The notes under the pieces: generated by a model | The model's database searches: none | The model's input: the letters and a program-made list of their open reading frames with translations, nothing else | What the model was told of the DNA's origin: nothing | NCBI GenBank assembly: GCA_945882015.1 | Contig: CAMCVM010000003.1 | Span: 33,342-97,341 of the forward strand | DNA: 64,000 nucleotides | Direction of reading: 5' to 3' | Origin: a candidate division TM6 bacterium GW2011_GWF2_32_72 | Lineage (GTDB): Bacteria > Babelota > Babeliae > Babelales > CAIQNR01 | Program-made: the position numbers and the translations under genes | Shown: piece by piece, positions 1 through 64,000 of the stretch | How the letters are laid out: every line of letters starts with the position of its first letter | Numbering within the stretch: the first letter of the stretch is position 1

Positions 1-49
1 AGTTGAACGACCAGAATGGTTTAGTCTACCAGTTGGTGTGGGTGATTAA
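1..49 (+). CDS. 3' end of an upstream leucine-rich-repeat protein paralog (partial; start lies left of the window)
   Basis: Frame 2 reads VERPEWFSLPVGVGD then TAA (47-49). Nt 1-49 are near-identical to nt 982-1030, the 3' end of the next gene (TERPEWFGLPVGVTN-stop). Confidence 0.6.
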   Translation, partial: VERPEWFSLPVGVGD

Positions 50-79
50 AGAATATAAGAATAATTTTAAAAAAGATCT

Positions 80-1030
80 TTGGTTGTGAAAAAAATATTA
101 ATTGTAAGCGTGTTATTGGTTCAAGGTTTATGGGCAGCTGCGGCGGCAGATGGACCAAAAAGAAATTCCTCAAAACCTCCAACACTAAAAGACCTTGCGC
201 TACAAAGACTACTGGAAGATCAATCTTTTTATTTTCGTCCTGTCAGCGTTATTAGGGAGATACTTGAAAGTTCTGTATATAGTAGCCCTGAGCGAGCACT
301 TGCTGATATTTATAGTGCTTGGCTCAATCTAAATCCTGAAGCACCAATTATCATAGTGCAAACAGCTCGATCAGCTTGCTGGCGGATAGGCATTGGTACA
401 GGTGCTTTTCCAATAGAATGGTCACGACTTACTATCGATATTTCTCCTTATGTTGGACCCGATACGCCTATTAAGAATTTGCGCTTAAGACGAGGTACTA
501 TTGCTAATGCATTTAGCGGAAAAGGATTGGTCATTCAGCCAAATGGTTCTTTAGATCTTAGAAAGAAAAAACTTACCATCTGTGATCTGTGGAATAATCT
601 CCCTGATGAAAAAAAGCCTACTATAAAGAGAATTGTCCTTGATGGCAATTATCTTACAAAACTTACGCGAGATAGTTTTGCTGGACTGTATAGTTTAGTA
701 GCACTTTCTGTTGAGGAAAATTATCTTACACAACTTCCGTCGAATATCTTTACTGGGCTAGCTCTTTTGCAGACGATTTATCTTAGTAAGAATAATCTTA
801 GACAACTTCCGTCAAATATCTTTACTGGGCTACGTTTTTTGCAACGGATTTATCTTAATGGTAATTATCTTGAACAACTTGCGCCACATACTTTTGCAGG
901 ATTGCCTCATTTAACTGATCTTTGGCTGAGTGGTAATCCGGAATTACAATTGAATAATCCGGACAATTTAGAAGCTCTTAAAACTGAACGACCAGAATGG
1001 TTTGGTCTACCAGTTGGTGTGACTAATTAA
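80..1030 (+). CDS. secreted leucine-rich-repeat (LRR) protein with eukaryote-type 24-residue repeats
   Basis: 316-aa ORF with a non-ATG start (TTG 80 or GTG 86). The N-terminus is hydrophobic and signal-like (ILIVSVLLVQGLWAAAAA). The C-terminal half is LxxLxLxxNxLxxLPxxxFxGL repeats (NYLTQLPSNIFTGLALLQTIYLSKNNLRQLPSNIFTGLRFLQRIYLNGNYLEQL). Confidence 0.8.
   Translation: MVVKKILIVSVLLVQGLWAAAAADGPKRNSSKPPTLKDLALQRLLEDQSFYFRPVSVIREILESSVYSSPERALADIYSAWLNLNPEAPIIIVQTARSACWRIGIGTGAFPIEWSRLTIDISPYVGPDTPIKNLRLRRGTIANAFSGKGLVIQPNGSLDLRKKKLTICDLWNNLPDEKKPTIKRIVLDGNYLTKLTRDSFAGLYSLVALSVEENYLTQLPSNIFTGLALLQTIYLSKNNLRQLPSNIFTGLRFLQRIYLNGNYLEQLAPHTFAGLPHLTDLWLSGNPELQLNNPDNLEALKTERPEWFGLPVGVTN
719..934 (+). 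repeat. three in-frame 72-bp (24-codon) LRR units; the first two are nearly identical at nucleotide level
   Basis: Units start at 719, 791 and 863 (aattatctta / aataatctta / aattatcttg). Units 1 and 2 share long identical runs (caacttccgtc.aatatctttactgggcta). Confidence 0.8.
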
Positions 1031-1184
1031 GAATAATGAGAGATGCTTTTACTTTTAATAAGCAATTAGATTCTTTTTTATTAAGAAAGCAATCCTAAGA
1101 AGTCGACAGTAATTTCTAGTTATATTATAATGCATAATAATCGAGGTTTTGAAAAAAAAGTAATTTCAAAAAGGACAAAGCATT

Positions 1185-3014
1185 ATGAAAAAAAACAAAG
1201 GCGGATTTGGTGGAGGACTGGGAGGTCCGTTTAATTTATTCATTTTTGTGGTTGTACTCTGTGGTGCAATTATGATGTTAACACGCATAACCGACACCGC
1301 TCGTGAAAAAATTGAAATTCCTTATTCAGAGTATTTGAATTTAATTACTCAAGATAAAGTTAAAAAAGTAGAAATAGCAGGTGTTTCAGTTGTTGGGCAA
1401 TTACAAGATCAAAAACGATTTGAAACAGTTGTTCCTGAAAATAATCCAGAACAATGGGAAATTTTAAGAAAACATAATGTAGAAGTTCAAATTATTACTG
1501 GATCAAATCTTGGCTTTTGGCCATTATTTTTTATTGGGCTTTTATTAGCAGCTTTATTGGTAGCATGGTATTTTTTACGTCCTTCTCGTAATGCAGGTGG
1601 TGGCGGCAATATTTTTTCTATGGGTAAAAGTAAAGCAAAAATGTTTTTACCTTCAACCATTAAAGACAAATTTACCTCTGTTGCTGGGGCGCATGAAGCA
1701 AAAGAAGAATTAAAGGATGTGGTTGATTTTTTGAAAAACCCTGAAAAATACAAACGGCTTGGTGCAAAAATTACTCGTGGTGCTTTATTGGTTGGAGAGC
1801 CAGGAAATGGTAAAACCTTACTTGCACGAGCTGTTGCAGGCGAAGCAAACTGCCCATTTTTTAGTATCAGTGGTTCAGATTTTATCGAAGTGTTTGTAGG
1901 TGTTGGTGCGTCTCGTGTGAGAGATTTATTTGCTCAAGCGCGCAAACATGCACCAAGTATTATCTTTATTGATGAAATTGACGCGGTTGGCCGACAAAGA
2001 AGTGCGGGTGGGTTTGGTGGCGGTCACGATGAACGTGAACAGACACTTAACCAATTGTTAACAGAAATGGATGGTTTTGAAACTGCAAAAGATCCAGTGA
2101 TTGTGTTAGCTGCAACTAACCGTCCTGATGTTTTGGATAAAGCATTATTGCGTCCAGGAAGATTTGATCGTCGAGTTGAAGTTCCATACCCTGATCTTGC
2201 AAGCCGTGAACAAATTTTAAGTTTACATGCAAAAAGTGTCCATATTGATGTTAAAGTTGATATGAAAAAAATTGCTCGCGGAACTCCAGGGTTTTCTGGT
2301 GCAGATCTTGCAAATTTAATTAATGAAGCTGCAATTATTGCTTCAAAAAATAATCAAGATCAAGTGGTGCTTGAAGACTTTGAACAAGCACGAGATAAGA
2401 TTCTGTTGGGTAAAGAAATTAAAACGATTGCTTTAACTGCAGAAGATAGAAAATTAACAGCATTCCACGAAGCAGGTCATGCTTTAATTCGCTTGTTATT
2501 ACCAAAAGTTATGGATCCATTACATAAAGTAACAATTGTTCCACGTGGAAGAGCATTAGGGGTAACTCATTCTATTCCAGAACGAGAAAAGTATAATTCT
2601 AATAAAGAAGAAATGCTTGCTTCTATTAAAGCAGCTTTAGGTGGTCGGATTGCAGAAGAAATAGAATTTCAAGAACTTTCAACGGGTGCTTATTCCGACT
2701 TTTTAGCTGCAACTGATATTGCTCGTGATATGGTATGCCGTTATGGAATGACCGATGCACTTGGACCAGTTGTCTATTCGCAACGTCAAGGTGATTTTGT
2801 ATATTCTCAAAAAACTGCTGAAAAAATTGATAACGAAGTAAAAGCAATTATTGAAACTTGTTATACACAAGCAAAAGCAATGCTTAACCAAAACAGAGAT
2901 AAGTTAACACAACTTTCGCAAGCGTTGCTTGAAAAAGAAACCATGTATGCTCGTGATATTTATGAATTATTGGGTATTGAACCTCGTGAAGATCATAAAT
3001 TTACGCAAGAGTAA
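1185..3014 (+). CDS. ftsH: ATP-dependent zinc metalloprotease FtsH
   Basis: 609 aa with N-terminal TM segments. Motifs: Walker A GEPGNGKT, Walker [32 protein letters not shown], zinc site HEAGHAL. Confidence 0.95.
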
Positions 3015-3020
3015 AAGCTC

Positions 3021-3791
3021 ATGAATCTTGAACAGATTGCACAACAGGTTGAACCTATTGTAAGCCAAGCGGGAAAAATGCTGCTTTCTTATTATCACGC
3101 AGGCCTGATCAGAGCGTATAAACAAGATGGCAGCTTTGCAACACAAGCGGACAAGCAGGTCGAGCAATTTTTAATTGAGCGACTTAAAGAGCTTGTGCCA
3201 GGCGCAGCTTTCTTTGTTGAAGAATCTGGGCAAATTCAGGGTAATGATTATTGCTGGGTGATTGATCCGCTTGATGGAACTACTAATTTTGCTCAAGGGC
3301 TACCCCATTTTTGTATTTCAGTAGCTTTAACCTATAAGCATGAACCGGTCATAGCTTTTGTGTATCAACCATTATTACAAGAACTGTTTAAAGCTATTAA
3401 AGGTGGCGGAGCTTTTTTGCAGGGCAAACGATTACCAATCATTGAAAATAGACCATTAAAACAATCGATTATAGTTTTTTCATTTCCGTATCAACAGCAA
3501 GAAGGATATTTTACCTTTATCTGTGAAATTGAAAAAAAGGTTTATACTGCTCGTAACTTTGGAGCGGCAGCATTGGATCAGGCTTATTGTGCCGCAGGAA
3601 AAGTTGATTCAGTCATGTTTTGTAACCTTGCATGGTGGGACATTGCCGCAGGAATGCTTTTGATAAAAGAAGCTGGAGGGCAGGTAATGCAGTTTGATGG
3701 GTCACCTGTTGATCAATCATTTACAACATTTTTAGCAGGGAATAAGCTTATTTGTAGCGAGGTTATCAGCCTTGCACAAGATCTTTTGTAA
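3021..3791 (+). CDS. inositol monophosphatase family protein (SuhB/CysQ-like)
   Basis: 256 aa with IMPase signatures WVIDPLDGTTNF and WWDIAAG. Confidence 0.85.
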   Translation: MNLEQIAQQVEPIVSQAGKMLLSYYHAGLIRAYKQDGSFATQADKQVEQFLIERLKELVPGAAFFVEESGQIQGNDYCWVIDPLDGTTNFAQGLPHFCISVALTYKHEPVIAFVYQPLLQELFKAIKGGGAFLQGKRLPIIENRPLKQSIIVFSFPYQQQEGYFTFICEIEKKVYTARNFGAAALDQAYCAAGKVDSVMFCNLAWWDIAAGMLLIKEAGGQVMQFDGSPVDQSFTTFLAGNKLICSEVISLAQDLL

Positions 3792-3886
3792 GATTTGAAA
3801 AAATAGATAATTAGAGTATACTTATGATCTCTGGTCCTCTACATCATGAAAGAGGCATGTGACTTCAATAGACGAAAGGAACAGTT

Positions 3887-4090
3887 ATGGCAAGAATCTG
3901 TTTCGTTTGTGGCAAGGGTCCTCAAACGGCAAATTTAGTAAGTAAAGCAAATAATAAGGTGGGTCGCTGGGTTTATCCAAATGTTCATAAAATGAGATTT
4001 GTGGTAGAAAGTGATTGTAAAAATAAAGTACATCATGCAAAAGTTTGCACAAAATGTGTAAAAGCAAGCAAAGTACGTAAAGTATTATAA
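3887..4090 (+). CDS. rpmB: 50S ribosomal protein L28
   Basis: 67 aa. MARICFVCGKGPQTANLVSKANNKVGRW matches the L28 N-terminus. It has a CxxC...CxxC zinc-ribbon pattern and an AAAGGAA RBS upstream. Confidence 0.9.
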   Translation: MARICFVCGKGPQTANLVSKANNKVGRWVYPNVHKMRFVVESDCKNKVHHAKVCTKCVKASKVRKVL

Positions 4091-4111
4091 TTCAGGTAAG
4101 GATTGTTTGTT

Positions 4112-4405
4112 ATGGCCAATATTAAATCGGCACAAAAAAGAGCACGTCAAAGCGTTGTGAAAAAGCAAAGAAATTTAGGACGTAAAACTGCAGTTAAAAC
4201 TGCTGTTAAAAAAGTTTTGAGCGCTATCCAAGCTCAAGATCTTGATCAAGCTAAGTTGTTGCTCAAAGATGCTGAAGGTCAAATTGCTCGAGCTGCAGGA
4301 AAAAACGTATTACACAAAAAGACTGCTATGAGAAAAACAAGCCGTCTTGCAAAGCGACTTTCAAAAGCTGTTAAAGCAGCTGTTGTTGCGACACCTGCAC
4401 AGTAA
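4112..4405 (+). CDS. rpsT: 30S ribosomal protein S20
   Basis: MANIKSAQKRARQSVVKKQRN is the canonical S20 N-terminus. I prefer ATG 4112, preceded by AGGTAAGGA, over the upstream TTG at 4103. Confidence 0.9.
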   Translation: MANIKSAQKRARQSVVKKQRNLGRKTAVKTAVKKVLSAIQAQDLDQAKLLLKDAEGQIARAAGKNVLHKKTAMRKTSRLAKRLSKAVKAAVVATPAQ

Positions 4406-4433
4406 TAAAAGTTTTTCAAAAGAAAATTTTAAA

Positions 4434-4465
4434 AGCGAGTTGTTTCTAAACACTCGCTTTTTTTT
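4434..4465. terminator. bidirectional rho-independent terminator shared by convergent rpsT and PBP2
   Basis: Hairpin AGCGAGT-n11-ACTCGCT followed by a T-run and preceded by an A-run. The right arm overlaps the last codons and stop (4446-4448) of the minus-strand PBP2 gene. Confidence 0.7.
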
Positions 4466-6182
4466 GTCGTTCAGTTCTTAAATTGGTAAGATCGCGATAT
4501 CCTTTTAAAAATGCTCTTGCAATCATTAAAGAAAGTGCTGCAGAGCCTGCATTTTCAACTAAAACAACCATGGTCATGGTAGGTTCGTTTTTATATTTAA
4601 AATTTACTGCAACCCAGCCGTGTTCTAAATATTGTTCACCCATATCCCGCTTTTCTAAATCAGAAGTTTGAGCAGTACTTGTTTTTGCAAATACTTCAAA
4701 ACCTTTTAAATTAGCTAGAATTCGTGCAGTTCCTTCATTGACTACTTCTTTCATGGTGTCTTGTAAAAATAAGCGAGTTGAATGCGCAATATTGAGTGGT
4801 TCATAGTGTACGGTGCTTTCTTCTAAGATTCGTGGAGTTACAAGGTAGCCAGTATCGATTGATGCAATCATACGGGCAATTTGTATTGGAGTAACTAATA
4901 AAAAACTTTGTCCAATACAGGTGGCAAGTGTTTCGCCCAGCCACCAGCGTTCGCCTTTTGTTTTTAGTTTCCAGGCCTTGGTAGGGATCAGTCCAGGATT
5001 GTCATTAAAAACAGAATTGGTATTTTTGCCCAGCCCAAATCGGCCAGCATAGTTTGCAAGTGTGTCAACATCAATATCACGTGCAATGCGGTAAAAAAGA
5101 ATGTTACATGACTTTGCAACTGATTCAGTAATAGAAAGTGGACCATGACCTGTTTTGCGATGGCAGTGGAATTTACGTTGTCCTACCTTTGTAGATCCTT
5201 TGCAATTAATTATTTTATCAGCTTGAATAATATCAGTTTCAAGAGCTGCAGAAAGAGTGACTAATTTAAAGATTGAACCGGGTGGGTAACATGCATTATA
5301 AATCCGATTTAAAAATGGTTTATTGTCTTTAAGTACTTGCCAGTCAGCTTGATTAAGTTTTTCCAAAAATCTATTAGGGTCAAAATTTGGCCGAGAAACA
5401 GCAACGCGTAAATTACCATTTCTTGAGTCCATTAATAAAAAGATACCTTTTTTTTCAGCAGGGAAAAGCATTTCTGCTAACTTTTGTAATGAAAGATCAA
5501 GGGTGATGGTCAGATCTTGCCCTGCAAGACTTTGTTCAATCTGTTTTTCAGACAGATGTTTTCCAAAAGAATTAAGAATTTTTTGATTAATACCATGTTT
5601 ACCTTTTAAACTACTTTCATATAATTTTTCCAGCCCCATTTTTCCAGCCCAACCGGTATCAAGATTTCCAAGATACCCAAGAATATGGCTAGCCATGGTG
5701 TTGTATGGGTAAAAGCGTGCAAAGTCAGTTTCTATAATAATTGAACAATCAGCTGAAAATTGTTCTGAAATTTTACTCAATAGGTCAAATGGCAGGTCTT
5801 GAGCAATCACAATTTTTTGTGCTTTGCGTTCAGCTTGTTCCAATGTTTCTTGTGTAACGCACAGTTCGGGGATAAAGGTTTTCAGATGAGCAAGTAATTT
5901 TTTTTGTTCTTCAGAAAGTTTTTTATTTCCATTGCCTTTCCAGTACACATTAATCACTGGTCGGTTTGTTGCAAGTAATTTTCCCGTATAATCAATGATA
6001 TTACCACGTAGTGGATTAACTTTTTCATACCGTAAAAAATTATGCTGACTTTTTTTTAAAAGATTCTGAGTAAGGTTAATTTGTAAATAGCCAAGCCGAA
6101 TCACAATCAAAATGCAAACGATGCAAACAGTTGTTGCAAGAATAAAAATTTTACGTATAAAAGATTGTTCTTGGGCTATCAT
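4446..6182 (-). CDS. mrdA: penicillin-binding protein 2 (class B transpeptidase)
   Basis: 578 aa with an N-terminal TM anchor. Transpeptidase motifs are SxxK (GSIFKLVT), SxN (KSCNILF) and a K-T-S variant of KTG (FAKTST). Confidence 0.85.
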   Translation of the reverse strand: MIAQEQSFIRKIFILATTVCIVCILIVIRLGYLQINLTQNLLKKSQHNFLRYEKVNPLRGNIIDYTGKLLATNRPVINVYWKGNGNKKLSEEQKKLLAHLKTFIPELCVTQETLEQAERKAQKIVIAQDLPFDLLSKISEQFSADCSIIIETDFARFYPYNTMASHILGYLGNLDTGWAGKMGLEKLYESSLKGKHGINQKILNSFGKHLSEKQIEQSLAGQDLTITLDLSLQKLAEMLFPAEKKGIFLLMDSRNGNLRVAVSRPNFDPNRFLEKLNQADWQVLKDNKPFLNRIYNACYPPGSIFKLVTLSAALETDIIQADKIINCKGSTKVGQRKFHCHRKTGHGPLSITESVAKSCNILFYRIARDIDVDTLANYAGRFGLGKNTNSVFNDNPGLIPTKAWKLKTKGERWWLGETLATCIGQSFLLVTPIQIARMIASIDTGYLVTPRILEESTVHYEPLNIAHSTRLFLQDTMKEVVNEGTARILANLKGFEVFAKTSTAQTSDLEKRDMGEQYLEHGWVAVNFKYKNEPTMTMVVLVENAGSAALSLMIARAFLKGYRDLTNLRTERQKKASV

Positions 6183-6184
6183 TA

Positions 6185-7105
6185 TTAAAGTTCTTCTTTT
6201 TCCATAGTATTAAGCGGGTGAATCGTATCACACATATCAGCAAGTTGAGCAGAAGTAATATGGGTATACTTTTCAGTACTTGCTAGTGTAGCATGCCCTA
6301 ATAATTCTTGCACAACACGCAGATCAGTTCCTTGATTTAAAAGATGTGTCGCAAAAGAATGGCGAATTTTGTGTGGAGTAATATTTTTATTACCTTGTAA
6401 AAAAGATCTGAACATTTTCATAACGCGTTGCACTGTTCGTTGATTTAACGGTTCGTTAACGTGACTGACGAGTAAAAAATCTTTATCACTTACCGGTTTA
6501 GGTCGCTCTTTTTCAAGATATTCAATAATCCGTTCTTTTGCCTTTTTACCAAATAAAGCAAAGCGTTCCTTTCTGCCTTTTCCAGTAATACGGATAATTT
6601 TTTCTTCTAAATTAACATCTTGAATTTTAATATTGCATAATTCAGAGCACCGAATGCCCGTTGCATATAACAGTTCAAAAATAGTTTTATCGCGAATAGG
6701 GCGAATTGAGGGCAAATCTTCGTCTTTAACCGTATCCAGTAAATAAAAAACTTCATCAACGGTTAAATAGGTAGGGAGCTTTTTATCAATGCGTGGCCGT
6801 TTGAGTTTAAGATTAAGACGAATATCAAAAATTTTAAGATAATTTTCAAAAGATCTGAAGCATGAAATTTTGCGAGCTACAGAGCTTTTATCTATTTTTT
6901 TATGAAAAAGGAATACAAAGTACCGTTCTAAAGCTCGACGCAGTTCAATCTTTTCAGATTCTTCTTGTTCTACTCTGGTCCAAAAATCACAAAAAAGTTT
7001 AAAATCACCTTTGTAAGACTTTTGGGTATTAAGACTTAAATTTTTTTCGATATTAATATAGCTTAAAAAATCATTTCTATATTTTTTAAAATCTTGAAAA
7101 TACAT
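6185..7105 (-). CDS. tyrosine site-specific recombinase, XerC/XerD type
   Basis: 306 aa with the catalytic pattern ATGIRCSEL, HKIRHSFATHLL, LGHATLASTEKYTH. Its stop lies 2 nt upstream of the PBP2 start, so the two are probably co-transcribed. Confidence 0.85.
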   Translation of the reverse strand: MYFQDFKKYRNDFLSYINIEKNLSLNTQKSYKGDFKLFCDFWTRVEQEESEKIELRRALERYFVFLFHKKIDKSSVARKISCFRSFENYLKIFDIRLNLKLKRPRIDKKLPTYLTVDEVFYLLDTVKDEDLPSIRPIRDKTIFELLYATGIRCSELCNIKIQDVNLEEKIIRITGKGRKERFALFGKKAKERIIEYLEKERPKPVSDKDFLLVSHVNEPLNQRTVQRVMKMFRSFLQGNKNITPHKIRHSFATHLLNQGTDLRVVQELLGHATLASTEKYTHITSAQLADMCDTIHPLNTMEKEEL

Positions 7106-7249
7106 ACAATTCCTTTTTATAAAGATTTAAGCTTACAAGAGCTTATTTAAAAGAGCAATAAGAGGCTTAAAAGGCTACCCATTTGCCTTTCTGGGCTATT
7201 ACTTTAAACTATCTTTAGGTTAAATTGTTTCTAAAATGGTGAGGTTATA

Positions 7250-7987
7250 ATGTTTAAAATTCAAAAATTAATGTTAATTAGTTTTCTTGTTCTTTTTTCA
7301 GTTTTACAGGCAAAAGGTTTACGTGAAATTGCTCACTTGCCTCATGCTCAAGACCTTATTACAGAAGTTTTTAAAGAGCGTGGGTTAGATCCAAAAGATT
7401 TTGAATTTACATTTTATAATAAAAAAGGTAGTTGGTGTTACGTCTTAGGGAAAAATACCTTTGGATGTGATTTAATATTTTTGGAAAGATTAAATCAATT
7501 AGCTAAAGAAATTAAAGAAGAGTCTTCCATAAAGGGTAGGTTAATAAATTATGTAACTGGAAGAGATAAAAAATTTAATGAAAGTGTATTGCTTTTAGAA
7601 GGTTTTTTAGGTCATGAGATACAGCATCATTTTGATAGAGACGATTTGACAAGGGCTATCGTTTTATTTAATGGTTCACATGAATTGAAAAGAGAGATTT
7701 TTTTAGCGCTTGAAAAAAAAGCTGATTTATTCTCTTCAAACAATCCAGAAGTATTGAGAGCTTTAGCTTCTTATTTTGAAAAATTTTATCAAGAGTATGT
7801 TGTAACAATAAAATATATTGAAAGAATAAAAGCTCAAGGTTTTAGTATTCAAGAACCAGAAGAAGATAAGGATCATCCACATCCTTTAGAAAGAGCTTCT
7901 TATTTACGTGAAAAAGCAGATCAACTTAAAGCAGCACGAAGATTAGAATGGGGCAAAGAAGAAGATTATTTGATGCTTTCAAATTAA
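7250..7987 (+). CDS. secreted HExxH-motif protein, tandem paralog 1 of 5 (family not recognised)
   Basis: 245 aa with a signal-like N-terminus. Motifs: conserved LPHAQ..I..VF..RG..PKDFEF, then GHEIQHHFDRDD (HExxH) and KKADLFSSNNPEVLRALA. Confidence 0.8.
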   Translation: MFKIQKLMLISFLVLFSVLQAKGLREIAHLPHAQDLITEVFKERGLDPKDFEFTFYNKKGSWCYVLGKNTFGCDLIFLERLNQLAKEIKEESSIKGRLINYVTGRDKKFNESVLLLEGFLGHEIQHHFDRDDLTRAIVLFNGSHELKREIFLALEKKADLFSSNNPEVLRALASYFEKFYQEYVVTIKYIERIKAQGFSIQEPEEDKDHPHPLERASYLREKADQLKAARRLEWGKEEDYLMLSN

Positions 7988-8018
7988 ACTAAGTATTTTA
8001 AATGTTGGGGTTATAACT

Positions 8019-8708
8019 ATGGTTACTGTTTTTAATCGTTTTCTTTTAATTATTTTGGTATCGTTTTCAGGTTTGTTTGCAAAAGGTTTACGTGAAATTG
8101 CTCACTTGCCGCATGCGCAAGCTCTTATTACAAAAGTATTTAAAGAGCGTGGGTTAGATCCAAAAGATTTTGAATTTACATTTTATAATAAAAAAGGTGA
8201 CAATTGGTTATATTATCCAGGAATAAATGGTTTTTCTTTTGATTTATGGGACCTTGAAAAAGTTAACGATACGATGAATTATCCAGACTCTTTGTATCAA
8301 TTAATAAATTGTGACCGGTTTGGGCTTAAAAGCAGAAGAGAGCATCTATTATCTACTCAAGGATTTATAGGCCATGAATTGCAACATGCATGTGATCGTG
8401 CAGCAATAATCGATCTCTATTCTAGTGGGAAAAATTCAGATGAACTTACAGAAGAACTAAAAAAATTAGAAGCAAGAGCAGATCTTTTTTGTTCATCTGA
8501 TCCTGAAGTATTAAGAGCTTTAGCCAGATCTTTTAAGTATGCTTATGAACAAGTTAGATTACTTACTTTTTCAGGAAATCATGAAGCATGTACAATGTAT
8601 CTAAAAAAAATTGATCCAATACATCCTACATTCATTCAAAGATATCATTATTTATGTGCAGCAGCAGCTCAACTTGAGCAAGAAGGCTGTGGTTCTGCTC
8701 AACGATAA
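8019..8708 (+). CDS. secreted HExxH-motif protein, tandem paralog 2 of 5
   Basis: 229 aa. Residues ~21-60 are almost identical to paralog 1. HExxH is intact (GHELQHACDR), followed by ARADLFCSSDPEVLRALA. Confidence 0.8.
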   Translation: MVTVFNRFLLIILVSFSGLFAKGLREIAHLPHAQALITKVFKERGLDPKDFEFTFYNKKGDNWLYYPGINGFSFDLWDLEKVNDTMNYPDSLYQLINCDRFGLKSRREHLLSTQGFIGHELQHACDRAAIIDLYSSGKNSDELTEELKKLEARADLFCSSDPEVLRALARSFKYAYEQVRLLTFSGNHEACTMYLKKIDPIHPTFIQRYHYLCAAAAQLEQEGCGSAQR

Positions 8709-8794
8709 TTATTGAAATTTTTTATAGGTTCTTTAACCTGTAAAAAACCGTATGATAAATCTTTTATTAATAAAAAACTGAAAGCATCAGCAGA

Positions 8795-9562
8795 ATGAAA
8801 TTGCATAGATTAGGATTATTTGCTGTATGGATTCTATCTTTTCAACTACAATCAAGCTTTGTTTTTACAAAAAAAGCATATCCTTTAATAGTCCAAAGTT
8901 ATCTATTAGTAAAACGTCATGCAGCAAATCAACCATCTTTTGCTCTTAATGAATCGTTTAAAGAAAAAGATTGGGATAGATATTGGCGCCATTTCCCTTA
9001 TGCAGCATCGGCAGTAAAAGATATTTTTAATGCGAGAAATACCAGTCCAAAAGAATTTAGCTTTATTATAAAGCAAACTATAAATTGGGAATATTGTTGT
9101 GCTTTTAATACCTTTTATTATCCACAACAAGACATAGCAGAATTTGATGATACGTTACAAAGACAAACTTGGGGACTTGCTGAAAAAAAGAGATTACATT
9201 GGGATATTATGAAAGATGGTATGACAACTAAACAGCAGCATGTTCTTCTTGTAAAAGGGATTATTGGGCATGAACTACAGCATGCTTTTGATAGAGGCCA
9301 ACTGTTGTTATTATTGCATTCTCCTGTTGCTCTCCACTCTCAAGATAAAAAATATCAAATACTTAAAGAACTTGAACATAAGGCAGATACGTATGCTTCA
9401 CAAGATCCAGCAGTACTGGAAGCACTTGCAAAATTTTTTATGCATCTGCATCTATTGCATATAAAAAATCAAGAACTAGACCAAGAAAGTAAACAACATC
9501 CATCATGTTTAGAACGAGCACAGTATTTTTTTGAATTAAGTAAATTAAGAACGAAAAAATAA
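8795..9562 (+). CDS. secreted HExxH-motif protein, tandem paralog 3 of 5
   Basis: 255 aa with a signal-like N-terminus. Motifs: FPYAASAVKDIFNARN..PKEFSF, GHELQHAFDR, HKADTYASQDPAVLEALA. Confidence 0.8.
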   Translation: MKLHRLGLFAVWILSFQLQSSFVFTKKAYPLIVQSYLLVKRHAANQPSFALNESFKEKDWDRYWRHFPYAASAVKDIFNARNTSPKEFSFIIKQTINWEYCCAFNTFYYPQQDIAEFDDTLQRQTWGLAEKKRLHWDIMKDGMTTKQQHVLLVKGIIGHELQHAFDRGQLLLLLHSPVALHSQDKKYQILKELEHKADTYASQDPAVLEALAKFFMHLHLLHIKNQELDQESKQHPSCLERAQYFFELSKLRTKK

Positions 9563-9566
9563 AAGA

Positions 9567-9638
9567 TTATTCTGCAATTTCATAAAAATTAAGCCCGTGT
9601 TCTTTAAATCTTCTATTGGCAGAAGATTAATTGACACC
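9567..9638 (-). pseudogene. relic copy of the 3' end of the downstream regulator gene (the intact end is at 11439)
   Basis: The reverse strand reads ..SSANRRFKEHGLNFYEIAE-stop, compared with ..SSVNRRFKEHGLNFYETAE-stop for the real gene. An in-frame stop lies just upstream and there is no ORF body. Confidence 0.75.
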
Positions 9639-9723
9639 TAAGTTGATTTTTTTATTAATTAATTTTATCTTTTACTGATTCTTTAATAGAATAAAAATTA
9701 AAAATAAATAAAAAGGATCAAAA

Positions 9724-10509
9724 TTGAAGTTACACAAAATAGCTCTATTTTTCGTATTATCTGGATCTATAAGTTTGCACGCGATTCCTTTTTTACAAAG
9801 AGGGAAAAATCTTTTAGGTTTAGCTGCCGCTCATTTATCAAGAAAAAATCCGTCTTTAAATAATCAAAGATTGCTGAGTCAAAAATCGTTTAAACCAGGC
9901 AGCTTTGAAGCAATGCAGCGTGATTTTCCGCATGCAGCACAGAAAGTACAAGATATTTTTGCTGCAAGAAATCAAAATACAAAATCATTTGAATTTTTTT
10001 GTAAAGGTGAAAATATGTGGAATATTGTTTCTCTTCCACTCAACGTTTTTCATTATTCACAAAAATTTATGCAAGAAATTGATGATACCTTGAAGAAACA
10101 ATCAGATGTGTTAACAAGTGTATTGCCTCTTAATGAAACTTTAAGATGGGGAATCGAGACTAAACAAGAACAGGTTTTTCTTTTTTATGCAAGAGTTGGT
10201 TATTATTTGGAATGTAGCATTAATGTTAGTCAATGGCTAGAGTTATTAGCTATTGATAATGATAATATTAGATTTAATAAGCAGGTAGATTTTGTGCATA
10301 AAGTATACACTAATATGTATGGTGCTAAAAATCCAGAAATACCAGAAATATTAAAAGTCCTGCTTAAATATTATATGCATCAGCATGAATTATCTAAGGA
10401 TTTGTATGAAGCTCAATCTTTGATTACTCCAAAAGAGTTAGAGCCATTAACAAGCTTAGGAAGAGCCAAATTTATATCAAATTTAATTAAACAAAAAACG
10501 AAAAAATAA
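9724..10509 (+). CDS. secreted paralog 4 of 5, HExxH motif degenerate
   Basis: 261 aa with a TTG start 8 nt after AAGGA. It shares FPHAAQKVQDIFAARN..FEF with the family, but the HExxH position reads GYYLECSINV. Confidence 0.75.
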   Translation: MKLHKIALFFVLSGSISLHAIPFLQRGKNLLGLAAAHLSRKNPSLNNQRLLSQKSFKPGSFEAMQRDFPHAAQKVQDIFAARNQNTKSFEFFCKGENMWNIVSLPLNVFHYSQKFMQEIDDTLKKQSDVLTSVLPLNETLRWGIETKQEQVFLFYARVGYYLECSINVSQWLELLAIDNDNIRFNKQVDFVHKVYTNMYGAKNPEIPEILKVLLKYYMHQHELSKDLYEAQSLITPKELEPLTSLGRAKFISNLIKQKTKK

Positions 10510-10513
10510 AAGA

Positions 10514-10585
10514 TTATTCTGCAGTTTCATAGAAATTAAGCCCGTGTTCTTTAAATCTTCGGTTGGCAAAATATTAATTGAAACC
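10514..10585 (-). pseudogene. second relic copy of the regulator gene's 3' end
   Basis: ttattctgcagtttcatagaaattaagcccgtgttctttaaatcttcggttggc is near-identical to 11439-11495 and to 9567-9620. Confidence 0.75.
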
Positions 10586-10660
10586 TAATTATTAATTAAT
10601 TTTATCTTTTACTGATTATTTAATAAAATAAAAATTAAAAATAAATAAAAAGGATCAAAA

Positions 10661-11431
10661 TTGAAGTTACACAAAATAGCTCTATTTTTCGTATTATCTG
10701 GATTTGTAAGTTTGCATGCGATTCCTTTTTTACAAAGAGGTAAAAATATTTTAGGTTTAGCTGCCGCTCATTTATCAAGAAAAAATCAGTCTTTAAATAA
10801 TCAAAGGTTGCTGAGTCAGAGATCTTTTAAATCAGATAGTTTTGAAGCAATGAAGCATGATTTCCCGTATGCAGCACAGAAAGTACAAGATATTTTTGAT
10901 ACAAGAAATAAAAATACAAGAGGATTTGAATTTGTTATTAAAGGTAATAATACTTGGGGTTATGCTCCTGCTGTACAAGCTTTTTATTATCCACAAATAT
11001 GTATTCAAGAAGTTGATGATACGTTGCAAATAAAGACAGAGGGGTTACATCAAGAAGATAGGTCACCTTACGATTATAGCAAAGATGGAATAAAGACTAA
11101 ACAAGAACAGGTTTTACTTTTTTATGGAATGGTTGGATATCATTTACAGCGTTCTGTTGATTGGAATAAGTGGCTAGAATTATTAGCTATAAATGATGAT
11201 AATATTAGATTTAATAAGAATATAGATCTTTCGTGTAAAGCATACACTGATATGTATGGCGCAAAAAATCCAGAAATACCACAAATATTAGAAGTAATGG
11301 TCAAATATTATATGCATCAGCATGAATTACATAAAAATAAAGGATTGTATGTACCAAAAGAGTTGCGGCCGTTAACAAACTTAGGGCGAGCCAATTTTTT
11401 ATTTAATTTAATTAAACAAAAAACGAAATAA
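10661..11431 (+). CDS. secreted paralog 5 of 5, HExxH motif degenerate
   Basis: 256 aa with a TTG start. The N-terminal ~60 aa are near-identical to paralog 4. The HExxH position reads GYHLQRSVDW. Confidence 0.75.
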   Translation: MKLHKIALFFVLSGFVSLHAIPFLQRGKNILGLAAAHLSRKNQSLNNQRLLSQRSFKSDSFEAMKHDFPYAAQKVQDIFDTRNKNTRGFEFVIKGNNTWGYAPAVQAFYYPQICIQEVDDTLQIKTEGLHQEDRSPYDYSKDGIKTKQEQVLLFYGMVGYHLQRSVDWNKWLELLAINDDNIRFNKNIDLSCKAYTDMYGAKNPEIPQILEVMVKYYMHQHELHKNKGLYVPKELRPLTNLGRANFLFNLIKQKTK

Positions 11432-11438
11432 TAAAATA

Positions 11439-14192
11439 TTATTCTGCAGTTTCATAAAAATTAAGCCCATGTTCTTTAAATCTGCGATTTACAGAAGACC
11501 GATTGACCCCTAAAAAGAGCGCAATTTTATTCTGACTTTTGAATTTTTTCCATAAAACATTTAAAAGTTTTGAATCTTTTAGTGCATGTTTGCCAAGGCG
11601 AGCGGCTTCTATTAATTGTGGATCGGTTAAATGATAAGCACTTTCAAATTGAATTTCTTGATAAATTCCAGTCTTTTTAGATTTATTAATAAGTAGTTGC
11701 TGTATTCGTTCTTTCAGTTCTTTTAAACTTATTGGTGCTTGTGCTGCAAGATACTGTTTTTCATTATCAGAAAGTTTAATAAGATTTTTAAATTCTTGAG
11801 CTGTTAAAGTCTGATGAGTAAATCCTTCTATTAATTCTTCCATTTCTATCTCTGGCAAGGTTAATAAAGAAGGCATGCTCAAAGATTCTTTTTTAAGTTC
11901 ATTAAACAGGACGTTACTAAATTTGCCTTGTTGGACCATATAGGAAAGGTCTTGGTTTGTTGAACAAATGATTCGTACATCACTTTGCACTCGTTTGTCA
12001 CTTTTAAAAATAGTATAAAATCCATAGCGAATAAATTGAGCAAGATTATTTTGGGCATCAAGATCAAGGTGTTCAATATTTTTAATGAGCAATGTCCCTT
12101 TTCTATTTAGTTTTTCAAGAAGAGCTGCGTCATTTAAGCAACCATATAAAGGATTAATCCCAAACAGTTTCATGCAAGTGTCAGCGCATGAAATTTGTGA
12201 ATTTAATTCAAGAACATGTAATGTTTCTCGTAAACTGATAATGTGCAATAATTCAACCAGCGGGATTAAATCATCTTCGGGTAAATCAAGCAATAAGGCT
12301 TTTTTCCCTAAGGCTAACTTTAAAAGATTAACTTTAAAATTTAAGAGTATTTGACCATTGCCGGGAATTAATTGATTAATTAATTTGCCTGATTTTGTTG
12401 TTTCTAAATATAATAAATAGTCCCAATCAGAAGGGTCTTTTAAAGAATCGATCTGTTTTTTGATACTATCATAAATTTCAGGATAATAGAGCGTGATAAT
12501 CACTTGATGATGCTCTATTTCTGGCACACCAGAAATAACAATTTGCTTTCCTGAAAAAGTTTTAACTACTTGTGTTTGGTGTGTTTTATACAGCAGTGTT
12601 TGTTGTGCTATGTGGTGTAATGTTTTGGTAACGGTGTCACCTTTATGTTGATTAGGGTCTACTTCAAGCAATTGACTAGCATCTTGGTTAGCCATAATAA
12701 AACGATTATTTTTGTAAAATATAATTCCAATTGCTCGATGGCTATTATTTAAAAATGAACGGATACTTTCTTTATATTGATTAATTTCTTGATGTTTTAA
12801 ATAAAGTTCTTCAATAATTGTTTTTCGTTGCTTTAAAAGTTCATGAAGATTTCTATTTTGTAAAAGATTAATAATTTTTGATAAAAAGCTTGCAAAAACG
12901 ATCATCTCATCACGTTCTCTATCACTGTAAAGCTGCTTACCACGGGCATGGCGTTCTATAGTAATTGAGCCGATAATTTTTTGTTCTTCATAAATAGGTA
13001 AAAAAATATCTGCCTGTATGGTATCTAAAAATCCAAGTGCAATTTGATGAGAGGTTTGCGTTTCATAAAAATCATCATATTCAACTTCATCATAGATAAG
13101 AATTTTTTCTCGTTTTAAGTAATCATTCATAGTTAAAGAAGATTCTATGTTTTTTTCATTTAAGAAGTGTTCTAACTGATTGCTATTAAATTCGTTGCCA
13201 TCGGTATTTTTATAATCAGTTGCAATATTTGATTCAAAAGATCGTATGGCTAATTTTACATTTGCATAAGGGATATTAAATGCTTGTCCAAAAAAACGTT
13301 GTGTAAGGAGCGTGACTTCATGGCTTGTTGTTGCGCTTCCTAATGATTCAAGGATTGTTTTAAGATGGTCAGCACAATTAAAGGTATCAGAAGCATGATG
13401 TACATGGTTATGCATATTTAAAAAACGAAGACGAATAATTTTTTTTAAACAGTAATAGAGAGCAACTGTTAAAAAAATGTTAGAACAAATGGTTGCAAGA
13501 ATTGAAATGCCATCTGTGATCCCATAAATGGCAAGCGGAAAAGTATGATAAATATTAATCAGTACATGAAAAATAAAAAATATAATAACATAGGTAAGTT
13601 GAGTCTTTAAAATTTTATGAGATTTGTTTTTTTGCAGCTGTTTTAAACCATACAATAAGCTGAGTGGCATTAAGATAAGCAGAGCAAAAATCGATTCATG
13701 AGTATAAATGGTGAATTCAAAATCAGGCCTATAAGAGGGGTCAAAATAAAAAATCGCAATTACTAAGGGGCTTAAGAAGAAAAATAAACTAATGAAGCAT
13801 GCAACCATTTGGTGGTAAGAGATTCTTTTAATGCGCTGAGTAAATGATTCTAAAAAAAGAGCTAATGATTGATACATTAAAATATTAGATGCCCATGTAA
13901 TTCGAATCAATAAAATTACCGGTTTATAGTCAATATTTGGTAGGAATGTATATCGAGCCAATGAAACTATCCATGAAAAATCTTCTAACGTAGAGCACCC
14001 AATAACAATTAAAAGATAATACCACGAAATAGGAGATTTTTTAGCGGTTATTAATCTTTTTATAAACGATAGAAATAAAGTAATTTTAAAAAAAAATGAG
14101 ATTGTTTGGACACTAAAAAGAATACATCGCATTGTGTAGACATCATGCAAGACACTAGCAAAAGCTTTAAATAAGCTAGACACGAATAACAC
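11439..14192 (-). CDS. membrane-anchored transcriptional regulator with polytopic N-domain, GAF/PAS-like middle, degenerate sigma54-activator AAA+ core and Fis-type HTH
   Basis: 917 aa. The first ~260 aa are multiple hydrophobic helices. The central region aligns by eye to the NtrC AAA+ core (KGTLLIKNIEHLDLDAQNNLAQFIRYG..DVRIICSTNQDL..VQQGKFSNVLFNEL). Walker A, GAFTGA, Walker B DE and the Arg fingers are replaced. The C-terminal HTH is IALFLGVNRSSVNRRFKEHGL. Confidence 0.7.
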   Translation of the reverse strand: MLFVSSLFKAFASVLHDVYTMRCILFSVQTISFFFKITLFLSFIKRLITAKKSPISWYYLLIVIGCSTLEDFSWIVSLARYTFLPNIDYKPVILLIRITWASNILMYQSLALFLESFTQRIKRISYHQMVACFISLFFFLSPLVIAIFYFDPSYRPDFEFTIYTHESIFALLILMPLSLLYGLKQLQKNKSHKILKTQLTYVIIFFIFHVLINIYHTFPLAIYGITDGISILATICSNIFLTVALYYCLKKIIRLRFLNMHNHVHHASDTFNCADHLKTILESLGSATTSHEVTLLTQRFFGQAFNIPYANVKLAIRSFESNIATDYKNTDGNEFNSNQLEHFLNEKNIESSLTMNDYLKREKILIYDEVEYDDFYETQTSHQIALGFLDTIQADIFLPIYEEQKIIGSITIERHARGKQLYSDRERDEMIVFASFLSKIINLLQNRNLHELLKQRKTIIEELYLKHQEINQYKESIRSFLNNSHRAIGIIFYKNNRFIMANQDASQLLEVDPNQHKGDTVTKTLHHIAQQTLLYKTHQTQVVKTFSGKQIVISGVPEIEHHQVIITLYYPEIYDSIKKQIDSLKDPSDWDYLLYLETTKSGKLINQLIPGNGQILLNFKVNLLKLALGKKALLLDLPEDDLIPLVELLHIISLRETLHVLELNSQISCADTCMKLFGINPLYGCLNDAALLEKLNRKGTLLIKNIEHLDLDAQNNLAQFIRYGFYTIFKSDKRVQSDVRIICSTNQDLSYMVQQGKFSNVLFNELKKESLSMPSLLTLPEIEMEELIEGFTHQTLTAQEFKNLIKLSDNEKQYLAAQAPISLKELKERIQQLLINKSKKTGIYQEIQFESAYHLTDPQLIEAARLGKHALKDSKLLNVLWKKFKSQNKIALFLGVNRSSVNRRFKEHGLNFYETAE

Positions 14193-14324
14193 CGCCTTGA
14201 TTTTTTTAGAGAGAATTATAGTTTGAGTAAGATAGCATAACGCATTTTTTTGTAAAGTTATAAGATCGATCTATTGCTTATTTTAAGCAATCATACTGCG
14301 ATTATAATGATGCATAAAAGTTTA

Positions 14325-14352
14325 TTGACTTCTTAATGCCGGGCTTTATACT
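14325..14352 (+). promoter_or_regulatory. sigma70-like promoter (TTGACT-16 nt-TATACT)
   Basis: TTGACT lies at 14325-14330 and TATACT at 14347-14352. It points at the small ORF and terminator downstream. Confidence 0.45.
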
Positions 14353-14393
14353 AAAGTTCCAGGTCACATTATTCAACATATGAAAGAGCGTTT

Positions 14394-14489
14394 ATGAATT
14401 TCATCAATTTTTTTCTAAGACATATTGTAGAGTCAACGGTATTTACAACTTTGATTCTTATTCTGAATTCTCAACCGCCAGTATCGTAA
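14394..14489 (+). CDS. possible 31-aa hydrophobic peptide (MNFINFFLRHIVESTVFTTLILILNSQPPVS)
   Basis: The short ORF sits between a good promoter and a terminator. It is preceded by a 5-codon mini-ORF (14380-14397, MKERL) whose TGA overlaps the ATG (ATGA). There is no homology evidence, so the transcript could equally be a non-coding RNA. Confidence 0.25.
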   Translation: MNFINFFLRHIVESTVFTTLILILNSQPPVS

Positions 14490-14513
14490 GATTCTTTTAG
14501 ATTTTAAATTATA

Positions 14514-14553
14514 AGTAAAAAAAAACACCTACCAAAAAAGTAGGTGTTTTTTT
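14514..14553. terminator. bidirectional rho-independent terminator
   Basis: Hairpin ACACCTAC-caaaaaa-GTAGGTGT with an A-run on the left and a T-run on the right. It lies 3' of both the small plus-strand ORF and the minus-strand histone-like gene. Confidence 0.8.
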
Positions 14554-14573
14554 AGCTTTGTAAGCTGTTACGC

Positions 14574-14795
14574 TTAAGCTGCTTTTTGAGGAGCTGCTTT
14601 GCGTTTTGCAACTTTACGTTTAGCTGCTTTTTTAGGAGCGGCTTTACGTTTTGCAACTCTGCGTTTAGCTGTTCTTTTAGGAGCAGCCTTACGTTTTGCA
14701 ACTTTACGTTTAGCTGTTCTTTTTGGAGCAGCTTTACGTTTTGCAACTCTCTTTTTAGCAACTCTTTTTTTGGTTGCTTTCTTTACTACTGTCAT
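14574..14795 (-). CDS. histone H1-like / Hc-like lysine-alanine-rich DNA-binding protein
   Basis: 73 aa from ATG 14795 (strong GAGGGAG RBS; the ORF track starts 6 codons earlier). Sequence is MTVVKKATKKRVAKKR followed by (VAKRKAAPKRTAKRK)x3.8. It is extremely basic and bounded by its own terminator. Confidence 0.75.
   Translation of the reverse strand: MTVVKKATKKRVAKKRVAKRKAAPKRTAKRKVAKRKAAPKRTAKRRVAKRKAAPKKAAKRKVAKRKAAPQKAA
14577..14747 (-). repeat. in-frame 45-bp tandem repeats (about 3.8 units) encoding VAKRKAAPKRTAKRK
   Basis: The repeat is directly visible in the DNA (gctttacgttttgcaact.t.cgtttagctg.t.tttt.ggagc) and in the translation. Confidence 0.85.
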
Positions 14796-14942
14796 TGTAC
14801 TCTCCCTCACCATTACGGTTACTCATATTTCCTTCCAACTGATGATACACCCAGGTGATTTTACTTCTGATGATACAGATTTAAATGAGAAGAAGTCAAC
14901 AATTTTTTTACAAGTAAAGATTTTTTTTATGATAAAAAATTC

Positions 14943-14991
14943 AAAAAAAGCTGTACAATAGCATTTTGGAAATAGTGTACAGCTTTTTTTT
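14943..14991. terminator. rho-independent terminator downstream of thrS (bidirectional)
   Basis: Hairpin GCTGTACA-n18-TGTACAGC flanked by an A-run and a T-run, 10 nt after the thrS stop. Confidence 0.8.
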
Positions 14992-15000
14992 CTTTTATTT

Positions 15001-16701
15001 TTATAAGAGTTTTTGCATTTTTTCTAATACCGAATTGTAAGAAATTCCCATTTCTTGCTTGCCATCATGGTATCTGACGGTAAGTGTTTCAAGCTCAACT
15101 TCTTTTTTCCCAATAATAAGCATCCACGGAATCTTTTTAAGCTGCGCATCTTTGATTTGTCCTGACAATGTATCGCCAGATTGGTCAATTTCTACCCTTA
15201 TTCCTGCTTCTTGTAATAATGAAAGTATTTTTTGAGCGTACGGTTTTTGTTCATCAGTTACGGTTAAAATTTTAGCTTGAACGGGAGCAAGCCAAAACGG
15301 CAAATGTCCTTTGTGGTGTTCTAGTAAAATCCCAAAAAAGCGTTCAAAAGATCCATGAAAAGCTTGATGCAGGATGACTGGACGCTTTGCAGTTCCTTCA
15401 GATGAAACATAGGAAAGATCAAAATTTTCTGGCTGGAAAAAATCAAGTTGGATTGTTCCACATTGCCATTGACGTTCCATAGAATCTTCAATTCTAAAAT
15501 CTATTTTAGGACCATAAAAAGCTCCGTCACCTTCGTTAATTGTATAGGTAACTCCTGACGCATTCAGGGCGCTTTTAAGAGCAGCAATAGCCTTTTGCCA
15601 GATAGCGTCATCACCCATTGCTTTTTCAGGTTTTGTAGAAAGCCCAATTTTGATATTCTCAAAACCACATTTTTTAATGGTTTGCATTAAAAGGGACAAG
15701 CTTTTTAAGATTTCAGCCTCAACTTGGTCAATGGTGCAATAAATATGGGTGTCATCAATCGTAAAAGAACGCACTCTAAATAAGCCATGCAATACCCCAG
15801 ATAGCTCATGCCTGTGAACTTTACCAAATTCGTGTAAGCGTAACGGAAGTTCACGATAAGAACGAGGACGGTCTTTATAAATTAAAATTGAACCAGGACA
15901 GTTCATAGGTCTGACCGCATAACTTTTTTCGTCTATTTCTGAAAAATACATATTTTCTTTATAAAAATTGTAATGCCCTGACCTTCTCCATAATTCATCA
16001 CTGAGCATAATAGGAGTTTCAATTTCCAAATATCCAGCTTTTCTTAATCGTTCACGCATTGCATTACGTAATTGATTAAGCACGACTTTGCCTTTTGGGT
16101 GGAAAAAAGGAAAACCAACACCTTCATCATGAAATGAAAAAAGTTCTAATTGCTTTCCAAGTTTTCTATGATCGTACATTTGCGCTTGTTCTTCTTTAAG
16201 CAGTTGTTTGTCCATTGCTTCTTGGGTTAAGAAGGCAATCCCGCTGATTCGTTGTAATGCAACGCCATCACGGTTAGCACGCCAATAAGAACCTGAAAGC
16301 GCAGTCAATTTAAAATATTTAATATCACCAGTTTTTGCAACGTGGCCTCCGCGACATAAATCATAAAATTCACCTTGTCGCGCAAGCCCAACAGTGTCAC
16401 CTTCTAAGTCATTGATAAGCTCAAGCTTAAATGGATTATCTTTGTATAGTTTTTGTGCTTCTGATTTTGAAATTTGCTCATGAGTAATAGGTAAATTGCG
16501 TTGTGAAATTTCATGCATGCGCTGCTCAATGAACGCAAGATCAGCTTCTTTGAAATTTTTTGAAGGTAAGATGTCATAAAAAAAACCAGCTTCAGTTGCA
16601 GGACCAATCGTCAATTGCGTCTCAGGGTAAAGCTCTATAAGTGCATGCGCAAGTAGATGTGCGGCAGAGTGACGAACTATTTTTAGGTCTTGCTCGTTCA
16701 T
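15001..16701 (-). CDS. thrS: threonyl-tRNA synthetase (no N-terminal TGS domain)
   Basis: 566 aa. It starts at the editing/SAD region (HSAAHLLAHAL). Class II core motifs are RPMNCPG, FRVRSFTIDDTHIY and GAFYGPKIDF, followed by a C-terminal anticodon-binding domain. Confidence 0.93.
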   Translation of the reverse strand: MNEQDLKIVRHSAAHLLAHALIELYPETQLTIGPATEAGFFYDILPSKNFKEADLAFIEQRMHEISQRNLPITHEQISKSEAQKLYKDNPFKLELINDLEGDTVGLARQGEFYDLCRGGHVAKTGDIKYFKLTALSGSYWRANRDGVALQRISGIAFLTQEAMDKQLLKEEQAQMYDHRKLGKQLELFSFHDEGVGFPFFHPKGKVVLNQLRNAMRERLRKAGYLEIETPIMLSDELWRRSGHYNFYKENMYFSEIDEKSYAVRPMNCPGSILIYKDRPRSYRELPLRLHEFGKVHRHELSGVLHGLFRVRSFTIDDTHIYCTIDQVEAEILKSLSLLMQTIKKCGFENIKIGLSTKPEKAMGDDAIWQKAIAALKSALNASGVTYTINEGDGAFYGPKIDFRIEDSMERQWQCGTIQLDFFQPENFDLSYVSSEGTAKRPVILHQAFHGSFERFFGILLEHHKGHLPFWLAPVQAKILTVTDEQKPYAQKILSLLQEAGIRVEIDQSGDTLSGQIKDAQLKKIPWMLIIGKKEVELETLTVRYHDGKQEMGISYNSVLEKMQKLL

Positions 16702-16901
16702 TTGATTATTCCTTTAACTAAGAAGGTTTATAATGACAATTTCTTCTTTATTTTATCAAATAGCGCACAAAAGAAAACCTTTATCGCTTAAGGTAGGGCT
16801 CTTTGTTAAGTTAAGCTCAAAAGTTATTGTTTTACTGCAAGTGGCAATGCTAGAATGCGCTTGTGTAGTCATCTGTTAAACCGTCAAACTCAGGGGGCAA
16901 A

Positions 16902-18329
16902 ATGTCTATAAAGCCACCAGAAATGAAGAAAATGTTTGTTCTTGATACAAACGTACTGCTTCACGATCCCCGTGCAATTTTTAGCTTTGGTGATTCAATT
17001 GTAGGAATTCCCATAGCCGTGCTTGAAGAACTTGAAAATTTTAAAAAAGAATCATCTGAAAGGGGAAAAAGCGCTCGTGATTTTATTCGTTATCTTGATG
17101 AAATGCGCAAAAGTGGATCTTTAAGTGAAGGTGTTAAGCTTGAAGAAGGAGGAACATTAAAAGTACTTTTTTCACAGAGTGCGCTTCCGCATATTACATC
17201 GTTAAATCTTGATCTTGTCGATAATGAAATTTTACTCAATGCGCTTGCGATTAAAAATACTGGACAACCGGTTAAATTTATTTCAAAAGATTTAAATGCT
17301 CGAGTTAAAGCAGATGTGCTTGGTTTAGAATCCGAAGATTATCTTAAAGGGCATGTCCCGCGTGAAGAATTTTACAAAGGATGGGTCCGTTTAATGGTTC
17401 CTTCAGTACAACTTAAACAAGAAGTTCCTGATGACTTGATTGCTTTAAGTAAAGAGTATTCATTTATGCCTAATGAATACGTGCTGGTTGAATCGCAACA
17501 CAACCCCCATAATTATAAAATTTTTAGACATGTTAATTCTAAAAAAATGTTTAAAGCGATTGATCAACCGTCATTACGTTGGAATGTGGGAGCACGTAAT
17601 CCACAGCAAGTAATGGCACTTGATGCTTTATTTGATCCGACCTTAGAGTTTGTTGCTTTATTAGGGCCTGCAGGAACAGGAAAAACCTTTTTAGCATTAC
17701 TTGCAGGATTGCACCAAGTAATGGTTGAAGACTTGTATCAAAAATTATTAGTATCACGCCCTGTTGTTCCATTAGGACCTGACATTGGATATTTGCCAGG
17801 TGGGTTGCAAGAAAAAATGTTTTCATGGATGCAGCCTATTTATGACAACGTTGATGTTTTATTGCACGCAAGTAATAATCAAGAGCATCTTCAACAGGTA
17901 GAATCAGAAGCAATTGTTACGCTTGATGAACAACAGACGAAAAAAAAGAAAAAGAAAAAGCATGATGATAAAGGTGCACATAGAAATTCTTTAGGCTCTG
18001 TTGATGATCTTGTTAGTCAAGGCTTTATTAGTCTTGAAGCTATTACGTATATGCGTGGCCGTTCTATACCTTATCAGTTTATTCTTATTGATGAAGTACA
18101 AAATTTAAGTCCTCATGAGGCAAAAACTATTATTAGCCGTGTTGGTCAAGGGAGTAAAATCGTATTATGTGGTGACCCGTATCAGATCGATTCACCATAT
18201 TTAGATTTTAGTAGTAATGGTCTGGTTGTAGCCAGTGATAAATTTAAGGAGCAAGACTTATTTGCAACGGTATTTTTAGAAAGTAGTGAACGAAGCCGTT
18301 TAAGTCAACTTGCAGCGGAATTAATGTAA
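16902..18329 (+). CDS. PIN domain + PhoH-like ATPase (PhoH2/YlaK type)
   Basis: 475 aa. PIN N-terminus is VLDTNVLLHDP..VLEELE. PhoH Walker A is LLGPAGTGKTFLAL and Walker B is FILIDEVQNL. A lysine-rich insertion (TKKKKKKKHDDKG) lies between them. Confidence 0.85.
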   Translation: MSIKPPEMKKMFVLDTNVLLHDPRAIFSFGDSIVGIPIAVLEELENFKKESSERGKSARDFIRYLDEMRKSGSLSEGVKLEEGGTLKVLFSQSALPHITSLNLDLVDNEILLNALAIKNTGQPVKFISKDLNARVKADVLGLESEDYLKGHVPREEFYKGWVRLMVPSVQLKQEVPDDLIALSKEYSFMPNEYVLVESQHNPHNYKIFRHVNSKKMFKAIDQPSLRWNVGARNPQQVMALDALFDPTLEFVALLGPAGTGKTFLALLAGLHQVMVEDLYQKLLVSRPVVPLGPDIGYLPGGLQEKMFSWMQPIYDNVDVLLHASNNQEHLQQVESEAIVTLDEQQTKKKKKKKHDDKGAHRNSLGSVDDLVSQGFISLEAITYMRGRSIPYQFILIDEVQNLSPHEAKTIISRVGQGSKIVLCGDPYQIDSPYLDFSSNGLVVASDKFKEQDLFATVFLESSERSRLSQLAAELM

Positions 18330-19358
18330 TTAACTTTTGGTGGCCGCTTCCTCTATACTTTTATTAAGTGCTCGAGTTTTTTCTCCTGTATTTAAACTGA
18401 GTGTCATAGGGCGGCCCCAAATTTTCTCAAATGTTTTTTTATAAGAGTCACTCAGCGCTTCTTCTTTTTTATAAATAAGATCACTATCTTGATGAGCCGA
18501 TTTCATAATAAAGACCATACCGTCAGTATCAATTTTTTTAGTACTTATATGAGCTGCAAAAGTGGATAGGTTTTTTTTATGTAATGGGTAATCAGCACTT
18601 ATTTTTTTTACAATTTTAAGAAATTTTTGTCCGTCTTGTGATAAAAGAGCATTCTGTTGGGCATGTTGATTTTCGATCAATAAAAGAATCGTTGTTTTAT
18701 TAAGAGTAAGAGTTTCCGGGTACGTGTGGGTATAAGTCGGATGGAGTGTTGGGTGTGGTAAGGTAAATGCATGGTCTGAATAAAAAGAAAATAAGTTTTG
18801 TATAGTATTTTGATTGGGAGCATAGTCTGCATAATTATTTTGTGTGTCAAAAGGAAAAATCGGAGTTAACAATTGTATGACTACATCAAATTTATTTTTG
18901 GTACTATTACTTGCAAGGTTAATAACATTACCACCTTGCCCTATTCCAATAAAAATACACTGACTTTCTTTAAATCGATTTTTTAAATCATTGATTGCTG
19001 TTGCTAAATCTTGACCAGCTTGTTTTCTGATCTGTGCATTTTCTGCTTCTTGCCATTCAAAAAAAAGAACTATTGGTTTTTTTGTAGTAATAGATTTACC
19101 TAAGGTTAAAAGATCTTTTTGAACCATGATAGTTTGTGAAAAATTTTCCAGACTCTTGATCACTTGGTCATTAAAAATTTCTGGGACAATAATGCAAAAG
19201 ATTATATCTTCATTATTTTCAGGAACAGTGATAGTGCTATTTTTTTTATTATTACTCAGCGTTACCATTCCTTTAGGTAGCGGAGTAACTCCAGAACAGG
19301 AATATATAATCAAAGAAAATAAACAAAATTTTAAACCATAGACCCAACGTTTGTCCAT
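18330..19358 (-). CDS. hypothetical lipoprotein / secreted protein
   Basis: ORF 18330-19412. The likely start is the internal ATG at 19358, giving MDKRWVYGLKFCLFSLIIYSC (lipobox-like). No family was recognised. Its stop codon abuts the phoH2 stop (18327-18332, taatta). Confidence 0.6.
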   Translation of the reverse strand: MDKRWVYGLKFCLFSLIIYSCSGVTPLPKGMVTLSNNKKNSTITVPENNEDIIFCIIVPEIFNDQVIKSLENFSQTIMVQKDLLTLGKSITTKKPIVLFFEWQEAENAQIRKQAGQDLATAINDLKNRFKESQCIFIGIGQGGNVINLASNSTKNKFDVVIQLLTPIFPFDTQNNYADYAPNQNTIQNLFSFYSDHAFTLPHPTLHPTYTHTYPETLTLNKTTILLLIENQHAQQNALLSQDGQKFLKIVKKISADYPLHKKNLSTFAAHISTKKIDTDGMVFIMKSAHQDSDLIYKKEEALSDSYKKTFEKIWGRPMTLSLNTGEKTRALNKSIEEAATKS

Positions 19359-19415
19359 CGCTTTCCCCTTACCTTTTTTATATGCAAAGCTTCTTTTATC
19401 TTTGCACGCCAAGGT

Positions 19416-19598
19416 TTATTTTGTAAAGGGGTTGCAGGAAAGTAATCGAGAAATGATGAGGGGGATTGCTTTATAAAAAGGTTCTTTTGAAAGGAGCTCA
19501 AGTGCAAAATTGGTACAAGTAAATGAATACTTACAAGTTGCAGGACCAAGTAAAGGACGGAAGGTAATAATGCAGAGTGATAAAAAACGATTAATCAT
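19416..19598 (-). CDS. yidD: membrane protein insertion efficiency factor YidD
   Basis: 60 aa. RPLLGPATCKYSFTCTNFALE...ISRLLSCNPF matches the YidD/DUF37 pattern. It overlaps rnpA by 8 nt in the canonical rpmH-rnpA-yidD order. Confidence 0.8.
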   Translation of the reverse strand: MINRFLSLCIITFRPLLGPATCKYSFTCTNFALELLSKEPFYKAIPLIISRLLSCNPFTK

Positions 19599-19935
19599 TG
19601 CTATTTTGTAGTGCAGAAAAAAGAAGCTGTTTGAGTTTAGAGTAAGAAAGTTTTACACCTTGCTTGTCAGTGATCACAACGAAATTTTTTTGTGAAGCTG
19701 TAAAACCTTCTTCTCTGAAAATTGATCTGATACGTCGCTTGAATAAGTTACGCTCAGGGGCATTGCCACACGCTTTTGGTGTGACAATTAAAATTCTTGC
19801 GCAAGTAGCACTAGTTGAAGCTGTCAAAACACGAACACCACAATATCTTATTCTTAAACGAGCTTGTTTAAAAAGTTGATCAATCTCTTCTTGTAAAAAC
19901 GAAGAAATTTTACTTGTTAGTTGCGTCTTTGGCAT
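19591..19935 (-). CDS. rnpA: ribonuclease P protein component
   Basis: 114 aa with the RNR motif GNAPERNLFKRRIR. It lies immediately downstream of rpmH. Confidence 0.85.
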   Translation of the reverse strand: MPKTQLTSKISSFLQEEIDQLFKQARLRIRYCGVRVLTASTSATCARILIVTPKACGNAPERNLFKRRIRSIFREEGFTASQKNFVVITDKQGVKLSYSKLKQLLFSALQNSND

Positions 19936-19942
19936 TTTCCTC

Positions 19943-20086
19943 CTATGCGCGTACTGCTATTCTTTTTCTACCTTTTGCTCTGCGGCGATTTAAAATCTTT
20001 CTACCTTGACGAGTAGACATACGTTTACGAAAACCGTGTTTTCTATTTCTTTTTAAACGACTTTTTCTAAAAAATGTCACTGACAT
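19943..20086 (-). CDS. rpmH: 50S ribosomal protein L34
   Basis: Not in the ORF track because it is under 60 aa. The reverse strand translates to [47 protein letters not shown] (47 aa), a typical L34. Confidence 0.9.
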
Positions 20087-20199
20087 GCTTGCGTTCCTTC
20101 AACCTAAATAATAATGACAATATAAGCCTATTTTAAAGATAAATTAACTTTTTATCAATCAAAATTTACGTTAACGAGTAATAAGAGGAGCTTTTAAGC

Positions 20200-21135
20200 T
20201 TAAAGTGTCTCAAGAAACCTTTGGCAATCAAGTGCTGCCATGCATCCACTGCCGGCAGAAACGATAGCTTGGCGGTATTTAAAGTCTACTACATCCCCTG
20301 CTGCAAAGACACCGGCAACAGAAGTAAGTGTTCCATTTCGTGTTACAATATAGCCCATTTTATCAAGTTCTAACTGTTCTTTAAAAAGATGAGTATTGGG
20401 TTTTTGTCCAATAGCAAGAAACATGACATCAGCAGAAAGGGTAGTTTTTTCTTGAGTTTTTTGGTTTGTTACTACCACATGAGTAACATGGTTACCGTTA
20501 CCGATTACTTGTGTTACGGTGTGACTATATAAAATTTTAATAGTTTTATTATTAAGCACTCGTTCTTGCATAATCGGTGATGCAGTTAATTTATCAAAAA
20601 TATGAACAATGGTGATGTCACTCGTGTACTTAGTCATAAAAGAAGCATCTTCCATCGCAGTGTCTCCACCGCCGACAATTACTACTTTTTTATTTGGATA
20701 AAATGCACCATCACATACCGCACAAACAGTGACTCCTTTTCCCCAATAATCTTGTTCCCCAGGACATCCAAGTTTATTAGCAGATGCTCCTGTTGAAATA
20801 ATGACCGAATGGCTTTTATACGTTTTATTATTATTGGTCACAAGCGTAAAAGGGCGTTGCGAAAGATCAACGCTTACTATTTGTTCTGAAATTATCTGAG
20901 TTCCAAGATGTTGCGCTTGTTCTCTCATATTCATAACAAGCTGAGGACCCATAATACTTTTATTGCCTGGCCAGTTTTCAACCGCAGTTGTTCCCATGAG
21001 TTGACCACCTGGAGCAGATCCTTCAAATAATAAAGGCTTTAAAAAAGCTCGTGCAGTATAAATTCCAGCAGTAAGTCCAGCTGGACCAGAACCGATTATA
21101 ATAACGTCATGAATGTCTTGTTGGGGTTTGTTCAT
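20200..21135 (-). CDS. trxB: thioredoxin reductase
   Basis: 311 aa. FAD motif GSGPAGLTAGIY, redox centre CAVCDG, NADPH motif GGGDTAMEDA. Confidence 0.93.
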   Translation of the reverse strand: MNKPQQDIHDVIIIGSGPAGLTAGIYTARAFLKPLLFEGSAPGGQLMGTTAVENWPGNKSIMGPQLVMNMREQAQHLGTQIISEQIVSVDLSQRPFTLVTNNNKTYKSHSVIISTGASANKLGCPGEQDYWGKGVTVCAVCDGAFYPNKKVVIVGGGDTAMEDASFMTKYTSDITIVHIFDKLTASPIMQERVLNNKTIKILYSHTVTQVIGNGNHVTHVVVTNQKTQEKTTLSADVMFLAIGQKPNTHLFKEQLELDKMGYIVTRNGTLTSVAGVFAAGDVVDFKYRQAIVSAGSGCMAALDCQRFLETL

Positions 21136-22448
21136 GGGACTCTTGCCTTTTGCTTAGAAAGAGAATGTATTGCATAATTAAGTGTTTTTTCTCTTAAACA
21201 GGATTCTTCAAGAAGCGCAGCAGAAAGCGGCATTTCTTGACCAAGGAATTTTGAATGAGGTGGTTCAAAATAAATAAATTCTTTAGTTCGAGGTCGCTTA
21301 GTAAGATTAAGATAATTTTTTATATCATCAACTCCAACAGCAATATTTTCATAGTAAGCAAGTTGGTGCGTTAAAATAACTTCCTTTACTTGTTTGATTG
21401 CAAGTTTTTTTACTTTATCATTAAAGTCATCTTGCATTCTATACACTTGATAATCAGGGTTATCGTGAATAGCATCAAGAATTTCTTTTTGCTGTCGTAA
21501 CACTAAATGGTTAGGAACATCAAAAGCATGCCGCGAAAGCAATAATTTTAATGTCTCTTCTGCTGTTGAACGTCTTTGTGAAATATCATTTCGATATGAA
21601 AAAACTTCAATCATTTTTTCATGAAGTTCTTGATTGTTTTTAATTTTAAAATGTTTTTTGAATTCATCAAGATCAAAATAGGCAAACGGTGTGAAATCTA
21701 AGACTTTTATGGCAAAAGGATAATGCGTTTCGATATGGCTGCTAAAATATTCTTGTAAACTGAGTTCTGTTGTAACAAATGTATCACCAATTTTTTTTCC
21801 AATAAAGAGCGTATTAAATGGTAAATCAGCTTCTTCAAAACCAATTTTTAACCATAATGTTTCTGGGGTTCCTTCAAAGATGCTTTTTCCTTGCATATCA
21901 AGTAACTGCACTGAAAAATGAACCCAGTCACCTATTTGGATTTCAGTGTTGCGAGCATTTTTTTGAGCTGTTGCTTCTTCTTTCAAAAAATTCTTTACCT
22001 GGCGATCAAGATCTTTATAATTTTTTCGTCGAGGAGCTTTAAACGGAAGCCGTTTCCACCCTTGTAATGAAATAGGTTGAGCAAGGGTTAATGAAAAACT
22101 GTAACAAGCACCACTAAGAGGTGTAATGCTAATATCAGTTAACCGAGGCTGACCTGCAAGTAAAATTTTATTATCAGAAATTTTTCTATGAAGCCAACTA
22201 ATCACAAAATATTTGAAAAAAAATTCCTTAATATGTTCTAACAAATGTGGTTGGAAATTTGATTCAATATAAGAAAGAGGAGTCGTTCCTTTTAAAAAAC
22301 CAGGAGTATGAGTTCCTAGTTGCTGTGTTGAGGAAGCTAAAGAATACAATTTTTTTACGTAATTATCAGGTATTGTAATAGTAGTGTACGCAAAATGAGG
22401 ACCGATATGCTTTAAAGAGAAATCAAGATCAGCTTGATGTTCTTTCAT
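21132..22448 (-). CDS. tig: trigger factor (divergent)
   Basis: 438 aa. PGFLKGTTP resembles the TF ribosome-binding signature GFRxGxxP. A central FKBP-like segment reads IGDWVHFSVQLLDMQGKSIFEG..LWLKIG. It overlaps trxB by ATGA. Confidence 0.6.
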   Translation of the reverse strand: MKEHQADLDFSLKHIGPHFAYTTITIPDNYVKKLYSLASSTQQLGTHTPGFLKGTTPLSYIESNFQPHLLEHIKEFFFKYFVISWLHRKISDNKILLAGQPRLTDISITPLSGACYSFSLTLAQPISLQGWKRLPFKAPRRKNYKDLDRQVKNFLKEEATAQKNARNTEIQIGDWVHFSVQLLDMQGKSIFEGTPETLWLKIGFEEADLPFNTLFIGKKIGDTFVTTELSLQEYFSSHIETHYPFAIKVLDFTPFAYFDLDEFKKHFKIKNNQELHEKMIEVFSYRNDISQRRSTAEETLKLLLSRHAFDVPNHLVLRQQKEILDAIHDNPDYQVYRMQDDFNDKVKKLAIKQVKEVILTHQLAYYENIAVGVDDIKNYLNLTKRPRTKEFIYFEPPHSKFLGQEMPLSAALLEESCLREKTLNYAIHSLSKQKARVP

Positions 22449-22466
22449 TACTACTCCTTACCCTTA

Positions 22467-22553
22467 TGGTGCGAGAGGAGGGACTTGAACCCACACTCCG
22501 ATTAGGGAACTGGATCCTAAGTCCAGTGCGTCTGCCAATTTCGCCACTCTCGC
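22467..22553 (-). tRNA. tRNA-Leu (anticodon UAG), class II long variable arm, CCA encoded
   Basis: The reverse strand is GCGAGAGTGGCGAAATTGGCAGACGCACTGGACTTAGGATCCAGTTCCCTAATCGGAGTGTGGGTTCAAGTCCCTCCTCTCGCACCA. Anticodon arm is CTGGA-CTTAGGA-TCCAG. There is one U-U mismatch in the T stem. Confidence 0.9.
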
Positions 22554-22566
22554 ATATACTTTTTTA

Positions 22567-22639
22567 TGGGCCGTATTGGAATCGAACCAATAACCTGCAG
22601 ATTAAGAGTCTGTCGCTCTACCAATTGAGCTAACGGCCC
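22567..22639 (-). tRNA. tRNA-Lys (anticodon CUU), CCA not encoded
   Basis: The reverse strand is GGGCCGTTAGCTCAATTGGTAGAGCGACAGACTCTTAATCTGCAGGTTATTGGTTCGATTCCAATACGGCCCA. It resembles bacterial tRNA-Lys, with anticodon loop CTCTTAA. Confidence 0.88.
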
Positions 22640-22703
22640 TTAGTCTTTTGAAGCTTAATACCCTACATAGTGTATCAAAAGCAATAAGAAAGTAAAAGAG
22701 GAA

Positions 22704-23291
22704 TTATAACTTTAAATCACTTTCTTTTTTTGCTGCTAATTCTTCAGCCTTTTTAATGGACTGATCGGTTAATTTTTGCAACAAATCATTAAGACGTTTT
22801 GCAAAATCATCAGAAATAGCTTTATCTTTTTGACAGTCTCTGACAAAATTCTGTACGTTTTTACGAATATTTCTAACACTTACTCTGCATTCTTCAAGTT
22901 TTTTACCAAGCAGTTTGAGTAATTCTTCACGACGATCAGAAGACATTTCTTGCAGCTGCAATCTAATGATGTTTCCATCATTGATTGGTGTTAATCCAGT
23001 GTCAGATTCTTTAATTGCACGTTCAATATCAACTAACGTTGTCGGGTCCCATGGTTGCACAACAATGCAACGAGGTTCTGGAGTAGAAATAGAAGCTAAA
23101 CTTTTAAGTGGAAGTTCTGACTCTCCCCCATAACATACAACTTTGATGCTTTCGATCATAGCTGGATGCGCTCTTCCTGAACGAATTCCAACAAGTTCAT
23201 GCTCAAAATGCTTAATGCTTTTGGTCATTTCTTCTTGAGTTGCTTTTTCAAAAGGCGCGGTTGCCCCTTCTGTCAGAGTAATACCAATCAT
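22704..23291 (-). CDS. frr: ribosome recycling factor
   Basis: 195 aa. IRSGRAHPAMIESIKV, SSDRREELLK and VRNIRKN align with RRF. Confidence 0.9.
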   Translation of the reverse strand: MIGITLTEGATAPFEKATQEEMTKSIKHFEHELVGIRSGRAHPAMIESIKVVCYGGESELPLKSLASISTPEPRCIVVQPWDPTTLVDIERAIKESDTGLTPINDGNIIRLQLQEMSSDRREELLKLLGKKLEECRVSVRNIRKNVQNFVRDCQKDKAISDDFAKRLNDLLQKLTDQSIKKAEELAAKKESDLKL

Positions 23292-23311
23292 ATGTTTCCT
23301 TTAGCGTAAAA

Positions 23312-23908
23312 TTACGCTCCAATTTGATAACGAGCAAATCGACGAATTTTAATTTTTTCACCAAACTTACCAATGACATCTTTAATCACTTCATCAACAG
23401 TAAGCTTGTCATTTTTTACAAACTTTTGTTGTAAAAGACAGACGTCGGCATAAAGCTTTTGCACTTTGCCTTCAATGATTTTTTCAACAAAATCACCTTT
23501 TTTGCCTTCTTGTGCTAACTGTTCTCTCATAAAAGTTTTTTCTTTTTCTAAGAACGCAGTATCAACTTCTTCAGGGCTTAAATATAAAGGATTTGATGCA
23601 GCAATGTGCATTCCGATATCATTAGCCAACTGTTTTAACGATTCATTGCGCGCTACAAAATCTGTCTCGCAATTAATTTCAATTAAAACGCCAATCAATG
23701 AACCAGGGTGGATGTACGCATGTACAAGGCCAGCAGCGGTTTCATTGTCGCCTCTTTTTGCAGCAACTTTAGCGCCTTTTTTGCGCAACAGGTCAACTGC
23801 TACTTCCATATCACATCCAGCTTCTTCAAGAGCATTTTTGCAATCCATCATGCCCATGCTGGTTCGTTCACGTAACTTTTGTATTTGTTCTAAACTAGGC
23901 TTTGTCAT
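23312..23908 (-). CDS. tsf: elongation factor Ts (short form)
   Basis: 198 aa with an N-terminal UBA-like region (IQKLRERTSMGMMDCKNALEEAGCDMEVAVDLLRKKG) and INCETDFVARN. Confidence 0.9.
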   Translation of the reverse strand: MTKPSLEQIQKLRERTSMGMMDCKNALEEAGCDMEVAVDLLRKKGAKVAAKRGDNETAAGLVHAYIHPGSLIGVLIEINCETDFVARNESLKQLANDIGMHIAASNPLYLSPEEVDTAFLEKEKTFMREQLAQEGKKGDFVEKIIEGKVQKLYADVCLLQQKFVKNDKLTVDEVIKDVIGKFGEKIKIRRFARYQIGA

Positions 23909-24010
23909 ATAAGCTCCTTGCTTTTGACGCTATTACTTATTGTTTTCTAGTGTGCCAGAAGTAGTTTTTTTGGCAATAAAAAGCTAATGATAAGGTTTAA
24001 GAAAGCTTAT

Positions 24011-25654
24011 TTACATAGTTTCTGGTTTTGAAACGCCCATTAAATCTAAGCAACGTTCAAATTGTTCTTTAACTAGAGTAGTCAGTAAAAGTCGACCACG
24101 GCTTTGGCCTATAGTCTCAGGTTCAATAACTCGATTATGGTGGTAATAATTGTGGAAAATATGAGCAACTTCTAAAAGATAATAAGCGATCAAGTGTACC
24201 TGATGATTGGTTGCAATCGTAGCTAACAAAGTTTTTAATTCAATAATTTTTTTGAGCATCAGCACTTCACCATCAGTCAAGTATTGTGCATCATCGGCAG
24301 TAATACCTTGTAAGCCAGGGTGTTCTTGTGCCTTTTCTAAAATGCTTTTTGTTCTAACATAAGCGTATTGTAAATAATAGACAGGGTTTTCATCAGTTTT
24401 TGAAAGTGCTAAGTCCATATCAAAATCAAGATGCGCATCGGCTTTTCTGTTTAAGTAGAAAAAACGTGCAATATCTTTACCAACTGTTTGCGTAACATCA
24501 GATAATCCAATAATTCTGCCAGCTCGTTTTGAAAGTTTTAAATATTGGTCGCCTTCTTTGATAGATACTAATTGGTAGATAATGCATTCCAGTTTAACGT
24601 CATCAAGGTCAAGTGCTTTTCTAATACCTTCAAGTCGTTTTGGATAGCTATGATGATCTTGACCAAGTACAATAATTAAATGGTTAAAGCCACGTTCTGC
24701 TTTAGCAAGTAAATATGCTGCATCAGCAGCGGCATAGGTGTATTCACCATCAGCTTTTTTAAGGACTCGGTCTTTATCGTCCCCAAAATAAGTCGAACGG
24801 AACCACAATGCACCTTCAGAATGGTAGAGGTAACCATTTTTTTCTAAAAGTTCAAGTGCTTGTTTAATTTTATTGCCATGTAATGTTTGTTCAGAAAACC
24901 AAACATCAAATTCAATGCCATACTCATGTAACGTTGTTTTAAGAAGCGCTAATAAATGTTGGTAACCGTATTGAATAAAAAATGTGTTTGGTTTTTCAAG
25001 CACGGCTTTTCCGTGTTCTTGAATACATTGCGCAGCCAAATCTTTAAGGTACTGACCTTGGTAAGCATCTTCTGGCATAATAACTAAATGGCCAAGTTCT
25101 TGCTGACAACGAATTTTTAATGAGTTACCTAATTTTTGCATTTGTGCGCCAGCATCATTGATATAATGTTCGGCTGATACTTGATACCCTAAAAATTTTA
25201 AAACACGAGTAAGTGTGTCTCCAATAATACCGCCTCTGCCATGTCCAAGATGTAATGGGCCTGTTGGATTGGCACTGACAAATTCAACATTGTAACGTGT
25301 AAGAGGATTTTCAACTTTAAAGAATTTATGTTTCTGATTAAAAAGATCCTGAGAAAGTGACTGAAAAACAGCTAAAGTAAGGTGAAAATTTAAAAAACCT
25401 GGACCAGCGCTTTCAATTTTTGTTACAAAAGGGTGCTTAAAATTGGTAATAATTGCTTGTGCTATGTCCCGAGGTGCTTTATTTATTTGTTTTGCAAGTT
25501 GCAATGCAACGGTGCAGTTGATATCACCAAATTGTGCTTTTTGAGGGTCAGTATTAATGACAAAATCAATATCGCGGCGCTGTTCAGGGGTAAGCGAAAA
25601 GTGATTAATCAAAAATTCAGAAAACGATTGTTTTAAATTCTCAAGAGCATTCAT
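24011..25654 (-). CDS. argS: arginyl-tRNA synthetase
   Basis: 547 aa. HIGH region is SANPTGPLHLGHGRG. It has an ArgRS N-domain and a C-terminal anticodon-binding domain. Confidence 0.93.
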   Translation of the reverse strand: MNALENLKQSFSEFLINHFSLTPEQRRDIDFVINTDPQKAQFGDINCTVALQLAKQINKAPRDIAQAIITNFKHPFVTKIESAGPGFLNFHLTLAVFQSLSQDLFNQKHKFFKVENPLTRYNVEFVSANPTGPLHLGHGRGGIIGDTLTRVLKFLGYQVSAEHYINDAGAQMQKLGNSLKIRCQQELGHLVIMPEDAYQGQYLKDLAAQCIQEHGKAVLEKPNTFFIQYGYQHLLALLKTTLHEYGIEFDVWFSEQTLHGNKIKQALELLEKNGYLYHSEGALWFRSTYFGDDKDRVLKKADGEYTYAAADAAYLLAKAERGFNHLIIVLGQDHHSYPKRLEGIRKALDLDDVKLECIIYQLVSIKEGDQYLKLSKRAGRIIGLSDVTQTVGKDIARFFYLNRKADAHLDFDMDLALSKTDENPVYYLQYAYVRTKSILEKAQEHPGLQGITADDAQYLTDGEVLMLKKIIELKTLLATIATNHQVHLIAYYLLEVAHIFHNYYHHNRVIEPETIGQSRGRLLLTTLVKEQFERCLDLMGVSKPETM

Positions 25655-25732
25655 GGTAAACCTTTATAGTAAAAATATACTGTTACAGCATACTTAAAAA
25701 CCTCTAAAAAGTCATCTTTACTATTTATAGTT

Positions 25733-26041
25733 TTATTCGCAACAGGCTGAAGATATATGGATTATTCCATAACACCCAGTTGCAGAGCTTGCAATTAATC
25801 CAGCAACAACTAATGGATTAGTACAGCACATTACGCCACATACTCCTGCTCCAACAGCTCCTGCTATAAGCGCTAGAGGCCCTAACGGTTCACATTCTTG
25901 TCCAGGAAGTCTTATGTGATGAGGATTATTGTTACCAGGTAAAAGTAGGGCTGCCGGATTAACAATTACAAGCCTATCTTGACTTGCATGGGTCTTTAAA
26001 ATTGTAAAGCAGAGAACAATAAGCAGTTTAAAAGTAGCCAT
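25733..26041 (-). CDS. small secreted/membrane protein with a Gly/Ala/Cys-rich hydrophobic C-terminus
   Basis: 102 aa. Signal peptide is MATFKLLIVLCFTILKTHA. The C-terminus is LALIAGAVGAGVCGVMCCTNPLVVAGLIASSATGCYGIIHISSACCE, with 8 Cys in the mature part. No family was recognised. Confidence 0.55.
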   Translation of the reverse strand: MATFKLLIVLCFTILKTHASQDRLVIVNPAALLLPGNNNPHHIRLPGQECEPLGPLALIAGAVGAGVCGVMCCTNPLVVAGLIASSATGCYGIIHISSACCE

Positions 26042-26076
26042 AGTTAATCACCTTTTATGTAAAAATTTTACATAGC

Positions 26077-26736
26077 CTATGATGACTTTTTTTCTAAAGC
26101 AAATTTTTCTTCTGCTGTTTGAAAAAATAGATTAATCAAAACGGCAATAGCTAATACTTCTTCGTGAGGGTCAAATATAATATCGTATTTTTCTTGTTGT
26201 ATTCTATGCTTATGATTTTCGCATGCAACTCTAATCAGATCGGTCAGTTCAATCCCTTCTGTTCGTTCTTCTTCCAAAGAGAGTGCTTCTTTAAAAGTTT
26301 GATAAAGGATAGGTGAAAAATCATCAGAAATAAAAGGAAGAAAGGTTTTTTTTAATGTACTTTTGTATTCATCTGTATTGAGAGCTGAATAATTAATCCG
26401 AGCTATTTTATGAATTGGCGGATTGTATCCAGAAAATTTTGCTGCAACTTGCATCATAAGTGGTAATTTTTCTTGGAAAGTTTCTTTTTTTGTAATGTTA
26501 TTAAACATTGTAGCTAAAAAATTTTTAAGTTTTTCATCTCGAAGTGCAAACAGTTTTTTATTTTCAATTTCTTGTTGAGCATGAGATGTTTTTTGCATGT
26601 CAGCATCTGTAATTCCAAAAAATGCTTGTTCTGCTAATTCTCCTGCTGTAATAAAAGACTGATTAAATGCTCCTGATTCAGCGCAAGAGGCTGAGCTTAT
26701 TGTTATGGTTATTATGATGAAAATTACTTTGTGCAT
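26077..26736 (-). CDS. hypothetical secreted protein (possible lipoprotein)
   Basis: 219 aa with signal MHKVIFIIITITISSASC. The rest looks helical. No family was recognised. Confidence 0.6.
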   Translation of the reverse strand: MHKVIFIIITITISSASCAESGAFNQSFITAGELAEQAFFGITDADMQKTSHAQQEIENKKLFALRDEKLKNFLATMFNNITKKETFQEKLPLMMQVAAKFSGYNPPIHKIARINYSALNTDEYKSTLKKTFLPFISDDFSPILYQTFKEALSLEEERTEGIELTDLIRVACENHKHRIQQEKYDIIFDPHEEVLAIAVLINLFFQTAEEKFALEKKSS

Positions 26737-26916
26737 ATTAATTCCCTCTTTTTACTTTTAAGGGTAAAGAATCTTATTTTCTAATGTCTATAAAAAGTCT
26801 AAAATAAGCTTGAAATCATTATTTTAGATAGATTGCTTGTTTTTACGTGAAAAAAATTGTTACAATTAGAATATATTTTAAATGGATAAGTTATTTTAAA
26901 ATGGAGAAAAGTTATT

Positions 26917-27594
26917 ATGAAAAAAATAATGATTCATGGTTTGTTTTTAGTTTCAATAGTTTTTGCACATCTGAATGGTTCGGTACTAAGCAGTTATACT
27001 AAGCTTCTAGATAGCGCAGAAAATCTGCAAGAAATTTTAGACCTTAAACTTATGTTGGATAATTCAGCGCATTTAACACAAAAAGAAGAAAAACAGTTTA
27101 TAAGTAGAGCAGTTGTAAAAATAAGCGAGTTGTTTCCTTCTCGTAAAGGGGAAATTTATGGACTGTCAGCGGAACCAAATTTAAGAGATCGATTTTTAGA
27201 TGATTTAAAAAGGCTTTCACAAAAAGCATTAGAATTACATTTACCTTTTATTGTCGACATTTTGGTTTATAGATATCCAAAAATGTTTAACAATGATCGT
27301 CAGAAAGCAATTAAATTCCTAAAAATGCTTTATAAAAAACCGTTTACTATAAACGATTATACAGAAAAATATTTATTTACTACTGTTGCGCAAGAGGCTC
27401 AGGATACAGACCAAGCAGATTCACTAGACTCAGGATCATCAGGGACAGTTTCTCCTTCTGGATCTATTATGCTTCATCAAGTTCCAATGCATCTAAAAAG
27501 GCCTGAACTTGGTCATAAAAAGTCTACGAAAATCACAGTTAAGCCTGCTCAAGTTGCGCCTGAAGAAGATGATATTGAAGAGGTTGCCCTTTAA
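26917..27594 (+). CDS. hypothetical secreted protein
   Basis: 225 aa with a signal-like N-terminus and an acidic/Ser-rich C-terminal tail. No family was recognised. Confidence 0.6.
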   Translation: MKKIMIHGLFLVSIVFAHLNGSVLSSYTKLLDSAENLQEILDLKLMLDNSAHLTQKEEKQFISRAVVKISELFPSRKGEIYGLSAEPNLRDRFLDDLKRLSQKALELHLPFIVDILVYRYPKMFNNDRQKAIKFLKMLYKKPFTINDYTEKYLFTTVAQEAQDTDQADSLDSGSSGTVSPSGSIMLHQVPMHLKRPELGHKKSTKITVKPAQVAPEEDDIEEVAL

Positions 27595-27625
27595 AAAGTA
27601 AAACTATTTACACTAAGAGGTTATA

Positions 27626-28945
27626 ATGAAGAAATTTTTAATTGGAATAATACTATGGTGTTCTGTTGCTATTCAGGCAGCTGAACAAGGACCAGAAAAA
27701 GATGAAAAGAAAAAAGAGAGACGTCAAAGAGCACAAAGCGCAGGACCTTTACCAGTGCCCGTACCTGTTTCTCCAAGCGGGGGTTTAAGTCCAGCGGCAG
27801 CATCTCCAGGTTCAGTTCAGCCAAATATCGGTGCAAGTGCAAGTCCAACATCGCCAGTTTTATTAGGAGTTGTGCAACAAGCAATAGAACTAGAAGGAAA
27901 CGAAATTGAAAGACTAAGAGAACGAAATAAACCTTTTAGACTTTTCAATAGAAAAAAATCTCCTGTTGTTTCCCCTGGAAGGCCAGCATCAGTCGGAGCT
28001 ATTCCTCAAAGATCAGCATCAGTCGGAGCTATTCCTCAAAGATCAGCATCAGCAGGCACTGAAAATTCTTATTCAGAAAGTGATGTTGTTCAAGAATTTT
28101 TAAAGTTGTTTGAATTTAAGAAAGCTCTTTTTAGAAAAGAAGTTATTGAACGTTCCCCAACTGATCAAGAATTAGATCATTTGGCTGAAAAATTGTCTGT
28201 TGATCTCTATCAACGCTATTTGAAGAGTCTTGAGAGTAACCCTTTGGATCCTAAACGCTTTATTGAAAATCTTAATAGGAAATTATTTGCAAGTGATGCA
28301 TTTAAAGATGCGAAGAAAGAAAAACAAGACATATTAGCGAAAACATTCAGAAAACTAACAGATAAGGTTGAACAAAAGCTTCAAAAATTTCGTGTAATGA
28401 GTCCACATCAGTTGCAATTGGCAAAAAATCGTGAAAGAGCACTTTCGGAATCGCCGCCAGGAGGTGGACAATTTTCTCCGCCACCAATGATGTCGTCTTT
28501 ACCAGCATTTATTATCGATGATGGTGATAGTGATGATGATAGTGATGATGATAGTGATAGCGCGTTCGCCCCTATTGAAAAAGAATCGGACCAGCATACT
28601 CATGGATCTCCAGCAGATTTTTTTCGACCAGGGCGATCAGTAACTCCAAGACCAGATACTACTATATTAACTGGAAGAGGATATAAAGAACATGAATCAT
28701 CCTCAGGTCTAGCTGCAAGAAGACTTGTTGTTCTTCCGGTTTTTCCAGAAGAAGAACCATATGATTCATTTGAATGGGAACCAGATTATCAAGTTGCAGG
28801 GAATGATGTTTTACCTGCAGATAATGATGGTTTACCAGCAGATAATGATGATGATGATCAAGGGGAAGAAGATGAGCCAAATTTAGCGGACTTTATGGCA
28901 CAAGAACAAAATCCAAAAGTTCGTGACAAAGAAACTGAAATTTAA
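27626..28945 (+). CDS. secreted low-complexity protein rich in Pro/Ser and acidic residues
   Basis: 439 aa with signal MKKFLIGIILWCSVAIQA. It has Pro/Ser tracts, a tandem ASVGAIPQRS repeat, a DDSDDDSDDDSD run, NDVLPADNDGLPADNDDDD and a helical middle part. Confidence 0.65.
   Translation: MKKFLIGIILWCSVAIQAAEQGPEKDEKKKERRQRAQSAGPLPVPVPVSPSGGLSPAAASPGSVQPNIGASASPTSPVLLGVVQQAIELEGNEIERLRERNKPFRLFNRKKSPVVSPGRPASVGAIPQRSASVGAIPQRSASAGTENSYSESDVVQEFLKLFEFKKALFRKEVIERSPTDQELDHLAEKLSVDLYQRYLKSLESNPLDPKRFIENLNRKLFASDAFKDAKKEKQDILAKTFRKLTDKVEQKLQKFRVMSPHQLQLAKNRERALSESPPGGGQFSPPPMMSSLPAFIIDDGDSDDDSDDDSDSAFAPIEKESDQHTHGSPADFFRPGRSVTPRPDTTILTGRGYKEHESSSGLAARRLVVLPVFPEEEPYDSFEWEPDYQVAGNDVLPADNDGLPADNDDDDQGEEDEPNLADFMAQEQNPKVRDKETEI
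27986..28053 (+). repeat. perfect 30-bp in-frame tandem repeat (2.3 units)
   Basis: gcatcagtcggagctattcctcaaagatca occurs at 27986-28015 and 28016-28045, followed by the partial unit gcatcagc. Confidence 0.9.
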
Positions 28946-29006
28946 GAAACTTTTTAGTCGGCTGAGTCAACAAGACAAGGCCGATTTTTTTTAGAGTTTA
29001 TTAAAT

Positions 29007-29501
29007 TTATAATTGATGAGCTAATTGAATTCTTCCAGATTTGCGTGCTAATTTTTCAAGCTCAGCAAATGAAAATCCTGCAGCAAGTCCATATTGTATA
29101 AACTCTTGATCGTTTAAAGCGTAGGGTAAATACTCTGCCCCGACAGTAAACGCTTTAACTAAATTGTTATTGTGGTCAATACGTTTATTGTAGAGTTTTC
29201 TAAAATAAAATCGTGCTACATAAATATGACCCGAACGAATTGCAGAAAGTAAACCGTAAAGAATTCCACAACCGGTAATTGAAACAAAAAATGCGGTAAC
29301 TTTTTCTTGAGCCAAAGTAGTTGCGCCAAGTACTACAGGAACGGTTAGCAAAACAGTATAAAAAACCCCATTTTTTAAGCTTTTACGAAAACCAGTATGA
29401 GCGGTTAAATTTTCAACAGCAGCGTCTCTTGTATTATAGGCCGCAAAAGTATATTCAGTTGTCATGGCCAAAAGAGCAAAAGATAGAATAAATTTTTTCA
29501 T
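29007..29501 (-). CDS. hypothetical membrane protein
   Basis: ORF 29007-29570. The likely start is the internal ATG 29501 (MKKFILSFALLAMTTEYTFA). There are two further hydrophobic helices. No family was recognised. Confidence 0.55.
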   Translation of the reverse strand: MKKFILSFALLAMTTEYTFAAYNTRDAAVENLTAHTGFRKSLKNGVFYTVLLTVPVVLGATTLAQEKVTAFFVSITGCGILYGLLSAIRSGHIYVARFYFRKLYNKRIDHNNNLVKAFTVGAEYLPYALNDQEFIQYGLAAGFSFAELEKLARKSGRIQLAHQL

Positions 29502-29642
29502 GATAAGGTTTTCTATTAAGGATGTCATAATTTTGATATTAAATTTAGGGTGTAAATACTTAAAAGTCAAAAATCAAGCGACAGAAGGCGTTTTTGCTGC
29601 TATACTTGCTTTACACAATTAATCATAAATAAGGTAAAAAAA

Positions 29643-30704
29643 GTGAATATCGCAGTATTACTTTCTGGCGGGGTTGACAGTTCTGTAGCGTTGCGTCTTT
29701 TGCAAGCTCAGGGGCACACTGTTACTGCTTTTTACCTTAAAATCTGGCTAGAAGATGAGCTTTCTTTTTTAGGAGATTGTCCCTGGCAGGAAGATCTGTC
29801 ATATGTTCAGGCTGTCTGCGAGCAAGCTGGGGTTGAGCTTAAAATTGTGTCTTTTCAAAAAGAATATCATGAAACAGTTATTGCCTATGCTATTGAAGAA
29901 ATTAAAAAAGGGCTAACTCCTAATCCCGACATAATGTGTAACAGCATGATCAAATTCGGGGCGTTTTATGATACGTTTGCTCAGCAGTATGACAAGATTG
30001 CAACAGGTCATTATGCAGGACTTACTGAAATTGATGGAACTTTTTATCTTAAACAAACTCCTGATGCTATTAAAGACCAAACCTACTTTTTAGCGCGATT
30101 AAGCCAAGCGCAATTGAGTAAAGCATTGTTTCCATTAGGTGATTTAACTAAGCAAGAGGTTCGTCAATTGGCGCAAACATTTAATTTGCCTAATAAAGAC
30201 CGGAAAGATAGCCAGGGGTTATGCTTTTTAGGAAAAATTAAATTTAGTGATTTTATTAAAGAGCATATTGGGACCAGGCAGGGACCTTTGGTTGAATTTG
30301 AAACAGGAAAAGTTCTTGCATATCATGAAGGTTTTTGGTTTTATACCATTGGTCAGCGAAAGGGGATAAAGCTTTCTCACGGACCTTGGTATGTTGTTGC
30401 AAAAGATCCGTTTACCAATACTGTTTTTATTTCAAAAGAATATCATGATGAAACTAAGCAAAGGGACACCTTTACGGTTACAGCGCTCAATTGGTTTTCG
30501 GGTAATATGCCTGATAAAAAAGAGCTGTTAGTCAAAATGCGTCATGGTCCACAGCTGTATCAAGCATCTCTTACACAAGAAAACCAGCAATTGGTGGTCA
30601 GATTAGCGCAGCGAGATCAGGGTATTGCAACAGGGCAATTTGCGGTTTTTTATGATGGGCAATTATGCCTTGGTTGCGGTGTTATTGAGCATGTGCTATC
30701 TTAA
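29643..30704 (+). CDS. mnmA: tRNA-specific 2-thiouridylase MnmA
   Basis: 353 aa with a GTG start after AAGGTA. PP-loop is VLLSGGVDSSVA. Other matches are NPDIMCNSMIKF and DSQGLCFLG. Confidence 0.92.
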   Translation: MNIAVLLSGGVDSSVALRLLQAQGHTVTAFYLKIWLEDELSFLGDCPWQEDLSYVQAVCEQAGVELKIVSFQKEYHETVIAYAIEEIKKGLTPNPDIMCNSMIKFGAFYDTFAQQYDKIATGHYAGLTEIDGTFYLKQTPDAIKDQTYFLARLSQAQLSKALFPLGDLTKQEVRQLAQTFNLPNKDRKDSQGLCFLGKIKFSDFIKEHIGTRQGPLVEFETGKVLAYHEGFWFYTIGQRKGIKLSHGPWYVVAKDPFTNTVFISKEYHDETKQRDTFTVTALNWFSGNMPDKKELLVKMRHGPQLYQASLTQENQQLVVRLAQRDQGIATGQFAVFYDGQLCLGCGVIEHVLS

Positions 30705-30745
30705 TTGATATTCAAGGTACTCTATTTTCTGAAAGTATTGTTTAC

Positions 30746-31357
30746 ATGCGTCGGTTTTCATTTGCTTTGTTTTCAAAGCTCCCTGCAGATCAATTTCGTC
30801 TTACTTTTTCTACCATGCTTACAATGGCTCGTATAGCATTAGTTCCTTGGATTGTTATTGCTATGGTTAAAGGGTATTGGCAAGCGGCATTTGTATTTTT
30901 TTTGATTGCAGCAATTACCGATTCACTTGATGGATTGCTTGCTCGAATGCTCAAGCAGAAAACATTTTTGGGAGCATGTCTTGATCCATTGGCAGATAAA
31001 ATTTTATTAATTGCTTGTTTTTCGACACTTGCTTGTACCGATGTGCTACCTTTTAATGTTCCTTATTGGTTTGTTTTGTTAGTTTTATCGCGAGAATTAT
31101 TAGTCATAGTCGGATTTATTGGTTTATATTATACCAAGCAGGGAATGGATGTCCGGCCAACCCGATTAGGAAAAGCAACAGCGGCGTTACAAATGTTATT
31201 TATTGGTTGGTTATTGCTTTGTTATTTATATGGATGGGCCCCGGCAAAAACGTATTATGTTGCATTATATAGTATTACTACTTTAATTATTGTTTCTTTT
31301 GTGCAGTATGCGCGTATTGGATTAGATAGTTTTAAGAATGGAAAAGTATGCTTATAA
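30746..31357 (+). CDS. pgsA: CDP-alcohol phosphatidyltransferase (PgsA-like)
   Basis: 203 aa and polytopic. It carries the motif DSLDGLLARMLKQKTFLGACLDPLADK (D-x2-DG-x2-AR-x8-G-x3-D-x3-D). Confidence 0.85.
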   Translation: MRRFSFALFSKLPADQFRLTFSTMLTMARIALVPWIVIAMVKGYWQAAFVFFLIAAITDSLDGLLARMLKQKTFLGACLDPLADKILLIACFSTLACTDVLPFNVPYWFVLLVLSRELLVIVGFIGLYYTKQGMDVRPTRLGKATAALQMLFIGWLLLCYLYGWAPAKTYYVALYSITTLIIVSFVQYARIGLDSFKNGKVCL

Positions 31358-31737
31358 ATTTAAAAAAATTTAAGATTCTTTTGATAGTGCTGTTTGGTTT
31401 AAGTTCTTATGTAGTTGCTGATGAATCTGGGCTGCAAAAACGCACTACAGTGCATCGTAAAAAAGTATGCGATGTGCAGGCAGAAATAGGATCGGTTGCA
31501 GAAGAAATGTTGACGACTTTGACTGCTTTGATAAGTTCTTTATCAGACGAAATTACTGATATTATTAAAAAAATGAAAGCATTAGCTTCGGGCAATGATC
31601 CGTTTTTTTCAAAACGAAAAGCCAATCAACTAGACCAATACCGAAGAAAATTAGAAGCTCGAATGAAAAAGTTACAGGTAATGCTTGATGAAACGCATCA
31701 AGATTTAGCTGATTTAGATAAAAATTTTGACCTCTGA
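31348..31737 (+). CDS. hypothetical secreted coiled-coil protein
   Basis: 129 aa with a signal-like N-terminus and a heptad-like charged sequence. It overlaps the pgsA end by 10 nt. Confidence 0.55.
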   Translation: MLINLKKFKILLIVLFGLSSYVVADESGLQKRTTVHRKKVCDVQAEIGSVAEEMLTTLTALISSLSDEITDIIKKMKALASGNDPFFSKRKANQLDQYRRKLEARMKKLQVMLDETHQDLADLDKNFDL

Positions 31738-31748
31738 AAGGGTATGAC

Positions 31749-32363
31749 ATGGCAGGCGGATATAATAGAATTGTAATGGTAGGTAATTTAACACGTGACC
31801 CTGAACTAAAAACATTACCTTCAGGGCAAGGTGTATGTCGTTTGAATTTAGCATCTAACCGTCAATTTAAAAATCGTCAATCTGGCGATATGGTTCAAGA
31901 AGTATGTTACGTTGATATTGATGTTTGGGGGCCACAAGCGGACTCATGCAGCCAATATTTACAAAAAGGACGCCAAGTTTTAATTGAAGGTCGTTTAAAA
32001 TTAGATTCATGGCAAGATCAAGAAGGTAACAATCGTAGTAAGCATTCCATTGTTGCAGACCGTGTTGTCTTTTTATCTTCTGGAAATAACGTTGAAGTTG
32101 CTGATGGCGCTGAAGCTGGAGCTTCTTCATTTGGAGCAACAAAAGCAGACGATGCATTTGAGCCACGCAATGATGTTGAACGCGAATTAATGTCACAATT
32201 AAATAACATTAAAAAACGAACAACCACAGCAGCAAAACCGGCAGCTCAAACAAAAAAAGTTACCTTAGAGCAAGAACAGTTTTCGCAAGAAGAACCAACA
32301 GCACGTTCAGGTTCAGTAGCCTTTAAAGATGAGCCACCTTTTCAAGACGATCTTCCCTTTTAA
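31749..32363 (+). CDS. ssb: single-stranded DNA-binding protein
   Basis: 204 aa. OB-fold N-terminus is NRIVMVGNLTRDPELKTLPSG..RLNLASN. A long disordered linker ends in the canonical acidic tip DDLPF. Confidence 0.92.
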   Translation: MAGGYNRIVMVGNLTRDPELKTLPSGQGVCRLNLASNRQFKNRQSGDMVQEVCYVDIDVWGPQADSCSQYLQKGRQVLIEGRLKLDSWQDQEGNNRSKHSIVADRVVFLSSGNNVEVADGAEAGASSFGATKADDAFEPRNDVERELMSQLNNIKKRTTTAAKPAAQTKKVTLEQEQFSQEEPTARSGSVAFKDEPPFQDDLPF

Positions 32364-32387
32364 TTGATTTTTTAATCTATAAAAAAA

Positions 32388-32427
32388 GCCATTCTGTAGT
32401 TTTAGTAACATCAGAATGGCTTTTTTT
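32388..32427 (+). terminator. rho-independent terminator after ssb
   Basis: Hairpin GCCATTCTG-n15-CAGAATGGC followed by T7. Confidence 0.85.
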
Positions 32428-32505
32428 ATAGTAAAGTTGTTCTTTAACAATTAAACGAGTAAGAATAAGAGTAAAAATATCAAAGAAACCTAAAAAAGAT
32501 TGTGC

Positions 32506-33120
32506 TTATTGTTCATCAGATTCTTTTTCTTTTGGCTGTAGCTTTCCAAATAAATCCGACGATGATCGTTGTGCATGAGCCTCCCTCATTATTTTTTCCC
32601 ATAGCTGCAATTTCCCATTACGTGAACCTGCACATAAAAAATTACAATTTTCATCAAAAGCTAGGCTTGTTATCACAGGTAGTTGCCCTTCGTGATTATC
32701 ACAATCAAATTCTGTATTTATTTCTGTCCTTTCGATTGGGTTTCCCGTTTGATCCAATTTTTCTATCAAAATTGTTCCAGGGCTACAATAACAACTATTA
32801 GCTATAACCCTCAAACGGCCTACCATTAAAACAACGAACGGATTTCTAAGACGATTAACTGCCAATTGGTCATCACTTATCGGAACTACGCTGCTAGCAA
32901 GGGTCCCAACATGGTCTGATTGAACTCTAAAATTACGTTCAGCACCAGTTTGATTTGCAGCTATGTATACTTCACCTGGGTTAGCTTCACATACATCTAT
33001 TGTTAAGGAATCAATAGCACTATTAGCAAGTTGTATTGTTTTACCAAATTTTTTCCAATCACCAGTTTGTGTAAGCTGATACTGTAAGGAGAATAGACAC
33101 AATAATAAAAATTTTTTCAT
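32506..33120 (-). CDS. hypothetical secreted protein
   Basis: 204 aa with signal MKKFLLLCLFSLQYQLTQT. No family was recognised. Confidence 0.6.
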   Translation of the reverse strand: MKKFLLLCLFSLQYQLTQTGDWKKFGKTIQLANSAIDSLTIDVCEANPGEVYIAANQTGAERNFRVQSDHVGTLASSVVPISDDQLAVNRLRNPFVVLMVGRLRVIANSCYCSPGTILIEKLDQTGNPIERTEINTEFDCDNHEGQLPVITSLAFDENCNFLCAGSRNGKLQLWEKIMREAHAQRSSSDLFGKLQPKEKESDEQ

Positions 33121-33167
33121 GATAACTCCAGAATTGTAATGTTTATAAATAATAAGTAAAAAGCATT

Positions 33168-33914
33168 TTATGCTACAAAAATTTCTCCATTTTTTCTATA
33201 AGCTAATGCTGGTTTATGGCGACGAATATTAAATAAAAAGTGACCAATAATAGTAGAGCAGTTAAGTAAAGGCTTATTGCTTAAATGCATCTGACGCATA
33301 AGATGAAACCCAAAAACGCTCATTGCGTAAGGATTAAACCAATGTTCATGACGATATTGCGTATGAAGGCTAGTAAAATAACATCCTGCAACCATTGATA
33401 CAGAAAGGTCTATCCAGGGATTGTTTAATCCAGAGGCTTTTTTAAATCCTCTAACTAATAATTGTGGTAACATAACATAGAGCGCTTCTTCTTCAATTAC
33501 ATTAGCTAGAACGTCAAGGTAATTGATTTTAGGAGCTTGTTGCGGTTTATTATTTGGCTTCTCCCACCATCTCGGTTTGGGGGGTTCTTGCCTTGGAGCA
33601 ATTATACTGCGTAAATTTTGAGCACTGTTATCAAGCAATACAGCATCGAGGCATAATCGTGCCCCTGCCAATAATTGTTGACCTAAATCTGGTTGAGTAG
33701 GAAGCAATCCTAAATCTTGACCTACTGTTTTAGCTAAATAAGATAATCCAGCACGGGCAAGAGCAGGAACAGCTGATTGAGATTCTTGTGTAAATGCAAA
33801 TTTATTGTAAGTAGTTATAAAAATTAAAAAAAATAGATATTTCTTATAATCAGTGAGTATCAAGCTTTTTTCTTTCATGATAGGTTTTTGTATTAACAGA
33901 GTAATTGTATTCAC
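33168..33914 (-). CDS. hypothetical membrane-associated protein
   Basis: 248-aa ORF with a probable start at the internal Met 33878 (MKEKSLILTDYKKYLFFLIFI..). It has C-terminal hydrophobic segments. No family was recognised with confidence. Confidence 0.5.
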   Translation of the reverse strand: MNTITLLIQKPIMKEKSLILTDYKKYLFFLIFITTYNKFAFTQESQSAVPALARAGLSYLAKTVGQDLGLLPTQPDLGQQLLAGARLCLDAVLLDNSAQNLRSIIAPRQEPPKPRWWEKPNNKPQQAPKINYLDVLANVIEEEALYVMLPQLLVRGFKKASGLNNPWIDLSVSMVAGCYFTSLHTQYRHEHWFNPYAMSVFGFHLMRQMHLSNKPLLNCSTIIGHFLFNIRRHKPALAYRKNGEIFVA

Positions 33915-34075
33915 TAGTAGAAATTATATACTGATTATTGGAAAATTCAATAGATTGTGTTTAAGCAAGATTAAGCCTGTATTCTTAACTTTCTTTCTGT
34001 GTTTTTATTGACAAATAGAGTAGTTATTTGTCAAGATTATAAGTGATGAAAGGGTCTTATATGCAGGGGGTTATT

Positions 34076-34621
34076 ATGAATTATAACTACAGTTTTTTAG
34101 TTTTATTAAGCTTATTTTATTCTATTTCTGGGGATTATGCTCATGATAATAATAGCATAGTTATGGATTTTACCACTAATTTGTATCCAACAACGCCAAT
34201 GAAAAAAGTACAATCGCTGACCATGAAATTGTGGGGGCATGTTGATGCAGCATTTTACCATGAACAAATGCGTGAAACATTTATGGTTAATCAAGAGCAG
34301 TTTGCTCATCAAGTGATTATGTTGCAAAGCATGCTTGATTTTTTATTGTGCTCCCTTGAACAACAAGCCTATGAGTGCCCTGATTGTGTAACACATGCTT
34401 TGTATGATTTTGAGCATTTAGTGCAAGCATTTGCCCAAATGAAGCATCATTATCAAGCTTTGATAGATTATTATCAGCGTTATGATGCTCCATGCGTTGT
34501 GATTAACTATATGTTGCAGTTTATGTATGAAAAATTAAAAGAAGTTGTAGAGAATCAAAGGATTAATACTCCGCTTTATGCAATGCTTACTGTTAAACGT
34601 GAGAACTTTTTAGTAAGTTAA
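34076..34621 (+). CDS. hypothetical secreted protein
   Basis: I prefer ATG 34076, preceded by the AGGGGG RBS, over the upstream start at 34043. The N-terminus is MNYNYSFLVLLSLFYSISG. No family was recognised. Confidence 0.6.
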   Translation: MNYNYSFLVLLSLFYSISGDYAHDNNSIVMDFTTNLYPTTPMKKVQSLTMKLWGHVDAAFYHEQMRETFMVNQEQFAHQVIMLQSMLDFLLCSLEQQAYECPDCVTHALYDFEHLVQAFAQMKHHYQALIDYYQRYDAPCVVINYMLQFMYEKLKEVVENQRINTPLYAMLTVKRENFLVS

Positions 34622-34678
34622 ATTATTATATTTTTCATTCGCTCTTCTCATATTCAATCTTAATCAACTATTGCTGTA

Positions 34679-35056
34679 CGCCCTACGCGGGCGTTGCGGC
34701 AAAGCGGGGTTACTGCCAACCCCCTTTGCAATCCGGGCACCAGGGATAAATCCCTTGGAACCCTTTGCAAATTCTAATTCCCTCCGGTTCGCGCTCGCCT
34801 TTGCTACGCACGGCTGCACGTCTGAAGATAATTTGCGCTAAAGTACTTAACTTGATTAGAAAAGATGTCATCATGAGCGCAGCGTGGTGATCCAAGATTA
34901 TAGTTTATTAATGATAGCTCTTTATCAGCTTAGCTGAGCGGAAGTCCCGCAGGATCTGCAGTGAATCTAAGCGTGGGGTTTTAAGGGGTACCCCCTAATG
35001 TGTTGAGTCCAGAGGGGTGCACAAACATCCCTTTGGTGCAACGCCCGCAGAGGGCG
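34679..35056 (+). repeat. GC-rich hairpin-dense repeat element, copy A (MITE/REP-like or structured RNA)
   Basis: The ends are palindromic GC hairpins forming ~19-nt terminal inverted repeats (CGCCCTACGCGGGCGTTGC ... GCAACGCCCGCAGAGGGCG). Its reverse complement matches 46152-46504. GC content is far above the surrounding sequence. Confidence 0.85.
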
Positions 35057-35199
35057 CGCAGAGAGTAAATAATTAAGATTAAATATTAAGAGAAAAATAG
35101 AACTACAAAAATTAATACAAATATAATCTTGGACCTTCACACTGCCTTCAGGGTGACATCTAAGAAAGAACACTTTTAAAATAAGAAAATTTGTAAGCT

Positions 35200-37989
35200 T
35201 TATTGTAAAGCGACAACCCCTTTATTGCCGCCTGCAAAAATGGCACCTGTTGCTCCAATATTGCTGATCCAATAAAAGCGATCTTGTGTTTCTAAAGCAT
35301 TGTCAGCTTCAAACCCTGGTTCGGTATTGATATTCCAATCAGCAGTTCCCACGCGATAGGGTAAGCAATAGATATTATTCTGACGTCCATCTGAACTTGC
35401 AGGAATACCAATAAAAAATCTACGTGCTCCATCAGACCAGAAATATTTGGTTGGTACCACATCTGTTATGGTTGATCCATCAGTGCAAAATTGTGCATTG
35501 GGCATATCAGCAAGGGTGACAATATCAGAACTATTAATTTGACGCCATGAAGAGCGAGTATAAGTTTGTAACCCGAGCGCATCATCTGCCCAATGGCTTG
35601 CCCATACGGTTGATTCATAACGATTGTGAGTCGGTCCAGTTAAAAAATCATAAACATTTTCATCAGTTGCAGGGTTAGTCACTTGTGTCCAGGTTGCTTC
35701 TGTCTGAGTAGTGTCAGCATTGACTGCTGCAGCAGAACGATAGAGTCCATCATTGGTTGCAAGTAACAGTTTATCCGTTGAATTGTCAGCAGCGGACGGC
35801 ATAGGGAATATATCATAGAATAAAGTAGCAGTGCTCAAATCAGAAGCGGTTCCTAATCCAGTTCCAGATGATGCAATTAAAACAGTATCGCGAATTAAGT
35901 CTGTAATGTCTTCAGCGATTTCAATTCTATAAACTCTGTCAACAATGGTAGTATTGTTTCTGTCTAAATCACGGGTTAAAACATAGATCTGATTTTTAGT
36001 ACTTTTAATCTGTTTAACTTCACCAGAAATTGCAGTAATTTTTTGCCAAGAATAGGTTGTGGTATCAAATGGTACTGCGTTTAAATCCGCATAATTGGCT
36101 GAGTCAAATCCAGCTCCATTCGCAGTCAAGGCCCAGGCATACAATCCATTTTTGGTTCCAGCTAAAAAATAACCATTAGTCCCACCGCCTGCTCCTTTTG
36201 AATAACCAAGTGCAGTTACCGGTGCAGTTTCATTGGTAATTTGCGTAACCAGATAGGCGGTTGCTGCAGTAAAGTCAGAAGTTTCAGATTGGACTCCAAG
36301 AAATGCATTAGTTGCTGAAGTGCTTGTTTTAACAAAGACAACTTTTCCAGCCGCTCCACCAAAATAGGCATAACGTCTTGCTGCAGTGCTGGTGTCTCCA
36401 AAATTCACCGTTGATTGATTTAAATCATAAAAAGAAAAGCATCCGCTAGAAAGTAAGCTATTCAGTTGAGCAACTAATGAAGTTGTACCAGCTCCAGTTG
36501 TAGTCCACTCTGTCTTTTTAATCACGGTGCCACTTATTGTTACACCCCAGATATCACCGGTTGTTGCGTCAACTGCTATTTTTTTTGTTGAACCATCGGT
36601 TGCAGAATTTCCCAAACTAAACGGTGCAGCTTTTGCCCAATCGGTCCAGCGAGCAATTTTACCCAAGTCATTAAAAACTGCTTGTGAAAAATAAACACCT
36701 GGGGCATTGGTTGCTCCAACGGTATCGCTTGAAATTGCGCAATAAACCGCATCACCGACAACGTGCATATCAGAAACATAAATGTCTGCGTCATTTGCAA
36801 CTATAGGTAATACTCCACCACCAACTAAGGCAGAAGCAGTAGTTTTTGTGGCAAGATGTTCTGCAGCAGAGGCTTGGACATTAAAATGGCTGACCGTATC
36901 AAAGGTATTTGCGCGTGCCAACGTTCCATCGATATCGGTACCATTTCCCGAAACTAAGGGAACTGCATAGACTTCATTGCGAGTATTTGCGTCAGCTGAA
37001 CCACTTCCATTAACAATTAAATAATAAAAACCAGTTGAAGTTTTCATAACTGCCAATTTGCGTAATGCAACAACATCTTGTCGCCCTTTAAAACCAACAA
37101 TTCGTGTATTGTCATTCATTGACATTGCCTGATTTGCACACTGATTTAATTTGGTCAGCGTATTATTGTCAGGGTCAACTTTAAAGATTGCAACACCAAA
37201 AGCTCTGTCATTTTCATCAACGTTTTCACCGGTCATTTGTGCTGAAACATAGAGCCGTTTTAAATCGTCATTGTAAATCATATCAAAAAAAGGGCCCGGG
37301 ACAGAATTTGCTGTAATACCAAAAATAGCGCTTGCTTCCGTTGCATCAACATTAACGGCTTTTGGAGTGTTAGTGGTTCCATTGCTTGCGTCATAATACG
37401 TAAAGGTTGGAGTGGTTGCGCGATTTATGCGTACTAATGCAAGTCCATCATGTGCATCTTCGCCAAAATTATTATCGACTTGTCCGTTATCTTTAACCGC
37501 TACAATAACATGTGTTGGCGTAGCAACAAGACCAAGGATTTCTCCTGTTGTGTCTCCATTTTCATCCTTAATCGCCGCACTTGCTGCATAACTAGTACCT
37601 GCATAATCAATTACTTTAAAGATAGTTGAGCTGACCGTTGCATCATCTTCTGCAGTAAATACCAAATATGGTTGTGTTGGTAATGTTGCACTCTGTGAAA
37701 GGGACAGGTTACCAATATATTTACCCGTTACTGCTGCATTGCTGCCAATTGCAGCAAATGTCGGTTCTTGATTAAACCAATCATGGGTTACTTTTGAAAG
37801 AGCATAACTACCAGCGCCATTGGTTAAACCAACAAACCAGGTTTGTGATGGCCGATGGAAAGCGCTTGAAACTAAAGCGGTGGTAAAGGTTGTATTTGCG
37901 GTGGTTGAGTTGCCGTTTGCAATCACGACCGGATTGGTTTTTTGTATGGAACTGACAAAACATAACAGTAAAAATTTATTAAACTTCAT
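35200..37989 (-). CDS. large secreted Thr/Ala/Gly/Asn-rich surface protein, paralog of 41272-44094 (beta-propeller-like, family not recognised)
   Basis: 929 aa with a signal-like N-terminus and an AAGGA RBS. It shares long blocks with the 940-aa paralog (VYAVPLV.G.GTD.DGT, ARW..WAKAAP, GLYAWA, WQ.IT.I.G..K.IKS, LLATNDGLYRS, W.DG.RRF.I, YRVG.A.WNI). Confidence 0.8.
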   Translation of the reverse strand: MKFNKFLLLCFVSSIQKTNPVVIANGNSTTANTTFTTALVSSAFHRPSQTWFVGLTNGAGSYALSKVTHDWFNQEPTFAAIGSNAAVTGKYIGNLSLSQSATLPTQPYLVFTAEDDATVSSTIFKVIDYAGTSYAASAAIKDENGDTTGEILGLVATPTHVIVAVKDNGQVDNNFGEDAHDGLALVRINRATTPTFTYYDASNGTTNTPKAVNVDATEASAIFGITANSVPGPFFDMIYNDDLKRLYVSAQMTGENVDENDRAFGVAIFKVDPDNNTLTKLNQCANQAMSMNDNTRIVGFKGRQDVVALRKLAVMKTSTGFYYLIVNGSGSADANTRNEVYAVPLVSGNGTDIDGTLARANTFDTVSHFNVQASAAEHLATKTTASALVGGGVLPIVANDADIYVSDMHVVGDAVYCAISSDTVGATNAPGVYFSQAVFNDLGKIARWTDWAKAAPFSLGNSATDGSTKKIAVDATTGDIWGVTISGTVIKKTEWTTTGAGTTSLVAQLNSLLSSGCFSFYDLNQSTVNFGDTSTAARRYAYFGGAAGKVVFVKTSTSATNAFLGVQSETSDFTAATAYLVTQITNETAPVTALGYSKGAGGGTNGYFLAGTKNGLYAWALTANGAGFDSANYADLNAVPFDTTTYSWQKITAISGEVKQIKSTKNQIYVLTRDLDRNNTTIVDRVYRIEIAEDITDLIRDTVLIASSGTGLGTASDLSTATLFYDIFPMPSAADNSTDKLLLATNDGLYRSAAAVNADTTQTEATWTQVTNPATDENVYDFLTGPTHNRYESTVWASHWADDALGLQTYTRSSWRQINSSDIVTLADMPNAQFCTDGSTITDVVPTKYFWSDGARRFFIGIPASSDGRQNNIYCLPYRVGTADWNINTEPGFEADNALETQDRFYWISNIGATGAIFAGGNKGVVALQ

Positions 37990-38001
37990 AATTTATATCC
38001 T

Positions 38002-38048
38002 TTTTTAAGATAGTAACTATGATAGTCCGACGTTTATAATGTTGCAAG
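38002..38048 (-). promoter_or_regulatory. sigma70-like promoter of the 929-aa gene; copy 1 of a 47-bp direct repeat
   Basis: The minus strand reads TTGCAA(38047-38042)-17 nt-TATCAT(38024-38019), about 30 nt upstream of ATG 37989. It matches 38767-38813 at 46 of 47 positions. Confidence 0.6.
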
Positions 38049-38064
38049 GTTATGCAAAAGAGAA

Positions 38065-38451
38065 TCAATTTTTATTTTTTTGTAATACTTCAATAAGCTC
38101 ACTAAATGCTTTCTTGAATGATGGGAGTAAGATGATCAATTTACTGATTGCGTTATCCATATAAGTATGAGATGTCATATTACGCATATCTAAAAAATCA
38201 AACCATAATTGCGGTTCAATATTAAATTTTTCAGCAGATTTCCTAAAAACTTCTCTTGGGCTTTTTGTTTCAATTCCTTCATGAAGTAAGGCTCTTTTGA
38301 GGGCTTTCCAACTTAATTCATAGCAATATTCAAATGCTTTTATAACGGCCGTTTCTTCTGCTTCATTCTGCATTTTTGAGAATTGTAGTAATTTTTTTTC
38401 TGCTTTAATCAGTTGTTCAATATTAACTTTTTCATAATTTTCTTTATTCAT
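38065..38451 (-). CDS. hepT: HEPN-domain toxin, nucleotidyltransferase substrate-binding (HI0074/HepT) family
   Basis: 128 aa and helical, with the Rx4-6H HEPN motif in DMRNMTSHTY. It overlaps the upstream NTase gene by 8 nt. Confidence 0.8.
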   Translation of the reverse strand: MNKENYEKVNIEQLIKAEKKLLQFSKMQNEAEETAVIKAFEYCYELSWKALKRALLHEGIETKSPREVFRKSAEKFNIEPQLWFDFLDMRNMTSHTYMDNAISKLIILLPSFKKAFSELIEVLQKNKN

Positions 38452-38752
38452 TTTCTATTCCTAGATTTTTTTTATTAAGCAGTACTAGATCTTTTTCAAT
38501 ACTGGCAACGAATTTCGGATCACAACGTTCTTGTATTACAACGTCAACCGTAAATGGTAAATAAGATTCTTCAAAAGCATCGTTAATATAAAACGATTCT
38601 AAATTGGTGACTGGCTCTTTAATGAATAAATCTAAATCAGAAAATTTACGGCATTTACCGGTTACCCGGGATCCAAATGCGTAAAAGGTAAAGGGAAACT
38701 GTTTAATAATTTCCCAAACTATTTTTTTATCTTTTTCTTCCATATAAATCAT
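38444..38752 (-). CDS. mntA: minimal nucleotidyltransferase antitoxin (MNT/MntA, HI0073 family)
   Basis: 102 aa. The pol-beta NTase motif is AFGSRVTGKCRKFSDLDLF (GS-x9-12-DxD). It is paired with a HEPN gene. Confidence 0.8.
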   Translation of the reverse strand: MIYMEEKDKKIVWEIIKQFPFTFYAFGSRVTGKCRKFSDLDLFIKEPVTNLESFYINDAFEESYLPFTVDVVIQERCDPKFVASIEKDLVLLNKKNLGIENE

Positions 38753-38766
38753 AGAGGCTTACTTTC

Positions 38767-38813
38767 TTTTTAAGATAGTAACTATGATAGTCAGACGTTT
38801 ATAATGTTGCAAG
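38767..38813 (-). promoter_or_regulatory. copy 2 of the 47-bp repeat; likely promoter of the mntA-hepT operon
   Basis: It carries the same TTGCAA(38812-38807)-17 nt-TATCAT(38789-38784) arrangement, about 30 nt upstream of the mntA start. Confidence 0.55.
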
Positions 38814-38943
38814 TATACTGAAAAAAGAGAAGCTTAATTTTAAAAAAATAAGCTTAAAATCTAATTATTCTTGTTACTGAGTTATCTATTTTGTTATAAT
38901 CAGAAGCGTATCAAGGTAAATCAGAATCAAAAAGGAGGTTTTT

Positions 38944-39804
38944 ATGAAAAATATATCTAATAATTTGTATTTTTATTTACTCTTATTTATTTCAACAATA
39001 AGCAAGGCTGATGGTCCTTCTAAGGCTTTAGAGCTTATGCAAGCTATAGTAGATAATAATTATCCCGATTACGTTATTCCAATCGATCAAGCAATAATAC
39101 CTGATTTGCCATATCAACTTAAAATGGTTCAACAGAATTTACTTGATAATAATCCTGAAAAAGCACATCATAATCTCCGTTTTTTATTACGTGATCCAAA
39201 CAAAATTCCAGGTTTTATAAAATGTGCTAATTTTTATCAAAAAGTAACAGATTATGCAAGCGGAGGAAGATTGACAGGTGTAAAGATTTTTGATGAAAGA
39301 ATTGAACAATTTTTCGTAAAGCTTTTTGAGGCGATTGTCACTTATGGGAATCAGCAAGAATTTTTATTGGTAGCAGATGATTTATTTCATGGACATGTAA
39401 TTTTATTGCATGATAAAGTAACTAACTTTTCTGATATTATAATTGTATTTCATGCTAAAGAATTTCCTGCTGATTTGCCTGAAGCGGGAGGATTTAAAAG
39501 TAGAGCTGCTTCTCCTGTTAATTTTAATATGAAAGATGACACAGCATTTAATAAAAGAAATTTTATTTATTCATTGCGTTCTCATGCATTAATTAATTTG
39601 CAAAAAAATCCTTTAAGTCCAGACTATAAAAGCTATAAAGAGCTCATTACTGAATATGATCCATATTCAGACCTTAGAGTTAATACGGTAAGAGAGCATT
39701 ATTTTGGGCAACCATTATTTGATATTAACTATTTTCCTAATTTACATGGATTTGCAAAGAATGTTCCTGACCCACAAAGATGTCCCGTTTTATTTGCTTA
39801 TTAA
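38944..39804 (+). CDS. hypothetical secreted protein
   Basis: 286 aa with a strong AAGGAGG RBS and signal-like N-terminus YFYLLLFISTISKA. No family was recognised. Confidence 0.65.
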   Translation: MKNISNNLYFYLLLFISTISKADGPSKALELMQAIVDNNYPDYVIPIDQAIIPDLPYQLKMVQQNLLDNNPEKAHHNLRFLLRDPNKIPGFIKCANFYQKVTDYASGGRLTGVKIFDERIEQFFVKLFEAIVTYGNQQEFLLVADDLFHGHVILLHDKVTNFSDIIIVFHAKEFPADLPEAGGFKSRAASPVNFNMKDDTAFNKRNFIYSLRSHALINLQKNPLSPDYKSYKELITEYDPYSDLRVNTVREHYFGQPLFDINYFPNLHGFAKNVPDPQRCPVLFAY

Positions 39805-39830
39805 AAATAAGATCACTCAGGATGATATAC

Positions 39831-41081
39831 TTAGAAATCAGACGTAATTGAAAATCCGACCGATCCGGTAACAGTGTGGTTTTCAAATGCTCTTCGTGCT
39901 CTGACAACATGATTGTAACCAATACCAAACTTTGGGTGAATTCTACGTTCTTGCGAGTTTGCAAAATCAAATTCTGCGCCAACATGTACCACATGCATTG
40001 ACCAATCTTTGAGCATGCTGTCTTGGTTAATCACAGAACCTGGATAAAGTGCATTGTTTTTTGCAACCAGGCTGTCATTACCTTTGTGACTATAGGTGTA
40101 GCCGGTATATAATACAGCAGCACCATATTCTATTTTAAAGTGTCCGCCAACTTCATATAAATTACCCATTGTTTTACTGACGTGTGTTTTTGCAAGTTTG
40201 ATAAAACCATTTTGGCCCAGTGCAGATTGAATGCGTTGTAATGAACTGCGTTTAAACAAAAATGTTTCCTGTAAATGGAACCCAAATGAATAATATGAAG
40301 CAAACCCAAATGCCATATCAAAGCCCAGAAAGACTCCTTTATGTTTGTCATAACCAGGAGCAACAGAAAACGCATAATCTTGATCTTTTGCTGCAGCGGT
40401 GCCAAGTAATGCACCAACCTTAAGTGTCGCATCAAGATAATCTAAGTTATCAAGCGTGTCGGTGCTACGGGTCCATCCAGCAAAGACAGAAACATCACCA
40501 ATCCCTTTGATGCTGTGTCCTTGTCTGCTTAAATTGCTGTCAGCTAAAATAGTATCAAACAAGGCAAAAAATTGGTTCCATTCCGCATCGCGGTCAACTT
40601 CTGCAGTCAAATCAACAAAGGTTGGAGTTTTGATCTCAATTTTATAAAAAGGAATGGTTGAGCCAATAAAAAATTCATCAGTCAGATTCAGCCCAACTGA
40701 AATGGCACCACCTGAATAACAACATTTGCCGGTAAAAGCTAACGTTGCATAATTTTGATCTTCTGTAGTTGGAGTATGACGCCACAACGTATCAAGAACA
40801 TCTTGGCTTATTGCTGATAGGTTTTGATTTTCAACATTTTTACCAATTTGATGCATTTTGTGATTGCCATAAATGCCTAAAACATTCACGCTTTTTCCAT
40901 CACCATCTTTACCTTTGGTGGTGTTGCCATGTCCTCCGAAAGCATCGATGGTTAATAAGCCTTTGCGCTCATAACGTGTTCCAAAGGGATACTGGTGTGC
41001 CGTATAAAAATGTGAATGGGCATAAAAGGTGTGTGGTAACAGAATCAATAAACTGAGTAATTTGAGTTTGTCAGATAACAT
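39831..41081 (-). CDS. outer-membrane beta-barrel protein (porin-like), paralog of 44116-45381
   Basis: About 416 aa from ATG 41081 (AAGGAA RBS). It has a signal peptide and alternating amphipathic beta-strand pattern. The C-terminus ends SVGFSITSDF, with the terminal aromatic Phe typical of OMPs. Confidence 0.7.
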   Translation of the reverse strand: MLSDKLKLLSLLILLPHTFYAHSHFYTAHQYPFGTRYERKGLLTIDAFGGHGNTTKGKDGDGKSVNVLGIYGNHKMHQIGKNVENQNLSAISQDVLDTLWRHTPTTEDQNYATLAFTGKCCYSGGAISVGLNLTDEFFIGSTIPFYKIEIKTPTFVDLTAEVDRDAEWNQFFALFDTILADSNLSRQGHSIKGIGDVSVFAGWTRSTDTLDNLDYLDATLKVGALLGTAAAKDQDYAFSVAPGYDKHKGVFLGFDMAFGFASYYSFGFHLQETFLFKRSSLQRIQSALGQNGFIKLAKTHVSKTMGNLYEVGGHFKIEYGAAVLYTGYTYSHKGNDSLVAKNNALYPGSVINQDSMLKDWSMHVVHVGAEFDFANSQERRIHPKFGIGYNHVVRARRAFENHTVTGSVGFSITSDF

Positions 41082-41220
41082 CACAATTTCCTTTTGCTTG
41101 AAGAGTAGTTGTTTCTAAGCGTTACCTAGTCTGACAAAAAAGTAAAGAGTCAAGATGTTTATAAAGAATAAACAAACATCTTAATCCGCCGAAGGTAAAA
41201 ACGAAGGAGGGTAGGGTAAT

Positions 41221-41250
41221 AAAAAAGGCGAGCCGGAGCCCGCCTTTTTT
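41221..41250. terminator. rho-independent terminator after the 940-aa gene (bidirectional)
   Basis: AAAAAA-GGCGAGC-cgga-GCCCGCC-TTTTTT, 22 nt beyond the stop at 41272. Confidence 0.75.
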
Positions 41251-41271
41251 ATTTGTATATCGTAAGTTGTT

Positions 41272-44094
41272 TTACAGTAGAACAATGCCAGTGCTTGTAC
41301 CAACTGCAATATGTCCATCAGGTAGTTGATTGATGCAGTACAGGGTTTTATTTGCTAATGCTGAAGCTGATACTTTCTCAACAGGGTCAGTAATATTCCA
41401 ATTTGCTGCACCTACTCTATATGGCCAAATGTAAAGCCCGGTTGTACCTGTTGAATCTTCAGGAGTTGCAATCATAAAGCGACGTACACCGTCAGTCCAG
41501 TAATCAAGAATTCTCTTAGCTCTTAAGAAGGTTGTTGTGCTATCAGAAAGATAATGACTAAATGGTAATGATGTTACCACATTATTACCTGTTGCGCCAT
41601 TATCATCATCTGAACAAATAAATTGATCTAAATCACGGAAATTATATGTTCTGGTATTACTACTATTATCTTTAAGTGAAACTGCTTGGAGTGTTGTAGT
41701 TAAGTTAGTTTTGCCTTTTGAGAAAATACCAGTAAACATTTGCCCTCTTGTATCCTTATTTCCGACTTTTTCACCAATCGGTGTCCATAGAGCAGTTGCT
41801 TGGGAAGTTGCACCAGCTATACCAAGAACGTCGTCAGTTTTTGATTGGTAAAGGCCATTATTAGTCGCTAAAATTACTTGTGAACCTGTGCCAGCTGTTA
41901 AACCATTGATGATTTCAAAATCAAGGATTTGAGTAGCAAGTGTTAAATCACTGCTGGTTGCTGAAACACCAGATTGAGCAACCACTACAGTACCGGTAAT
42001 TAATGTACCAACAGTAGTAGCATTAGTTGCTAGCATATACAGTGTATCAACTATCGTAGAGTCTGTTCCAATATCACGAGCAAGTATAAAGGTTCCAGCA
42101 TCAGATGATTTAATCTTCTTAATATGACCAGTAATACTGGTAATAGCTTGCCAAGTATTTGCATTAGCAAAGAAGCCATCATTTAAATTGGTAAGAAGTT
42201 CTGCTACCCCTGAGTTTAATTCAGCACCTTCTCCATCTGCTGTATTTGCATACGCATAAAGGCCCTCTGTTGTTCCAGCTAAGAAAAAGAAAGCTTTCGC
42301 GGTTGTAGTATGAAGAGTTCCACCAAGTGCTGTTACATAACCCGCACCAGAAGGTAAGGTTGTGGCTAAGAAATTTATAGCAGCAGAATAATCAGTAATA
42401 GCTGTTTCATCAATCGAATATGTTCCAGCTGGATCATCTTCAGCAGATGTTCTTGTTTGGACAGTAAAGACTACTTTTTCTTTACCACCAAACACTGCCA
42501 TACGCGAAATAACCTGAGCACCCCAATTAACGGTTGTTCTGTCAAATACAGCCATTGCGGTACAGCCATCAGTTGCTAATTGTGCGTTAACAGCTCCAGC
42601 AAGTTCTGTAGCGCCTGTTTGATCTCCCCAGGTAGTAACTTTTACAGTAGAAAGAGCATTACCTACTATTGCCCATACTTTACCACTACGCGGATCAACT
42701 TTAAAATCATGTACGTCGCCATCAGCTGTTCCTGTTCCGATTGCGTTTGGAGCAGCTTTTGCCCAGCGTGACCAACGAATTATTTTACCGTTTTCATTAA
42801 ATTCTGGAGTTGAATAAAAAATACCAGCTTCATCGCCATTAGCATGACCTAGAACGCTTGATGAGACGTATACTGTATCACCAATTACTTGCATTCTTGT
42901 TAGTGTATCAGCTGTGAAGGGCAGTTTAACAGTTCCAACAATAGCATGAGCATCAGTATTAAGTGGAATATCTGTCGCACCGCTTGCTTGAATGTTAAAA
43001 GTAGGGGTATTTAATTCACTTTTAGCAAAAGTACCATCAGCATCCGTTCCAAGTCCTTTAACTAGTGGTAAAGCATAAACTTGATCTCTTAAATCAGCAC
43101 CAGCAGCTCCTGAGCCACCATTAATAATTAAGTATGCGTGTCCGGTTGAAGTATGCATGACTCCTAAATTATATGCTTTTGCAACTCTTGCCGCAGGAAC
43201 AGCAGATGCAGCAGCAAAAACAATTCTTGTTGCAACATCTCCAGTATCAAAAGCAGCTGTATTAGCAACAGTTGCTAATACGGTTAAGTTACCAGCAGCA
43301 TTAGTTGTTTTTGCAACTAATGTACTAATAGCAATATCTCCCGCTGTGCCGCCTGAAGTTACTTGTCCCCCAATATACAGTCGAGATAAAGTTTCATCCC
43401 AATGAAGAACAGGGTCTTGATTTGCTGTTAAAACTGCAGTTGCAGTTTTTCCATGAGATGTTCCAAGAGGTGCTGCTGTAGCTATTATTGCAGCAGAGTT
43501 AGAAGCTCCAGGAATAGTTAAAGCAGTTTGATCAGTAATTGCTATGACGTTAATACCACGGCCTGCAGTAGCCCAGTTAGTGCTAGCTGTAACAGCTGTT
43601 GCTGCAAAAATAGCAGAACCATTAGCTGCTAATGCTCTTATACCGTTAGCTGCAATATCGGCTCCAGCAATATCTTTTAAAGTAGCGTTTGTTCTTTCAT
43701 CTACTGTGCCGTCTGCACTTTGGATACATACTCTTGTAGTATTAGTTGTGTCTTCTACAAAAGCAAGACGAATAGCATTAGTTGTTGGGTGGTATGATGG
43801 TGCCATTAAACGAATACTAACGTTTGTTGCAAGTCCAGATGCAACACCAGTTTGAGTTGGCGTTGTACCATCATTAGTATGAGCAGAAATTTTGGTAATA
43901 TTATTTAGATCTGCTGCACCAGCTGCAGCTGTTCCAATATAAAGATCACCAGTTGTTCTATCAAGTACCATCGTATTTGTACCAGTGGTAATTGCAGTAT
44001 CAAGGGTTACCGAATCAGGGGCGCATTGTATAAACGGCATAGCTAGGAAACTGCTTAAAAGCAGTCCTAACTTAAACGTTCTGAATGTTTTCAT
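41272..44094 (-). CDS. large secreted Thr/Ala/Gly-rich surface protein, paralog of 35200-37989
   Basis: 940 aa with a signal peptide and an AAGGAA RBS. It starts 21 nt after the upstream OMP gene stop, so it is probably co-transcribed. Conserved blocks are listed under the 929-aa paralog. Confidence 0.8.
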   Translation of the reverse strand: MKTFRTFKLGLLLSSFLAMPFIQCAPDSVTLDTAITTGTNTMVLDRTTGDLYIGTAAAGAADLNNITKISAHTNDGTTPTQTGVASGLATNVSIRLMAPSYHPTTNAIRLAFVEDTTNTTRVCIQSADGTVDERTNATLKDIAGADIAANGIRALAANGSAIFAATAVTASTNWATAGRGINVIAITDQTALTIPGASNSAAIIATAAPLGTSHGKTATAVLTANQDPVLHWDETLSRLYIGGQVTSGGTAGDIAISTLVAKTTNAAGNLTVLATVANTAAFDTGDVATRIVFAAASAVPAARVAKAYNLGVMHTSTGHAYLIINGGSGAAGADLRDQVYALPLVKGLGTDADGTFAKSELNTPTFNIQASGATDIPLNTDAHAIVGTVKLPFTADTLTRMQVIGDTVYVSSSVLGHANGDEAGIFYSTPEFNENGKIIRWSRWAKAAPNAIGTGTADGDVHDFKVDPRSGKVWAIVGNALSTVKVTTWGDQTGATELAGAVNAQLATDGCTAMAVFDRTTVNWGAQVISRMAVFGGKEKVVFTVQTRTSAEDDPAGTYSIDETAITDYSAAINFLATTLPSGAGYVTALGGTLHTTTAKAFFFLAGTTEGLYAYANTADGEGAELNSGVAELLTNLNDGFFANANTWQAITSITGHIKKIKSSDAGTFILARDIGTDSTIVDTLYMLATNATTVGTLITGTVVVAQSGVSATSSDLTLATQILDFEIINGLTAGTGSQVILATNNGLYQSKTDDVLGIAGATSQATALWTPIGEKVGNKDTRGQMFTGIFSKGKTNLTTTLQAVSLKDNSSNTRTYNFRDLDQFICSDDDNGATGNNVVTSLPFSHYLSDSTTTFLRAKRILDYWTDGVRRFMIATPEDSTGTTGLYIWPYRVGAANWNITDPVEKVSASALANKTLYCINQLPDGHIAVGTSTGIVLL

Positions 44095-44115
44095 AATTAT
44101 ATTCCTTTTTTTAAA

Positions 44116-45381
44116 TTAGAATTTCCAGGTGATATTTAAGCCAGCATTACCACCAATTGTGTTGGTGTTGAAAATTCTTTTACCAGCAACCGGGTGATTG
44201 TAGAAAATACCAAGTTTTGGGTTCCAGCATTGGCCTTCTTGTGCAAAATCATATTCTGCTGCAACACTAACAGTATGCATTCTCCATTTTTTCAGCATTT
44301 CATCAGAATTTACAATTAAGTCTGTAAATACATCAGTATCTTCAACAGCAAGTGTTGTGTCTTCTTGTGCTGTGTAGTTATAGCCAACCATTAAAGAAAA
44401 ACCACCAAAAATATGGTCAGCTTTTACATAGGTTCCGATATCCCACAAGTTGCCCAAGTCTTCCCGTGCTTTTCCGCTTGCTAATTTGATAAAACCATTT
44501 TGGTCAGCATGAGTTTTCATTCTTGCATGCACATCGTGCTTTAAGAAGAACTGTCCACCAACATGTGCACCAAAGGTAAACCAGTCATATAATCCTAAAG
44601 CCATATCAAATGACAATGGAATTCCAACGTGTCCGTTGTATCCACCAGGGATTGAAAATGCGTGAGTTGATTTGCGTTCACGTGCTGTTGGGATAGAAAG
44701 ACCAGATTTAATGGTTACATCAAGGAAATCTAAGTAATCAATTGTGTCGTTGTTGTAAGTCCAACCCCCATAAACTACTATATCACCAATATTAGTTTCT
44801 TTAGTTGCAGCCTTTGATACACCATGACGAGTCAAAATGTTATCAAAGCGAGCTAAAAATTGAGTCCATTCAGCAGAGTTAATGTTAGGTAATCCTGTTG
44901 AAGGTGAAATATCGGTAAATGCAACATTTGAAACTTCAAGTCTATGAACTGGAAGTACTACTTGTGCAAAAAATCCATTACAGAAATTTTGAGTTAACGT
45001 TACATCAACACCAAGATATTTGAATTTTCCACTAAATTGTACTTTACCAAAATTTCCGTTATTTGGTTGAGCCATCAAGTTGATTAAGATTGCATCATCA
45101 ATATTCAGAGGGTCAAGGTTTTGAATGCCTTCACCTAAACGATGCATATTGTGAGCGCCATAGATGTTTAAAAGATCAGTTTTGTTTTTGTCACCATTAC
45201 GACCATTCTTTGTGCTTCCTCCCATTACAGAAACGTCAACTGACGAAAGACAGTTGCGGTCAAAGCGTGGCTCACTGTGATAGTCAGCTGCTCTGTAATG
45301 AAAACGGTAACCCAACGCTGAGGCTGGTACCATCAGGAGGGCAAGAACAAAGAAGGCATGAGAAACGAACGTCTTCTTCAT
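44116..45381 (-). CDS. outer-membrane beta-barrel protein (porin-like), paralog of 39831-41081
   Basis: About 421 aa from ATG 45381 (AAGGAA RBS). Signal is MKKTFVSHAFFVLALLMVPASALG. It ends NAGLNITWKF. Blocks shared with its paralog include NIYG.H.MH..G, F.GK, W.QF.A.FD.IL, GD..V..GWT, DYLD.T.K.G, QNGFIKLA and K.W.MH.V.V.AE.DFA. Confidence 0.7.
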   Translation of the reverse strand: MKKTFVSHAFFVLALLMVPASALGYRFHYRAADYHSEPRFDRNCLSSVDVSVMGGSTKNGRNGDKNKTDLLNIYGAHNMHRLGEGIQNLDPLNIDDAILINLMAQPNNGNFGKVQFSGKFKYLGVDVTLTQNFCNGFFAQVVLPVHRLEVSNVAFTDISPSTGLPNINSAEWTQFLARFDNILTRHGVSKAATKETNIGDIVVYGGWTYNNDTIDYLDFLDVTIKSGLSIPTARERKSTHAFSIPGGYNGHVGIPLSFDMALGLYDWFTFGAHVGGQFFLKHDVHARMKTHADQNGFIKLASGKAREDLGNLWDIGTYVKADHIFGGFSLMVGYNYTAQEDTTLAVEDTDVFTDLIVNSDEMLKKWRMHTVSVAAEYDFAQEGQCWNPKLGIFYNHPVAGKRIFNTNTIGGNAGLNITWKF

Positions 45382-45580
45382 ACACACTTCCTTTTTTTTG
45401 TGGTTGAATATTTCTTCACACGTACTGGATTAGACCTAAATAATTATAAAGGAAAAGTAAAGCCTTTTTTTAAGAGGCTCGTTTTTACTTGGTTGAAGTT
45501 AGTTACTTGTTGCCCCTTTTGACCTGTGTTATACTACCTTTATCAATTTTATAAAATTCTTTAAGTAGGTATAAAAAATT

Positions 45581-46108
45581 ATGAGTAATCATTTAGATCA
45601 AGATGGATTTCCTGAATTAGATTCAGAAATGGCACAATCAGAGCATAATAATAAAGAACAATCAGACGCGTGTCAGGTTGAACTTACAGCAATTAAAGAA
45701 CAGTTGGTACGTTTAGGAGCTGATTTTCAGAACTATAAAAAGCGTATTGAACGGGACAAGTCTGAATGGTATCAAACTGCTCAAACTCAGTTATTGTTAG
45801 ACCTGTTACCAGTTATTGATGATTTTGACAGAGCTATGCAAGAATCAAAAAAGGGTGAAGTTTCTTCAGAAATAACACAATGGCTTGCGGGCTTTGCGTT
45901 AATTTATAAAGCATTAACTGAATTTTTAAAGCAACGTTCTGTCAAGGAAATTGACCAAGTTACCACTTTTGACCCAGAGTTGCATGAAGCGTTGATGCAA
46001 GTTGATTCACCAGAACATAAGACTGATGAGATTGTGCAAGTTTTACAACGTGGTTTTATGTTTAATGGTAAAGTTTTAAGACCAGCCAAAGTGAGTGTTG
46101 CTAAGTAA
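45581..46108 (+). CDS. grpE: nucleotide exchange factor GrpE
   Basis: 175 aa. LRLGADFQNYKKRIERDK and the C-terminal beta-domain pattern HEALMQV...VLQRGFMFNGKVLRPAKV match GrpE. No dnaK follows. Confidence 0.9.
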   Translation: MSNHLDQDGFPELDSEMAQSEHNNKEQSDACQVELTAIKEQLVRLGADFQNYKKRIERDKSEWYQTAQTQLLLDLLPVIDDFDRAMQESKKGEVSSEITQWLAGFALIYKALTEFLKQRSVKEIDQVTTFDPELHEALMQVDSPEHKTDEIVQVLQRGFMFNGKVLRPAKVSVAK

Positions 46109-46151
46109 TTTTTAGGTCGTTTGCAGACCCAAGCATAGTACTATTTTTGTT

Positions 46152-46504
46152 CGCCCTCTGCGGGCGTTGCACCAAAGGGATGTTTGTGCACCCCTCTGGA
46201 CTCAGCACATTAGGGGGTACCCCTTAAAACCCCTGACGCTCTGATTCACTTCTGGCCCTTTATTACATTGCACACAATGTAATACGGTTGCATCCGATCA
46301 ACAGAGCTAATACAGAGCTATCATTATTAATTAAAGAGATACTTTAGCGCAAATTATCTGAGACGTGCAGCCGTGCGCAGCAAAGGCGAGCGCGAACCGA
46401 AGGGAATTATAATTTGCAAAGGGTTCTAAGGGATTTATCCCTGGCACCTGGATTGTAAAGGTGGTTGGTGATAACCGCCTTTACCGCAACGCCTGCGTAA
46501 GGCG
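46152..46504 (-). repeat. GC-rich hairpin-dense repeat element, copy B (inverted relative to copy A)
   Basis: 46152-46249 is the reverse complement of 34961-35056 with 2-3 differences. 46342-46504 is the reverse complement of 34679-34844 at roughly 88% identity by eye. The centre has diverged with indels. Confidence 0.85.
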
Positions 46505-46560
46505 CTCATAAATAATGTTAGAAATTATGATGTTAGAAGCAAGAATGAGGATAGGGAATA

Positions 46561-46679
46561 AATATAATCCTGGACCCTTCAGCCTACGTTAAAACTACGG
46601 CTGACAGGCACGCTAAGCTTTCATATGCTCGTGCGCCATAGCCTTGGCGACGGTGGAACACTGCGTTCAGGATTATATT
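46561..46679. repeat. 119-bp GC-rich element bounded by a perfect 12-bp inverted repeat
   Basis: AATATAATCCTG (46561-46572) pairs with CAGGATTATATT (46668-46679). A related left end (AATATAATCTTGGACCTTCA) occurs at 35120-35139. The element lies 28 nt 3' of the minus-strand gene ending at 46708. Confidence 0.7.
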
Positions 46680-46707
46680 GAAAAAACGCTATCGACCGCG
46701 TAGATCG

Positions 46708-47775
46708 TTATTTAAACAAGCCAAGTAAAACTTCAATAAAAATCAAAATAATAACTAATACAGAAAGGATGTCTTCTCTGATAGAGTTGACCTTGCTTTG
46801 ATAAATAGTTCTGATTTCACGAACAATAGAAAGCTTTTTTTCAACCGATTCACGAAGTTCATTCAGTTCTAGTTTTTCGGCAAGTAGGTCATAAATTTCA
46901 GAATAATACACTTCGCCCACTGTTTTGATAGAGCTTCCCAAACGTTCGGTAATCACAGAAATATCAACTTTTAATTTTGAAAGTTCACCAATTGGGTCGT
47001 ACATAGTCCCAATGAATGGTAAACAGTTTTTAAATGAAGGTTGTTGTAAAATGCCATTATACACTTCATCAAGTTTGCGATCTAACAGATGGTTAAAGTA
47101 ACGCAGTTCAAGTTGTTGTGTTATAGCAAGTTCAAAGAAATCTAATAAATCATGTGCTTGATGGTCATAAGCAAATGCAGCTTCGGTATCGATAATCACT
47201 AAATCGTCACGGTAATAACCGGTAGCTGATTCTAAAATATCTTCTACTTGGTATGAAGATATATTGGTCTTTTCAAAACGAAGTGTTGAAGCAATCAGTC
47301 CACCATATTCTTCACGTAGTTTTTGAGCCGGAACTTTTGCGTCAGGATTAATCGTCATGACCAGATAAGCATTACGTTGATGAAAGAATTTTGGCTGGCC
47401 AATATTTTTTTCGATCTTTTTAAAAATTTGATGCGCATCAGCTACACTTTGTTTTTGGTATTGTGCATCAACATCATTTAATGTATTGCGTAATGAAGTT
47501 AAGGTTCCGGTAAATGCAACAGGATAGATCATTGAAAGTGCACCGTAATGATGCAAATTGATATGTTTTGCTTTAATAAAAGTTTCTGAATGGGTTACAT
47601 CAATTAATAACGGCTTGTGATAACTTTTTAGATATTTTGGCCAGTCCCGTTGTAATGTTCTAATTGAAGGGCATTTGCGTACCGCATCAAGATTAATATC
47701 ATCACCAATGTCAAATGCGTAGACTAAATAAATAACCCCAGAAAATATATGCTCTTCAGAGCTGTTTGATTGCAT
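46708..47775 (-). CDS. hypothetical protein with a C-terminal TM helix, possibly RMD1/DUF155 (YagE) family
   Basis: 355 aa. The overall pattern (soluble N-domain, helical ..QQLELRYFNHLLDRKLDEV.., KKLSIVREIRTIYQSKVNSIREDILSVLVIILIFIEVLLGLF) resembles DUF155. The call is by eye only. Confidence 0.4.
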   Translation of the reverse strand: MQSNSSEEHIFSGVIYLVYAFDIGDDINLDAVRKCPSIRTLQRDWPKYLKSYHKPLLIDVTHSETFIKAKHINLHHYGALSMIYPVAFTGTLTSLRNTLNDVDAQYQKQSVADAHQIFKKIEKNIGQPKFFHQRNAYLVMTINPDAKVPAQKLREEYGGLIASTLRFEKTNISSYQVEDILESATGYYRDDLVIIDTEAAFAYDHQAHDLLDFFELAITQQLELRYFNHLLDRKLDEVYNGILQQPSFKNCLPFIGTMYDPIGELSKLKVDISVITERLGSSIKTVGEVYYSEIYDLLAEKLELNELRESVEKKLSIVREIRTIYQSKVNSIREDILSVLVIILIFIEVLLGLFK

Positions 47776-47784
47776 TGTGTTCCT

Positions 47785-49011
47785 TTATTTTCCAAATGGT
47801 AGCAAGTTTACCATAAACTGCCAGCATGATAAGAAAAAGTTTGTAATTTTTTGAGAGACCGTTTCAAAGAAGGTCAGCTCTGGTTGCGGTTTTGGTTGTT
47901 CAATTGTAACCGGTTCTTCGGGACCGGCAAGTACAACTTTTAAGCTGGACGTTCTATCTGTTACTTTTTGATGTTGTAATGGCTCTGGTGTTGCAATAAT
48001 TTGTTTGCGCGGTTGATTACTTGGTTCTGGAACGCGATTTTCTGTTTGCGTAATTTTTCCGGTTCCTTCAGAAATCAGCGCTTGTCGTTCTTCAAATGTT
48101 GCCGCTTTAACTTGTGCTTTTGGGGTTTGTGTTGCAAAGGCAGTTTTGTCACCAGTTGAACCGCCAACAGCCTTTGGTTGTTGTTGCGCACGAGGAGTTT
48201 GCTGATAATCTTGCATTGGGTAATAATTTGGATAACCAGGGTACGGCTGACCTTGTTGTGGATTATTTAAAACAGGAGCATCTTTTTTTGATTCTGTTTT
48301 GTTATCTCTTGATTGCTTGTCTTTGTGTTGTTCTAATAATCGTGGATCATATAACGCTGGATGATTTCTTTCTTTATCTTTTTTCTTATCTTCTTTTTCG
48401 TTTTTATTCAGTGGTTCTTCTGCTTTTTTATGAGCGTCTTCCGGTCCATTTGGTCCACCTGACCCATTGGGTCCGTTGGGTTGATCAGGTGGTGTTGGCC
48501 CGTTAGGTTGATTTGGTGTAGGCATTGCAGGAGCTTTAGTTTGACCGTGTTGATTAGCTGGCTGCCGGGTAGCCATATTTTGTGCCTTAGGTTGCAAGAT
48601 TTGAGTGATTGCTTCACGTAATGCTCCTGTTTGTCGTTCATCAAGATTAAATTGGATATTTGATGGTGAAGCATGCAACGTTACAACAACCCCTGATTGA
48701 TTCTGTTCAAGAGTAATATTGGTTATTTTTTGCTCATCTAAAATACGATTAATGTTTTTAAAAACAGACAAATCAGGGCCATTTGATTGTTGAGCAGTTT
48801 CGGCTAAAACTTTAAATGCATCGCGGACCAGTTTTTGTTCATCAGGTTGTTCTTGAAATGCTGGTTCTACTTGAGTTGCTTTATCAGCTAGAGTTTCCAT
48901 TTCTGGTAAAGGTACTTCAATATAATCTTCATTTTCAGCCGCAGCACTCTTTAAACCAGTACATAGAATAAGCAGCAGTGATAACAGATACATTTTTTTT
49001 ATTTTTAACAT
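47785..49011 (-). CDS. secreted Pro/Gln/Asn-rich low-complexity protein
   Basis: 408 aa with a signal peptide and a long PNQPNGPTPPDQPNGPNGSGGPNGP / QQGQPYPGYPNYYP region. Its stop lies 9 nt upstream of the next gene, so they probably form an operon. Confidence 0.65.
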   Translation of the reverse strand: MLKIKKMYLLSLLLILCTGLKSAAAENEDYIEVPLPEMETLADKATQVEPAFQEQPDEQKLVRDAFKVLAETAQQSNGPDLSVFKNINRILDEQKITNITLEQNQSGVVVTLHASPSNIQFNLDERQTGALREAITQILQPKAQNMATRQPANQHGQTKAPAMPTPNQPNGPTPPDQPNGPNGSGGPNGPEDAHKKAEEPLNKNEKEDKKKDKERNHPALYDPRLLEQHKDKQSRDNKTESKKDAPVLNNPQQGQPYPGYPNYYPMQDYQQTPRAQQQPKAVGGSTGDKTAFATQTPKAQVKAATFEERQALISEGTGKITQTENRVPEPSNQPRKQIIATPEPLQHQKVTDRTSSLKVVLAGPEEPVTIEQPKPQPELTFFETVSQKITNFFLSCWQFMVNLLPFGK

Positions 49012-49271
49012 TGCTCAATCTCCATCCATTTATTGATTATCTTGTTTAAGTATACCAAAAATAGGGTTGATTATCCAAACACTCTTTTAGTTTAAGCTTA
49101 ATATTAAAAAAATTAAAGTGAGAGAACGTACTGACCTTTAGTCAAAAGAGTTAAAAAGTTCTTTAATCAAAAAACAAGCTTAATTATTAATATTTAATTT
49201 GAAATATTGAATTATTGCTTTAAGAGTAATTATTATTAGTAGTAAGAAATTTTAATTATTGTAAGGATGTT

Positions 49272-50837
49272 ATGAAAAATAAACTTTTTTTAAGATTATT
49301 CTTTTTAGGGGCAATAGTAAGCGCAATTTTTGTAAATGCTTTTTCTATGCAGCACAAGCCTGCAAAAATAAAGCGACAAGTAGGTTTTTTAGATGAAATT
49401 GGATTGACCGATTTTGAAAAAAAAGTTCCAGGTTATTTTTTGCAAGATCGTTTATCTCGATTTTTAGGAGCAATAAGTGCAGACTCAGATACCTTTTATG
49501 AATTAAACAGTCCTTTTTTGCCATTAAATGTTAAAATTGAACTGATAAGTTTTTTGTTGACCAAAGAGCCTTTTTTTTCATTAGATACTCTTTTATCTAA
49601 AATGGTAGAAGCAACTAATCTATCGACTGGTGCTCAACATTATAGATTTAAAGATCCGTTTCAAAATCCACTTCAAGAGCTTTATAAGTATATTCAGCCT
49701 TCTAGAGGGCCAAAAATAATACTTAACAGAGCTTTGGTAGATAGTTATAAAGAAGAGCTTGAAAACTTTTTAGCAAGATTCTTAGCGCTGAAAAAACAGT
49801 TAGAACAAGAGAGTCCAGAACAAAGACAAAGAAGATTGCAGAGTGAAAAAGATAGGCAAAAAGCTCAAAAACAACAAATTGAAAAAGCAGGTGAACAGTC
49901 TGAAGTTCAAGGAAAAGTAGAGCAGCAAAAAGCCCAAGATGAAGAAGTTCAAGGATCATCTGATACCGAAAGTTTAGAGAGTGATAGTTCTAAAGAAAAA
50001 CAATCGAGTGATCCAGAATCTATTGCTAGTCCCGCTGTTTCTAGAAGTAAATCTAAACGACGTCGTAGATCTAAACAAAGTGCTCGTGCAGCAAATTCAG
50101 ATCAATCAGAAACTGTTGTTGCTTCTGCTGCTGCAAGCTCTCTTGAGCCAGCTGTTTTTACCTTGCCTGAAGGCATGTTGCAGGTACCTTTTTACAAGTC
50201 AGACGCTTTACAAGAATGGAATCGTCTTTTTATGTATCTGGCTACTCTAAAACCGATTGATTTTAGAGGGTTTCCATTACAAGAAAACCGATTCTTGCAA
50301 GAACAAGGGTATTTTGAAAATCCTGAAACTGTAAAGGATAATAAAGCTAAGCAGTCCCGTGCGGCATTGTATCAAAGATTATTAAGAACAAAATTTACAG
50401 ATGATGAAATATTTTTACGCCTTTCTTTTGTACATAGTATTCCAGATGAACTAACCACGCTTGTATTAAGTATGTTTTATGAAACATTAGCAAGTGATGA
50501 AGCTGTCAAAGCAAAAACAATTACTATCAACATACCAATTGCATTAAGATTCGGGGATAAATCTTATGAAGCATTTAATTATACATTGATAGCTTCATGT
50601 AATAAATCCAATCATTATTTTATTTTTCATGAACTCTTATATCAAAATCAAAGATATTTTCAAAAATTAGATATTAAACTTAAAAGCAATTATTCTGAAA
50701 TCAACCCTCGTTTTGAATTTAAAATTGATAAAAGAAATGAAAATTATATTTTAAAAGATAGAGCAACAGAACAAGAAATTTTTTATCGAATTAGCCAGGA
50801 TGTTACAAAAGGTACAATTGCAATCGAGGAAAATTAA
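49272..50837 (+). CDS. hypothetical secreted protein with a central charged low-complexity region
   Basis: 521 aa with a signal-like N-terminus and an EQ/K-rich and Ser-rich middle (RSKSKRRRRSKQ). No family was recognised. Confidence 0.65.
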   Translation: MKNKLFLRLFFLGAIVSAIFVNAFSMQHKPAKIKRQVGFLDEIGLTDFEKKVPGYFLQDRLSRFLGAISADSDTFYELNSPFLPLNVKIELISFLLTKEPFFSLDTLLSKMVEATNLSTGAQHYRFKDPFQNPLQELYKYIQPSRGPKIILNRALVDSYKEELENFLARFLALKKQLEQESPEQRQRRLQSEKDRQKAQKQQIEKAGEQSEVQGKVEQQKAQDEEVQGSSDTESLESDSSKEKQSSDPESIASPAVSRSKSKRRRRSKQSARAANSDQSETVVASAAASSLEPAVFTLPEGMLQVPFYKSDALQEWNRLFMYLATLKPIDFRGFPLQENRFLQEQGYFENPETVKDNKAKQSRAALYQRLLRTKFTDDEIFLRLSFVHSIPDELTTLVLSMFYETLASDEAVKAKTITINIPIALRFGDKSYEAFNYTLIASCNKSNHYFIFHELLYQNQRYFQKLDIKLKSNYSEINPRFEFKIDKRNENYILKDRATEQEIFYRISQDVTKGTIAIEEN

Positions 50838-50899
50838 AATTAATAGTTTTTTGTAGCCTGCTACTGTGCTCTGGATGACATCTGGGAAAATCTCGCTTG

Positions 50900-52720
50900 T
50901 TAATCTTTAGTCAAAATAGTTAAAAACGCTTCTTGTGGAACTTCAACGTTACCCACTTGCTTCATACGTTTTTTACCTTTTTTCTGTTTTTCAAGCAATT
51001 TACGTTTACGGGAAATGTCACCACCGTAACATTTTGCAATCACGTTTTTACGCAATGCAGAAACGGTTTCACGGGCTACAATCGTTCCGCCTAAAGCTGC
51101 TTGAATGGCAACTTCAAATAATTGGCGCGGAATGACTTTACGTAATTTTGTAGTCAATTCACGGCCCATTTCATACGCATTTTCTTTGTGAATAATAACA
51201 GAAAGTGCATCAACTGCTTTACCATTGAGTAAGAAATCCATTTTAACCAAATCAGCTGGAGCATACTGCGCAATTTCGTAATCAAACGATGCGTAGCCAG
51301 ATGACAGTGATTTTAATTGATCATAAAAATCGGTAGCAACTTCATTTAAAGGAAGGCGATATTTTAAGATTAATCGTTCTTCGTCTAAATATTTCATCTC
51401 TTTTTGTTCGCCCCGTTTTTCTTGGCACAACTTTAAAATGTTACCTAAATAGTCTTTAGGAACAATAATGGTTGCATCAATAATCGGTTCGTAGACAGTT
51501 TCAATGTAGTTACGCTCTGGAAAATCTGATGGGTTTTCAATCGTGATTTTTTCACCATTGGTTAAATCAAGTTCGTACCGAACGCTTGGCGCAGTAATAA
51601 TAACCGCAAGGTCATATTCTTGCTCAAGCCGTTGTTTGAAAACATCCATATGCAAAAGTCCTAAAAATCCACAACGGAACCCGAGGCCTAAAGCGGGGGA
51701 TGATTTTTTTTCAATAGAAACAGATGCATCATTAAGTGTTAATTTTTCAATTGCATCACGTAGTTGTTCAAATTCTGAATTTTCAACCGGAAAAATTCCT
51801 GCAAAGACCATCGGTTTTGCGGGTTTAAATCCTGGAAAAGGAGTAACAGGTGATTTGGTATGATAGAGCGTATCACCAACACGTGCTTCTTTAACGGTCT
51901 TCATACCGGTGATAATGTAACCAACTTGTCCAGCAAATAAAGCATCAGTTGGAGTCGGTTCTGGGTACATCAGACCAATATCAAGTACTTCATAGTTTCC
52001 GCCAGCTTGTGATAATGAAACTGAATCGCCTTTGGTAATGGTACCGTCATGCACTGCAATTAAACAGATAACACCACGATATTCATCAAACCAAGAATCA
52101 AATAATAATGCTTTAACCGGTTTGTTTAAATCAGCTTTTGGTTGCGGCATGCGCTCAACAATAGCTGCTAAAATTTCTTGAATACCAATGCCTGCTTTTG
52201 CCGAAGCAAGAATCAGTTCTGATGGTTTAAAATCAAAAAGTGTATCAAGCTCGCGACTTACCCGTGGTACGTCAGCGGTTGCCATATCAATTTTATTAAT
52301 AATCGGAACAATGGTTAAATCTTGATCAAAAGCTAAATAGAAGTTTGCCATGGTTTGCGCTTGTACCCCTTGACCTGCGTCAACGAGCAACAACGCACCT
52401 TGGCATGCATACAAAGAACGGGAAACTTCGTAACTAAAATCAACGTGACCAGGAGTATCAATTAAATTGAGTAAATACTGAGTACCTTTGTATTCATAAA
52501 TCATGGAAGCACTTTGTGCCTTGACCGTGATTCCACGTTCTTTTTCAACTTGCAGTTTATCTAAAAACTGTTCGTTTTTGTGACGTGTTGAAAGGGTCCC
52601 AGTAATTTCTAGTAATCGATCTGACAAGGTAGATTTACCATGGTCAATATGCGCGATCACGCAAAAGTTACGAATTCTGTCGGGCGTAAATGTTTTAAGC
52701 AGTTCTTTTGTTATCTTCAT
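50900..52720 (-). CDS. lepA: translation elongation factor 4 (LepA)
   Basis: The start is taken at ATG 52720 (MKITKELL..). GTPase motifs are AHIDHGKST, DTPGHVDF and NKID, followed by the LepA-specific C-terminal domain. Confidence 0.93.
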   Translation of the reverse strand: MKITKELLKTFTPDRIRNFCVIAHIDHGKSTLSDRLLEITGTLSTRHKNEQFLDKLQVEKERGITVKAQSASMIYEYKGTQYLLNLIDTPGHVDFSYEVSRSLYACQGALLLVDAGQGVQAQTMANFYLAFDQDLTIVPIINKIDMATADVPRVSRELDTLFDFKPSELILASAKAGIGIQEILAAIVERMPQPKADLNKPVKALLFDSWFDEYRGVICLIAVHDGTITKGDSVSLSQAGGNYEVLDIGLMYPEPTPTDALFAGQVGYIITGMKTVKEARVGDTLYHTKSPVTPFPGFKPAKPMVFAGIFPVENSEFEQLRDAIEKLTLNDASVSIEKKSSPALGLGFRCGFLGLLHMDVFKQRLEQEYDLAVIITAPSVRYELDLTNGEKITIENPSDFPERNYIETVYEPIIDATIIVPKDYLGNILKLCQEKRGEQKEMKYLDEERLILKYRLPLNEVATDFYDQLKSLSSGYASFDYEIAQYAPADLVKMDFLLNGKAVDALSVIIHKENAYEMGRELTTKLRKVIPRQLFEVAIQAALGGTIVARETVSALRKNVIAKCYGGDISRKRKLLEKQKKGKKRMKQVGNVEVPQEAFLTILTKD

Positions 52721-52868
52721 AAAGTAGTAGTTTAAAAGAACTCTGCCCACTTGTAAAATTTAACTTTTAAAGAGTTGAAGTCTGCATGTTCTTGTCTTAT
52801 TTTGAGCTTCGGGGTATTATACTTTTATCTCACTTTTGATAATTGTTTATAAGTAAAGGGAACGACGT

Positions 52869-55673
52869 ATGGCAGCTGAACAAGAAAAGCAAAAAATTGA
52901 AAAAGGCATTAAGCCAGTTTTAATTGAAGAAGAGTTAAAAAGTTCTTTTTTAGACTACGCTATGTCAGTTGTGGTCAGTCGTGCAATTCCTGATGTGCGT
53001 GATGGGTTAAAACCTGTGCATCGCCGTGTATTATATGCAATGCATGAGCTTGGATATCATTATAATAAACCGTACAGAAAATCTGTTCGTGTAGTTGGTG
53101 ACGTACTTGGTAAGTACCATCCGCATGGTGATCAAGCAGTGTACAATACAATGGTTGGTATGGTGCAAGATTTTGCAAAGCGCTACCCTTTACTTGATGG
53201 ACAAGGTAACTGGGGGTCTGTTGACGGGGACAACGCAGCGGCAATGCGTTATACCGAAGTCAGAATGGAAAGAATTACGCAAGAAATTTTAGCTGATATA
53301 GATAAAAACACCGTTCCTTTTGTACCAAACTTTGATGAATCAACCGTTGAGCCAGTTATTTTGCCAAGCCGTTTACCAAATTTATTAATTAATGGAACAG
53401 CTGGTATTGCAGTTGGTATGGCAACTTCTATTCCGCCGCATAACTTGGGCGAAGTAATTGATGGCTGTTTAGCGTTTTTAGCAAATGAAGCAATTAGTGA
53501 TGATGAACTGATTAAATTAATTCCTGCTCCAGATTTTCCAACAGGTGGTATTATTTGCGGCCGTGGCGGTGTTTTAAAAGCATATAAAACAGGTCGCGGA
53601 AACGTGGTGGTTCGTGGTGTTACAGAAATTCAAGAGACCAAAAAAGGGTCAGCAATCATTATTTCTGAACTACCGTATCAAGTTAATAAGGCTGAACTGA
53701 TTATTAAAATAGCAGACCTTGTTAAAGAAAAAATTATTGAAGGTATCACCAATATTCGTGATGAGTCAGACAGACGCGGAATGCGTGTGGTTATTGACAT
53801 CAAGCGTGGTGAAATTCCTGATGTTGTCTTAAATCAACTCTATAAATTTACGCCATTACAAACTTCAATTTCTATTTTAAGTTTGGCGTTGCTTGATAAC
53901 CGTCCATTGATTTTCACCTTGCGTGAGCTGATCAAACAGTTCTTGCTGCACCGTGAAACAATCGTTTATAAGCGAACTGTTTATGATCTTGAACGAGCAA
54001 AAGCACGTGAACACCTGTTAGAAGGTTTTATTGTTGCACTTGATAATATTGATGCAATTGTACAATTGATTAAAAAATCAAAAACTGCAGAAATAGCAAT
54101 TGAAGCACTTGAAAAGGGTTATAAGCTTTCACTTGAACAAGGTAAAGCAATTCTTGAAATGCGCTTGCAACGTTTAACTGGTCTTGAACAAGAAAAAATT
54201 CACGAAGAAATTGCAGATCTTAAAAAGCGGATTAGCTATCTCTTATCTGTTATTGAAAACAGAGATGTTCTTAAAAAAGAAATTATTGATGAATTGGTCT
54301 TTATCAAACAAACCTATTCAAATCCTCGAAGAACGCAAATTGAAGATGTGTTTGAAGCGTTAACTGATGAAGATTTAATTCCTGATGAAGATGTGGTTGT
54401 TACCTTGACGCAAAAAGGATACATCAAACGGGTACAATTAAGTACCTATGATGTGCAGCATCGTGGCGGAAAAGGTAAGATGGGAATGCAATCACTTGAC
54501 GACGTTGATGACGTGGTGCGCGATATGTTCGTTGCAAAAAGTCATGATGAATTGTTGTTCTTTACCAATCTTGGCAGAGTGTATAGCTTTAAAGTGTACC
54601 AAGTTCCTGAAGGTTCACGAACTGCAAAAGGTCGTGCTGTTATTAACTTACTTCCATTAACAGAAGGCGAAATTGTTGTTCGCTTATTATGTATGCGTGA
54701 GATGGAAGGCAAGAATATTGTCATGGTTACCAAAAACGGTATCATCAAAAAAACTGACGCAGAATCATTTGCAAAGATCCGGGTTTCTGGAATTAGAGCA
54801 TTAGGTCTTCGTGATGATGACCAACTTTCATTCTGCGGAGTTTCTGATGGAGATGATGATATTGTTCTTGCAACAGCATTTGGACAAGGTATTAGATTTA
54901 AAGAAACTGAAGTACGGGCAATGGGTCGCCAAGCTGAAGGTGTTATTGGTATTAGACTGAAAAAAGATGACCATGTTGTTGGTATGGAAATTATTGATGA
55001 TGAAAACAAAACTTTATTATTTGCAACATCAAATGGATATGGAAAACAGACACGTGTTGGCGACTTCCGGGTTGCACATCGTGGCGGTCAAGGGGTAAGG
55101 ACTATTCCAACAGATCACAGAAATGGTGATGTGGTAGGTCTTGTTATTATTGGACCCGATTCGCATATTCTCTTAATTGATGACAATGGTAAGATTATTC
55201 ACTTATTGCCAAAAGAAATCAGAACCATGGGACGCCAGGCAAAAGGTGTTCGCTTGATCCGTCTTGATGAAGGACGCCGCTTAGCTTCGGTTGTTGCGTT
55301 TGAATCTGATGAGGCAGATCCAGCAGGTGGCAGTGATGACGGCAGTTCATCTGGTATGATGCGTAAAGACACGTCAGTTCCAAGTGGCGAAGCAGCATTA
55401 AAAGCAGCAGTGAGAGCCGAAGGAGCACATGAAGAAAATTCTGATATTGCTTCGGTGCAAAAAGTTCCATCTCAAGAACCAAAGTTGAATGCACGTTCAT
55501 CAGATGATGAGCAAGGTTTATCATTTGATAGTTCAGCGCCAAAAGCTTCTTTTACTGAACCGGGTATGGAATTTAAAGATTCGGTTTCTGCAGCAGCTGA
55601 GCTCCATGCTGATGATGATTTAGCTATTTTTGATATTGATAAAAGTGACGATTCGCAAATGACCATGTTCTAG
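52869..55673 (+). CDS. gyrA: DNA gyrase subunit A with a long acidic/Ser-rich C-terminal tail
   Basis: 934 aa. Matches are DGLKPVHRR, AAMRYTE (catalytic Tyr) and GyrA-box-like HRGGKGKMG, with beta-pinwheel repeats. About 125 aa of low-complexity tail follow ..VVAFESDEAD. Confidence 0.95.
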   Translation: MAAEQEKQKIEKGIKPVLIEEELKSSFLDYAMSVVVSRAIPDVRDGLKPVHRRVLYAMHELGYHYNKPYRKSVRVVGDVLGKYHPHGDQAVYNTMVGMVQDFAKRYPLLDGQGNWGSVDGDNAAAMRYTEVRMERITQEILADIDKNTVPFVPNFDESTVEPVILPSRLPNLLINGTAGIAVGMATSIPPHNLGEVIDGCLAFLANEAISDDELIKLIPAPDFPTGGIICGRGGVLKAYKTGRGNVVVRGVTEIQETKKGSAIIISELPYQVNKAELIIKIADLVKEKIIEGITNIRDESDRRGMRVVIDIKRGEIPDVVLNQLYKFTPLQTSISILSLALLDNRPLIFTLRELIKQFLLHRETIVYKRTVYDLERAKAREHLLEGFIVALDNIDAIVQLIKKSKTAEIAIEALEKGYKLSLEQGKAILEMRLQRLTGLEQEKIHEEIADLKKRISYLLSVIENRDVLKKEIIDELVFIKQTYSNPRRTQIEDVFEALTDEDLIPDEDVVVTLTQKGYIKRVQLSTYDVQHRGGKGKMGMQSLDDVDDVVRDMFVAKSHDELLFFTNLGRVYSFKVYQVPEGSRTAKGRAVINLLPLTEGEIVVRLLCMREMEGKNIVMVTKNGIIKKTDAESFAKIRVSGIRALGLRDDDQLSFCGVSDGDDDIVLATAFGQGIRFKETEVRAMGRQAEGVIGIRLKKDDHVVGMEIIDDENKTLLFATSNGYGKQTRVGDFRVAHRGGQGVRTIPTDHRNGDVVGLVIIGPDSHILLIDDNGKIIHLLPKEIRTMGRQAKGVRLIRLDEGRRLASVVAFESDEADPAGGSDDGSSSGMMRKDTSVPSGEAALKAAVRAEGAHEENSDIASVQKVPSQEPKLNARSSDDEQGLSFDSSAPKASFTEPGMEFKDSVSAAAELHADDDLAIFDIDKSDDSQMTMF

Positions 55674-55687
55674 TAAATTTAACTAAA

Positions 55688-55757
55688 ATGCCATTCTGAC
55701 CTTTTTCCAGATAAGTTTTGGAAGAAATGGAAGCAGTGTTAGGATGGCATTTTTTTG
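55688..55757. terminator. long compound hairpin plus T-run after gyrA
   Basis: ATGCCATTCTGAC ... GTTAGGATGGCAT (G-U tolerated) encloses the inner hairpin TTCCA-n9-TGGAA and is followed by T6. Confidence 0.6.
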
Positions 55758-55769
55758 TAATCACTTTTT

Positions 55770-56024
55770 TTATTGATTATAAGGTACGCGAACTATTGGA
55801 CCAAGAAATTGGTCAGCGGCTTGATTATGATTGTCAGGGATCTGGTATTCAGGATCAAACAGAGGATTTTCAAATTCAACAGTAAACTGGTTAGCGCTGT
55901 TTTCTTGTGCTGCTGTGCTTTTTTTAAAACATAATAAGCATTGTGCAAGAAACGCACCAATTTTTTGAGCACCAGCTAGATTGACAGTATAAAAAACGAT
56001 ACCAATTAACCATAATCTTTTCAT
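55770..56024 (-). CDS. small N-terminally anchored/secreted protein, paralog of 56418-56672
   Basis: 84 aa. MKRLWLIGIVFYTVNLAGAQ..QCLLCFKK..EFENPLFDPEY is clearly paralogous to the 84-aa ORF at 56418. Confidence 0.6.
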   Translation of the reverse strand: MKRLWLIGIVFYTVNLAGAQKIGAFLAQCLLCFKKSTAAQENSANQFTVEFENPLFDPEYQIPDNHNQAADQFLGPIVRVPYNQ

Positions 56025-56038
56025 GGATTGTCTCCTTT

Positions 56039-56278
56039 TTATTCATCATCACTATGATTAGTACTCAAATCACTTTCTAAGAATTCTGGATCGGTGTCGT
56101 CATGTTGAGCAGTTTGACGCTGTGCAGTCATTGTAACATGCACTGCAGCAACTATCTCTTGGGGGTTTGCTAAAGTGGGTCTTTTTGATATACCACTTAT
56201 ATCGGAACATTCAGGGAGATGCTCACTGTTAATTGTGAAAAAAGCGCATAAAAAAGCTAATAAGAGTTTATTTTTCAT
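56039..56278 (-). CDS. small secreted acidic protein
   Basis: 79 aa with signal MKNKLLLAFLCAFFTINS and an acidic C-terminus. No family was recognised. Confidence 0.5.
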   Translation of the reverse strand: MKNKLLLAFLCAFFTINSEHLPECSDISGISKRPTLANPQEIVAAVHVTMTAQRQTAQHDDTDPEFLESDLSTNHSDDE

Positions 56279-56417
56279 AAGACCCTATTTAAGATTTTTA
56301 AAAATACCATCAAACAGTATGCTACTAAAACTATTTTGTCATTAATGATTGCATTATTATAAGAGTAGTAAATGCAAAAGACAAAAAGCAATTTTTATTG
56401 AGTTTTTGAATATAATC

Positions 56418-56672
56418 TTATTGATTATCAAGATTATCACTATTAGGAGTATCTGATATTGGTCTAAAATAGTTCTGAGTCGATTTAGGAGAATCATACG
56501 GAGTGTTTTCAAACTTAACAATTGCTCTATCATCAGCGCTATAGTCTTGTAAACATTGCTCTCTGTCTTTTTTAAAACAGGGCAAGCATTTTTGAAGTAA
56601 CGCGTACATAGACTGAGCACCAATTAGATTAACATTATAAAAAATGATACCGATTAACCATAATTTTTTCAT
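56418..56672 (-). CDS. small N-terminally anchored/secreted protein, paralog of 55770-56024
   Basis: 84 aa: MKKLWLIGIIFYNVNLIGAQ..KCLPCFKK..KFENTPYDSP. Confidence 0.6.
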   Translation of the reverse strand: MKKLWLIGIIFYNVNLIGAQSMYALLQKCLPCFKKDREQCLQDYSADDRAIVKFENTPYDSPKSTQNYFRPISDTPNSDNLDNQ

Positions 56673-56822
56673 TTTTTTTCTTTCTCTGTAAAATTATTAA
56701 TAGCTTTTAAGGTTAGGGGGAAACAACAGGCAATGCAATAGTTGTAAAAGTTAATGATGCAACTATACTGCTGATACACGGGTCTTCTGCCTGTCGCTTT
56801 TAGGTTACTTTTGCAATTGTAA

Positions 56823-57899
56823 ATGGATATCTTTATGAACCGTAATATCTTATTACATCTTTCTTTAATCTCGGGTCTTGGTCCAGCAAAGCTAGAAGGA
56901 CTTATTGCTCAACTGGACAATGATCAATTAGCAAGTTTAGATTCTTTTTCAGTCAATGATTTTCAAAGGTATGGTTTTACAATTGATAAAGCTCAAGTAA
57001 TTGTTGAAGGTTTGAAAGATACCAGACTGCTTGAGCAAGAGTTGCAGTTACTTGAAAGACATAACATACGTTGGTTTACATTGTTTGATGACCAATACCC
57101 TGCACTGTTAAAAGAAATTCATTTACCTCCACCAATTATATATGTTCAAGGCTCAACAGATTTTTCAGAGCAGGCACTTGCTTTTGTTGGTTCGCGAGCA
57201 ACTAGTAGTTACGGCAAAAAAGTAGTGCAAACATTGGTTCCTGATTTGGTTGCGCAAAATTGGACCATTGTCAGTGGCGGGGCTTATGGGATTGATACTA
57301 TTGCGCATCAGGCAGCACTTGATGCTGGTGGCAAAACAGTTGCTGTTTTAGGTTCTGGGTTGTTGCAAAAATATCCAGCTGATAATAAAAAATTATTTGA
57401 ATCTATTATTGCCAATAATGGTTCAATTGTTAGTTCTTTCCCTTTAATGATGCAACCACTGCCGCACAATTTTCCTGCTCGAAATAGAATTATTTCAGGG
57501 TTAAGTCAAGGGTCGGTAATAGTCAGAGCTGCTCAAAAAAGTGGGGCATTAATTACCGCTCATTATGCTTTACAGCAAGGAAGAAGAGTCTTTGCAGTGC
57601 CAGGTTTAATTGATGACCCATTAAGTGCAGGATGTCACGATTTGCTGCGCAAGGGGGCACTATTGGTTGATAGCGCAAACGCTATTTTTGAGGAATTTGG
57701 TCAAAAAGATCAAAAAACAGAACAACAACCATTGGTATTTGCCGATCCTTTAGTAGTATTGTGTCAACAACCTAAAACAGTTGATGAATTGTTAATTTTG
57801 ACCGATTTAACAGAAAATAAGCTCAATGATCGACTTTTCGAGCTTCAGCTTGAAGGTAAATTGCAACAAAACTTTATTGGATTGTGGCAATCACTGTAA
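56823..57899 (+). CDS. dprA: DNA processing protein DprA (Smf)
   Basis: 358 aa (an alternative start is ATG 56835). Matches are VGSRATSSYG, SGGAYGIDTIAHQAAL and FPARNRIISGLS, with a C-terminal winged-helix-like tail. Confidence 0.88.
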   Translation: MDIFMNRNILLHLSLISGLGPAKLEGLIAQLDNDQLASLDSFSVNDFQRYGFTIDKAQVIVEGLKDTRLLEQELQLLERHNIRWFTLFDDQYPALLKEIHLPPPIIYVQGSTDFSEQALAFVGSRATSSYGKKVVQTLVPDLVAQNWTIVSGGAYGIDTIAHQAALDAGGKTVAVLGSGLLQKYPADNKKLFESIIANNGSIVSSFPLMMQPLPHNFPARNRIISGLSQGSVIVRAAQKSGALITAHYALQQGRRVFAVPGLIDDPLSAGCHDLLRKGALLVDSANAIFEEFGQKDQKTEQQPLVFADPLVVLCQQPKTVDELLILTDLTENKLNDRLFELQLEGKLQQNFIGLWQSL

Positions 57900-57980
57900 G
57901 ATTTTTGCTTTTTTTACAGGTTTTGATACCTTTAATACAAGCACATTTAAAGAATATTTAGCTTTATCAAGGAGTTTACC

Positions 57981-58259
57981 ATGCCAGTACCAAAACGTAA
58001 GCGGTCTCGAGCTCGTCGAGATAGTCGTTTTGCAAATAAAGGAATCCAAGCTGCTGCAGTTGGATCATGCTTAAGTTGTAATGCAGCAGTTCAACCTCAT
58101 AGTGCATGCCATGGATGTGGATTCTATCAAGGGCGTAAGATTTTTACTCCTAAATCAGAACGATCAATTATCCGTACTTTAGCTCGTAAAGAAATTGCAG
58201 CAAAAGTAGCCGCTCGTACACAAGGTGGACAAGGGTCTTCAGATACGCAAGTTCAATAA
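57981..58259 (+). CDS. rpmF: 50S ribosomal protein L32 with a C-terminal extension
   Basis: MPVPKRKRSRARRDSR is the L32 N-terminus. It has a CxxC...CxxC zinc ribbon. At 92 aa it is about 30 aa longer than usual. Confidence 0.88.
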   Translation: MPVPKRKRSRARRDSRFANKGIQAAAVGSCLSCNAAVQPHSACHGCGFYQGRKIFTPKSERSIIRTLARKEIAAKVAARTQGGQGSSDTQVQ

Positions 58260-58277
58260 TAAAAAGGGTGAGCAGGT

Positions 58278-58946
58278 ATGATGCAAGAAACTTTACAAGA
58301 ACTTTTGAAAAATGGGTGGCGTCAATTTAAAAAAGATACTTACTCAGTTGTTTTCACTGTTTTATTGTTAGCATTGTTATTAGGATATGGTGGCTATAAA
58401 GCTCATCAATGGTACAGAGTCAGTAAAGAAAGCAAAGCTCAAAAGTTATTTGCACAAGCACTTACCGAATATGAACATGCATTTGCAGAACTTACTAACG
58501 GTGCTCAAACAGTAGCTTGGCAAGATATTGCGCTTGCTTTTGAAGAAGTAACGCAAAAACATCAAGGAACAACGTATAGCTTGTATGCTCAGGCATTTGA
58601 AGCTGATATTAAAGCTCGTCAAGGCCAATTGCAAGAAGCGATAACGCAACTTGAAGGACTTGTTGCAACAATGGCAGCTGATGCACCTGGTTATTATTTT
58701 TTCAAAACAAAAATTGCATTGTTAACTATTGATGCTCAAAATGTTCAGGTAGGTCTTGACCAATTACATGCATTAACTCAAACAGGAAATGCACAAGCAG
58801 ATACAGCAGCATTCTTTTTGGGTCTTTATTATTGGACGCATGATGATGTTGCAAAAGCTCAAGAAGTATGGAAATTCTTTGATGCTACACAAGCTGATTC
58901 ACCATGGGCACAAATTGTTCAAGCTAAACTTTTACAAGTAGCATAA
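58278..58946 (+). CDS. membrane-anchored TPR-like protein (YfgM-like)
   Basis: 222 aa with a single N-terminal TM (VVFTVLLLALLLGYGGY) followed by helical repeats, as in YfgM/UPF0070. The call is by eye. Confidence 0.4.
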   Translation: MMQETLQELLKNGWRQFKKDTYSVVFTVLLLALLLGYGGYKAHQWYRVSKESKAQKLFAQALTEYEHAFAELTNGAQTVAWQDIALAFEEVTQKHQGTTYSLYAQAFEADIKARQGQLQEAITQLEGLVATMAADAPGYYFFKTKIALLTIDAQNVQVGLDQLHALTQTGNAQADTAAFFLGLYYWTHDDVAKAQEVWKFFDATQADSPWAQIVQAKLLQVA

Positions 58947-58953
58947 GACTATT

Positions 58954-60369
58954 ATGGCATCATCACAAAACATTAGGGTTCGTTTTGCTCCATCTCCAAC
59001 AGGGAATTTACATATTGGGGGCATGCGAACCGCTCTTTTTAATTATCTTTTTGCAAAACATTATCAAGGCACATTTTTAATTCGTATTGAAGACACAGAC
59101 CTTGAGCGTTCAAAGCCAGAATTTGTTACTGCGCAACTTGCAGCGCTTGAGTGGTGTGGCATTGAAAGTGACGAACCATTAGTGTTTCAATCGCAACGGA
59201 CTCAAGCATATCAAGAAGTTTTGAGTAAGTTGTTTCAAGAAAAAAGAATCTATCGTTGTGTGTGCAGTCCAGAAGCGGTTGAAGCTCGCGTTAAAGCATC
59301 GGGTAATACTGATGAATTTTTTGCGTATGATCAACTCTGTCGTAATAAGAATATTCCAGCTGATTGTGGAAAACCATTTGTTATTCGGTTTGCAGTTCCA
59401 GAAGAGCAACAGCCAATTGTGGTTAATGATTTAATTAGAGGCAAGGTTGTGTTTGAAAAAGCACAGTTTGATGACTTTATTATTATTCGTTCTGACGGTT
59501 CGCCCATGTATAACTTTGCAGTTGTGGTTGATGATGCATTCATGAACATTACCCATATTATTCGTGGAGAAGAACATTTAGGTAACACTCCAAAACAGAT
59601 CATGTTGGCTCAAGCTATGGGTTTTGCAATGCCAGAGTGTGCACATATTCCGTTAATCTTAAGTCCCAATGGTGGCAAATTAAGTAAGCGTGATGGTGCA
59701 GTTGATGTTAATCAATTTAAAAAAGATGGTTACTTAGCCCATGCGTTGGTTAACTATGTAGTACGTCTTGGTTGGGCGCATGCAGACCAAGAAGTTTTTA
59801 CCCAAGAAGAACTCATAAAAGCGTTTACTCTTGATGGGGTTGGTAAAAAAGGTGCTGTTTTTGATTTGCAAAAACTTGACTGGTTAAATGGGTTATATCT
59901 TAAACAATTAACGCCGCATGCTTGTCTTGACTGGCTCATTAAAGATGTTTGCCCCGATTTGAAAGAGCAACTAACATCTTGGAATACTCAAACTATTGAA
60001 ACTGCGATAAAATTGTACCAAGAGCGCGTTAAACTTGGTTCTGAGCTTTGCACTATACTTAAAGCATTGCATGACGGACCAACTGTTTATGATGCTCATG
60101 AGATAGCAACATGGCTTACCGCAGAGGCTCGAATTCATTTGGTGGTTCTTTTGTCTGAACTTAAAAATCTTACCAGTTTTACGCATGACGCCATCAGTGA
60201 AACATTGAAACAGTTCTGTAAAAATCAAAATATTAAATTGGTTGCCATTGCGCAACCGTTACGCATCGCTTTGACTGGCGGTACCAGCAGCCCTGGAGTT
60301 TTTGATCTTGTTGCTTTACTGGGCAAAGAAACAGTGATTAAACGTATTGAACTGTTGCTGCAAGTTTAA
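58954..60369 (+). CDS. gltX: glutamyl-tRNA synthetase
   Basis: 471 aa. HIGH region is RFAPSPTGNLHIGG and KMSKS is KLSKRDG. Confidence 0.93.
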   Translation: MASSQNIRVRFAPSPTGNLHIGGMRTALFNYLFAKHYQGTFLIRIEDTDLERSKPEFVTAQLAALEWCGIESDEPLVFQSQRTQAYQEVLSKLFQEKRIYRCVCSPEAVEARVKASGNTDEFFAYDQLCRNKNIPADCGKPFVIRFAVPEEQQPIVVNDLIRGKVVFEKAQFDDFIIIRSDGSPMYNFAVVVDDAFMNITHIIRGEEHLGNTPKQIMLAQAMGFAMPECAHIPLILSPNGGKLSKRDGAVDVNQFKKDGYLAHALVNYVVRLGWAHADQEVFTQEELIKAFTLDGVGKKGAVFDLQKLDWLNGLYLKQLTPHACLDWLIKDVCPDLKEQLTSWNTQTIETAIKLYQERVKLGSELCTILKALHDGPTVYDAHEIATWLTAEARIHLVVLLSELKNLTSFTHDAISETLKQFCKNQNIKLVAIAQPLRIALTGGTSSPGVFDLVALLGKETVIKRIELLLQV

Positions 60370-60497
60370 AACTCTTTCAAAATTTTCTTTTCTGAGCCTA
60401 TTTGGCTAGGCTTTTGTTTTTTCTGATAAAATCCCTATAGTATATCCCTAATGGATGTCAGTGCTTATATATTGTAAGCTTAAAATGTGGGGTTATT

Positions 60498-61898
60498 GTG
60501 AAAAAATATGGGGTTATGCCTTTTTTAAGGCTCTTAGTCGCTTTATTAGTAGTACATACTTCTGTTAAAAGTTCTGAACAGTCAATTATTGATGTGCAAG
60601 CTGTTAAAGGTATTTTTCAACAATTAATTGTTTCGCCTACTTCTTCATATTCTAGCTATGGCAGGACTGTTGATCAATTGACTCAAAAGATTTTACAGCA
60701 ATCGCTTAACGACAATAATCCTATCACAGCATTTTTACGTGCGACAGATCAAGATGGAAGGTGCAAGAATCATCAAACTACGGTTATGGAAAAAGTACTT
60801 GAACAGCAACCTGCAGCGTTATCTATTTTTGCTGAATACTTTTTACAAAAGAAATCATTGTTGGGGGTTTGTGAGGAACAATTCATTCAAGACTGGAAAG
60901 AAGCACTACAAGGGAAAAAATCATTAACGCAAACGTGCGCACATTTAAGTACTCAAGGATTGAATAAGCCGCTTGAGTTTTTTACCAAGCATTATCAGCC
61001 ACAATTGATCAAAGCTGCTCTGAAAGAACGCGAACTGAATGATCAAGGGTATACTGTTTTTTACCATGGGCAGCAGAATTTTTTTGGATTTTATCAAGAT
61101 TTTTGTAAAAAATTATTACTTGAATGTTTCAAGCAGGGTATTGTTACCTATAAACTGCCTAAGGATTTCTTTTTTGTAAGAATACCATCTTCTTTAAAAG
61201 ATTTGATGCATAACGGTTTATCTGCAGCAATGCAACAAAAAGAAACTGCAAAGCGAAACAATATTATGAATTGCGTGATAAGCGATTATAATAGTTGCTT
61301 GTCTGTGAATGGATTTTTATTTGGAAGTACCGGCAATTGCGCTTGTTCAACATGGAATTTTGTGGTTTCTAATTCGAATTGCTTATCTTATTCGGGCCCA
61401 AATTTAGGAAAACAGATTTTTGAAAGCCTTGGTTATGAAGCTTCTTTTAGTAAATTTAAGTTATCAATAAGCAACCTCTTAAAAGAATATAAAGAGTTTT
61501 TTAGCGTTGGTAGATTATTGCAAGTAGCGGTCCCAGCACACTTAGTTGACGAATGTACTTTTATTTCATCAGGGCAAGCTTATAAAATTTCGGTTGATTG
61601 TGGGCGGTCAGTTGGGTCAATTTCAAAAGTTTCAGAGCAAATGAAGTACTGCAAGGAGAAAAATTTTTCTGCTTATGGGCGGTATTGTGAAAACCATTAT
61701 TGTGTAATTATGACAGAAGACATGGCTTTAAACCCAAGAAGTGGGATTAAGTATTTTAGTTATGATGGTACTCCTGAACAGCAAATTGCATTCCGTTTTC
61801 TTGGAGAGGAGCGCACGGTTACGTATTCAGAGCATTGTGCCAAAGTTGATCAATTGATTTGTGATATTGTGCAGCACTTGAAGCATAAAAGCCGTTAA
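60498..61898 (+). CDS. hypothetical secreted Cys-rich protein
   Basis: 466 aa (GTG 60498 or ATG 60516) with a signal-like N-terminus and many Cys. No family was recognised. Confidence 0.6.
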   Translation: MKKYGVMPFLRLLVALLVVHTSVKSSEQSIIDVQAVKGIFQQLIVSPTSSYSSYGRTVDQLTQKILQQSLNDNNPITAFLRATDQDGRCKNHQTTVMEKVLEQQPAALSIFAEYFLQKKSLLGVCEEQFIQDWKEALQGKKSLTQTCAHLSTQGLNKPLEFFTKHYQPQLIKAALKERELNDQGYTVFYHGQQNFFGFYQDFCKKLLLECFKQGIVTYKLPKDFFFVRIPSSLKDLMHNGLSAAMQQKETAKRNNIMNCVISDYNSCLSVNGFLFGSTGNCACSTWNFVVSNSNCLSYSGPNLGKQIFESLGYEASFSKFKLSISNLLKEYKEFFSVGRLLQVAVPAHLVDECTFISSGQAYKISVDCGRSVGSISKVSEQMKYCKEKNFSAYGRYCENHYCVIMTEDMALNPRSGIKYFSYDGTPEQQIAFRFLGEERTVTYSEHCAKVDQLICDIVQHLKHKSR

Positions 61899-61909
61899 AC
61901 GTAGCAGTG

Positions 61910-62869
61910 TTAATCATTTTCATGCTCAAAAATTAATGGTTCTTTCCCTACAAAAGTAAGCAATGCATTCATATCTTCAAAGGTAACGACAGTAAACACT
62001 TTTTTATCAGGATGAGCTGTTTCAAGTTGTTTTTGTAGCTCTTTTGATGGGCCAATAATAATAATAACATCACAGAATGAAAATGCGTCAATTACCTTTT
62101 TCCATTGCAAGGGTGCATGGATCTGTTGCATAATACCCGCTCGAATAGCATCACCACTTGTTAATGCTTGGCCAGTTACACTTGTGATAAAAGGGACTTG
62201 CGAATCTTTAAAATCGACTTTTTCAAGGTACATTTTCATCGTTTTAACTAAATCGTCCATTAACTGACTATGCAGTCCTCCCCCAATTTCGCCTAACGTT
62301 GTGGGAATGCTGGTTAAGGTAGCAATTGTTTTTTTAAGGCAGTTTATCGATTCATTGGTTCCTGTTATTAACGTTTGTTCGTCAGTTTCGTACGCTGCAA
62401 TAGTTACTAAATTATTGCCATTGGTGCATTCTAAGCAGGCTTTTTTTATTGTTTCAAGTTCAACATGAAAAATATTGATTGCAGTAAGTTTGCGTTGATC
62501 TAACAGTTCTTGATAAAGTCCTGAATATTTACGCAACAAATAGACTGCATCAGGTAACGTAATGCCATCAACAGCAGCAAGTGCGGCATATTCACCAATG
62601 TCCCGCCCAGCAACCAAAGAAGGAATAATGCCCTGTTCTTTTAAAATGCCATTAAGGGATAATGAAACTAAAAATAAAGAAATATAGGCATTTTCAAGCT
62701 CAGTCAAGGTTGAGTCTGAAGAAGCAAAACATAATTTTACAAAATTTTTATCAAGGCAATTGGCAGCTTCTTCAAAGTGCTCTTGCATAATACGAGAATG
62801 GTCATAAAACTCTTTTGCCATACCGACAAATTGACCGCCATATCCTGGAAATATAAATCCAAATTTCAT
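61910..62869 (-). CDS. malonyl-CoA:ACP transacylase (FabD) homolog with substituted active-site residues
   Basis: The start is taken at ATG 62869 (AAGGGG RBS). FGFIFPGYGGQFVGM, LVAGRDIGEYAAL, GGGLHSQLM and APLQW align with FabD FPGQGSQ, GHSLGEY, PSHCALM and NPVQW. The nucleophile Ser is Asp and the preceding His is Arg. Confidence 0.75.
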   Translation of the reverse strand: MKFGFIFPGYGGQFVGMAKEFYDHSRIMQEHFEEAANCLDKNFVKLCFASSDSTLTELENAYISLFLVSLSLNGILKEQGIIPSLVAGRDIGEYAALAAVDGITLPDAVYLLRKYSGLYQELLDQRKLTAINIFHVELETIKKACLECTNGNNLVTIAAYETDEQTLITGTNESINCLKKTIATLTSIPTTLGEIGGGLHSQLMDDLVKTMKMYLEKVDFKDSQVPFITSVTGQALTSGDAIRAGIMQQIHAPLQWKKVIDAFSFCDVIIIIGPSKELQKQLETAHPDKKVFTVVTFEDMNALLTFVGKEPLIFEHEND

Positions 62870-62997
62870 AGCCGACCCCTTTTTTTTATCTTTATGCATA
62901 AGATAGCAAGTCAATGACCGTTGTTGCTACAATTAATTTTTGCTATCATGCTTAAGTCGTTTAAACCGGTTATGTAAGTAATAATTAAAGGAACGTA

Positions 62998-63249
62998 ATG
63001 GCAAAGACAAAATCAGAAATCACAGAAACGGTAACAACATTGGTTGCTCAAATTCTTGAAAAAGAAGACACCATTTCAATTATTCCAGCAGTCCACTTAA
63101 AAGATTTAGGAATGGACCAGTTTGATGTTATTGAATTGGCCATGAAGTTAGAAGATCAATTAAGTATTGCAATTGATGATAAAGAGATTGAGCATTTTGA
63201 TTCAATTGAAAGCGTGGTTGAATGTGTTGCAGGCAAAAAGGTAGAGTAG
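62998..63249 (+). CDS. acyl carrier protein homolog lacking the phosphopantetheine-attachment serine
   Basis: 83 aa and acidic. LKDLGMDQFDVIELAMKLEDQL aligns with ACP DLGADSLDTVELVM. The DSL serine codon is CAG (Gln). Confidence 0.75.
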   Translation: MAKTKSEITETVTTLVAQILEKEDTISIIPAVHLKDLGMDQFDVIELAMKLEDQLSIAIDDKEIEHFDSIESVVECVAGKKVE

Positions 63250-63276
63250 ACGACGTCCATTAATAAAAGAAAGAAG

Positions 63277-64000
63277 ATGAAAGTGAAGTTTTTTAAGATA
63301 ATAGTTTTATTGATTCCATTGCTCTGTAATGCGGTACCACATGGTTCTGAATACGATTGCATGTTGGTGTCTTTACCAGCAAGTGGAAGTTCTTTTTTTG
63401 CGGCAGCAATAGCCAAAAGTAACCAAAATGTACGGTATAATTCTGAACAACTTACTCGGCAATGGGGTGGAATTAATTATGTTAAATATTTACCGGAAGG
63501 TCAGTTAAAAGGTCTTTATAATAGTCGCTTTGCAAGAACAGATTATAATTTTACTAAAGAAGTTTTTATGAGTCTGCACACCGGGCTTTGGATACAACGT
63601 TTTACTGTGTTTTGTTTGTATAGAAAGCGGCAGCATACTTTCCCCTGTAAGAAACATACCCAATATTTTTTAGATATGTTTAAAGAATTTGTTACATTGC
63701 CTTGTCCAGATCAGATAAAAGAGTCGGTAAGAACTTATATTAAAAAAAATGCTCATACTGATTTAGAAAAGCAGGTGGCAATACATACGCTACTTAATTA
63801 TATTATGTGTTCTGATGCTCAAAAATATGGCCTTAATGTTATAGAATATGCACAAATAATGCAATTAGAGGGGCCACAATTACACGAGTATTTAGAAAAT
63901 AAAGTTCCAAAGCAATTAATGACTCATCAATTAGTTAGTCAAATACTTGTAGATCGTTTTGAAGATTCAGATTTTTTAAGTAAAAGAGAACAAAATTATC
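63277..64000 (+). CDS. hypothetical secreted protein (partial; runs off the right edge of the window)
   Basis: The frame is open from ATG 63277 to the window end and is absent from the ORF track. The N-terminus is MKVKFFKIIVLLIPLLCNA. SLPASGSSFF faintly resembles a sulfotransferase PAPS-loop, which I treat as not established. Confidence 0.5.
   Translation, partial: MKVKFFKIIVLLIPLLCNAVPHGSEYDCMLVSLPASGSSFFAAAIAKSNQNVRYNSEQLTRQWGGINYVKYLPEGQLKGLYNSRFARTDYNFTKEVFMSLHTGLWIQRFTVFCLYRKRQHTFPCKKHTQYFLDMFKEFVTLPCPDQIKESVRTYIKKNAHTDLEKQVAIHTLLNYIMCSDAQKYGLNVIEYAQIMQLEGPQLHEYLENKVPKQLMTHQLVSQILVDRFEDSDFLSKREQNY

What the first reader, a model, noticed from the sequence alone, without database searches (positions are those of the whole stretch)
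7250..11431. Five-gene tandem array of secreted proteins, with HExxH intact in three members and lost in two
- All five proteins share a signal-like N-terminus.
- They also share a conserved block (L/F)P(H/Y)A(A/Q)..(V/I).(D/K/E)(I/V)F..R......F(E/S)F and a C-terminal helical region (KAD.(F/Y).S.(D/N)PEVL.AL in members 1-3).
- Members 1-3 have G-H-E-(I/L)-Q-H-x-(F/C)-D-R, an HExxH zinc-binding-type motif.
- Members 4-5 read GYYLECSINV and GYHLQRSVDW at the same position, so the putative metal ligands are gone.
- A mix of catalytically competent and dead paralogs, all with signal-like N-termini, is typical of expanding effector families. I cannot assign this family to a known peptidase clan.
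Basis: partly seen in the sequence, partly recalled or inferred. Interest (0 to 1): 0.6.

Follow-up and report, generated by a model that had tools for sequence, protein, structure and literature searches.

The report
Tandem exported M48-like proteases, two dead
Five neighbouring genes in a tiny host-dependent bacterium (Babeliales/Dependentiae) encode exported, very diverged copies of a known zinc protease family (M48, HtpX/BepA type); three keep the full metal-binding site, while two have lost it yet are still conserved, which is a tidy but not surprising case of a lineage-specific protease expansion.

Summary
Five head-to-tail + strand ORFs (7250-11431) are paralogs, each with one N-terminal hydrophobic, signal-like segment. 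HExxH is present in members 1-3 and replaced at the same alignment columns in members 4-5.

It is a compact, highly diverged branch of peptidase family M48 (gluzincins).
- It carries the three M48-type motifs: HExxH, ExxAD (third zinc ligand) and HPxxxxR.
- Its profile finds Pfam-certified M48 proteins in other Babeliales.
- An HMM built only from those proteins finds members 1-3 in this genome (E 4e-12 to 2e-6), with no false hits among 1342 ORFs.
- hhalign gives 90.5% probability, with all three motifs in register.
- Pfam, NCBIfam and PDB sequence searches miss the window proteins themselves. Foldseek support is only weak.

Members 4-5 lost all three motifs in a single event before they duplicated. 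They are intact in other lineages and under purifying selection (dN/dS 0.35-0.42, P<=0.002), so they are pseudoproteases, not pseudogenes.

The array changes fast, through copy-number differences, gene conversion and broken copies in a near-identical relative.

Export to the host is inferred, not shown.

The scan has already noted tandem exported M48 arrays in other Babeliales genomes. Interest is modest.

The parts
7250..7987 (+). Member 1, 245 aa. Signal-like N-terminus at residues 1-21. HEIQH at aa 122-126 (nt 7613-7627), EKKAD at aa 155-159 (nt 7712-7726), HPHPLER at aa 209-215 (nt 7874-7894). The extreme C-terminus is YLMLSN.
   Evidence: ORF. Motif positions. AF2 model: pLDDT 85.8, pTM 0.78. 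Hit by the HMM built from foreign Pfam-positive M48 proteins, E 4.3e-12.
8019..8708 (+). Member 2, 229 aa. HELQH at aa 119-123 (nt 8373-8387), EARAD at aa 151-155 (nt 8469-8483), HPTFIQR at aa 202-208 (nt 8622-8642).
   Evidence: AF2 model of residues 22-222: pLDDT 88.3, pTM 0.86. Foreign M48 HMM E 1.2e-9.
8795..9562 (+). Member 3, 255 aa. HELQH at aa 159-163 (nt 9269-9283), EHKAD at aa 194-198 (nt 9374-9388), HPSCLER at aa 235-241 (nt 9497-9517).
   Evidence: Foreign M48 HMM E 2.1e-6. Orthologs at 66-87% identity keep all three motifs.
9724..10509 (+). Member 4, 261 aa, TTG start, a pseudoprotease. YYLEC replaces HExxH (aa 160-164, nt 10201-10215). HKVYTN replaces ExxAD. EPLTSLGR replaces HPxxxxR; only the Arg is kept.
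   Evidence: Alignments. The ortholog in L048 has the same degenerate state. dN/dS 0.35-0.37, P=0.0007.
10661..11431 (+). Member 5, 256 aa, TTG start, a pseudoprotease. YHLQR replaces HExxH (aa 160-164, nt 11138-11152). CKAYTD replaces ExxAD. RPLTNLGR replaces HPxxxxR.
   Evidence: Orthologs P0028, P0032 and P0033 have the same state. dN/dS 0.42-0.44, P=0.002.
9482..11513 (+). Tandem duplication units of about 937 bp covering members 3, 4 and 5. The repeat families are 9652-9951 / 10589-10888 (93% identical) and 9482-9641 / 10429-10588 / 11354-11513. The second family contains relic copies of the 3' end of the convergent regulator gene.
   Evidence: the repeat finder. The sequence at 9567-9620 read in reverse complement gives ..RRFKEHGLNFYEIAE*, which matches the C-terminus of the regulator ORF 11439-14192.
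7295..7429 (+). Gene-conversion tract in member 1, copied from member 2 (partner tract 8064-8198).
   Evidence: Nucleotide identity in the tract is 92% for w1-w2 and 90% for w1-a2. It is 67% for a1-a2 and 69% for w1-a1. The rest of the gene is 55% identical between w1 and w2.

Best explanation
**What it is.** The five genes are a lineage-specific tandem expansion of a compact, highly diverged branch of peptidase family M48. M48 is the zinc gluzincin family of HtpX, BepA, LoiP and Ste24. The genome is a Candidatus Babeliales (Dependentiae/TM6) genome of about 0.82 Mb.

**Shown.**
- The family is homologous to M48.
- HExxH, ExxAD and HPxxxxR are conserved in members 1-3.
- All three motifs are lost in members 4-5.
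- The loss was a single event, followed by purifying selection.
- The array turns over through duplication, gene conversion and gene loss.

**Inferred mechanism.**
- Each protein is exported through Sec by its N-terminal signal.
- In members 1-3 the two His of HExxH and the Glu of ExxAD hold one Zn2+. For member 1 these are H122, H126 and E155.
- The motif Glu (E123 in member 1) activates water, and the enzyme cuts proteins or peptides.
- Unlike HtpX and most Babeliales relatives, these proteins have no hydrophobic hairpin between HExxH and the glutamate helix. The mature enzymes should therefore be soluble.
- Soluble enzymes can be released into the periplasm. They may then pass through the genome's type II secretins to the outside, where the likeliest targets are host (protist) proteins.
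- Members 4-5 cannot bind zinc this way. They are retained as non-catalytic binding or regulatory paralogs.

**Confidence.** The figure of 0.7 is for the whole statement. It is about 0.9 for the M48 homology and the dead-paralog part, and about 0.45 for a host-directed role.
For: **Motifs and alignment.**

**Size of the family.** Only 21 cluster representatives in 1.84e9 proteins match at E<=1e-3. Close homologs are named 'Candidatus Babeliales bacterium'.

**Link to M48.**
- The family profile hits the catalytic half of 290-430 aa proteins in 28 of 261 genomes of the order. The best hit is E 6e-19.
- Of those proteins tested, 4 of 4 and 6 of 9 exceed Pfam PF01435's gathering score. Scores run from 20.8 to 58.6 bits against a cut-off of 20.3.
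- hhalign of 17 active members against Babeliales M48 gives probability 90.5% and P 1.3e-6 over 217 columns, with all three motifs in register. Reversed and shuffled controls give 0-0.1%.
- The reciprocal HMM, built from foreign Pfam-positive M48 proteins, was run against all 1342 ORFs of the genome. There were six hits in total: three ordinary M48 genes and members 1-3, with nothing else up to E=10.

**Fold.**
- The AF2 models are confident, with the expected order of secondary-structure elements.
- The best Foldseek hits are gluzincins. They are M48 peptidase 3c37, and selecase, jannalysin and abylysin with probability up to 0.89.

**Pseudoproteases.**
- The degenerate state is conserved in a4, a5, P0028, P0032 and P0033.
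- They form one clade with 100/100 support on a long stem branch (1.28), sister to the member-3 clade.
- dN/dS is 0.35-0.44 with P<=0.002.

**Export.**
- Each protein has a single N-terminal hydrophobic segment.
- The genome has two secretin genes.
- Secreted M48 peptidases were predicted in the cultured Dependentiae member Chromulinavorax destructans (PMC6561590).
- dN/dS of the array is 5-20 times that of the flanking xerC-like and regulator genes, 0.35-0.68 against 0.03-0.07. This fits proteins that face a changing partner.
Against: - None of the five proteins reaches any Pfam or NCBIfam threshold on its own. The PDB sequence search is empty.
- No Foldseek hit reaches E<=0.001, and TM-scores are low at 0.2-0.47.
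- Against only the five most canonical M48 sequences, hhalign probability drops to 33%.
- No signal-peptide predictor, transcript data or proteomic data were available.
- A periplasmic housekeeping role is not excluded.
Confidence: 0.7

Rival explanations
1. The proteins are exported only to the periplasm or inner-membrane surface. There they act on the bacterium's own envelope proteins, as the M48 proteases BepA, LoiP, YcaL and HtpX do in E. coli. On this reading they are not host-directed effectors.
For: - All characterised bacterial M48 members are envelope quality-control enzymes (established knowledge of the family).
- The N-terminus could equally be an uncleaved signal anchor.
- No evidence of delivery to a host was obtained.
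Against: - The genome already has three ordinary M48 genes.
- The compact family is missing from the same-genus genome G001. The N-terminal 100 profile positions are not matched in any other of the 261 genomes of the order.
- Copy number differs between near-identical strains.
- dN/dS is 5-20 times that of neighbouring housekeeping genes.
- A core envelope function would not be this dispensable or this fast-evolving.
Confidence: 0.3
2. Members 4 and 5 are decaying pseudogenes with no function, and the 'dead paralogs' are simply on their way out.
For: - All catalytic residues are gone.
- Both use TTG starts.
- In the near-identical relative L051 the 4/5 unit is reduced to one copy with a frameshift.
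Against: - Both are full-length and open in the window and in L048. Further intact orthologs exist: P0028, P0032 and P0033.
- dN/dS is 0.35-0.44, significantly below 1 (P 0.0007 and 0.002). This matches active member 3.
- The degenerate motif itself is conserved (GYHLQRSVDW is identical in w5, a5 and P0028).
- The loss predates a duplication that predates the split of the two lineages.
Confidence: 0.1
3. The family is not an enzyme at all. HExxH would be a structural or chance motif in a helical, non-catalytic secreted protein.
For: - There is no direct database hit.
- Foldseek also lists helical bundles and designed proteins at similar E-values.
Against: - Three separate M48 signature motifs are conserved and in register with certified M48 proteins.
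- The reciprocal HMM is specific, and the controls are clean.
Confidence: 0.03

Closest known systems
Peptidase family M48 (Pfam PF01435; HtpX, BepA/YfgC, LoiP/YggG, YcaL, Ste24, Oma1)
   Same: - It has HExxH, then a downstream ExxAD glutamate helix, then a C-terminal HPxxxxR. All three are in register in the profile-profile alignment.
- The proteins are exported or envelope-facing.
- The family is detected by an HMM built from certified M48 proteins.
   Different: - It scores below Pfam's threshold on its own.
- It lacks the transmembrane hairpin that HtpX and most Babeliales relatives carry between HExxH and the Glu helix. The spacing is only 32-35 residues.
- It has a family-specific N-terminal block, (F/L)P(H/Y)AA..V.DIF..R, that no other genome of the order matched.
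- It has no TPR domain (unlike BepA) and no lipobox (unlike LoiP).
Tandem exported M48-like arrays in other Babeliales genomes (earlier notes of this scan, e1-3519532 and e1-4837067) and the 'secreted M48' peptidases listed for Chromulinavorax destructans (PMC6561590)
   Same: - Same phylum and same enzyme family.
- They also carry signal sequences and occur as tandem paralogs.
- I saw such expansions myself: 10 M48 matches in G007 and 5 in G008, several adjacent.
   Different: - Those proteins are 290-430 aa, mostly carry the hydrophobic hairpin, and are detectable by Pfam.
- The present branch is shorter and more diverged.
- It contains two conserved catalytically dead members.
Minigluzincins (selecase, projannalysin, proabylysin; PDB 4qhi, 4jix, 4jiu)
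   Same: They are small soluble HExxH catalytic domains, used as structural models for the M48 and M56 catalytic cores. They are the highest-probability Foldseek hits of the trimmed member-2 model (probability 0.77-0.89, target-normalised TM about 0.45).
   Different: - They are about 100 aa, against about 200 aa for the mature proteins here.
- Their third zinc ligand is a His (as stated in PMC6925264), whereas this family has the M48-type Glu in ExxAD.
- The Foldseek E-values (0.4-1.3) are not significant.
Legionella pneumophila RavK (a small soluble HExxH protease that cleaves host actin)
   Same: It is a small soluble HExxH protease of a bacterium living inside amoebae. Its reported HHpred neighbours are the same set seen here: minigluzincins, M48 peptidase 3C37 and a weak lethal-factor match (bioRxiv 10.1101/2024.03.14.585084). 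It is a working precedent for 'M48/minigluzincin-like effector'.
   Different: - RavK is injected by a type IV system and has no Sec signal.
- No sequence comparison with it was made here.
- Its substrate specificity cannot be transferred to this family.

Membership tests
Peptidase family M48 (PF01435 / MEROPS M48) | HExxH zinc-binding and catalytic motif on a helix | tested here: met
   Members 1-3 have HEIQH or HELQH inside a long predicted helix. The motif is absent in members 4-5.
Peptidase family M48 (PF01435 / MEROPS M48) | Third zinc ligand Glu on a downstream helix, in an ExxAD-type motif | tested here: met
   EKKAD, EARAD and EHKAD lie 32-35 residues after the first His. They align with E(Y/F)xAD of the M48 set in hhalign. 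Metal binding itself was not tested.
Peptidase family M48 (PF01435 / MEROPS M48) | C-terminal HPxxxxR motif | tested here: met
   HPHPLER, HPTFIQR and HPSCLER align with (T/S)HPxxxxR of the M48 set. Its standing as a family signature rests on my knowledge plus the alignments of Pfam-positive proteins.
Peptidase family M48 (PF01435 / MEROPS M48) | Score above Pfam's gathering threshold (20.3 bits) | tested here: not met
   None of the five window proteins hits PF01435, even at E<=10. Two of 19 family members give E 0.025. The criterion is met only transitively, through relatives scoring 20.8-58.6 bits.
Peptidase family M48 (PF01435 / MEROPS M48) | Significant, specific profile similarity to certified members | tested here: met
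   - hhalign gives 90.5% probability and P 1.3e-6. Controls give at most 0.1%.
- The HMM of foreign Pfam-positive M48 proteins finds members 1-3 at E 4e-12, 1e-9 and 2e-6, with no false hit among 1342 ORFs.
Peptidase family M48 (PF01435 / MEROPS M48) | Fold match to a solved M48 structure | tested here: inconclusive
   3c37 (M48) is the top Foldseek hit of the member-1 model, but at E 0.34 and TM 0.32-0.34.
Peptidase family M48 (PF01435 / MEROPS M48) | Zinc-dependent peptidase activity | not testable with these tools
   Needs a biochemical assay.
Minigluzincins | Minimal catalytic domain of about 100 residues with His as third zinc ligand | tested here: not met
   The mature proteins are about 200-235 aa and carry Glu in ExxAD. 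There is structural resemblance only.
Sec-exported / secreted protein | Cleavable N-terminal signal peptide | tested here: inconclusive
   Each protein has a single N-terminal hydrophobic stretch with small residues at -1 and -3. No signal-peptide predictor was available, and a signal anchor is not excluded.
Host-directed effector | Delivery to, and action on, a host cell | not testable with these tools
   The support is circumstantial only: two secretins, fast evolution and patchy distribution.
Pseudoenzyme (members 4-5) | Loss of catalytic residues, with retention under purifying selection | tested here: met
   All three motifs are lost. The genes are intact in at least two lineages, with dN/dS 0.35-0.44 and P<=0.002. 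They form a single clade.

The most novel reading that the evidence does not exclude
The array may work as a protease/pseudoprotease system. The two conserved dead paralogs would act as non-catalytic partners. They might trap substrates, act as decoys, or regulate the three active enzymes or their host targets. The whole cassette would be exchanged between lineages as an adaptive unit. Synonymous divergence in the array (pS 0.05-0.21) is two to ten times lower than in the flanking genes (0.41-0.51).
Probability: 0.25. Interest if true: 0.5.

Novelty: new member of a known kind. Interest (0 to 1): 0.3.

Why it matters
- **Annotation.** It gives five 'hypothetical proteins' a family assignment and predicted catalytic residues. 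The same holds for about 20 metagenomic relatives that Pfam and NCBIfam miss.
- **Scale.** M48-like exported proteases make up at least eight genes in this 0.82-Mb parasite genome: the five here and three elsewhere.
- **Pseudoenzyme example.** It is a clean natural case of a protease turning into a conserved pseudoenzyme inside a tandem array.
- **Context.** Dependentiae are almost uncultured parasites of protists. Such exported enzyme families are among the few handles on how they handle their hosts.
- **Limit.** It does not open a new kind of system.

Tried and rejected
- **Direct family scans.** Pfam and NCBIfam scans of the five proteins gave nothing meaningful.
- **Lethal-factor match.** Member 2 gave a sub-threshold Pfam match to the lethal-factor domain (E 0.2, 11.8 bits against a cut-off of 27.4). 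I read it as generic similarity of the HExxH helix. The same neighbour is reported for RavK in the paper read. I did not pursue it, and no such sequence was fetched.
- **PDB sequence searches.** Profile searches with A1 and A2 returned only chance helical matches.
- **Foldseek.** Searches with both models (full-length member 1; trimmed member 2) gave the right kind of top hits, but none was significant.
- **Model coordinates.** They are not exposed, so distances between zinc ligands could not be measured.
- **Promoter and terminator scan.** It found no more sites than shuffled sequence, so it says nothing about operon structure.
- **dN/dS of member 1.** The value of 0.68 is inflated by a gene-conversion tract and should not be read as relaxed selection.

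Full report
**Observation.** The window holds five head-to-tail + strand ORFs at 7250-7987, 8019-8708, 8795-9562, 9724-10509 and 10661-11431. They lie between a xerC/D-type recombinase gene and a large sigma-54-activator-like gene, both on the minus strand.

- MAFFT alignments (A1; A2 with 14 relatives) show the five are paralogs. Identity to member 1 is 47, 32, 22 and 24%.
- GHE(I/L)QH of members 1-3 stands in the same columns as GYYLEC and GYHLQR of members 4-5.
- Each protein has a single hydrophobic stretch, at its N-terminus, with small residues before a plausible cleavage site and no lipobox.
The C-terminal motif was written slightly too strictly: member 2 has RAD and member 3 has PAVL.

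**Organism and context.**
- The window is part of an 819-kb assembly in 18 contigs, 92% complete.
- Close homologs carry the NCBI name 'Candidatus Babeliales bacterium'. This is a member of the Dependentiae (TM6), host-dependent bacteria of protists.
- The array is AT-richer (28-32% GC) than the genes upstream (35-39%).

**What the family is.**

Direct scans fail.
- No Pfam or NCBIfam model is hit, and PDB sequence searches are empty.
- A full HMMER pass over 1.84 billion cluster representatives finds only 21 proteins at E<=1e-3.

Aligning these proteins shows three blocks conserved in every non-degenerate member.
- G-HE(L/I)xH.
- E-x-x-AD followed by (A/S)S.(D/N)P.(V/I)LRA.
- HP-x-x-x-x-R followed by A.YL.
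- To my knowledge this is the motif set of peptidase family M48: HExxH, a third-ligand Glu in ExxAD, and a C-terminal HPxxxxR.

Four independent tests support that assignment.
1. The family profile hits the catalytic half of 290-430 aa proteins in 28 of 261 genomes of the same order, down to E 6e-19. Of those I scanned, 4 of 4 and 6 of 9 pass Pfam PF01435's gathering score.
2. hhalign of the 17 active members against an alignment of Babeliales M48 proteins gives probability 90.5% and P 1.3e-6 over 217 columns, with all three motifs in register. Reversed and column-shuffled controls give at most 0.1%. Against only the five most canonical HtpX-like sequences the probability is 33%, P 4.6e-4.
3. 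The reciprocal test used an HMM built only from Pfam-positive M48 proteins of other genomes. It was run against all 1342 ORFs of at least 80 aa in this genome. It returned six hits and nothing else up to E=10. These were three ordinary M48 genes (contigs C6 and C17) and members 1, 2 and 3, at E 4.3e-12, 1.2e-9 and 2.1e-6.
4. AF2 models are confident: member 1 has pLDDT 85.8, and member 2 residues 22-222 have pLDDT 88.3 and pTM 0.86. They show a backing helix, a three-stranded sheet, the HExxH helix and a following helix carrying ExxAD.

Foldseek gives only weak support.
- There is no hit at E<=0.001.
- The top hit of model 1 is the M48 peptidase 3c37 (E 0.34).
- The highest-probability hits of model 2 are the minigluzincins selecase, jannalysin and abylysin (probability 0.41-0.89), plus IrrE/PprI and M1 aminopeptidases. 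All of these are gluzincins.

My conclusion is that the family is a compact, strongly diverged branch of M48. Membership holds by profile and motif criteria but not by Pfam's own threshold.

**How it differs from its relatives.**
- Most Babeliales M48-like proteins, like HtpX, have a hydrophobic hairpin between HExxH and the glutamate helix (sequences). The window proteins have only 32-35 residues there and no second hydrophobic segment, so the mature proteins should be soluble.
- Their N-terminal half, with the block (F/L)P(H/Y)AA..V.DIF..R......F.F, is matched in no other genome of the order. All foreign hits start at profile position 100 or later.
- The same-genus genome G001 has no copy.

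**The dead paralogs.**
- Members 4-5 have lost more than HExxH. The ExxAD Glu is replaced (HKVYTN, CKAYTD). HP has become EP or RP, and only the Arg remains.
- The same degenerate sequences occur in the orthologs a4 and a5 and in P0028, P0032 and P0033.
- In a maximum-likelihood tree the dead members form one clade (100/100) on a long stem branch (1.28 changes per site). That clade is sister to the member-3 clade (100/98). The 4/5 duplication is older than the split between the window lineage and L048.
- Between the window and L048, dN/dS is 0.35 for member 4 and 0.42 for member 5, like active member 3 at 0.39. A binomial test on Nei-Gojobori counts gives P = 0.0007, 0.002 and 0.001 for omega below 1.
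- They are therefore conserved pseudoenzymes rather than decaying genes.

**Dynamics of the array.**
- Members 3-5 sit in tandem units of about 937 bp. Units 4 and 5 are 93% identical over the 5' part.
- Each junction carries a relic of the 3' end of the convergent regulator gene.
- A metagenome contig (L048, ENA ERZ27247375) has the same five genes in the same place.
- A near-identical genome (L051, JGI 3300049043 / NCBI LVQ75) differs in three ways.
  - It has two extra members upstream.
  - Its member-3 ortholog has a stop at the codon of the ExxAD Glu.
  - It has a single, frameshifted 4/5-type unit.
  - Assembly error cannot be excluded for those two lesions.
- A 135-nt tract of member 1 has been overwritten by member 2 in the window lineage. 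This inflates the member-1 dN/dS of 0.68.
- The array's dN/dS (0.35-0.68) is far above that of the flanking genes (0.03, 0.07).

**Likely mechanism.**

Shown:
- homology to M48;
- an intact motif set in three members;
- loss of the motifs in two members, with purifying selection afterwards.

Inferred:
- Sec export;
- one Zn2+ held by the two His and the ExxAD Glu, with the motif Glu as general base;
- soluble mature enzymes in the periplasm or released through the type II secretins. The genome has two secretin genes, and TM6 genomes generally do (PMC4776705).

A host-directed role is favoured by patchy distribution, copy-number change and fast evolution.
- Deeg et al. list secreted M48 peptidases among the putative secreted proteinases of Chromulinavorax destructans (PMC6561590).
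- Legionella RavK is a small soluble HExxH protease that cleaves host actin. Its reported HHpred neighbours are the same as those seen here.
- An envelope housekeeping role like that of BepA, LoiP or HtpX remains a serious rival, at about 0.3.

**Comparison and novelty.**
- The scan has already reported tandem exported M48 arrays in two other Babeliales genomes (e1-3519532, e1-4837067).
- I saw such expansions myself, with 10 matches in G007 and 5 in G008.
- New here are a branch too diverged for curated models, without the hydrophobic hairpin, and two conserved dead members.
- This is a new member of a known kind, of modest interest (0.3).

**Limits.**
- There was no signal-peptide predictor and no access to model coordinates.
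- There was no structure model of a dead member.

Noticed in passing
window 7250-11431 versus L048 1360-5522, and flanks window 6185-7105 and 11439-14192: Synonymous divergence between the window and the L048 lineage is much lower in the array (pS 0.05-0.21) than in the flanking recombinase and regulator genes (pS 0.41 and 0.51). Overall nucleotide identity is similar across the region, about 0.85-0.97. This suggests the array was exchanged between lineages more recently than its flanks, or some other mosaicism.
   Followed up: partly
window 7295-7429 and 8064-8198: A gene-conversion tract: the 5' part of member 1 was overwritten by member-2 sequence in the window lineage and in L051, but not in L048. 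Identity is w1-w2 92%, w1-a2 90% and a1-a2 67%.
   Followed up: yes
window 9567-9620, 10514-10570, and the true gene end at 11439: Relic copies of the 3' end of the convergent sigma-54-activator-like gene follow members 3 and 4. Read in reverse complement they give ..RRFKEHGLNFYEIAE*. The duplicated unit therefore included the end of that gene.
   Followed up: partly
window 7967-7984 (member 1 C-terminus) and relatives P0010, P0012, P0015, P0016, P0018, P0020, P0029: The extreme C-terminus (Y/C)L(M/V)(L/F)(S/P)N is conserved in member 1 and about half of the family, but absent from members 2-5. It may be a sorting signal, or an autoinhibitory tail like the C-terminal segment that blocks the cleft in minigluzincin zymogens. 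That comparison is from memory and is untested.
   Followed up: no
L051 10420-12117: In a 98-99% identical relative, the member-3 ortholog has a TAA at the codon of the zinc-ligand Glu (ELEHKAD becomes EL*CKAD). The only 4/5-type copy is frameshifted in its signal region. Two further family members (274 and 230 aa) lie upstream. The lesions are either real decay or MAG assembly error.
   Followed up: partly
G000 contig C17 4103-6955 and contig C6 10151-10876: The genome has three further signal-bearing M48-like genes: a tandem pair of about 345 aa and one of 242 aa. That makes at least eight M48-like genes in 0.82 Mb.
   Followed up: partly
window 11439-14192 (-): The large convergent gene hits Sigma54_activat in its ortholog. 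It evolves slowly (dN/dS 0.07). Whether it regulates the array is unknown.
   Followed up: no

Follow-up and report, generated by a model that had tools for sequence, protein, structure and literature searches.

What kind of element is represented by two GC-rich, hairpin-dense sequences lying about 11 kb apart, in opposite orientation, on the AT-rich chromosome of an uncultured member of the Babeliales (Dependentiae)? This group is known almost only from metagenomes, and its members are parasites of protists. The first cultured representative was described as having hardly any mobile elements, a single IS4 transposase being noted (PMC4378268). Both sequences lie within a stretch of 64,000 nucleotides, hereafter the window, and a reading of its letters alone (the original prediction) had described them as two copies of a single repeat unit, bounded by terminal inverted repeats and changed by substitutions that keep its hairpins intact. 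From the comparisons presented below, these sequences probably belong to a new, lineage-specific family of non-autonomous, non-coding mosaic repeats of the MITE/BIME type on the Babeliales (Dependentiae) chromosome. For a phylum in which mobile DNA is considered almost absent, structured and recombining repeats would fill a descriptive gap.

Two homologous copies within the window

Pairwise alignment showed that copy A (34679-35056, plus strand) and copy B (46152-46504, minus strand) are homologous end to end (BLAST E = 2e-75). They coincide with the two GC-rich islands as originally placed, with GC contents of 51.9% and 49.0%, respectively, against 35.6% for the window. Their conservation had been described as mosaic. 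When identities were recomputed, this description held for the 5' arm (34679-34845 versus 46504-46340; 88.6-89.7%) and for the centre, which has diverged to 49-70% identity with indels. The 3' arm (34958-35056 versus 46250-46152) is 93-97% identical, reaching 99% in its terminal 82 nt, but over the full 99 nt its advantage in identity lacks statistical significance (Fisher p = 0.29), and on that ground a gene conversion event between the two copies in this arm was rejected. The divergence of the centres is due to a REP-type hairpin insertion of ~60 nt in copy A and to a short segment, termed alpha, which in copy A stands opposite a 22-nt AT-rich hairpin of copy B (Table 1). The terminal motif GCAACGCCY-N3-7-RGGCG occurs four times, exactly at the four copy ends (0.00 occurrences in shuffles). 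Both of the compensatory changes named at the outset are present, CGCCC/GGGCG being replaced by CGCCT/AGGCG and GCAAAG/CTTTGC by GTAAAG/CTTTAC.

The 11 kb separating the two copies correspond to conserved Babeliales synteny (ssb ... p929-p423-grpE-mj0711-lepA), within which the p423/p929 gene pair is duplicated in tandem. According to Pfam, 40 ORFs scanned in the window are ordinary chromosomal genes, among them those for FtsH, a PBP, tRNA synthetases, GrpE, LepA, GyrA, a Xer-like recombinase and FabD, and the same analysis revealed no transposase, RAYT or other candidate mobilising gene among these 40 ORFs.

Inverted pairs of homologous arms

The view of a single unit bounded by inverted repeats had to be abandoned. 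Searched with an nhmmer profile of the full copies, every element was also matched on the strand opposite to itself (E = 2e-11), while a covariance model derived solely from the arms designated M2 (model R1, last 105 nt) matched every arm designated M1 over its full length on the opposite strand (E = 1e-12 to 1e-5), and direct alignment of M2 with the reverse-complemented M1 arms yielded a mean identity of 61%. The element is therefore an inverted, tail-to-tail pair of diverged homologous arms, usually accompanied by a spacer and a REP-like hairpin, and its building block is an arm of ~170 nt, two of which make up each copy.

From the centre outward, an arm comprises the P2 stem, which encloses a variable insert, then hairpins of 5 bp (P4/H3) and 11 bp (P5/H2), and finally a terminal 5-bp hairpin (T), the loop of which has the consensus GNRKA. 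Wherever no gene cuts the arm short, it extends outward through an AT-rich spacer of ~55 nt to a REP-like hairpin (consensus TGTCATCCTGAGCGCAGCGTGAGGATCCAGGATTATATTT), whose 5-bp stem covaries too. This outer part is complete on the right side of copy A (35057-35159), is represented by the spacer only on its left side, and is also found on the M1 side of copy B (46505-46605). Across loci, the arms occur as inverted pairs, in tandem or solo; REP-type and other small hairpins are nested within them, the centre exists in alpha and beta variants, and the length between terminal hairpins ranges from 353 to 431 nt.

As to the GTTGC/GCAAC terminal inverted repeats, previously estimated at ~19 nt, they are indeed present (19-26 nt) in copies A and B and in one additional copy (L176), but only there; the other copies have different terminal hairpins and linkers, and these repeats do not mark the boundary of the unit. 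Thus, the terminal sequence varies between copies, while it is the whole arms that are inverted homologues. A long-range closing stem, GTTGC...GCAAC, was also rejected, as its 5' side is invariant, its 3' side changes without compensation, and the stem is missing in several copies.

Table 1. Coordinates of the repeat parts in the window
Feature	Position	Strand	Details
AT-rich leader, copy A left arm	34622..34678	+	Homologous to the ~55-nt spacer preceding the terminal hairpin in other arms (flank alignment by eye); begins directly after the stop codon of ORF 34043-34621 (sequence)
Copy A, arm M1	34679..34845	+	Terminal hairpin 34679-34693; H2 34699-34729; H3 34740-34758
Copy A, match of the M2-only model to M1	34677-34788	-	E = 2e-12
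Copy A, near-invariant core of M1	34740-34843	+	
REP-type small hairpin unit, copy A centre	34846..34905	+	Hairpin and tail 34864-34903; absent from copy B; same insertion in L176 and L002
Copy A, arm M2	34906..35056	+	P2 34928-34933 with 34967-34972; P4 34983-34996; P5 35009-35036; terminal hairpin 35042-35056
AT-rich spacer outside copy A right arm	35057..35118	+	Homologous to spacers of L002, L005, L176 and L010
REP-like hairpin closing copy A right arm unit	35119..35159	-	Points inward
Copy B, arm M2	46152..46341	-	Terminal hairpin 46152-46166; P5 46172-46199; P4 46212-46225; P2 46238-46243 with 46302-46307
Copy B, AT-rich beta hairpin in M2	46262-46283	-	
Copy B, arm M1	46342..46504	-	H3 46426-46444; H2 46455-46484; terminal hairpin 46490-46504
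AT-rich spacer outside copy B M1 arm	46505..46559	-	87% identical to spacer of L002:4927-5009
Variant REP-like hairpin, then CCAGGATTATATTT	46560..46605	-	Closes copy B M1 arm unit
Small hairpin repeat CCGTCGCCAAGGCTATGGCGCACG adjoining copy B	46630-46653	-	Also inside M1 arm of L012
Degenerate REP adjoining copy B	46655-46680	+	
Empty site	63247..63252	+	Acyl carrier protein stop codon plus ACG; window without element here

Covariation of the hairpins

In a MAFFT alignment of 10 M2 arms, for which local helices were predicted by RNAalifold, 94.9% of the cells are paired and 10 of 45 pairs have changed on both sides. None of 500 shuffles reached these values, and sliding the structures by 1-3 columns lowered the paired fraction to 30-61%, so that the preservation of hairpins noticed initially in the two window copies lies far above both controls. 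A second alignment, comprising 18 arms from ~7 loci and fitted to the model, hence leaning towards it, gave 94.8% paired cells, with 19 of 30 pairs changed on both sides, again values that were not attained in any shuffle. The P2 stem appears as GCTTAG/CTAAGC, GCTCTG/CAGAGC or GCTTTA/TAAAGC, and the terminal hairpin as CGCCC/GGGCG, GGCCT/AGGCC, GCCCC/GGGGC or CGGCC/GGCCG. Among the M1 arms, covarying changes are seen in the terminal hairpin and in H2 (GCAAAG/CTTTGC, GTAAAG/CTTTAC and CCAAAG/CTTTGG), while the remaining ~100 nt, or core, are almost invariant, a conservation far beyond what pairing needs, and are therefore uninformative on pairing. Judging from the aligned sequences, selection acts on the hairpins, a trait shared with REP-type elements.

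Strand preference and coding capacity

The M2 arm folds better on the given strand, by 5-14 kcal/mol, and the M1 arm on the opposite strand, by 2-11 kcal/mol. Dinucleotide shuffles gave the same energy offsets, and z-scores differ little between the strands; the asymmetry therefore reflects the G>C skew of the strand running from the centre to the outside. A single sense transcript carrying both arms as one folded unit was rejected, M1 folding better on the other strand and the asymmetry being compositional. On the centre-to-outside strand, P4, P5 and T contain 21 G-U cells against 1 A-C cell, a manual tally that stems from few independent events in an alignment built on that strand. Neither spacer (copy A or copy B) holds promoter-like or terminator-like sites above chance, and a promoter in the AT-rich spacer as well as a terminator at the hairpins were discarded accordingly. 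The original prediction had proposed selection on a folded RNA or single-stranded DNA; its structural part stands, but with composition controlled both strands are predicted to fold equally well, and the folded molecule may be RNA or DNA.

That neither copy contains a credible ORF was confirmed. The longest, of 56 aa, runs across M1 in copy A; in copy B a 1-nt indel disrupts its frame, the start codons differ, and no ORF is conserved between the copies. This M1 ORF has one match in the protein database, P0001, which is another copy of the element (L176), whereas a 68-aa ORF spanning M2 and the spacer has no relative in that database. By our own reading of the alignment (A4), 5 of 10 substitutions in the M1 core fall at third codon positions.

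Additional copies and strain polymorphism

The window belongs to a metagenomic contig of 78 kb (ENA ERZ27280302), and several ENA, JGI and Logan assemblies contain sister strains. Scanning JGI metagenomes with a degenerate 24-mer disclosed three further full copies (L013, L010 and L012), and the spurious M1 ORF in the protein database led to another one (L176). Full copies thus occupy the two window loci, L013, L010/L012 and L176, and arms were located at L002:5010-5467 and L005:1-135, giving at least 7 arm-bearing loci in closely related metagenomic strains. The search for further copies, as proposed at the outset, hence yielded more than two, as well as diverged versions in related genomes (see below).

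Presence/absence polymorphism was observed at four sites between strains that are 90-99% identical. At the acyl carrier protein (ACP) gene, L012 and the window share 99.0% identity along the 1343 nt that lead to the ACP stop codon, at which the element of L012 starts exactly with its terminal hairpin, the window having none; downstream, the two sequences are not collinear, and this filled/empty pair defines the left junction only. L002 carries an ~800-nt composite of arms and REPs versus 90 nt in the window, and in this strain two complete arm units are arranged in tandem and not inverted. In L005, an arm, a spacer and a REP lie beside a gene whose neighbour differs in strain L004, and the arm composition of the grpE-mj0711 copy differs among the window, L176 and L002. 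Overall, copies exchange segments and differ between close strains. In the nearer Babeliales relatives, the grpE-mj0711 spacer measures 66-120 nt and is without the element; one of these relatives harbors a canonical bidirectional terminator in that spacer, and the nearest MAG an extra gene. Ancestral presence at the grpE locus of copy B was rejected, given the relatives lacking the element and the gene found there instead in the nearest MAG. No inversion of the 11-kb segment was seen among strains. Short-read contigs end inside the element in L004, L005, L008 and L095, and the repeats explain such assembly breaks at these sites. A repeat family varying between strains that are 99% identical would also mark recent genome change in these parasites of protists.

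With respect to position, all four independent full copies lie just past a stop codon, at least three of them between convergent genes, and the terminal hairpin directly abuts that codon in L010 and L013. The convergent spacers holding full copies contain no canonical terminator. Target-site duplications, which the original prediction had suggested looking for at the ends of other copies, did not emerge in clean form: A, B, L013 and L010 are not flanked by any shared direct repeat, and at the polymorphic sites a single direct repeat was seen, TAGGGTAA, which flanks the L002 composite and has no clean empty-site counterpart. In sister strain L003, an IS200-type insertion with a Y1 transposase (PF01797) is located after gyrA; its left-end hairpin is unrelated to the element. 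Apart from this insertion with its different hairpins, the search for a RAYT gene in the window and in the fetched loci was negative.

Distribution beyond the closest strains

LepA is at most 86% identical to its counterpart in any of 185,579 reference genomes, the best matches all being Babeliales/Dependentiae MAGs. Scanning these 185,579 genomes with three exact or degenerate patterns, a procedure that diverged relatives would escape, gave nothing outside this lineage. No match was obtained in viral contigs (pattern scan) or in plasmids and phages (blastn). When four copies were compared with Rfam 15, at gathering and at permissive thresholds, no family, group I/II introns included, was recovered, as the check proposed at the outset required for a novel family, the best sub-threshold score being 16 bits versus a 38-bit cut-off; the only Rfam matches in the window are two tRNAs. 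The accessible literature on repeats, MITEs and non-coding RNAs of Dependentiae/Babeliales yielded no description of such repeats, and none was found for the REP-like string.

The covariance models were further run over ~0.8 Mb of Babeliales loci that had been fetched for other reasons. A clear, diverged M1-type arm was detected at L098:9428-9544 (MAG CAYSQM01; 30 bits with R1, 60 bits with a second model, R2), in which other sequences maintain all of T, H2 and H3. At L117:692-797 (MAG CANNMA01), a P5+T module is followed by three tandem T-hairpin units (R2, 43 bits). Only the R1 scores of these two loci are independent, because R2 includes L098 and L117, and the E-values, which come from shortened model calibrations, are rough. 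Weak matches were obtained in L111, where an inverted pair lies downstream of lepA, and once in L015, both within long GC-rich palindromic spacers. From these model scores, two further Babeliales MAGs carry diverged arms, and another two (L111 and L015) may do so. Arms in other genera show ~60% identity. The over-conservation of the M1 core and the diverged arms of L098 and L117 also fit a functional RNA. In view of the covariation, the absence from Rfam and the diverged arms in other genera, the family is therefore a reasonable candidate for a curated model.

Nature of the element

The element is multi-copy and non-coding, has inverted homologous arms, is modular and nested, is gained and lost in near-identical strains, is absent at the orthologous sites of relatives and has no Rfam family; it is thus best explained as a MITE/BIME-like family, a reading to which we assign a probability of about 0.6. 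Since its size, lack of coding capacity, inverted termini and polymorphic dispersion are those of MITEs, it is classed among a known kind, and on present evidence it does not represent a new kind of mechanism. Between the two identities initially put forward, the mosaic, polymorphic and nested behaviour speaks more for the MITE/REP-like one than for an unclassified structured non-coding RNA. Copies would owe their spread or relocation to recombination among themselves and to an enzyme whose gene lies elsewhere. Their hairpins may persist because recognition requires the folded single strand, or because folding makes a copy harmless or stable; the strand in question could be DNA, while mobilisation is under way, or RNA, within read-through transcripts. 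Copies would survive mainly just past stop codons, often between convergent genes, where no promoter is disrupted. Counting against the MITE-like reading are the lack of a mobilising gene among the 40 window ORFs and of any autonomous parent element in what was seen, the lack of a clean target-site duplication, and terminal hairpin stems that covary instead of keeping one fixed sequence, which is unusual for transposase-bound inverted repeats. On the same side stand the M1 core, more conserved than pairing needs, the diverged arms in other genera, and the small sample (~7 loci, 18 arms), with one of the two covariation tests using a model-fitted alignment.

A different account, possible though on the unlikely side, takes the arms as a structured RNA family, either cis-acting 3'-UTR modules that protect or terminate the transcripts of convergent genes or small RNAs running outward from the AT-rich centre, their spread being secondary. 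Covariation in several helices, the conserved GNRKA loop on a covarying terminal stem and the near-invariant M1 core would suit such molecules; the two arms of one element would, however, need opposite strands, and the strand asymmetry in folding energy, which vanishes in z-scores, is compositional. The preference for G-U over A-C in P4, P5 and T points the same way as the helices, but comes from few events in an alignment built on the strand concerned. A role at transcript ends agrees with the location of the four full copies after stop codons, in convergent spacers devoid of a canonical terminator for at least three of them, and with the retention of arms at ~60% identity in other genera, while promoters and terminators do not exceed chance, and presence/absence between 99%-identical strains, together with truncated and solo arms, argues against a needed gene. 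Improbable as well is the proposal that an arm of ~105-170 nt is an order-wide Babeliales module of structured RNA or single-stranded DNA, with a specific protein or ribonucleoprotein partner recognising the GNRKA-loop hairpin together with the invariant M1 core; if true, the arm could be a substitute for a terminator or insulator or a 3'-end stabiliser between convergent genes, or else the recognition element of an unknown mobilisation system.

We regard as very improbable a gene-less derivative of the IS200/IS605 type (PATE), in which the hairpins would be sub-terminal TnpA sites and the right arm a guide-RNA scaffold for TnpB or IscB. The Y1 transposase inserted after gyrA in the sister strain, the hairpins at the ends and the missing target-site duplication, as expected of that family, speak in its favour, but the ends are inverted copies of each other and not same-strand hairpins, the left end of the IS200 in L003 has an unrelated hairpin, the terminal hairpin is followed by a conserved spacer and not by a variable, guide-like flank, no tnpB or iscB lies nearby, and no Rfam family matched, whichever guide-RNA models Rfam holds. 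There is next to no probability left for a decaying local duplication, or for inverted repeats belonging to an 11-kb segment that is composite or invertible: the window copies are inverted and flank 11 kb with paralogous genes, but copies also exist at unrelated loci and in other strains, the 11 kb are Babeliales core synteny with a tandem gene-pair duplication rather than a mobile island, strains show no inversion, and the substitutions preserve structure. The additional copies and the synteny refute this explanation, whether as a local duplication, a composite transposon or an invertible segment. Just as remote is a small protein encoded by the 56-aa (M1) or the 68-aa (M2 and spacer) ORF. 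Both ORFs are open in copy A, but the former is frameshifted in copy B and has a different start codon there, and the latter is without a database relative; the match to P0001 is simply to another element copy, and the substitutions, half of which in the M1 core occupy third codon positions, track the hairpins.

Comparison with known systems

MITEs have a target-site duplication around each copy and a cognate autonomous IS with the same ends, which supplies the transposase. The Babeliales element shares with them a length below ~600 bp, the lack of coding capacity, terminal inverted repeats and dispersed copies with insertion polymorphism. In Rickettsia, palindromic elements are frequently inserted in frame within ORFs. 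These elements and the MITEs of Coxiella burnetii are MITEs of obligate or facultative intracellular bacteria (PMC5896051). Like them, the Babeliales element is short, non-coding, palindromic, GC-richer than the host genome and able to form hairpins, and it is present in multiple copies that abut or overlap gene ends in the small AT-rich genome of an intracellular bacterium. It differs from them in that no sequence similarity was found in the searches run (exact patterns, which diverged relatives would escape), in that its arms are long (~170 nt), structure-conserved multi-hairpin modules and not a short inverted repeat around a spacer, and in that no target-site duplication, parent IS or in-frame gene insertion was seen.

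REPs are extragenic, imperfect palindromes of 20-40 nt that occur in many copies. The terminal hairpin (15 nt) and the REP-like hairpin (~27 nt) of the Babeliales arms, with their covarying stems, are REP-like in form. REP, BIME and REPIN systems with RAYT transposases have been described (PMC2817692, PMC3337134, PMC3733652), and their palindromes carry a conserved GTAG or CGTC tetranucleotide at one end (PMC3733652). Similarities to these systems include small GC-rich hairpins in alternating orientation located beyond gene ends, mosaics with other motifs, inverted doublets as the apparent unit, and stems that vary while the hairpin is kept. In contrast, the feet of the Babeliales hairpins, (T)GTG|CGCCC and GATGTCATCC, are without a GTAG or CGTC tag, no RAYT gene was seen (window and fetched loci), the doublet measures 350-550 nt versus ~100 nt, and the copy number is probably modest.

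Pneumococcal BOX, Neisseria Correia and enterobacterial ERIC elements are composed of modules in variable number and order, are co-transcribed with their neighbours and have a strong predicted secondary structure. The Babeliales repeat resembles them in its variable module number and order, putative co-transcription with neighbouring genes and strong predicted structure, but its sequence is unrelated and its modules are inverted homologues of each other. In the palindrome-associated elements derived from IS200/IS605, the left- and right-end hairpins lie on the same strand, there are no inverted repeats, and a variable flank comes right after the right end. Common to both are the hairpin-bearing ends, the structured ~100-150 nt next to an end and the fact that no target duplication was detected; the Babeliales ends are, however, inverted and not direct, the flank after the end is conserved, and a TnpA/TnpB partner is missing. 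By form, the closest systems are the Rickettsia palindromic elements and Coxiella MITEs, for niche and habit, the REP/BIME/REPIN mosaics, and modular repeats such as BOX.

REP-like and other small hairpin repeats

Apart from the large element (the GC-rich inverted pair of hairpin arms, M1 and M2), there is a second and smaller repeat family, a REP-like hairpin of the form TGTCATCCTGAGCGCAGCGTGAGGATCC followed by AGGATTATATTT, with a covarying stem and a conserved loop. Within the window it is confined to the inside of the large element or to the sequence adjoining it, and it is also present in the sister strain L002 and in two further metagenomic loci with arms (L176 and L005). By eye, REP-like GTCATCCAGAG motifs can be seen at about 8010-8080 and 9860-9890 of L098, a MAG locus from another genus. 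The third small hairpin repeat, CCGTCGCYAARGCTATGGCG, was also found as an insertion within the M1 arm of the copy in sister strain L012 (about 2180-2215).

The terminal hairpin, which ends each arm, is touched by the stop codon of an ACP gene in L010 and of an ABC ATPase gene in L013. In the window, the final codons and stop codon of ORF 34043-34621 (34590-34621) look like a degenerate REP plus spacer (CGTGAGAA...ATTATTATATTT), and the 3' end of this ORF may be supplied by the repeat. In another Babeliales MAG (L117:790-960), the terminal-hairpin module recurs about every 85 nt in three tandem copies, whose stems carry compensatory changes (TGCAC/GTGCA and TGCCC/GGCA).

Coordinates of small repeats and strain-variable features
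Feature	Position (strand)	Remarks
REP-like hairpin	window 34864-34903 (+), 35119-35159 (-), 46560-46605 (-), 46655-46680 (+)	
Third small hairpin repeat, CCGTCGCYAARGCTATGGCG	window 46630-46653 (-)	adjoins copy B of the large element
HEPN/MNT-type toxin-antitoxin pair	window 38065-38752 (-)	PF08780 plus PF01909/PF18765
62-nt direct repeats, 89% identical	window 38002-38063 and 38767-38828	exactly bracket the HEPN/MNT-type pair
IS200/IS605-type element	L003:14990-15307	Y1 transposase PF01797 and long left-end hairpin

Strain-variable sites and duplicated genes

The HEPN/MNT pair and its direct repeats look like a swappable cassette, since L002 has at this spot a single copy of the 62-nt repeat and other content. 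The IS200/IS605-type element lies directly after gyrA in one sister strain (L003) and is absent from the window (about 55775); its left-end hairpin is unrelated to the large-element and REP-like repeats.

Between 35200 and 45387, the pairs p423+p940 and p417+p929 (no Pfam match) are tandem duplicates. Other Babeliales carry just one p423/p929-type gene pair, at a syntenic position between ssb and grpE. Three tandem paralogues at 8795-11431, each about 255 aa long and recurring about every 937 nt, are 76-93% identical to one another; none of them had a Pfam match. Four 45-nt tandem repeats at 14574-14798 encode, on the minus strand, a Lys/Ala-rich, histone-H1-like peptide.

Comparison with known systems

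The leucine-rich-repeat protein at 80-1030, built on 72-nt DNA repeats, belongs to a class typical of the host-interaction proteins of intracellular bacteria. The REP-like hairpin, for its part, presumably resembles a hairpin repeat known across many phyla.

Follow-up and report, generated by a model that had tools for sequence, protein, structure and literature searches.

Two paralogous gene pairs for a predicted outer-membrane β-barrel and a predicted tandem β-propeller in a Babeliales genome

The window analyzed here, a 64,000-nt stretch of DNA, comes from a protist parasite of the order Babeliales, phylum Dependentiae, whose tiny genome measures 819 kb. It carries two neighboring gene pairs, each made up of a gene for a putative outer-membrane barrel and a gene for a large exported protein, and one of the pairs is interrupted. 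The locus raises the questions of how the pairs arose, what the proteins are, and whether barrel and large protein act together.

Locus layout and duplication history

All four predicted open reading frames, two for barrels and two for large proteins, were intact. On the minus strand, OMPb (44116-45381), which encodes a type-A1 barrel of 421 aa ending NITWKF, is followed after 21 nt by big2 (41272-44094), which encodes a type-A1 tandem β-propeller of 940 aa. The OMPb-big2 operon is closed by an intrinsic terminator (41218-41253, minus strand) with the hairpin GGCGGGC-UCCG-GCUCGCC followed by a U-run (RNA folding ΔG −23.8 kcal/mol, z −6.75), so that both the close spacing and the terminator expected of this pair were found. 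A simple terminator scan made no call for the hairpin. The partners of the other pair, OMPa (39831-41081, minus strand; type-A2 barrel, 416 aa, ending ITSDF) and big1 (35200-37989, minus strand; type-A2 tandem-propeller protein, 929 aa), lie 1841 nt apart. The divergent neighbor of OMPb is grpE (45581-46108, plus strand; Pfam GrpE 2.5e-43). Divergent grpE marks the type-A locus across the Babeliales, and the same synteny was seen at loci L001-L005 and L052.

The two pairs are paralogous, as had been proposed from the sequence. The large proteins were 34% identical across 751 columns (E 2e-85), and the barrels to the same extent across 412 columns (E 1e-86). Trees of the barrels and of the propellers divided alike into clades A and B (SH-aLRT 99-100), and the split of A from B in both trees indicates that barrel and propeller were co-duplicated. 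Within family f1 both trees also shared an A1/A2 split, and a second pair duplication within this family gave rise to the two pairs in the window. In the relative G063 (GCA_027487215.1) grpE adjoins an uninterrupted barrel-propeller-barrel-propeller array, with the genes of the second pair 24 nt apart. OMPa grouped with the barrels of the second pair in G063 and G030 (SH-aLRT 100), and big1 with the propellers of that pair (SH-aLRT 99-100); OMPb and big2 grouped with the first-pair genes. The 24-nt spacing in G063 and these tree placements indicate that the whole pair was duplicated in tandem first and that the 1.84-kb insertion came later, supporting the ancestral duplication and subsequent interruption put forward in the original prediction.

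The insertion is AT-rich, with a local G+C content of 28-30% versus ~40% in the flanks, and has the content previously described, an opposite-strand gene and a candidate MntA/HepT cassette. The opposite-strand gene (38944-39804, plus strand) is convergent with OMPa and encodes a 286-aa protein with a signal-like N terminus. It is a near-orphan: no Pfam or PADLOC match was obtained, no homolog was present among the 200 other Dependentiae genomes, and only 5 homologs were retrieved among 5.8 billion proteins. The mntA-hepT genes follow, between two 62-bp direct repeats. The mntA-like gene (38444-38752, minus strand; 102 aa) encodes an antitoxin-type nucleotidyltransferase (Pfam Polbeta 1.1e-08, NTP_transf_2 1.6e-07) and overlaps by 8 nt a gene (38065-38451, minus strand; 128 aa) for a HepT-like/NTase substrate-binding protein. 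The NTase domain is evident. For the overlapping partner, NTase_sub_bind matched at 3.1e-23 and the HepT-like Pfam match fell below the cut-off (0.0033; 17.6 bits versus 23.5). The repeat copies are 89% identical over 62 nt, and both carry the promoter-like site TTGCAA-17-TATCAT on the minus strand, copy 2 (38767-38828) upstream of mntA and copy 1 (38002-38063) ~30 nt upstream of big1. The insertion is recent and split the second pair, with big1 itself intact; its duplicated promoter-like site gave big1 a copy to itself.

Predicted folds of the barrel and the large protein

The AF2 model of OMPb was a confident barrel (pLDDT 90.2, pTM 0.85) with 12 long strands, a count read from the DSSP string of the model and not from coordinates. 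In the model the periplasmic turns are short (3-7 aa) and the extracellular loops are long, conserved, and helix-bearing, with helices 94-104 and 170-185 sitting in loops L1 and L2. Only ~20 mature residues (25-44) precede strand 1. OMPb begins with a Sec signal peptide and ends in a β-signal (...NITWKF), the C-terminal residue being F, Y, or W in 45 of 48 family members. Two Omp85 genes are encoded in the genome, on contigs other than that of the barrel-propeller locus. The top Foldseek matches were to FapF (5o65/5o67; E ~1e-12, target TM 0.65-0.75), followed by the COG4313 channel 4rl8, with the autotransporter barrels EstA, EspP, and NalP among the others. The best matches are 12-stranded channels for polypeptides or hydrophobic substrates and autotransporter barrels, and the protein is predicted to be BAM-inserted and closest in fold to the FapF and COG4313 channels. 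No match was found in Pfam, in NCBIfam, or among PDB sequences. Of the "porin-like barrel" originally proposed, the barrel stands; a classical trimeric general porin with 16-18 strands was rejected, as there was no Pfam match (Porin_1, Porin_4, and OMP_b-brl included) and OmpC and OprP appeared only with low TM-scores in Foldseek.

The AF2 model of big2 was all-β with ~60 strands (pLDDT 82.9, pTM 0.89). Its Foldseek matches comprised the tandem propellers Elp2, DDB1, and GH74 as well as single WD40 propellers. The Foldseek probability was 1.0 for Elp2, DDB1, and EED; TM-scores to tandem propellers were low (~0.2; query TM 0.24 for GH74). On this model the large protein is a predicted all-β tandem propeller and was assigned to the general β-propeller fold, which is defined by rings of four-stranded antiparallel blades, so that AlphaFold and Foldseek returned both folds that had been anticipated, the barrel and the propeller-like one. 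The structural matches of the barrels and of the propellers are generic. The earlier description of the large proteins as BNR/propeller-like holds for the propeller and fails for BNR. A regular expression for the BNR Asp-box (S-x-D-x-G-x-T-W) found no motif in big1 or big2, Pfam BNR gave no match, and the sole string of that kind in the two proteins is a family-specific LATN(D/N)GLY. The BNR/Asp-box propeller family (sialidase, GH74, Vps10) was thus ruled out, GH74 being a weak fold match. Pfam and NCBIfam matched no family to any of the four proteins, consistent with the view that the large proteins belong to none that can be named. Their noted richness in Thr, Ala, Gly, and Asn was borne out (T+A+G+N 39% in big1 and 43.5% in big2).

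Members of the propeller family are ~930-1150 aa long, Sec-exported, and acidic (pI 4.6-4.95; big2 4.95). Most are cysteine-poor, with 0-9 Cys, and some variants are Cys-rich (18-30 Cys). A signal peptide is present in big2, and no conserved lipobox was found in the family. In a comparison with a close strain dN/dS was 0.22 in big2, and OMPb, OMPa, and grpE gave 0.049, 0.066, and 0.070, respectively, showing that the propeller is evolving faster than its barrel. The same comparison revealed a hypervariable N-terminal stretch in big2 at residues ~90-300. Near the site matching this stretch, CPxGxxFxPxxxxC repeats spanning ~170 aa occur in some orthologs, together with a proline linker.

Distribution of the pair and its possible roles

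Among 201 sampled Dependentiae genomes, all Babeliales, the barrel family was present in 201 and the propeller family in 191, no propeller being found in the other 10. The type-A module adjoins grpE in the order barrel then propeller, and the type-B module has the reverse order. In 67 of the 76 best propeller matches the gene immediately upstream, in the same orientation and usually at a distance of 25-60 nt, encodes a barrel. For a second propeller type the barrel was directly downstream in 17 of 20 fetched loci, spanning 11 families. Gaps between barrel and propeller were 10-60 nt, and some pairs overlapped. Several tandem propeller genes stand beside a single barrel in G032, G039, and G099, so one barrel can serve several of them. 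The coupling is not absolute: type-A barrels without an adjacent propeller occur in family f2 and in one f4 genome (G098). The two families thus co-occur and adjoin each other across the phylum in two gene orders, and neither matches a known adhesin or S-layer family; on these points, as on the predicted folds, the functional module proposed in the original prediction withstood the conditions set for its refutation. We found no published description of a barrel-propeller module; it is present across the sampled Dependentiae, and the pair is unnamed.

The module probably forms part of the host-facing cell surface. Our preferred reading, for which we see a little less than an even chance, is that the locus is a duplicated two-gene outer-membrane module in which the propeller pairs with its cognate barrel as surface anchor and possibly translocator. 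Each propeller would physically partner its own barrel, which would tether it at the cell surface and might also translocate it. Docking onto the barrel would fall to the conserved middle and C-terminal portion of the propeller, and its hypervariable N-terminal face would be turned outward, contacting the protist host or its contents. The higher dN/dS of big2, the hypervariable stretch, the Cys-rich inserts, the acidic pI, the paucity of Cys, and the lack of a conserved lipobox are all signs of an exposed partner. The likeliest reading of the propeller is a surface protein that the barrel anchors or exports. We infer its physical interaction with the barrel, its surface exposure, and its export or anchoring, and the "surface layer, adhesin or export pair" of the original prediction is likewise an inference. 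Against this reading, the barrel can occur alone (family f2, G098, and the 10 propeller-less genomes). Against a pure adhesin, near-universal retention in genomes of ~0.8-2.4 Mb better suits a housekeeping envelope role.

A plugged 12-stranded barrel would be too narrow for a folded propeller, and export through it would need an unfolded substrate, to which the Cys-rich variants are a poor fit. Since the genome encodes two secretins, the propeller could instead leave by a type II system. A bolder version of barrel-mediated export, which we regard as unlikely, is a "split autotransporter-like" display: a stand-alone, FapF-like barrel would export its unfolded cognate propeller across an LPS-poor outer membrane and hold it at the surface. 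The A and B modules would provide the infectious cell with its principal coat for host contact and would help determine host range. If true, this would be a new outer-membrane secretion or display route throughout the sampled phylum.

In 16 of 23 loci, a third barrel subfamily lies in an operon immediately downstream of the gene for an APC amino-acid permease, which points to a solute-channel role for the barrel fold. On this basis the barrel might be a solute channel and the propeller a surface ligand-binding lid or collector feeding it, like SusC/SusD in function with different folds. Dependentiae genomes rely on imported metabolites (PMC4378268, PMC6561590), no sign of TolC or of a classical porin family was obtained for these proteins, the Foldseek matches of big2 include GH74-type propellers, and the propeller-less type-A barrels of family f2 show that the barrel does something by itself. 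Nutrient capture is nevertheless doubtful, as the resemblance to GH74 is weak, no motif for ligand binding or catalysis was recognised, there is no lipobox to keep a lid at the membrane, and hypervariability and Cys-rich, eukaryote-like inserts would be odd in a nutrient binder.

The short periplasmic turns and the few residues ahead of strand 1 offer little barrel surface for docking from within. They argue against a propeller that stays periplasmic and links the barrel to peptidoglycan or the inner membrane in the manner of TolB-Pal, as do the hypervariable region, tandem expansions, and Cys-rich inserts, all unexpected in a scaffold, and the failure of Pfam and NCBIfam to detect a peptidoglycan-binding domain. 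Such a tether would fit near-universal retention and fixed grpE synteny in very small genomes, the resemblance to tolB-pal of a propeller beside an outer-membrane protein, and the dark periplasmic material visible in Chromulinavorax destructans (PMC6561590). Witwinowski et al. (bioRxiv 10.1101/2021.05.31.446380) reported Lpp, Pal, OmpA, and OmpM, the four known outer-membrane tethers, to be absent from ten Dependentiae genomes; the present genome does encode an OmpA_C-like protein and a TolQ/ExbB-like protein. We consider the periplasmic scaffold improbable.

There is likewise only a slim chance that the genes are merely co-transcribed and their products form no complex, the barrel being the major outer-membrane channel and the propeller a separately secreted protein that interacts with the host and leaves, for example, by the type II route. 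The two secretins, the commonness of secreted propeller and WD40 proteins in Dependentiae (PMC4378268), the solitary barrels of some lineages, and a near strain whose second barrel seems to have no big1 downstream would suit it, but it leaves unexplained two opposite gene orders each kept across many families, trees mirrored through two duplication rounds, and the short or overlapping gene junctions.

Comparison with known systems

TolB-Pal is likewise a universally kept envelope pair in which a β-propeller gene stands beside a gene for an outer-membrane protein. However, Pal is an OmpA-like lipoprotein rather than a barrel, TolB has just one propeller, six-bladed and ~430 aa long, and neither is related in sequence to the Babeliales pair. 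The SusC/SusD and Slam (type XI) systems also place a dedicated outer-membrane barrel beside a surface partner, in pairs that multiply by duplication. Here there is no TonB-dependent receptor, SusD, DUF560, or TPR signature, and the partner is not a lipoprotein.

The second-best structural match of the barrel, COG4313/Pput2725 (PDB 4rl8; Pfam Phenol_MetA_deg), has 12 strands and loop elements over or into the barrel. None of 48 barrel members matched Phenol_MetA_deg, even at E ≤ 5, and COG4313 channels are not known to have large exported partner proteins.

With type V secretion the module shares a 12-stranded barrel and a large, acidic, β-rich, mostly cysteine-poor "passenger"; its propeller-barrel and barrel-propeller orders mirror the domain orders of types Va and Ve (classical and inverse autotransporters), and the autotransporter barrels EstA, EspP, and NalP are among its Foldseek matches. 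The passenger here is a propeller and not a β-helix, and barrel and propeller always come as separate open reading frames, both bearing a signal peptide. Neither the homolog lists, where the longest entry has 1164 aa, nor the genome matches listed, with a longest open frame of 1182 aa, contained a fusion, and an autotransporter of type Va or Ve was rejected on the ground that passenger and barrel are unfused instead of forming one chain with a linker through the pore. Two-partner secretion (type Vb), with its 16-stranded TpsB of Omp85 type, was also rejected, with no Pfam family matched and no POTRA or TPS domains.

FapF (PDB 5o65, 5o67, 5o68), a polypeptide channel of the outer membrane encoded in the functional-amyloid operon fap of Pseudomonas, has no sequence similarity to the Babeliales barrel, which lacks the N-terminal periplasmic coiled coil and plug helix and has its helices in L1 and L2. 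The partner here is a tandem propeller of 930-1150 aa and not a small amyloid subunit, and the neighbors are grpE and the propeller gene, without other fap genes; membership of the FapF family was rejected, as there was no Pfam, NCBIfam, or PDB sequence match and no fapABCDEF context. FapF is nevertheless the best structural match of the barrel, and in both systems a 12-stranded barrel is encoded beside the exported β-rich protein or proteins that it would serve, one barrel sometimes sitting with several paralogous substrate genes.

Barrel and large-protein genes and their predicted folds

The locus comprises four open reading frames on the reverse strand, with coordinates as in the original prediction. 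OMPb (44116-45381) and OMPa (39831-41081) encode barrels, and big2 (41272-44094) and big1 (35200-37989) encode large proteins. The paralogy that had been claimed was borne out at 34% identity both for the two barrels (E 1e-86) and for the two large proteins (E 2e-85). OMPb and big2 form the first pair, with the expected gap of 21 nt and a strong terminator hairpin beyond the pair at 41218-41253 (dG -23.8 kcal/mol, z -6.75 by RNA folding), where a terminator had been proposed. A simple terminator scan overlooked this hairpin, which was confirmed through direct reading of the sequence and folding. OMPa and big1, the second pair, are 1841 nt apart. A GC-rich, hairpin-rich repeat brackets the whole barrel/propeller/grpE segment; its inverted copies lie at 34708-35056 and 46152-46476 and have arms of 82-116 nt that are 90-99% complementary. 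Rfam searches of the window and of three relatives' loci detected two tRNAs and nothing else, both at a distance from the locus.

None of the four proteins matched a Pfam or NCBIfam family; for the large proteins, it had already been stated that no nameable family fitted. A PADLOC scan of all four and a Pfam scan across the 48 members of the barrel alignment likewise gave no meaningful match. When family profiles were compared with PDB sequences, the barrel profile returned nothing and the large-protein profile only noise. Among 1.84 billion representatives the barrel profile detected 1383 relatives at E≤0.001, of which the best 150 were inspected.

An AlphaFold2 model of the barrel, built with the 48-sequence alignment, had a pLDDT of 90.2 and a pTM of 0.85. 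Twelve long strands were parsed from its secondary-structure string. The periplasmic turns are short and the extracellular loops long, with helices in L1 (about 51 aa) and L2 (about 35 aa). The top Foldseek match was FapF (E about 1e-12, target TM 0.65-0.75), followed by the COG4313 channel 4rl8, FadL/TodX, and autotransporter barrels. The C-terminal residue is aromatic in 45 of the 48 members. Such a residue is the usual BAM signal, and the genome contains two Omp85 genes. Many nearly invariant residues of the family sit in the extracellular loops. Conserved extracellular loops are unusual in a porin, and this concentration of invariant residues suggests loops that are folded into the lumen or that make a conserved interface.

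The large protein was modeled as an all-β structure of ∼60 strands (AlphaFold2 pLDDT 82.9, pTM 0.89). Foldseek matched it to tandem propellers (Elp2, DDB1, and GH74) and to single WD40 propellers. No internal duplication was detected when the N- and C-terminal halves of the family were compared by hhalign. The proteins have a signal peptide and a pI of 4.6-4.95, and the family has no conserved lipobox. Most members contain 0-9 cysteines. Thr, Ala, Gly, and Asn make up 39-43% of the residues, in keeping with the richness described from the sequence. The suggestion that these propellers are BNR-like was rejected, as an Asp-box regular expression found no match.

Distribution and shared descent of the pair

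In a sample of 201 Dependentiae genomes, the barrel family was found in all 201 (E≤1e-20), usually in multiple copies, and the propeller family in 191, with none found in the other 10. Few homologs carry informative names (Candidatus Babeliales; one is labelled Proteobacteria and others just "bacterium"), and homologs came from metagenome-assembled genomes only. The sampled relatives of the window's genome, itself 819 kb and 92% complete, all belong to one order of Dependentiae.

Among the matches listed, 68 of the best 76 full-length propeller matches have a barrel within 3 kb. For 67 of them, this barrel shares the strand of the propeller and precedes it, usually by 25-60 nt. This barrel-then-propeller arrangement (type A) is divergent from an adjoining grpE and has ssb, a CDP-alcohol phosphatidyltransferase gene, and mnmA on its other side, an arrangement retained even in distant genomes. 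Lower-scoring propeller matches belong to a second type (type B). Here the barrel lies downstream of the propeller in 17 of 20 fetched loci from many families, the two genes lying about 10-40 nt apart or slightly overlapping. The third pair of the window's own genome is of type B (L006:4385-8605, contig 2), with the 983-aa big3 followed after 15 nt by the 417-aa OMP3. Copy number is variable. One barrel accompanies two or three tandem propellers in G099, G032, and G039, and two barrels precede a single propeller in G081.

In maximum-likelihood trees, barrels and propellers each divide into A and B clades (SH-aLRT 99-100), a shared split which indicates that both genes of the pair were duplicated together, ahead of the divergence of the sampled families. 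Two A lineages inside family f1, to which the window's genome belongs, likewise appear in both trees. OMPb and big2 cluster with the first pair of the relatives G063 and G030, and OMPa and big1 with the second. Among the unannotated gene sets of Dependentiae, this module is one of the best conserved.

The interrupted second pair

In G063 (GCA_027487215.1) the order is grpE, barrel-propeller-barrel-propeller, a 192-aa gene, and ssb. Because its second pair is uninterrupted, with only 24 nt between the genes, and the window is collinear with it, the proposed history of tandem duplication first and interruption later holds. The same collinearity led us to reject inversion of the whole segment between the flanking repeats. 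The type-A pairs of G030 are also loosened, with a 1.2-kb gap between pairs and 0.7 kb separating the second barrel from its propeller (L030:5129-6354, 7624-8324).

The 1841-nt interval holds an opposite-strand 286-aa gene (38944-39804, +), an overlapping NTase/NTase-substrate-binding (MntA/HepT-type) pair, and two 62-bp direct repeats that are 89% identical. Each repeat carries a promoter-like TTGCAA-17-TATCAT site, one ahead of mntA and one ahead of big1. Since the mntA-hepT cassette lies between the repeats, big1 keeps a promoter copy. The inserted DNA is AT-rich, with 28-30% G+C versus about 40% in the flanks. The 286-aa orphan gene has no homolog among the 200 other Dependentiae genomes searched, and only five among 5.8 billion proteins.

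The near strain L052, whose OMPb is 97% identical, is collinear with the window to its contig end. Two independent metagenome contigs (L050:1-5570 and L051:1-1321) differ from the window. In both, the orphan gene immediately follows a mosaic copy of the flanking GC-rich repeat, with big1 and mntA-hepT missing in between, and in L050 the repeat copy separates the orphan gene from grpE. Among near strains, the arrangement of the second pair therefore seems to be changing. Chimeric assembly via the flanking inverted repeats was rejected as the source of the L050 junction, as the orientation is not that of a simple join between inverted repeats and the independent L051 contig has the same repeat-orphan adjacency. 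It is secure that the module is ancient, co-duplicating, and near-universal in Babeliales, and that it is present here in three copies, one of them split by a recent insertion.

Possible roles and comparison with known systems

Dependentiae occur widely as obligate parasites of protists, and most of them lack LPS synthesis. To our knowledge, their envelope is almost unknown, and no characterized Dependentiae outer-membrane protein was found in the literature searched. Its presence in every sampled genome, usually in several copies, makes the barrel a leading candidate for the group's major outer-membrane complex and for its host-contact surface.

In the reading that we tentatively regard as the most likely, the propeller would be exposed on the cell surface as the partner of a cognate barrel that anchors or exports it, with the variable propeller face pointing outward. 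Between the window and L052, dN/dS is 0.070 for grpE, 0.049 for OMPb, 0.066 for OMPa, and 0.221 for big2. In big2 residues ∼90-300, dN is 0.26-0.48 and dS is also raised (1.3-1.7), a pattern that fits allele exchange. The synonymous divergence of OMPb is far below that of its neighbors (dS 0.29 versus 0.92 for grpE and 0.74 for big2), possibly through high-expression codon constraint or a recent exchange of OMPb between strains. In some orthologs of ∼1140 aa, the region matching big2 ∼90-300 contains CPxGxxFxPxxxxC repeats totaling about 170 aa, together with a proline-rich linker. In these type-A proteins, exemplified by P0035 (residues ∼262-440) and also by P0027, P0032, P0033, and P0036, around ten tandem repeats plus the linker are inserted in the first propeller. 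The repeats match CBM_14, cEGF, and TNFR-like models weakly. Such Cys-repeat modules occur in extracytoplasmic and usually extracellular proteins, and they are characteristic of extracellular proteins of eukaryotes.

The barrel also occurs without a propeller. Family f2 (G001, G002, and G181; L077, L079, and L080) and G098 (L078) have a high-scoring type-A barrel with no propeller adjoining; in G001 the next 4 kb holds six small opposite-strand ORFs of 157-199 aa. The window's own genome has two further barrel paralogs without propellers. One belongs to a third subfamily, with members in 54 of 61 genomes. In 16 of 23 loci from other genomes (L054-L076), the gene immediately upstream of this barrel encodes an APC amino-acid permease; the 477-aa member here is about 70 nt downstream of the permease (L007:3993-6686, contig 8). 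This subfamily may provide a channel in the outer membrane that is coupled to an importer in the inner membrane. These occurrences indicate that the barrel fold can function by itself, with at least one subfamily probably serving as a solute channel. That barrel and propeller together form a nutrient-capture complex is unlikely.

We consider it quite improbable that the propeller is a periplasmic scaffold or tether. In a published survey of ten Dependentiae genomes, the four known outer-membrane tethers, OmpA and Pal included, were all reported absent (bioRxiv 10.1101/2021.05.31.446380), which would leave room for such a role. However, the window's own genome has genes for an OmpA_C-like domain protein, with an open frame of 228 aa, and for a protein resembling TolQ/ExbB (C2:108246-108533 and C3:29245-29550). 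Mere co-transcription, with the propeller exported by a type II system, is similarly improbable, even with two secretins in the genome.

Work on the few strains in culture gains concrete targets from these findings, namely the two ancient pairs of cognate partners, the hypervariable face of the propeller, and natural "experiments" where a pair has been split or a partner lost. New family models would also be justified and would name thousands of "hypothetical proteins". The Dependentiae literature searched does not describe the pair; Pagnier et al. report for Babela just "three porins" and Cys-rich secreted propeller-like proteins. The barrel is not an autotransporter, TpsB, Slam, or SusC. Nor is it a member of the FapF/COG4313 class: it is unrelated in sequence, lacks an N-terminal coiled coil or plug helix, and does not lie in a fap context. 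Nevertheless, judging from the model, it is probably similar to these 12-stranded channels in look and working.
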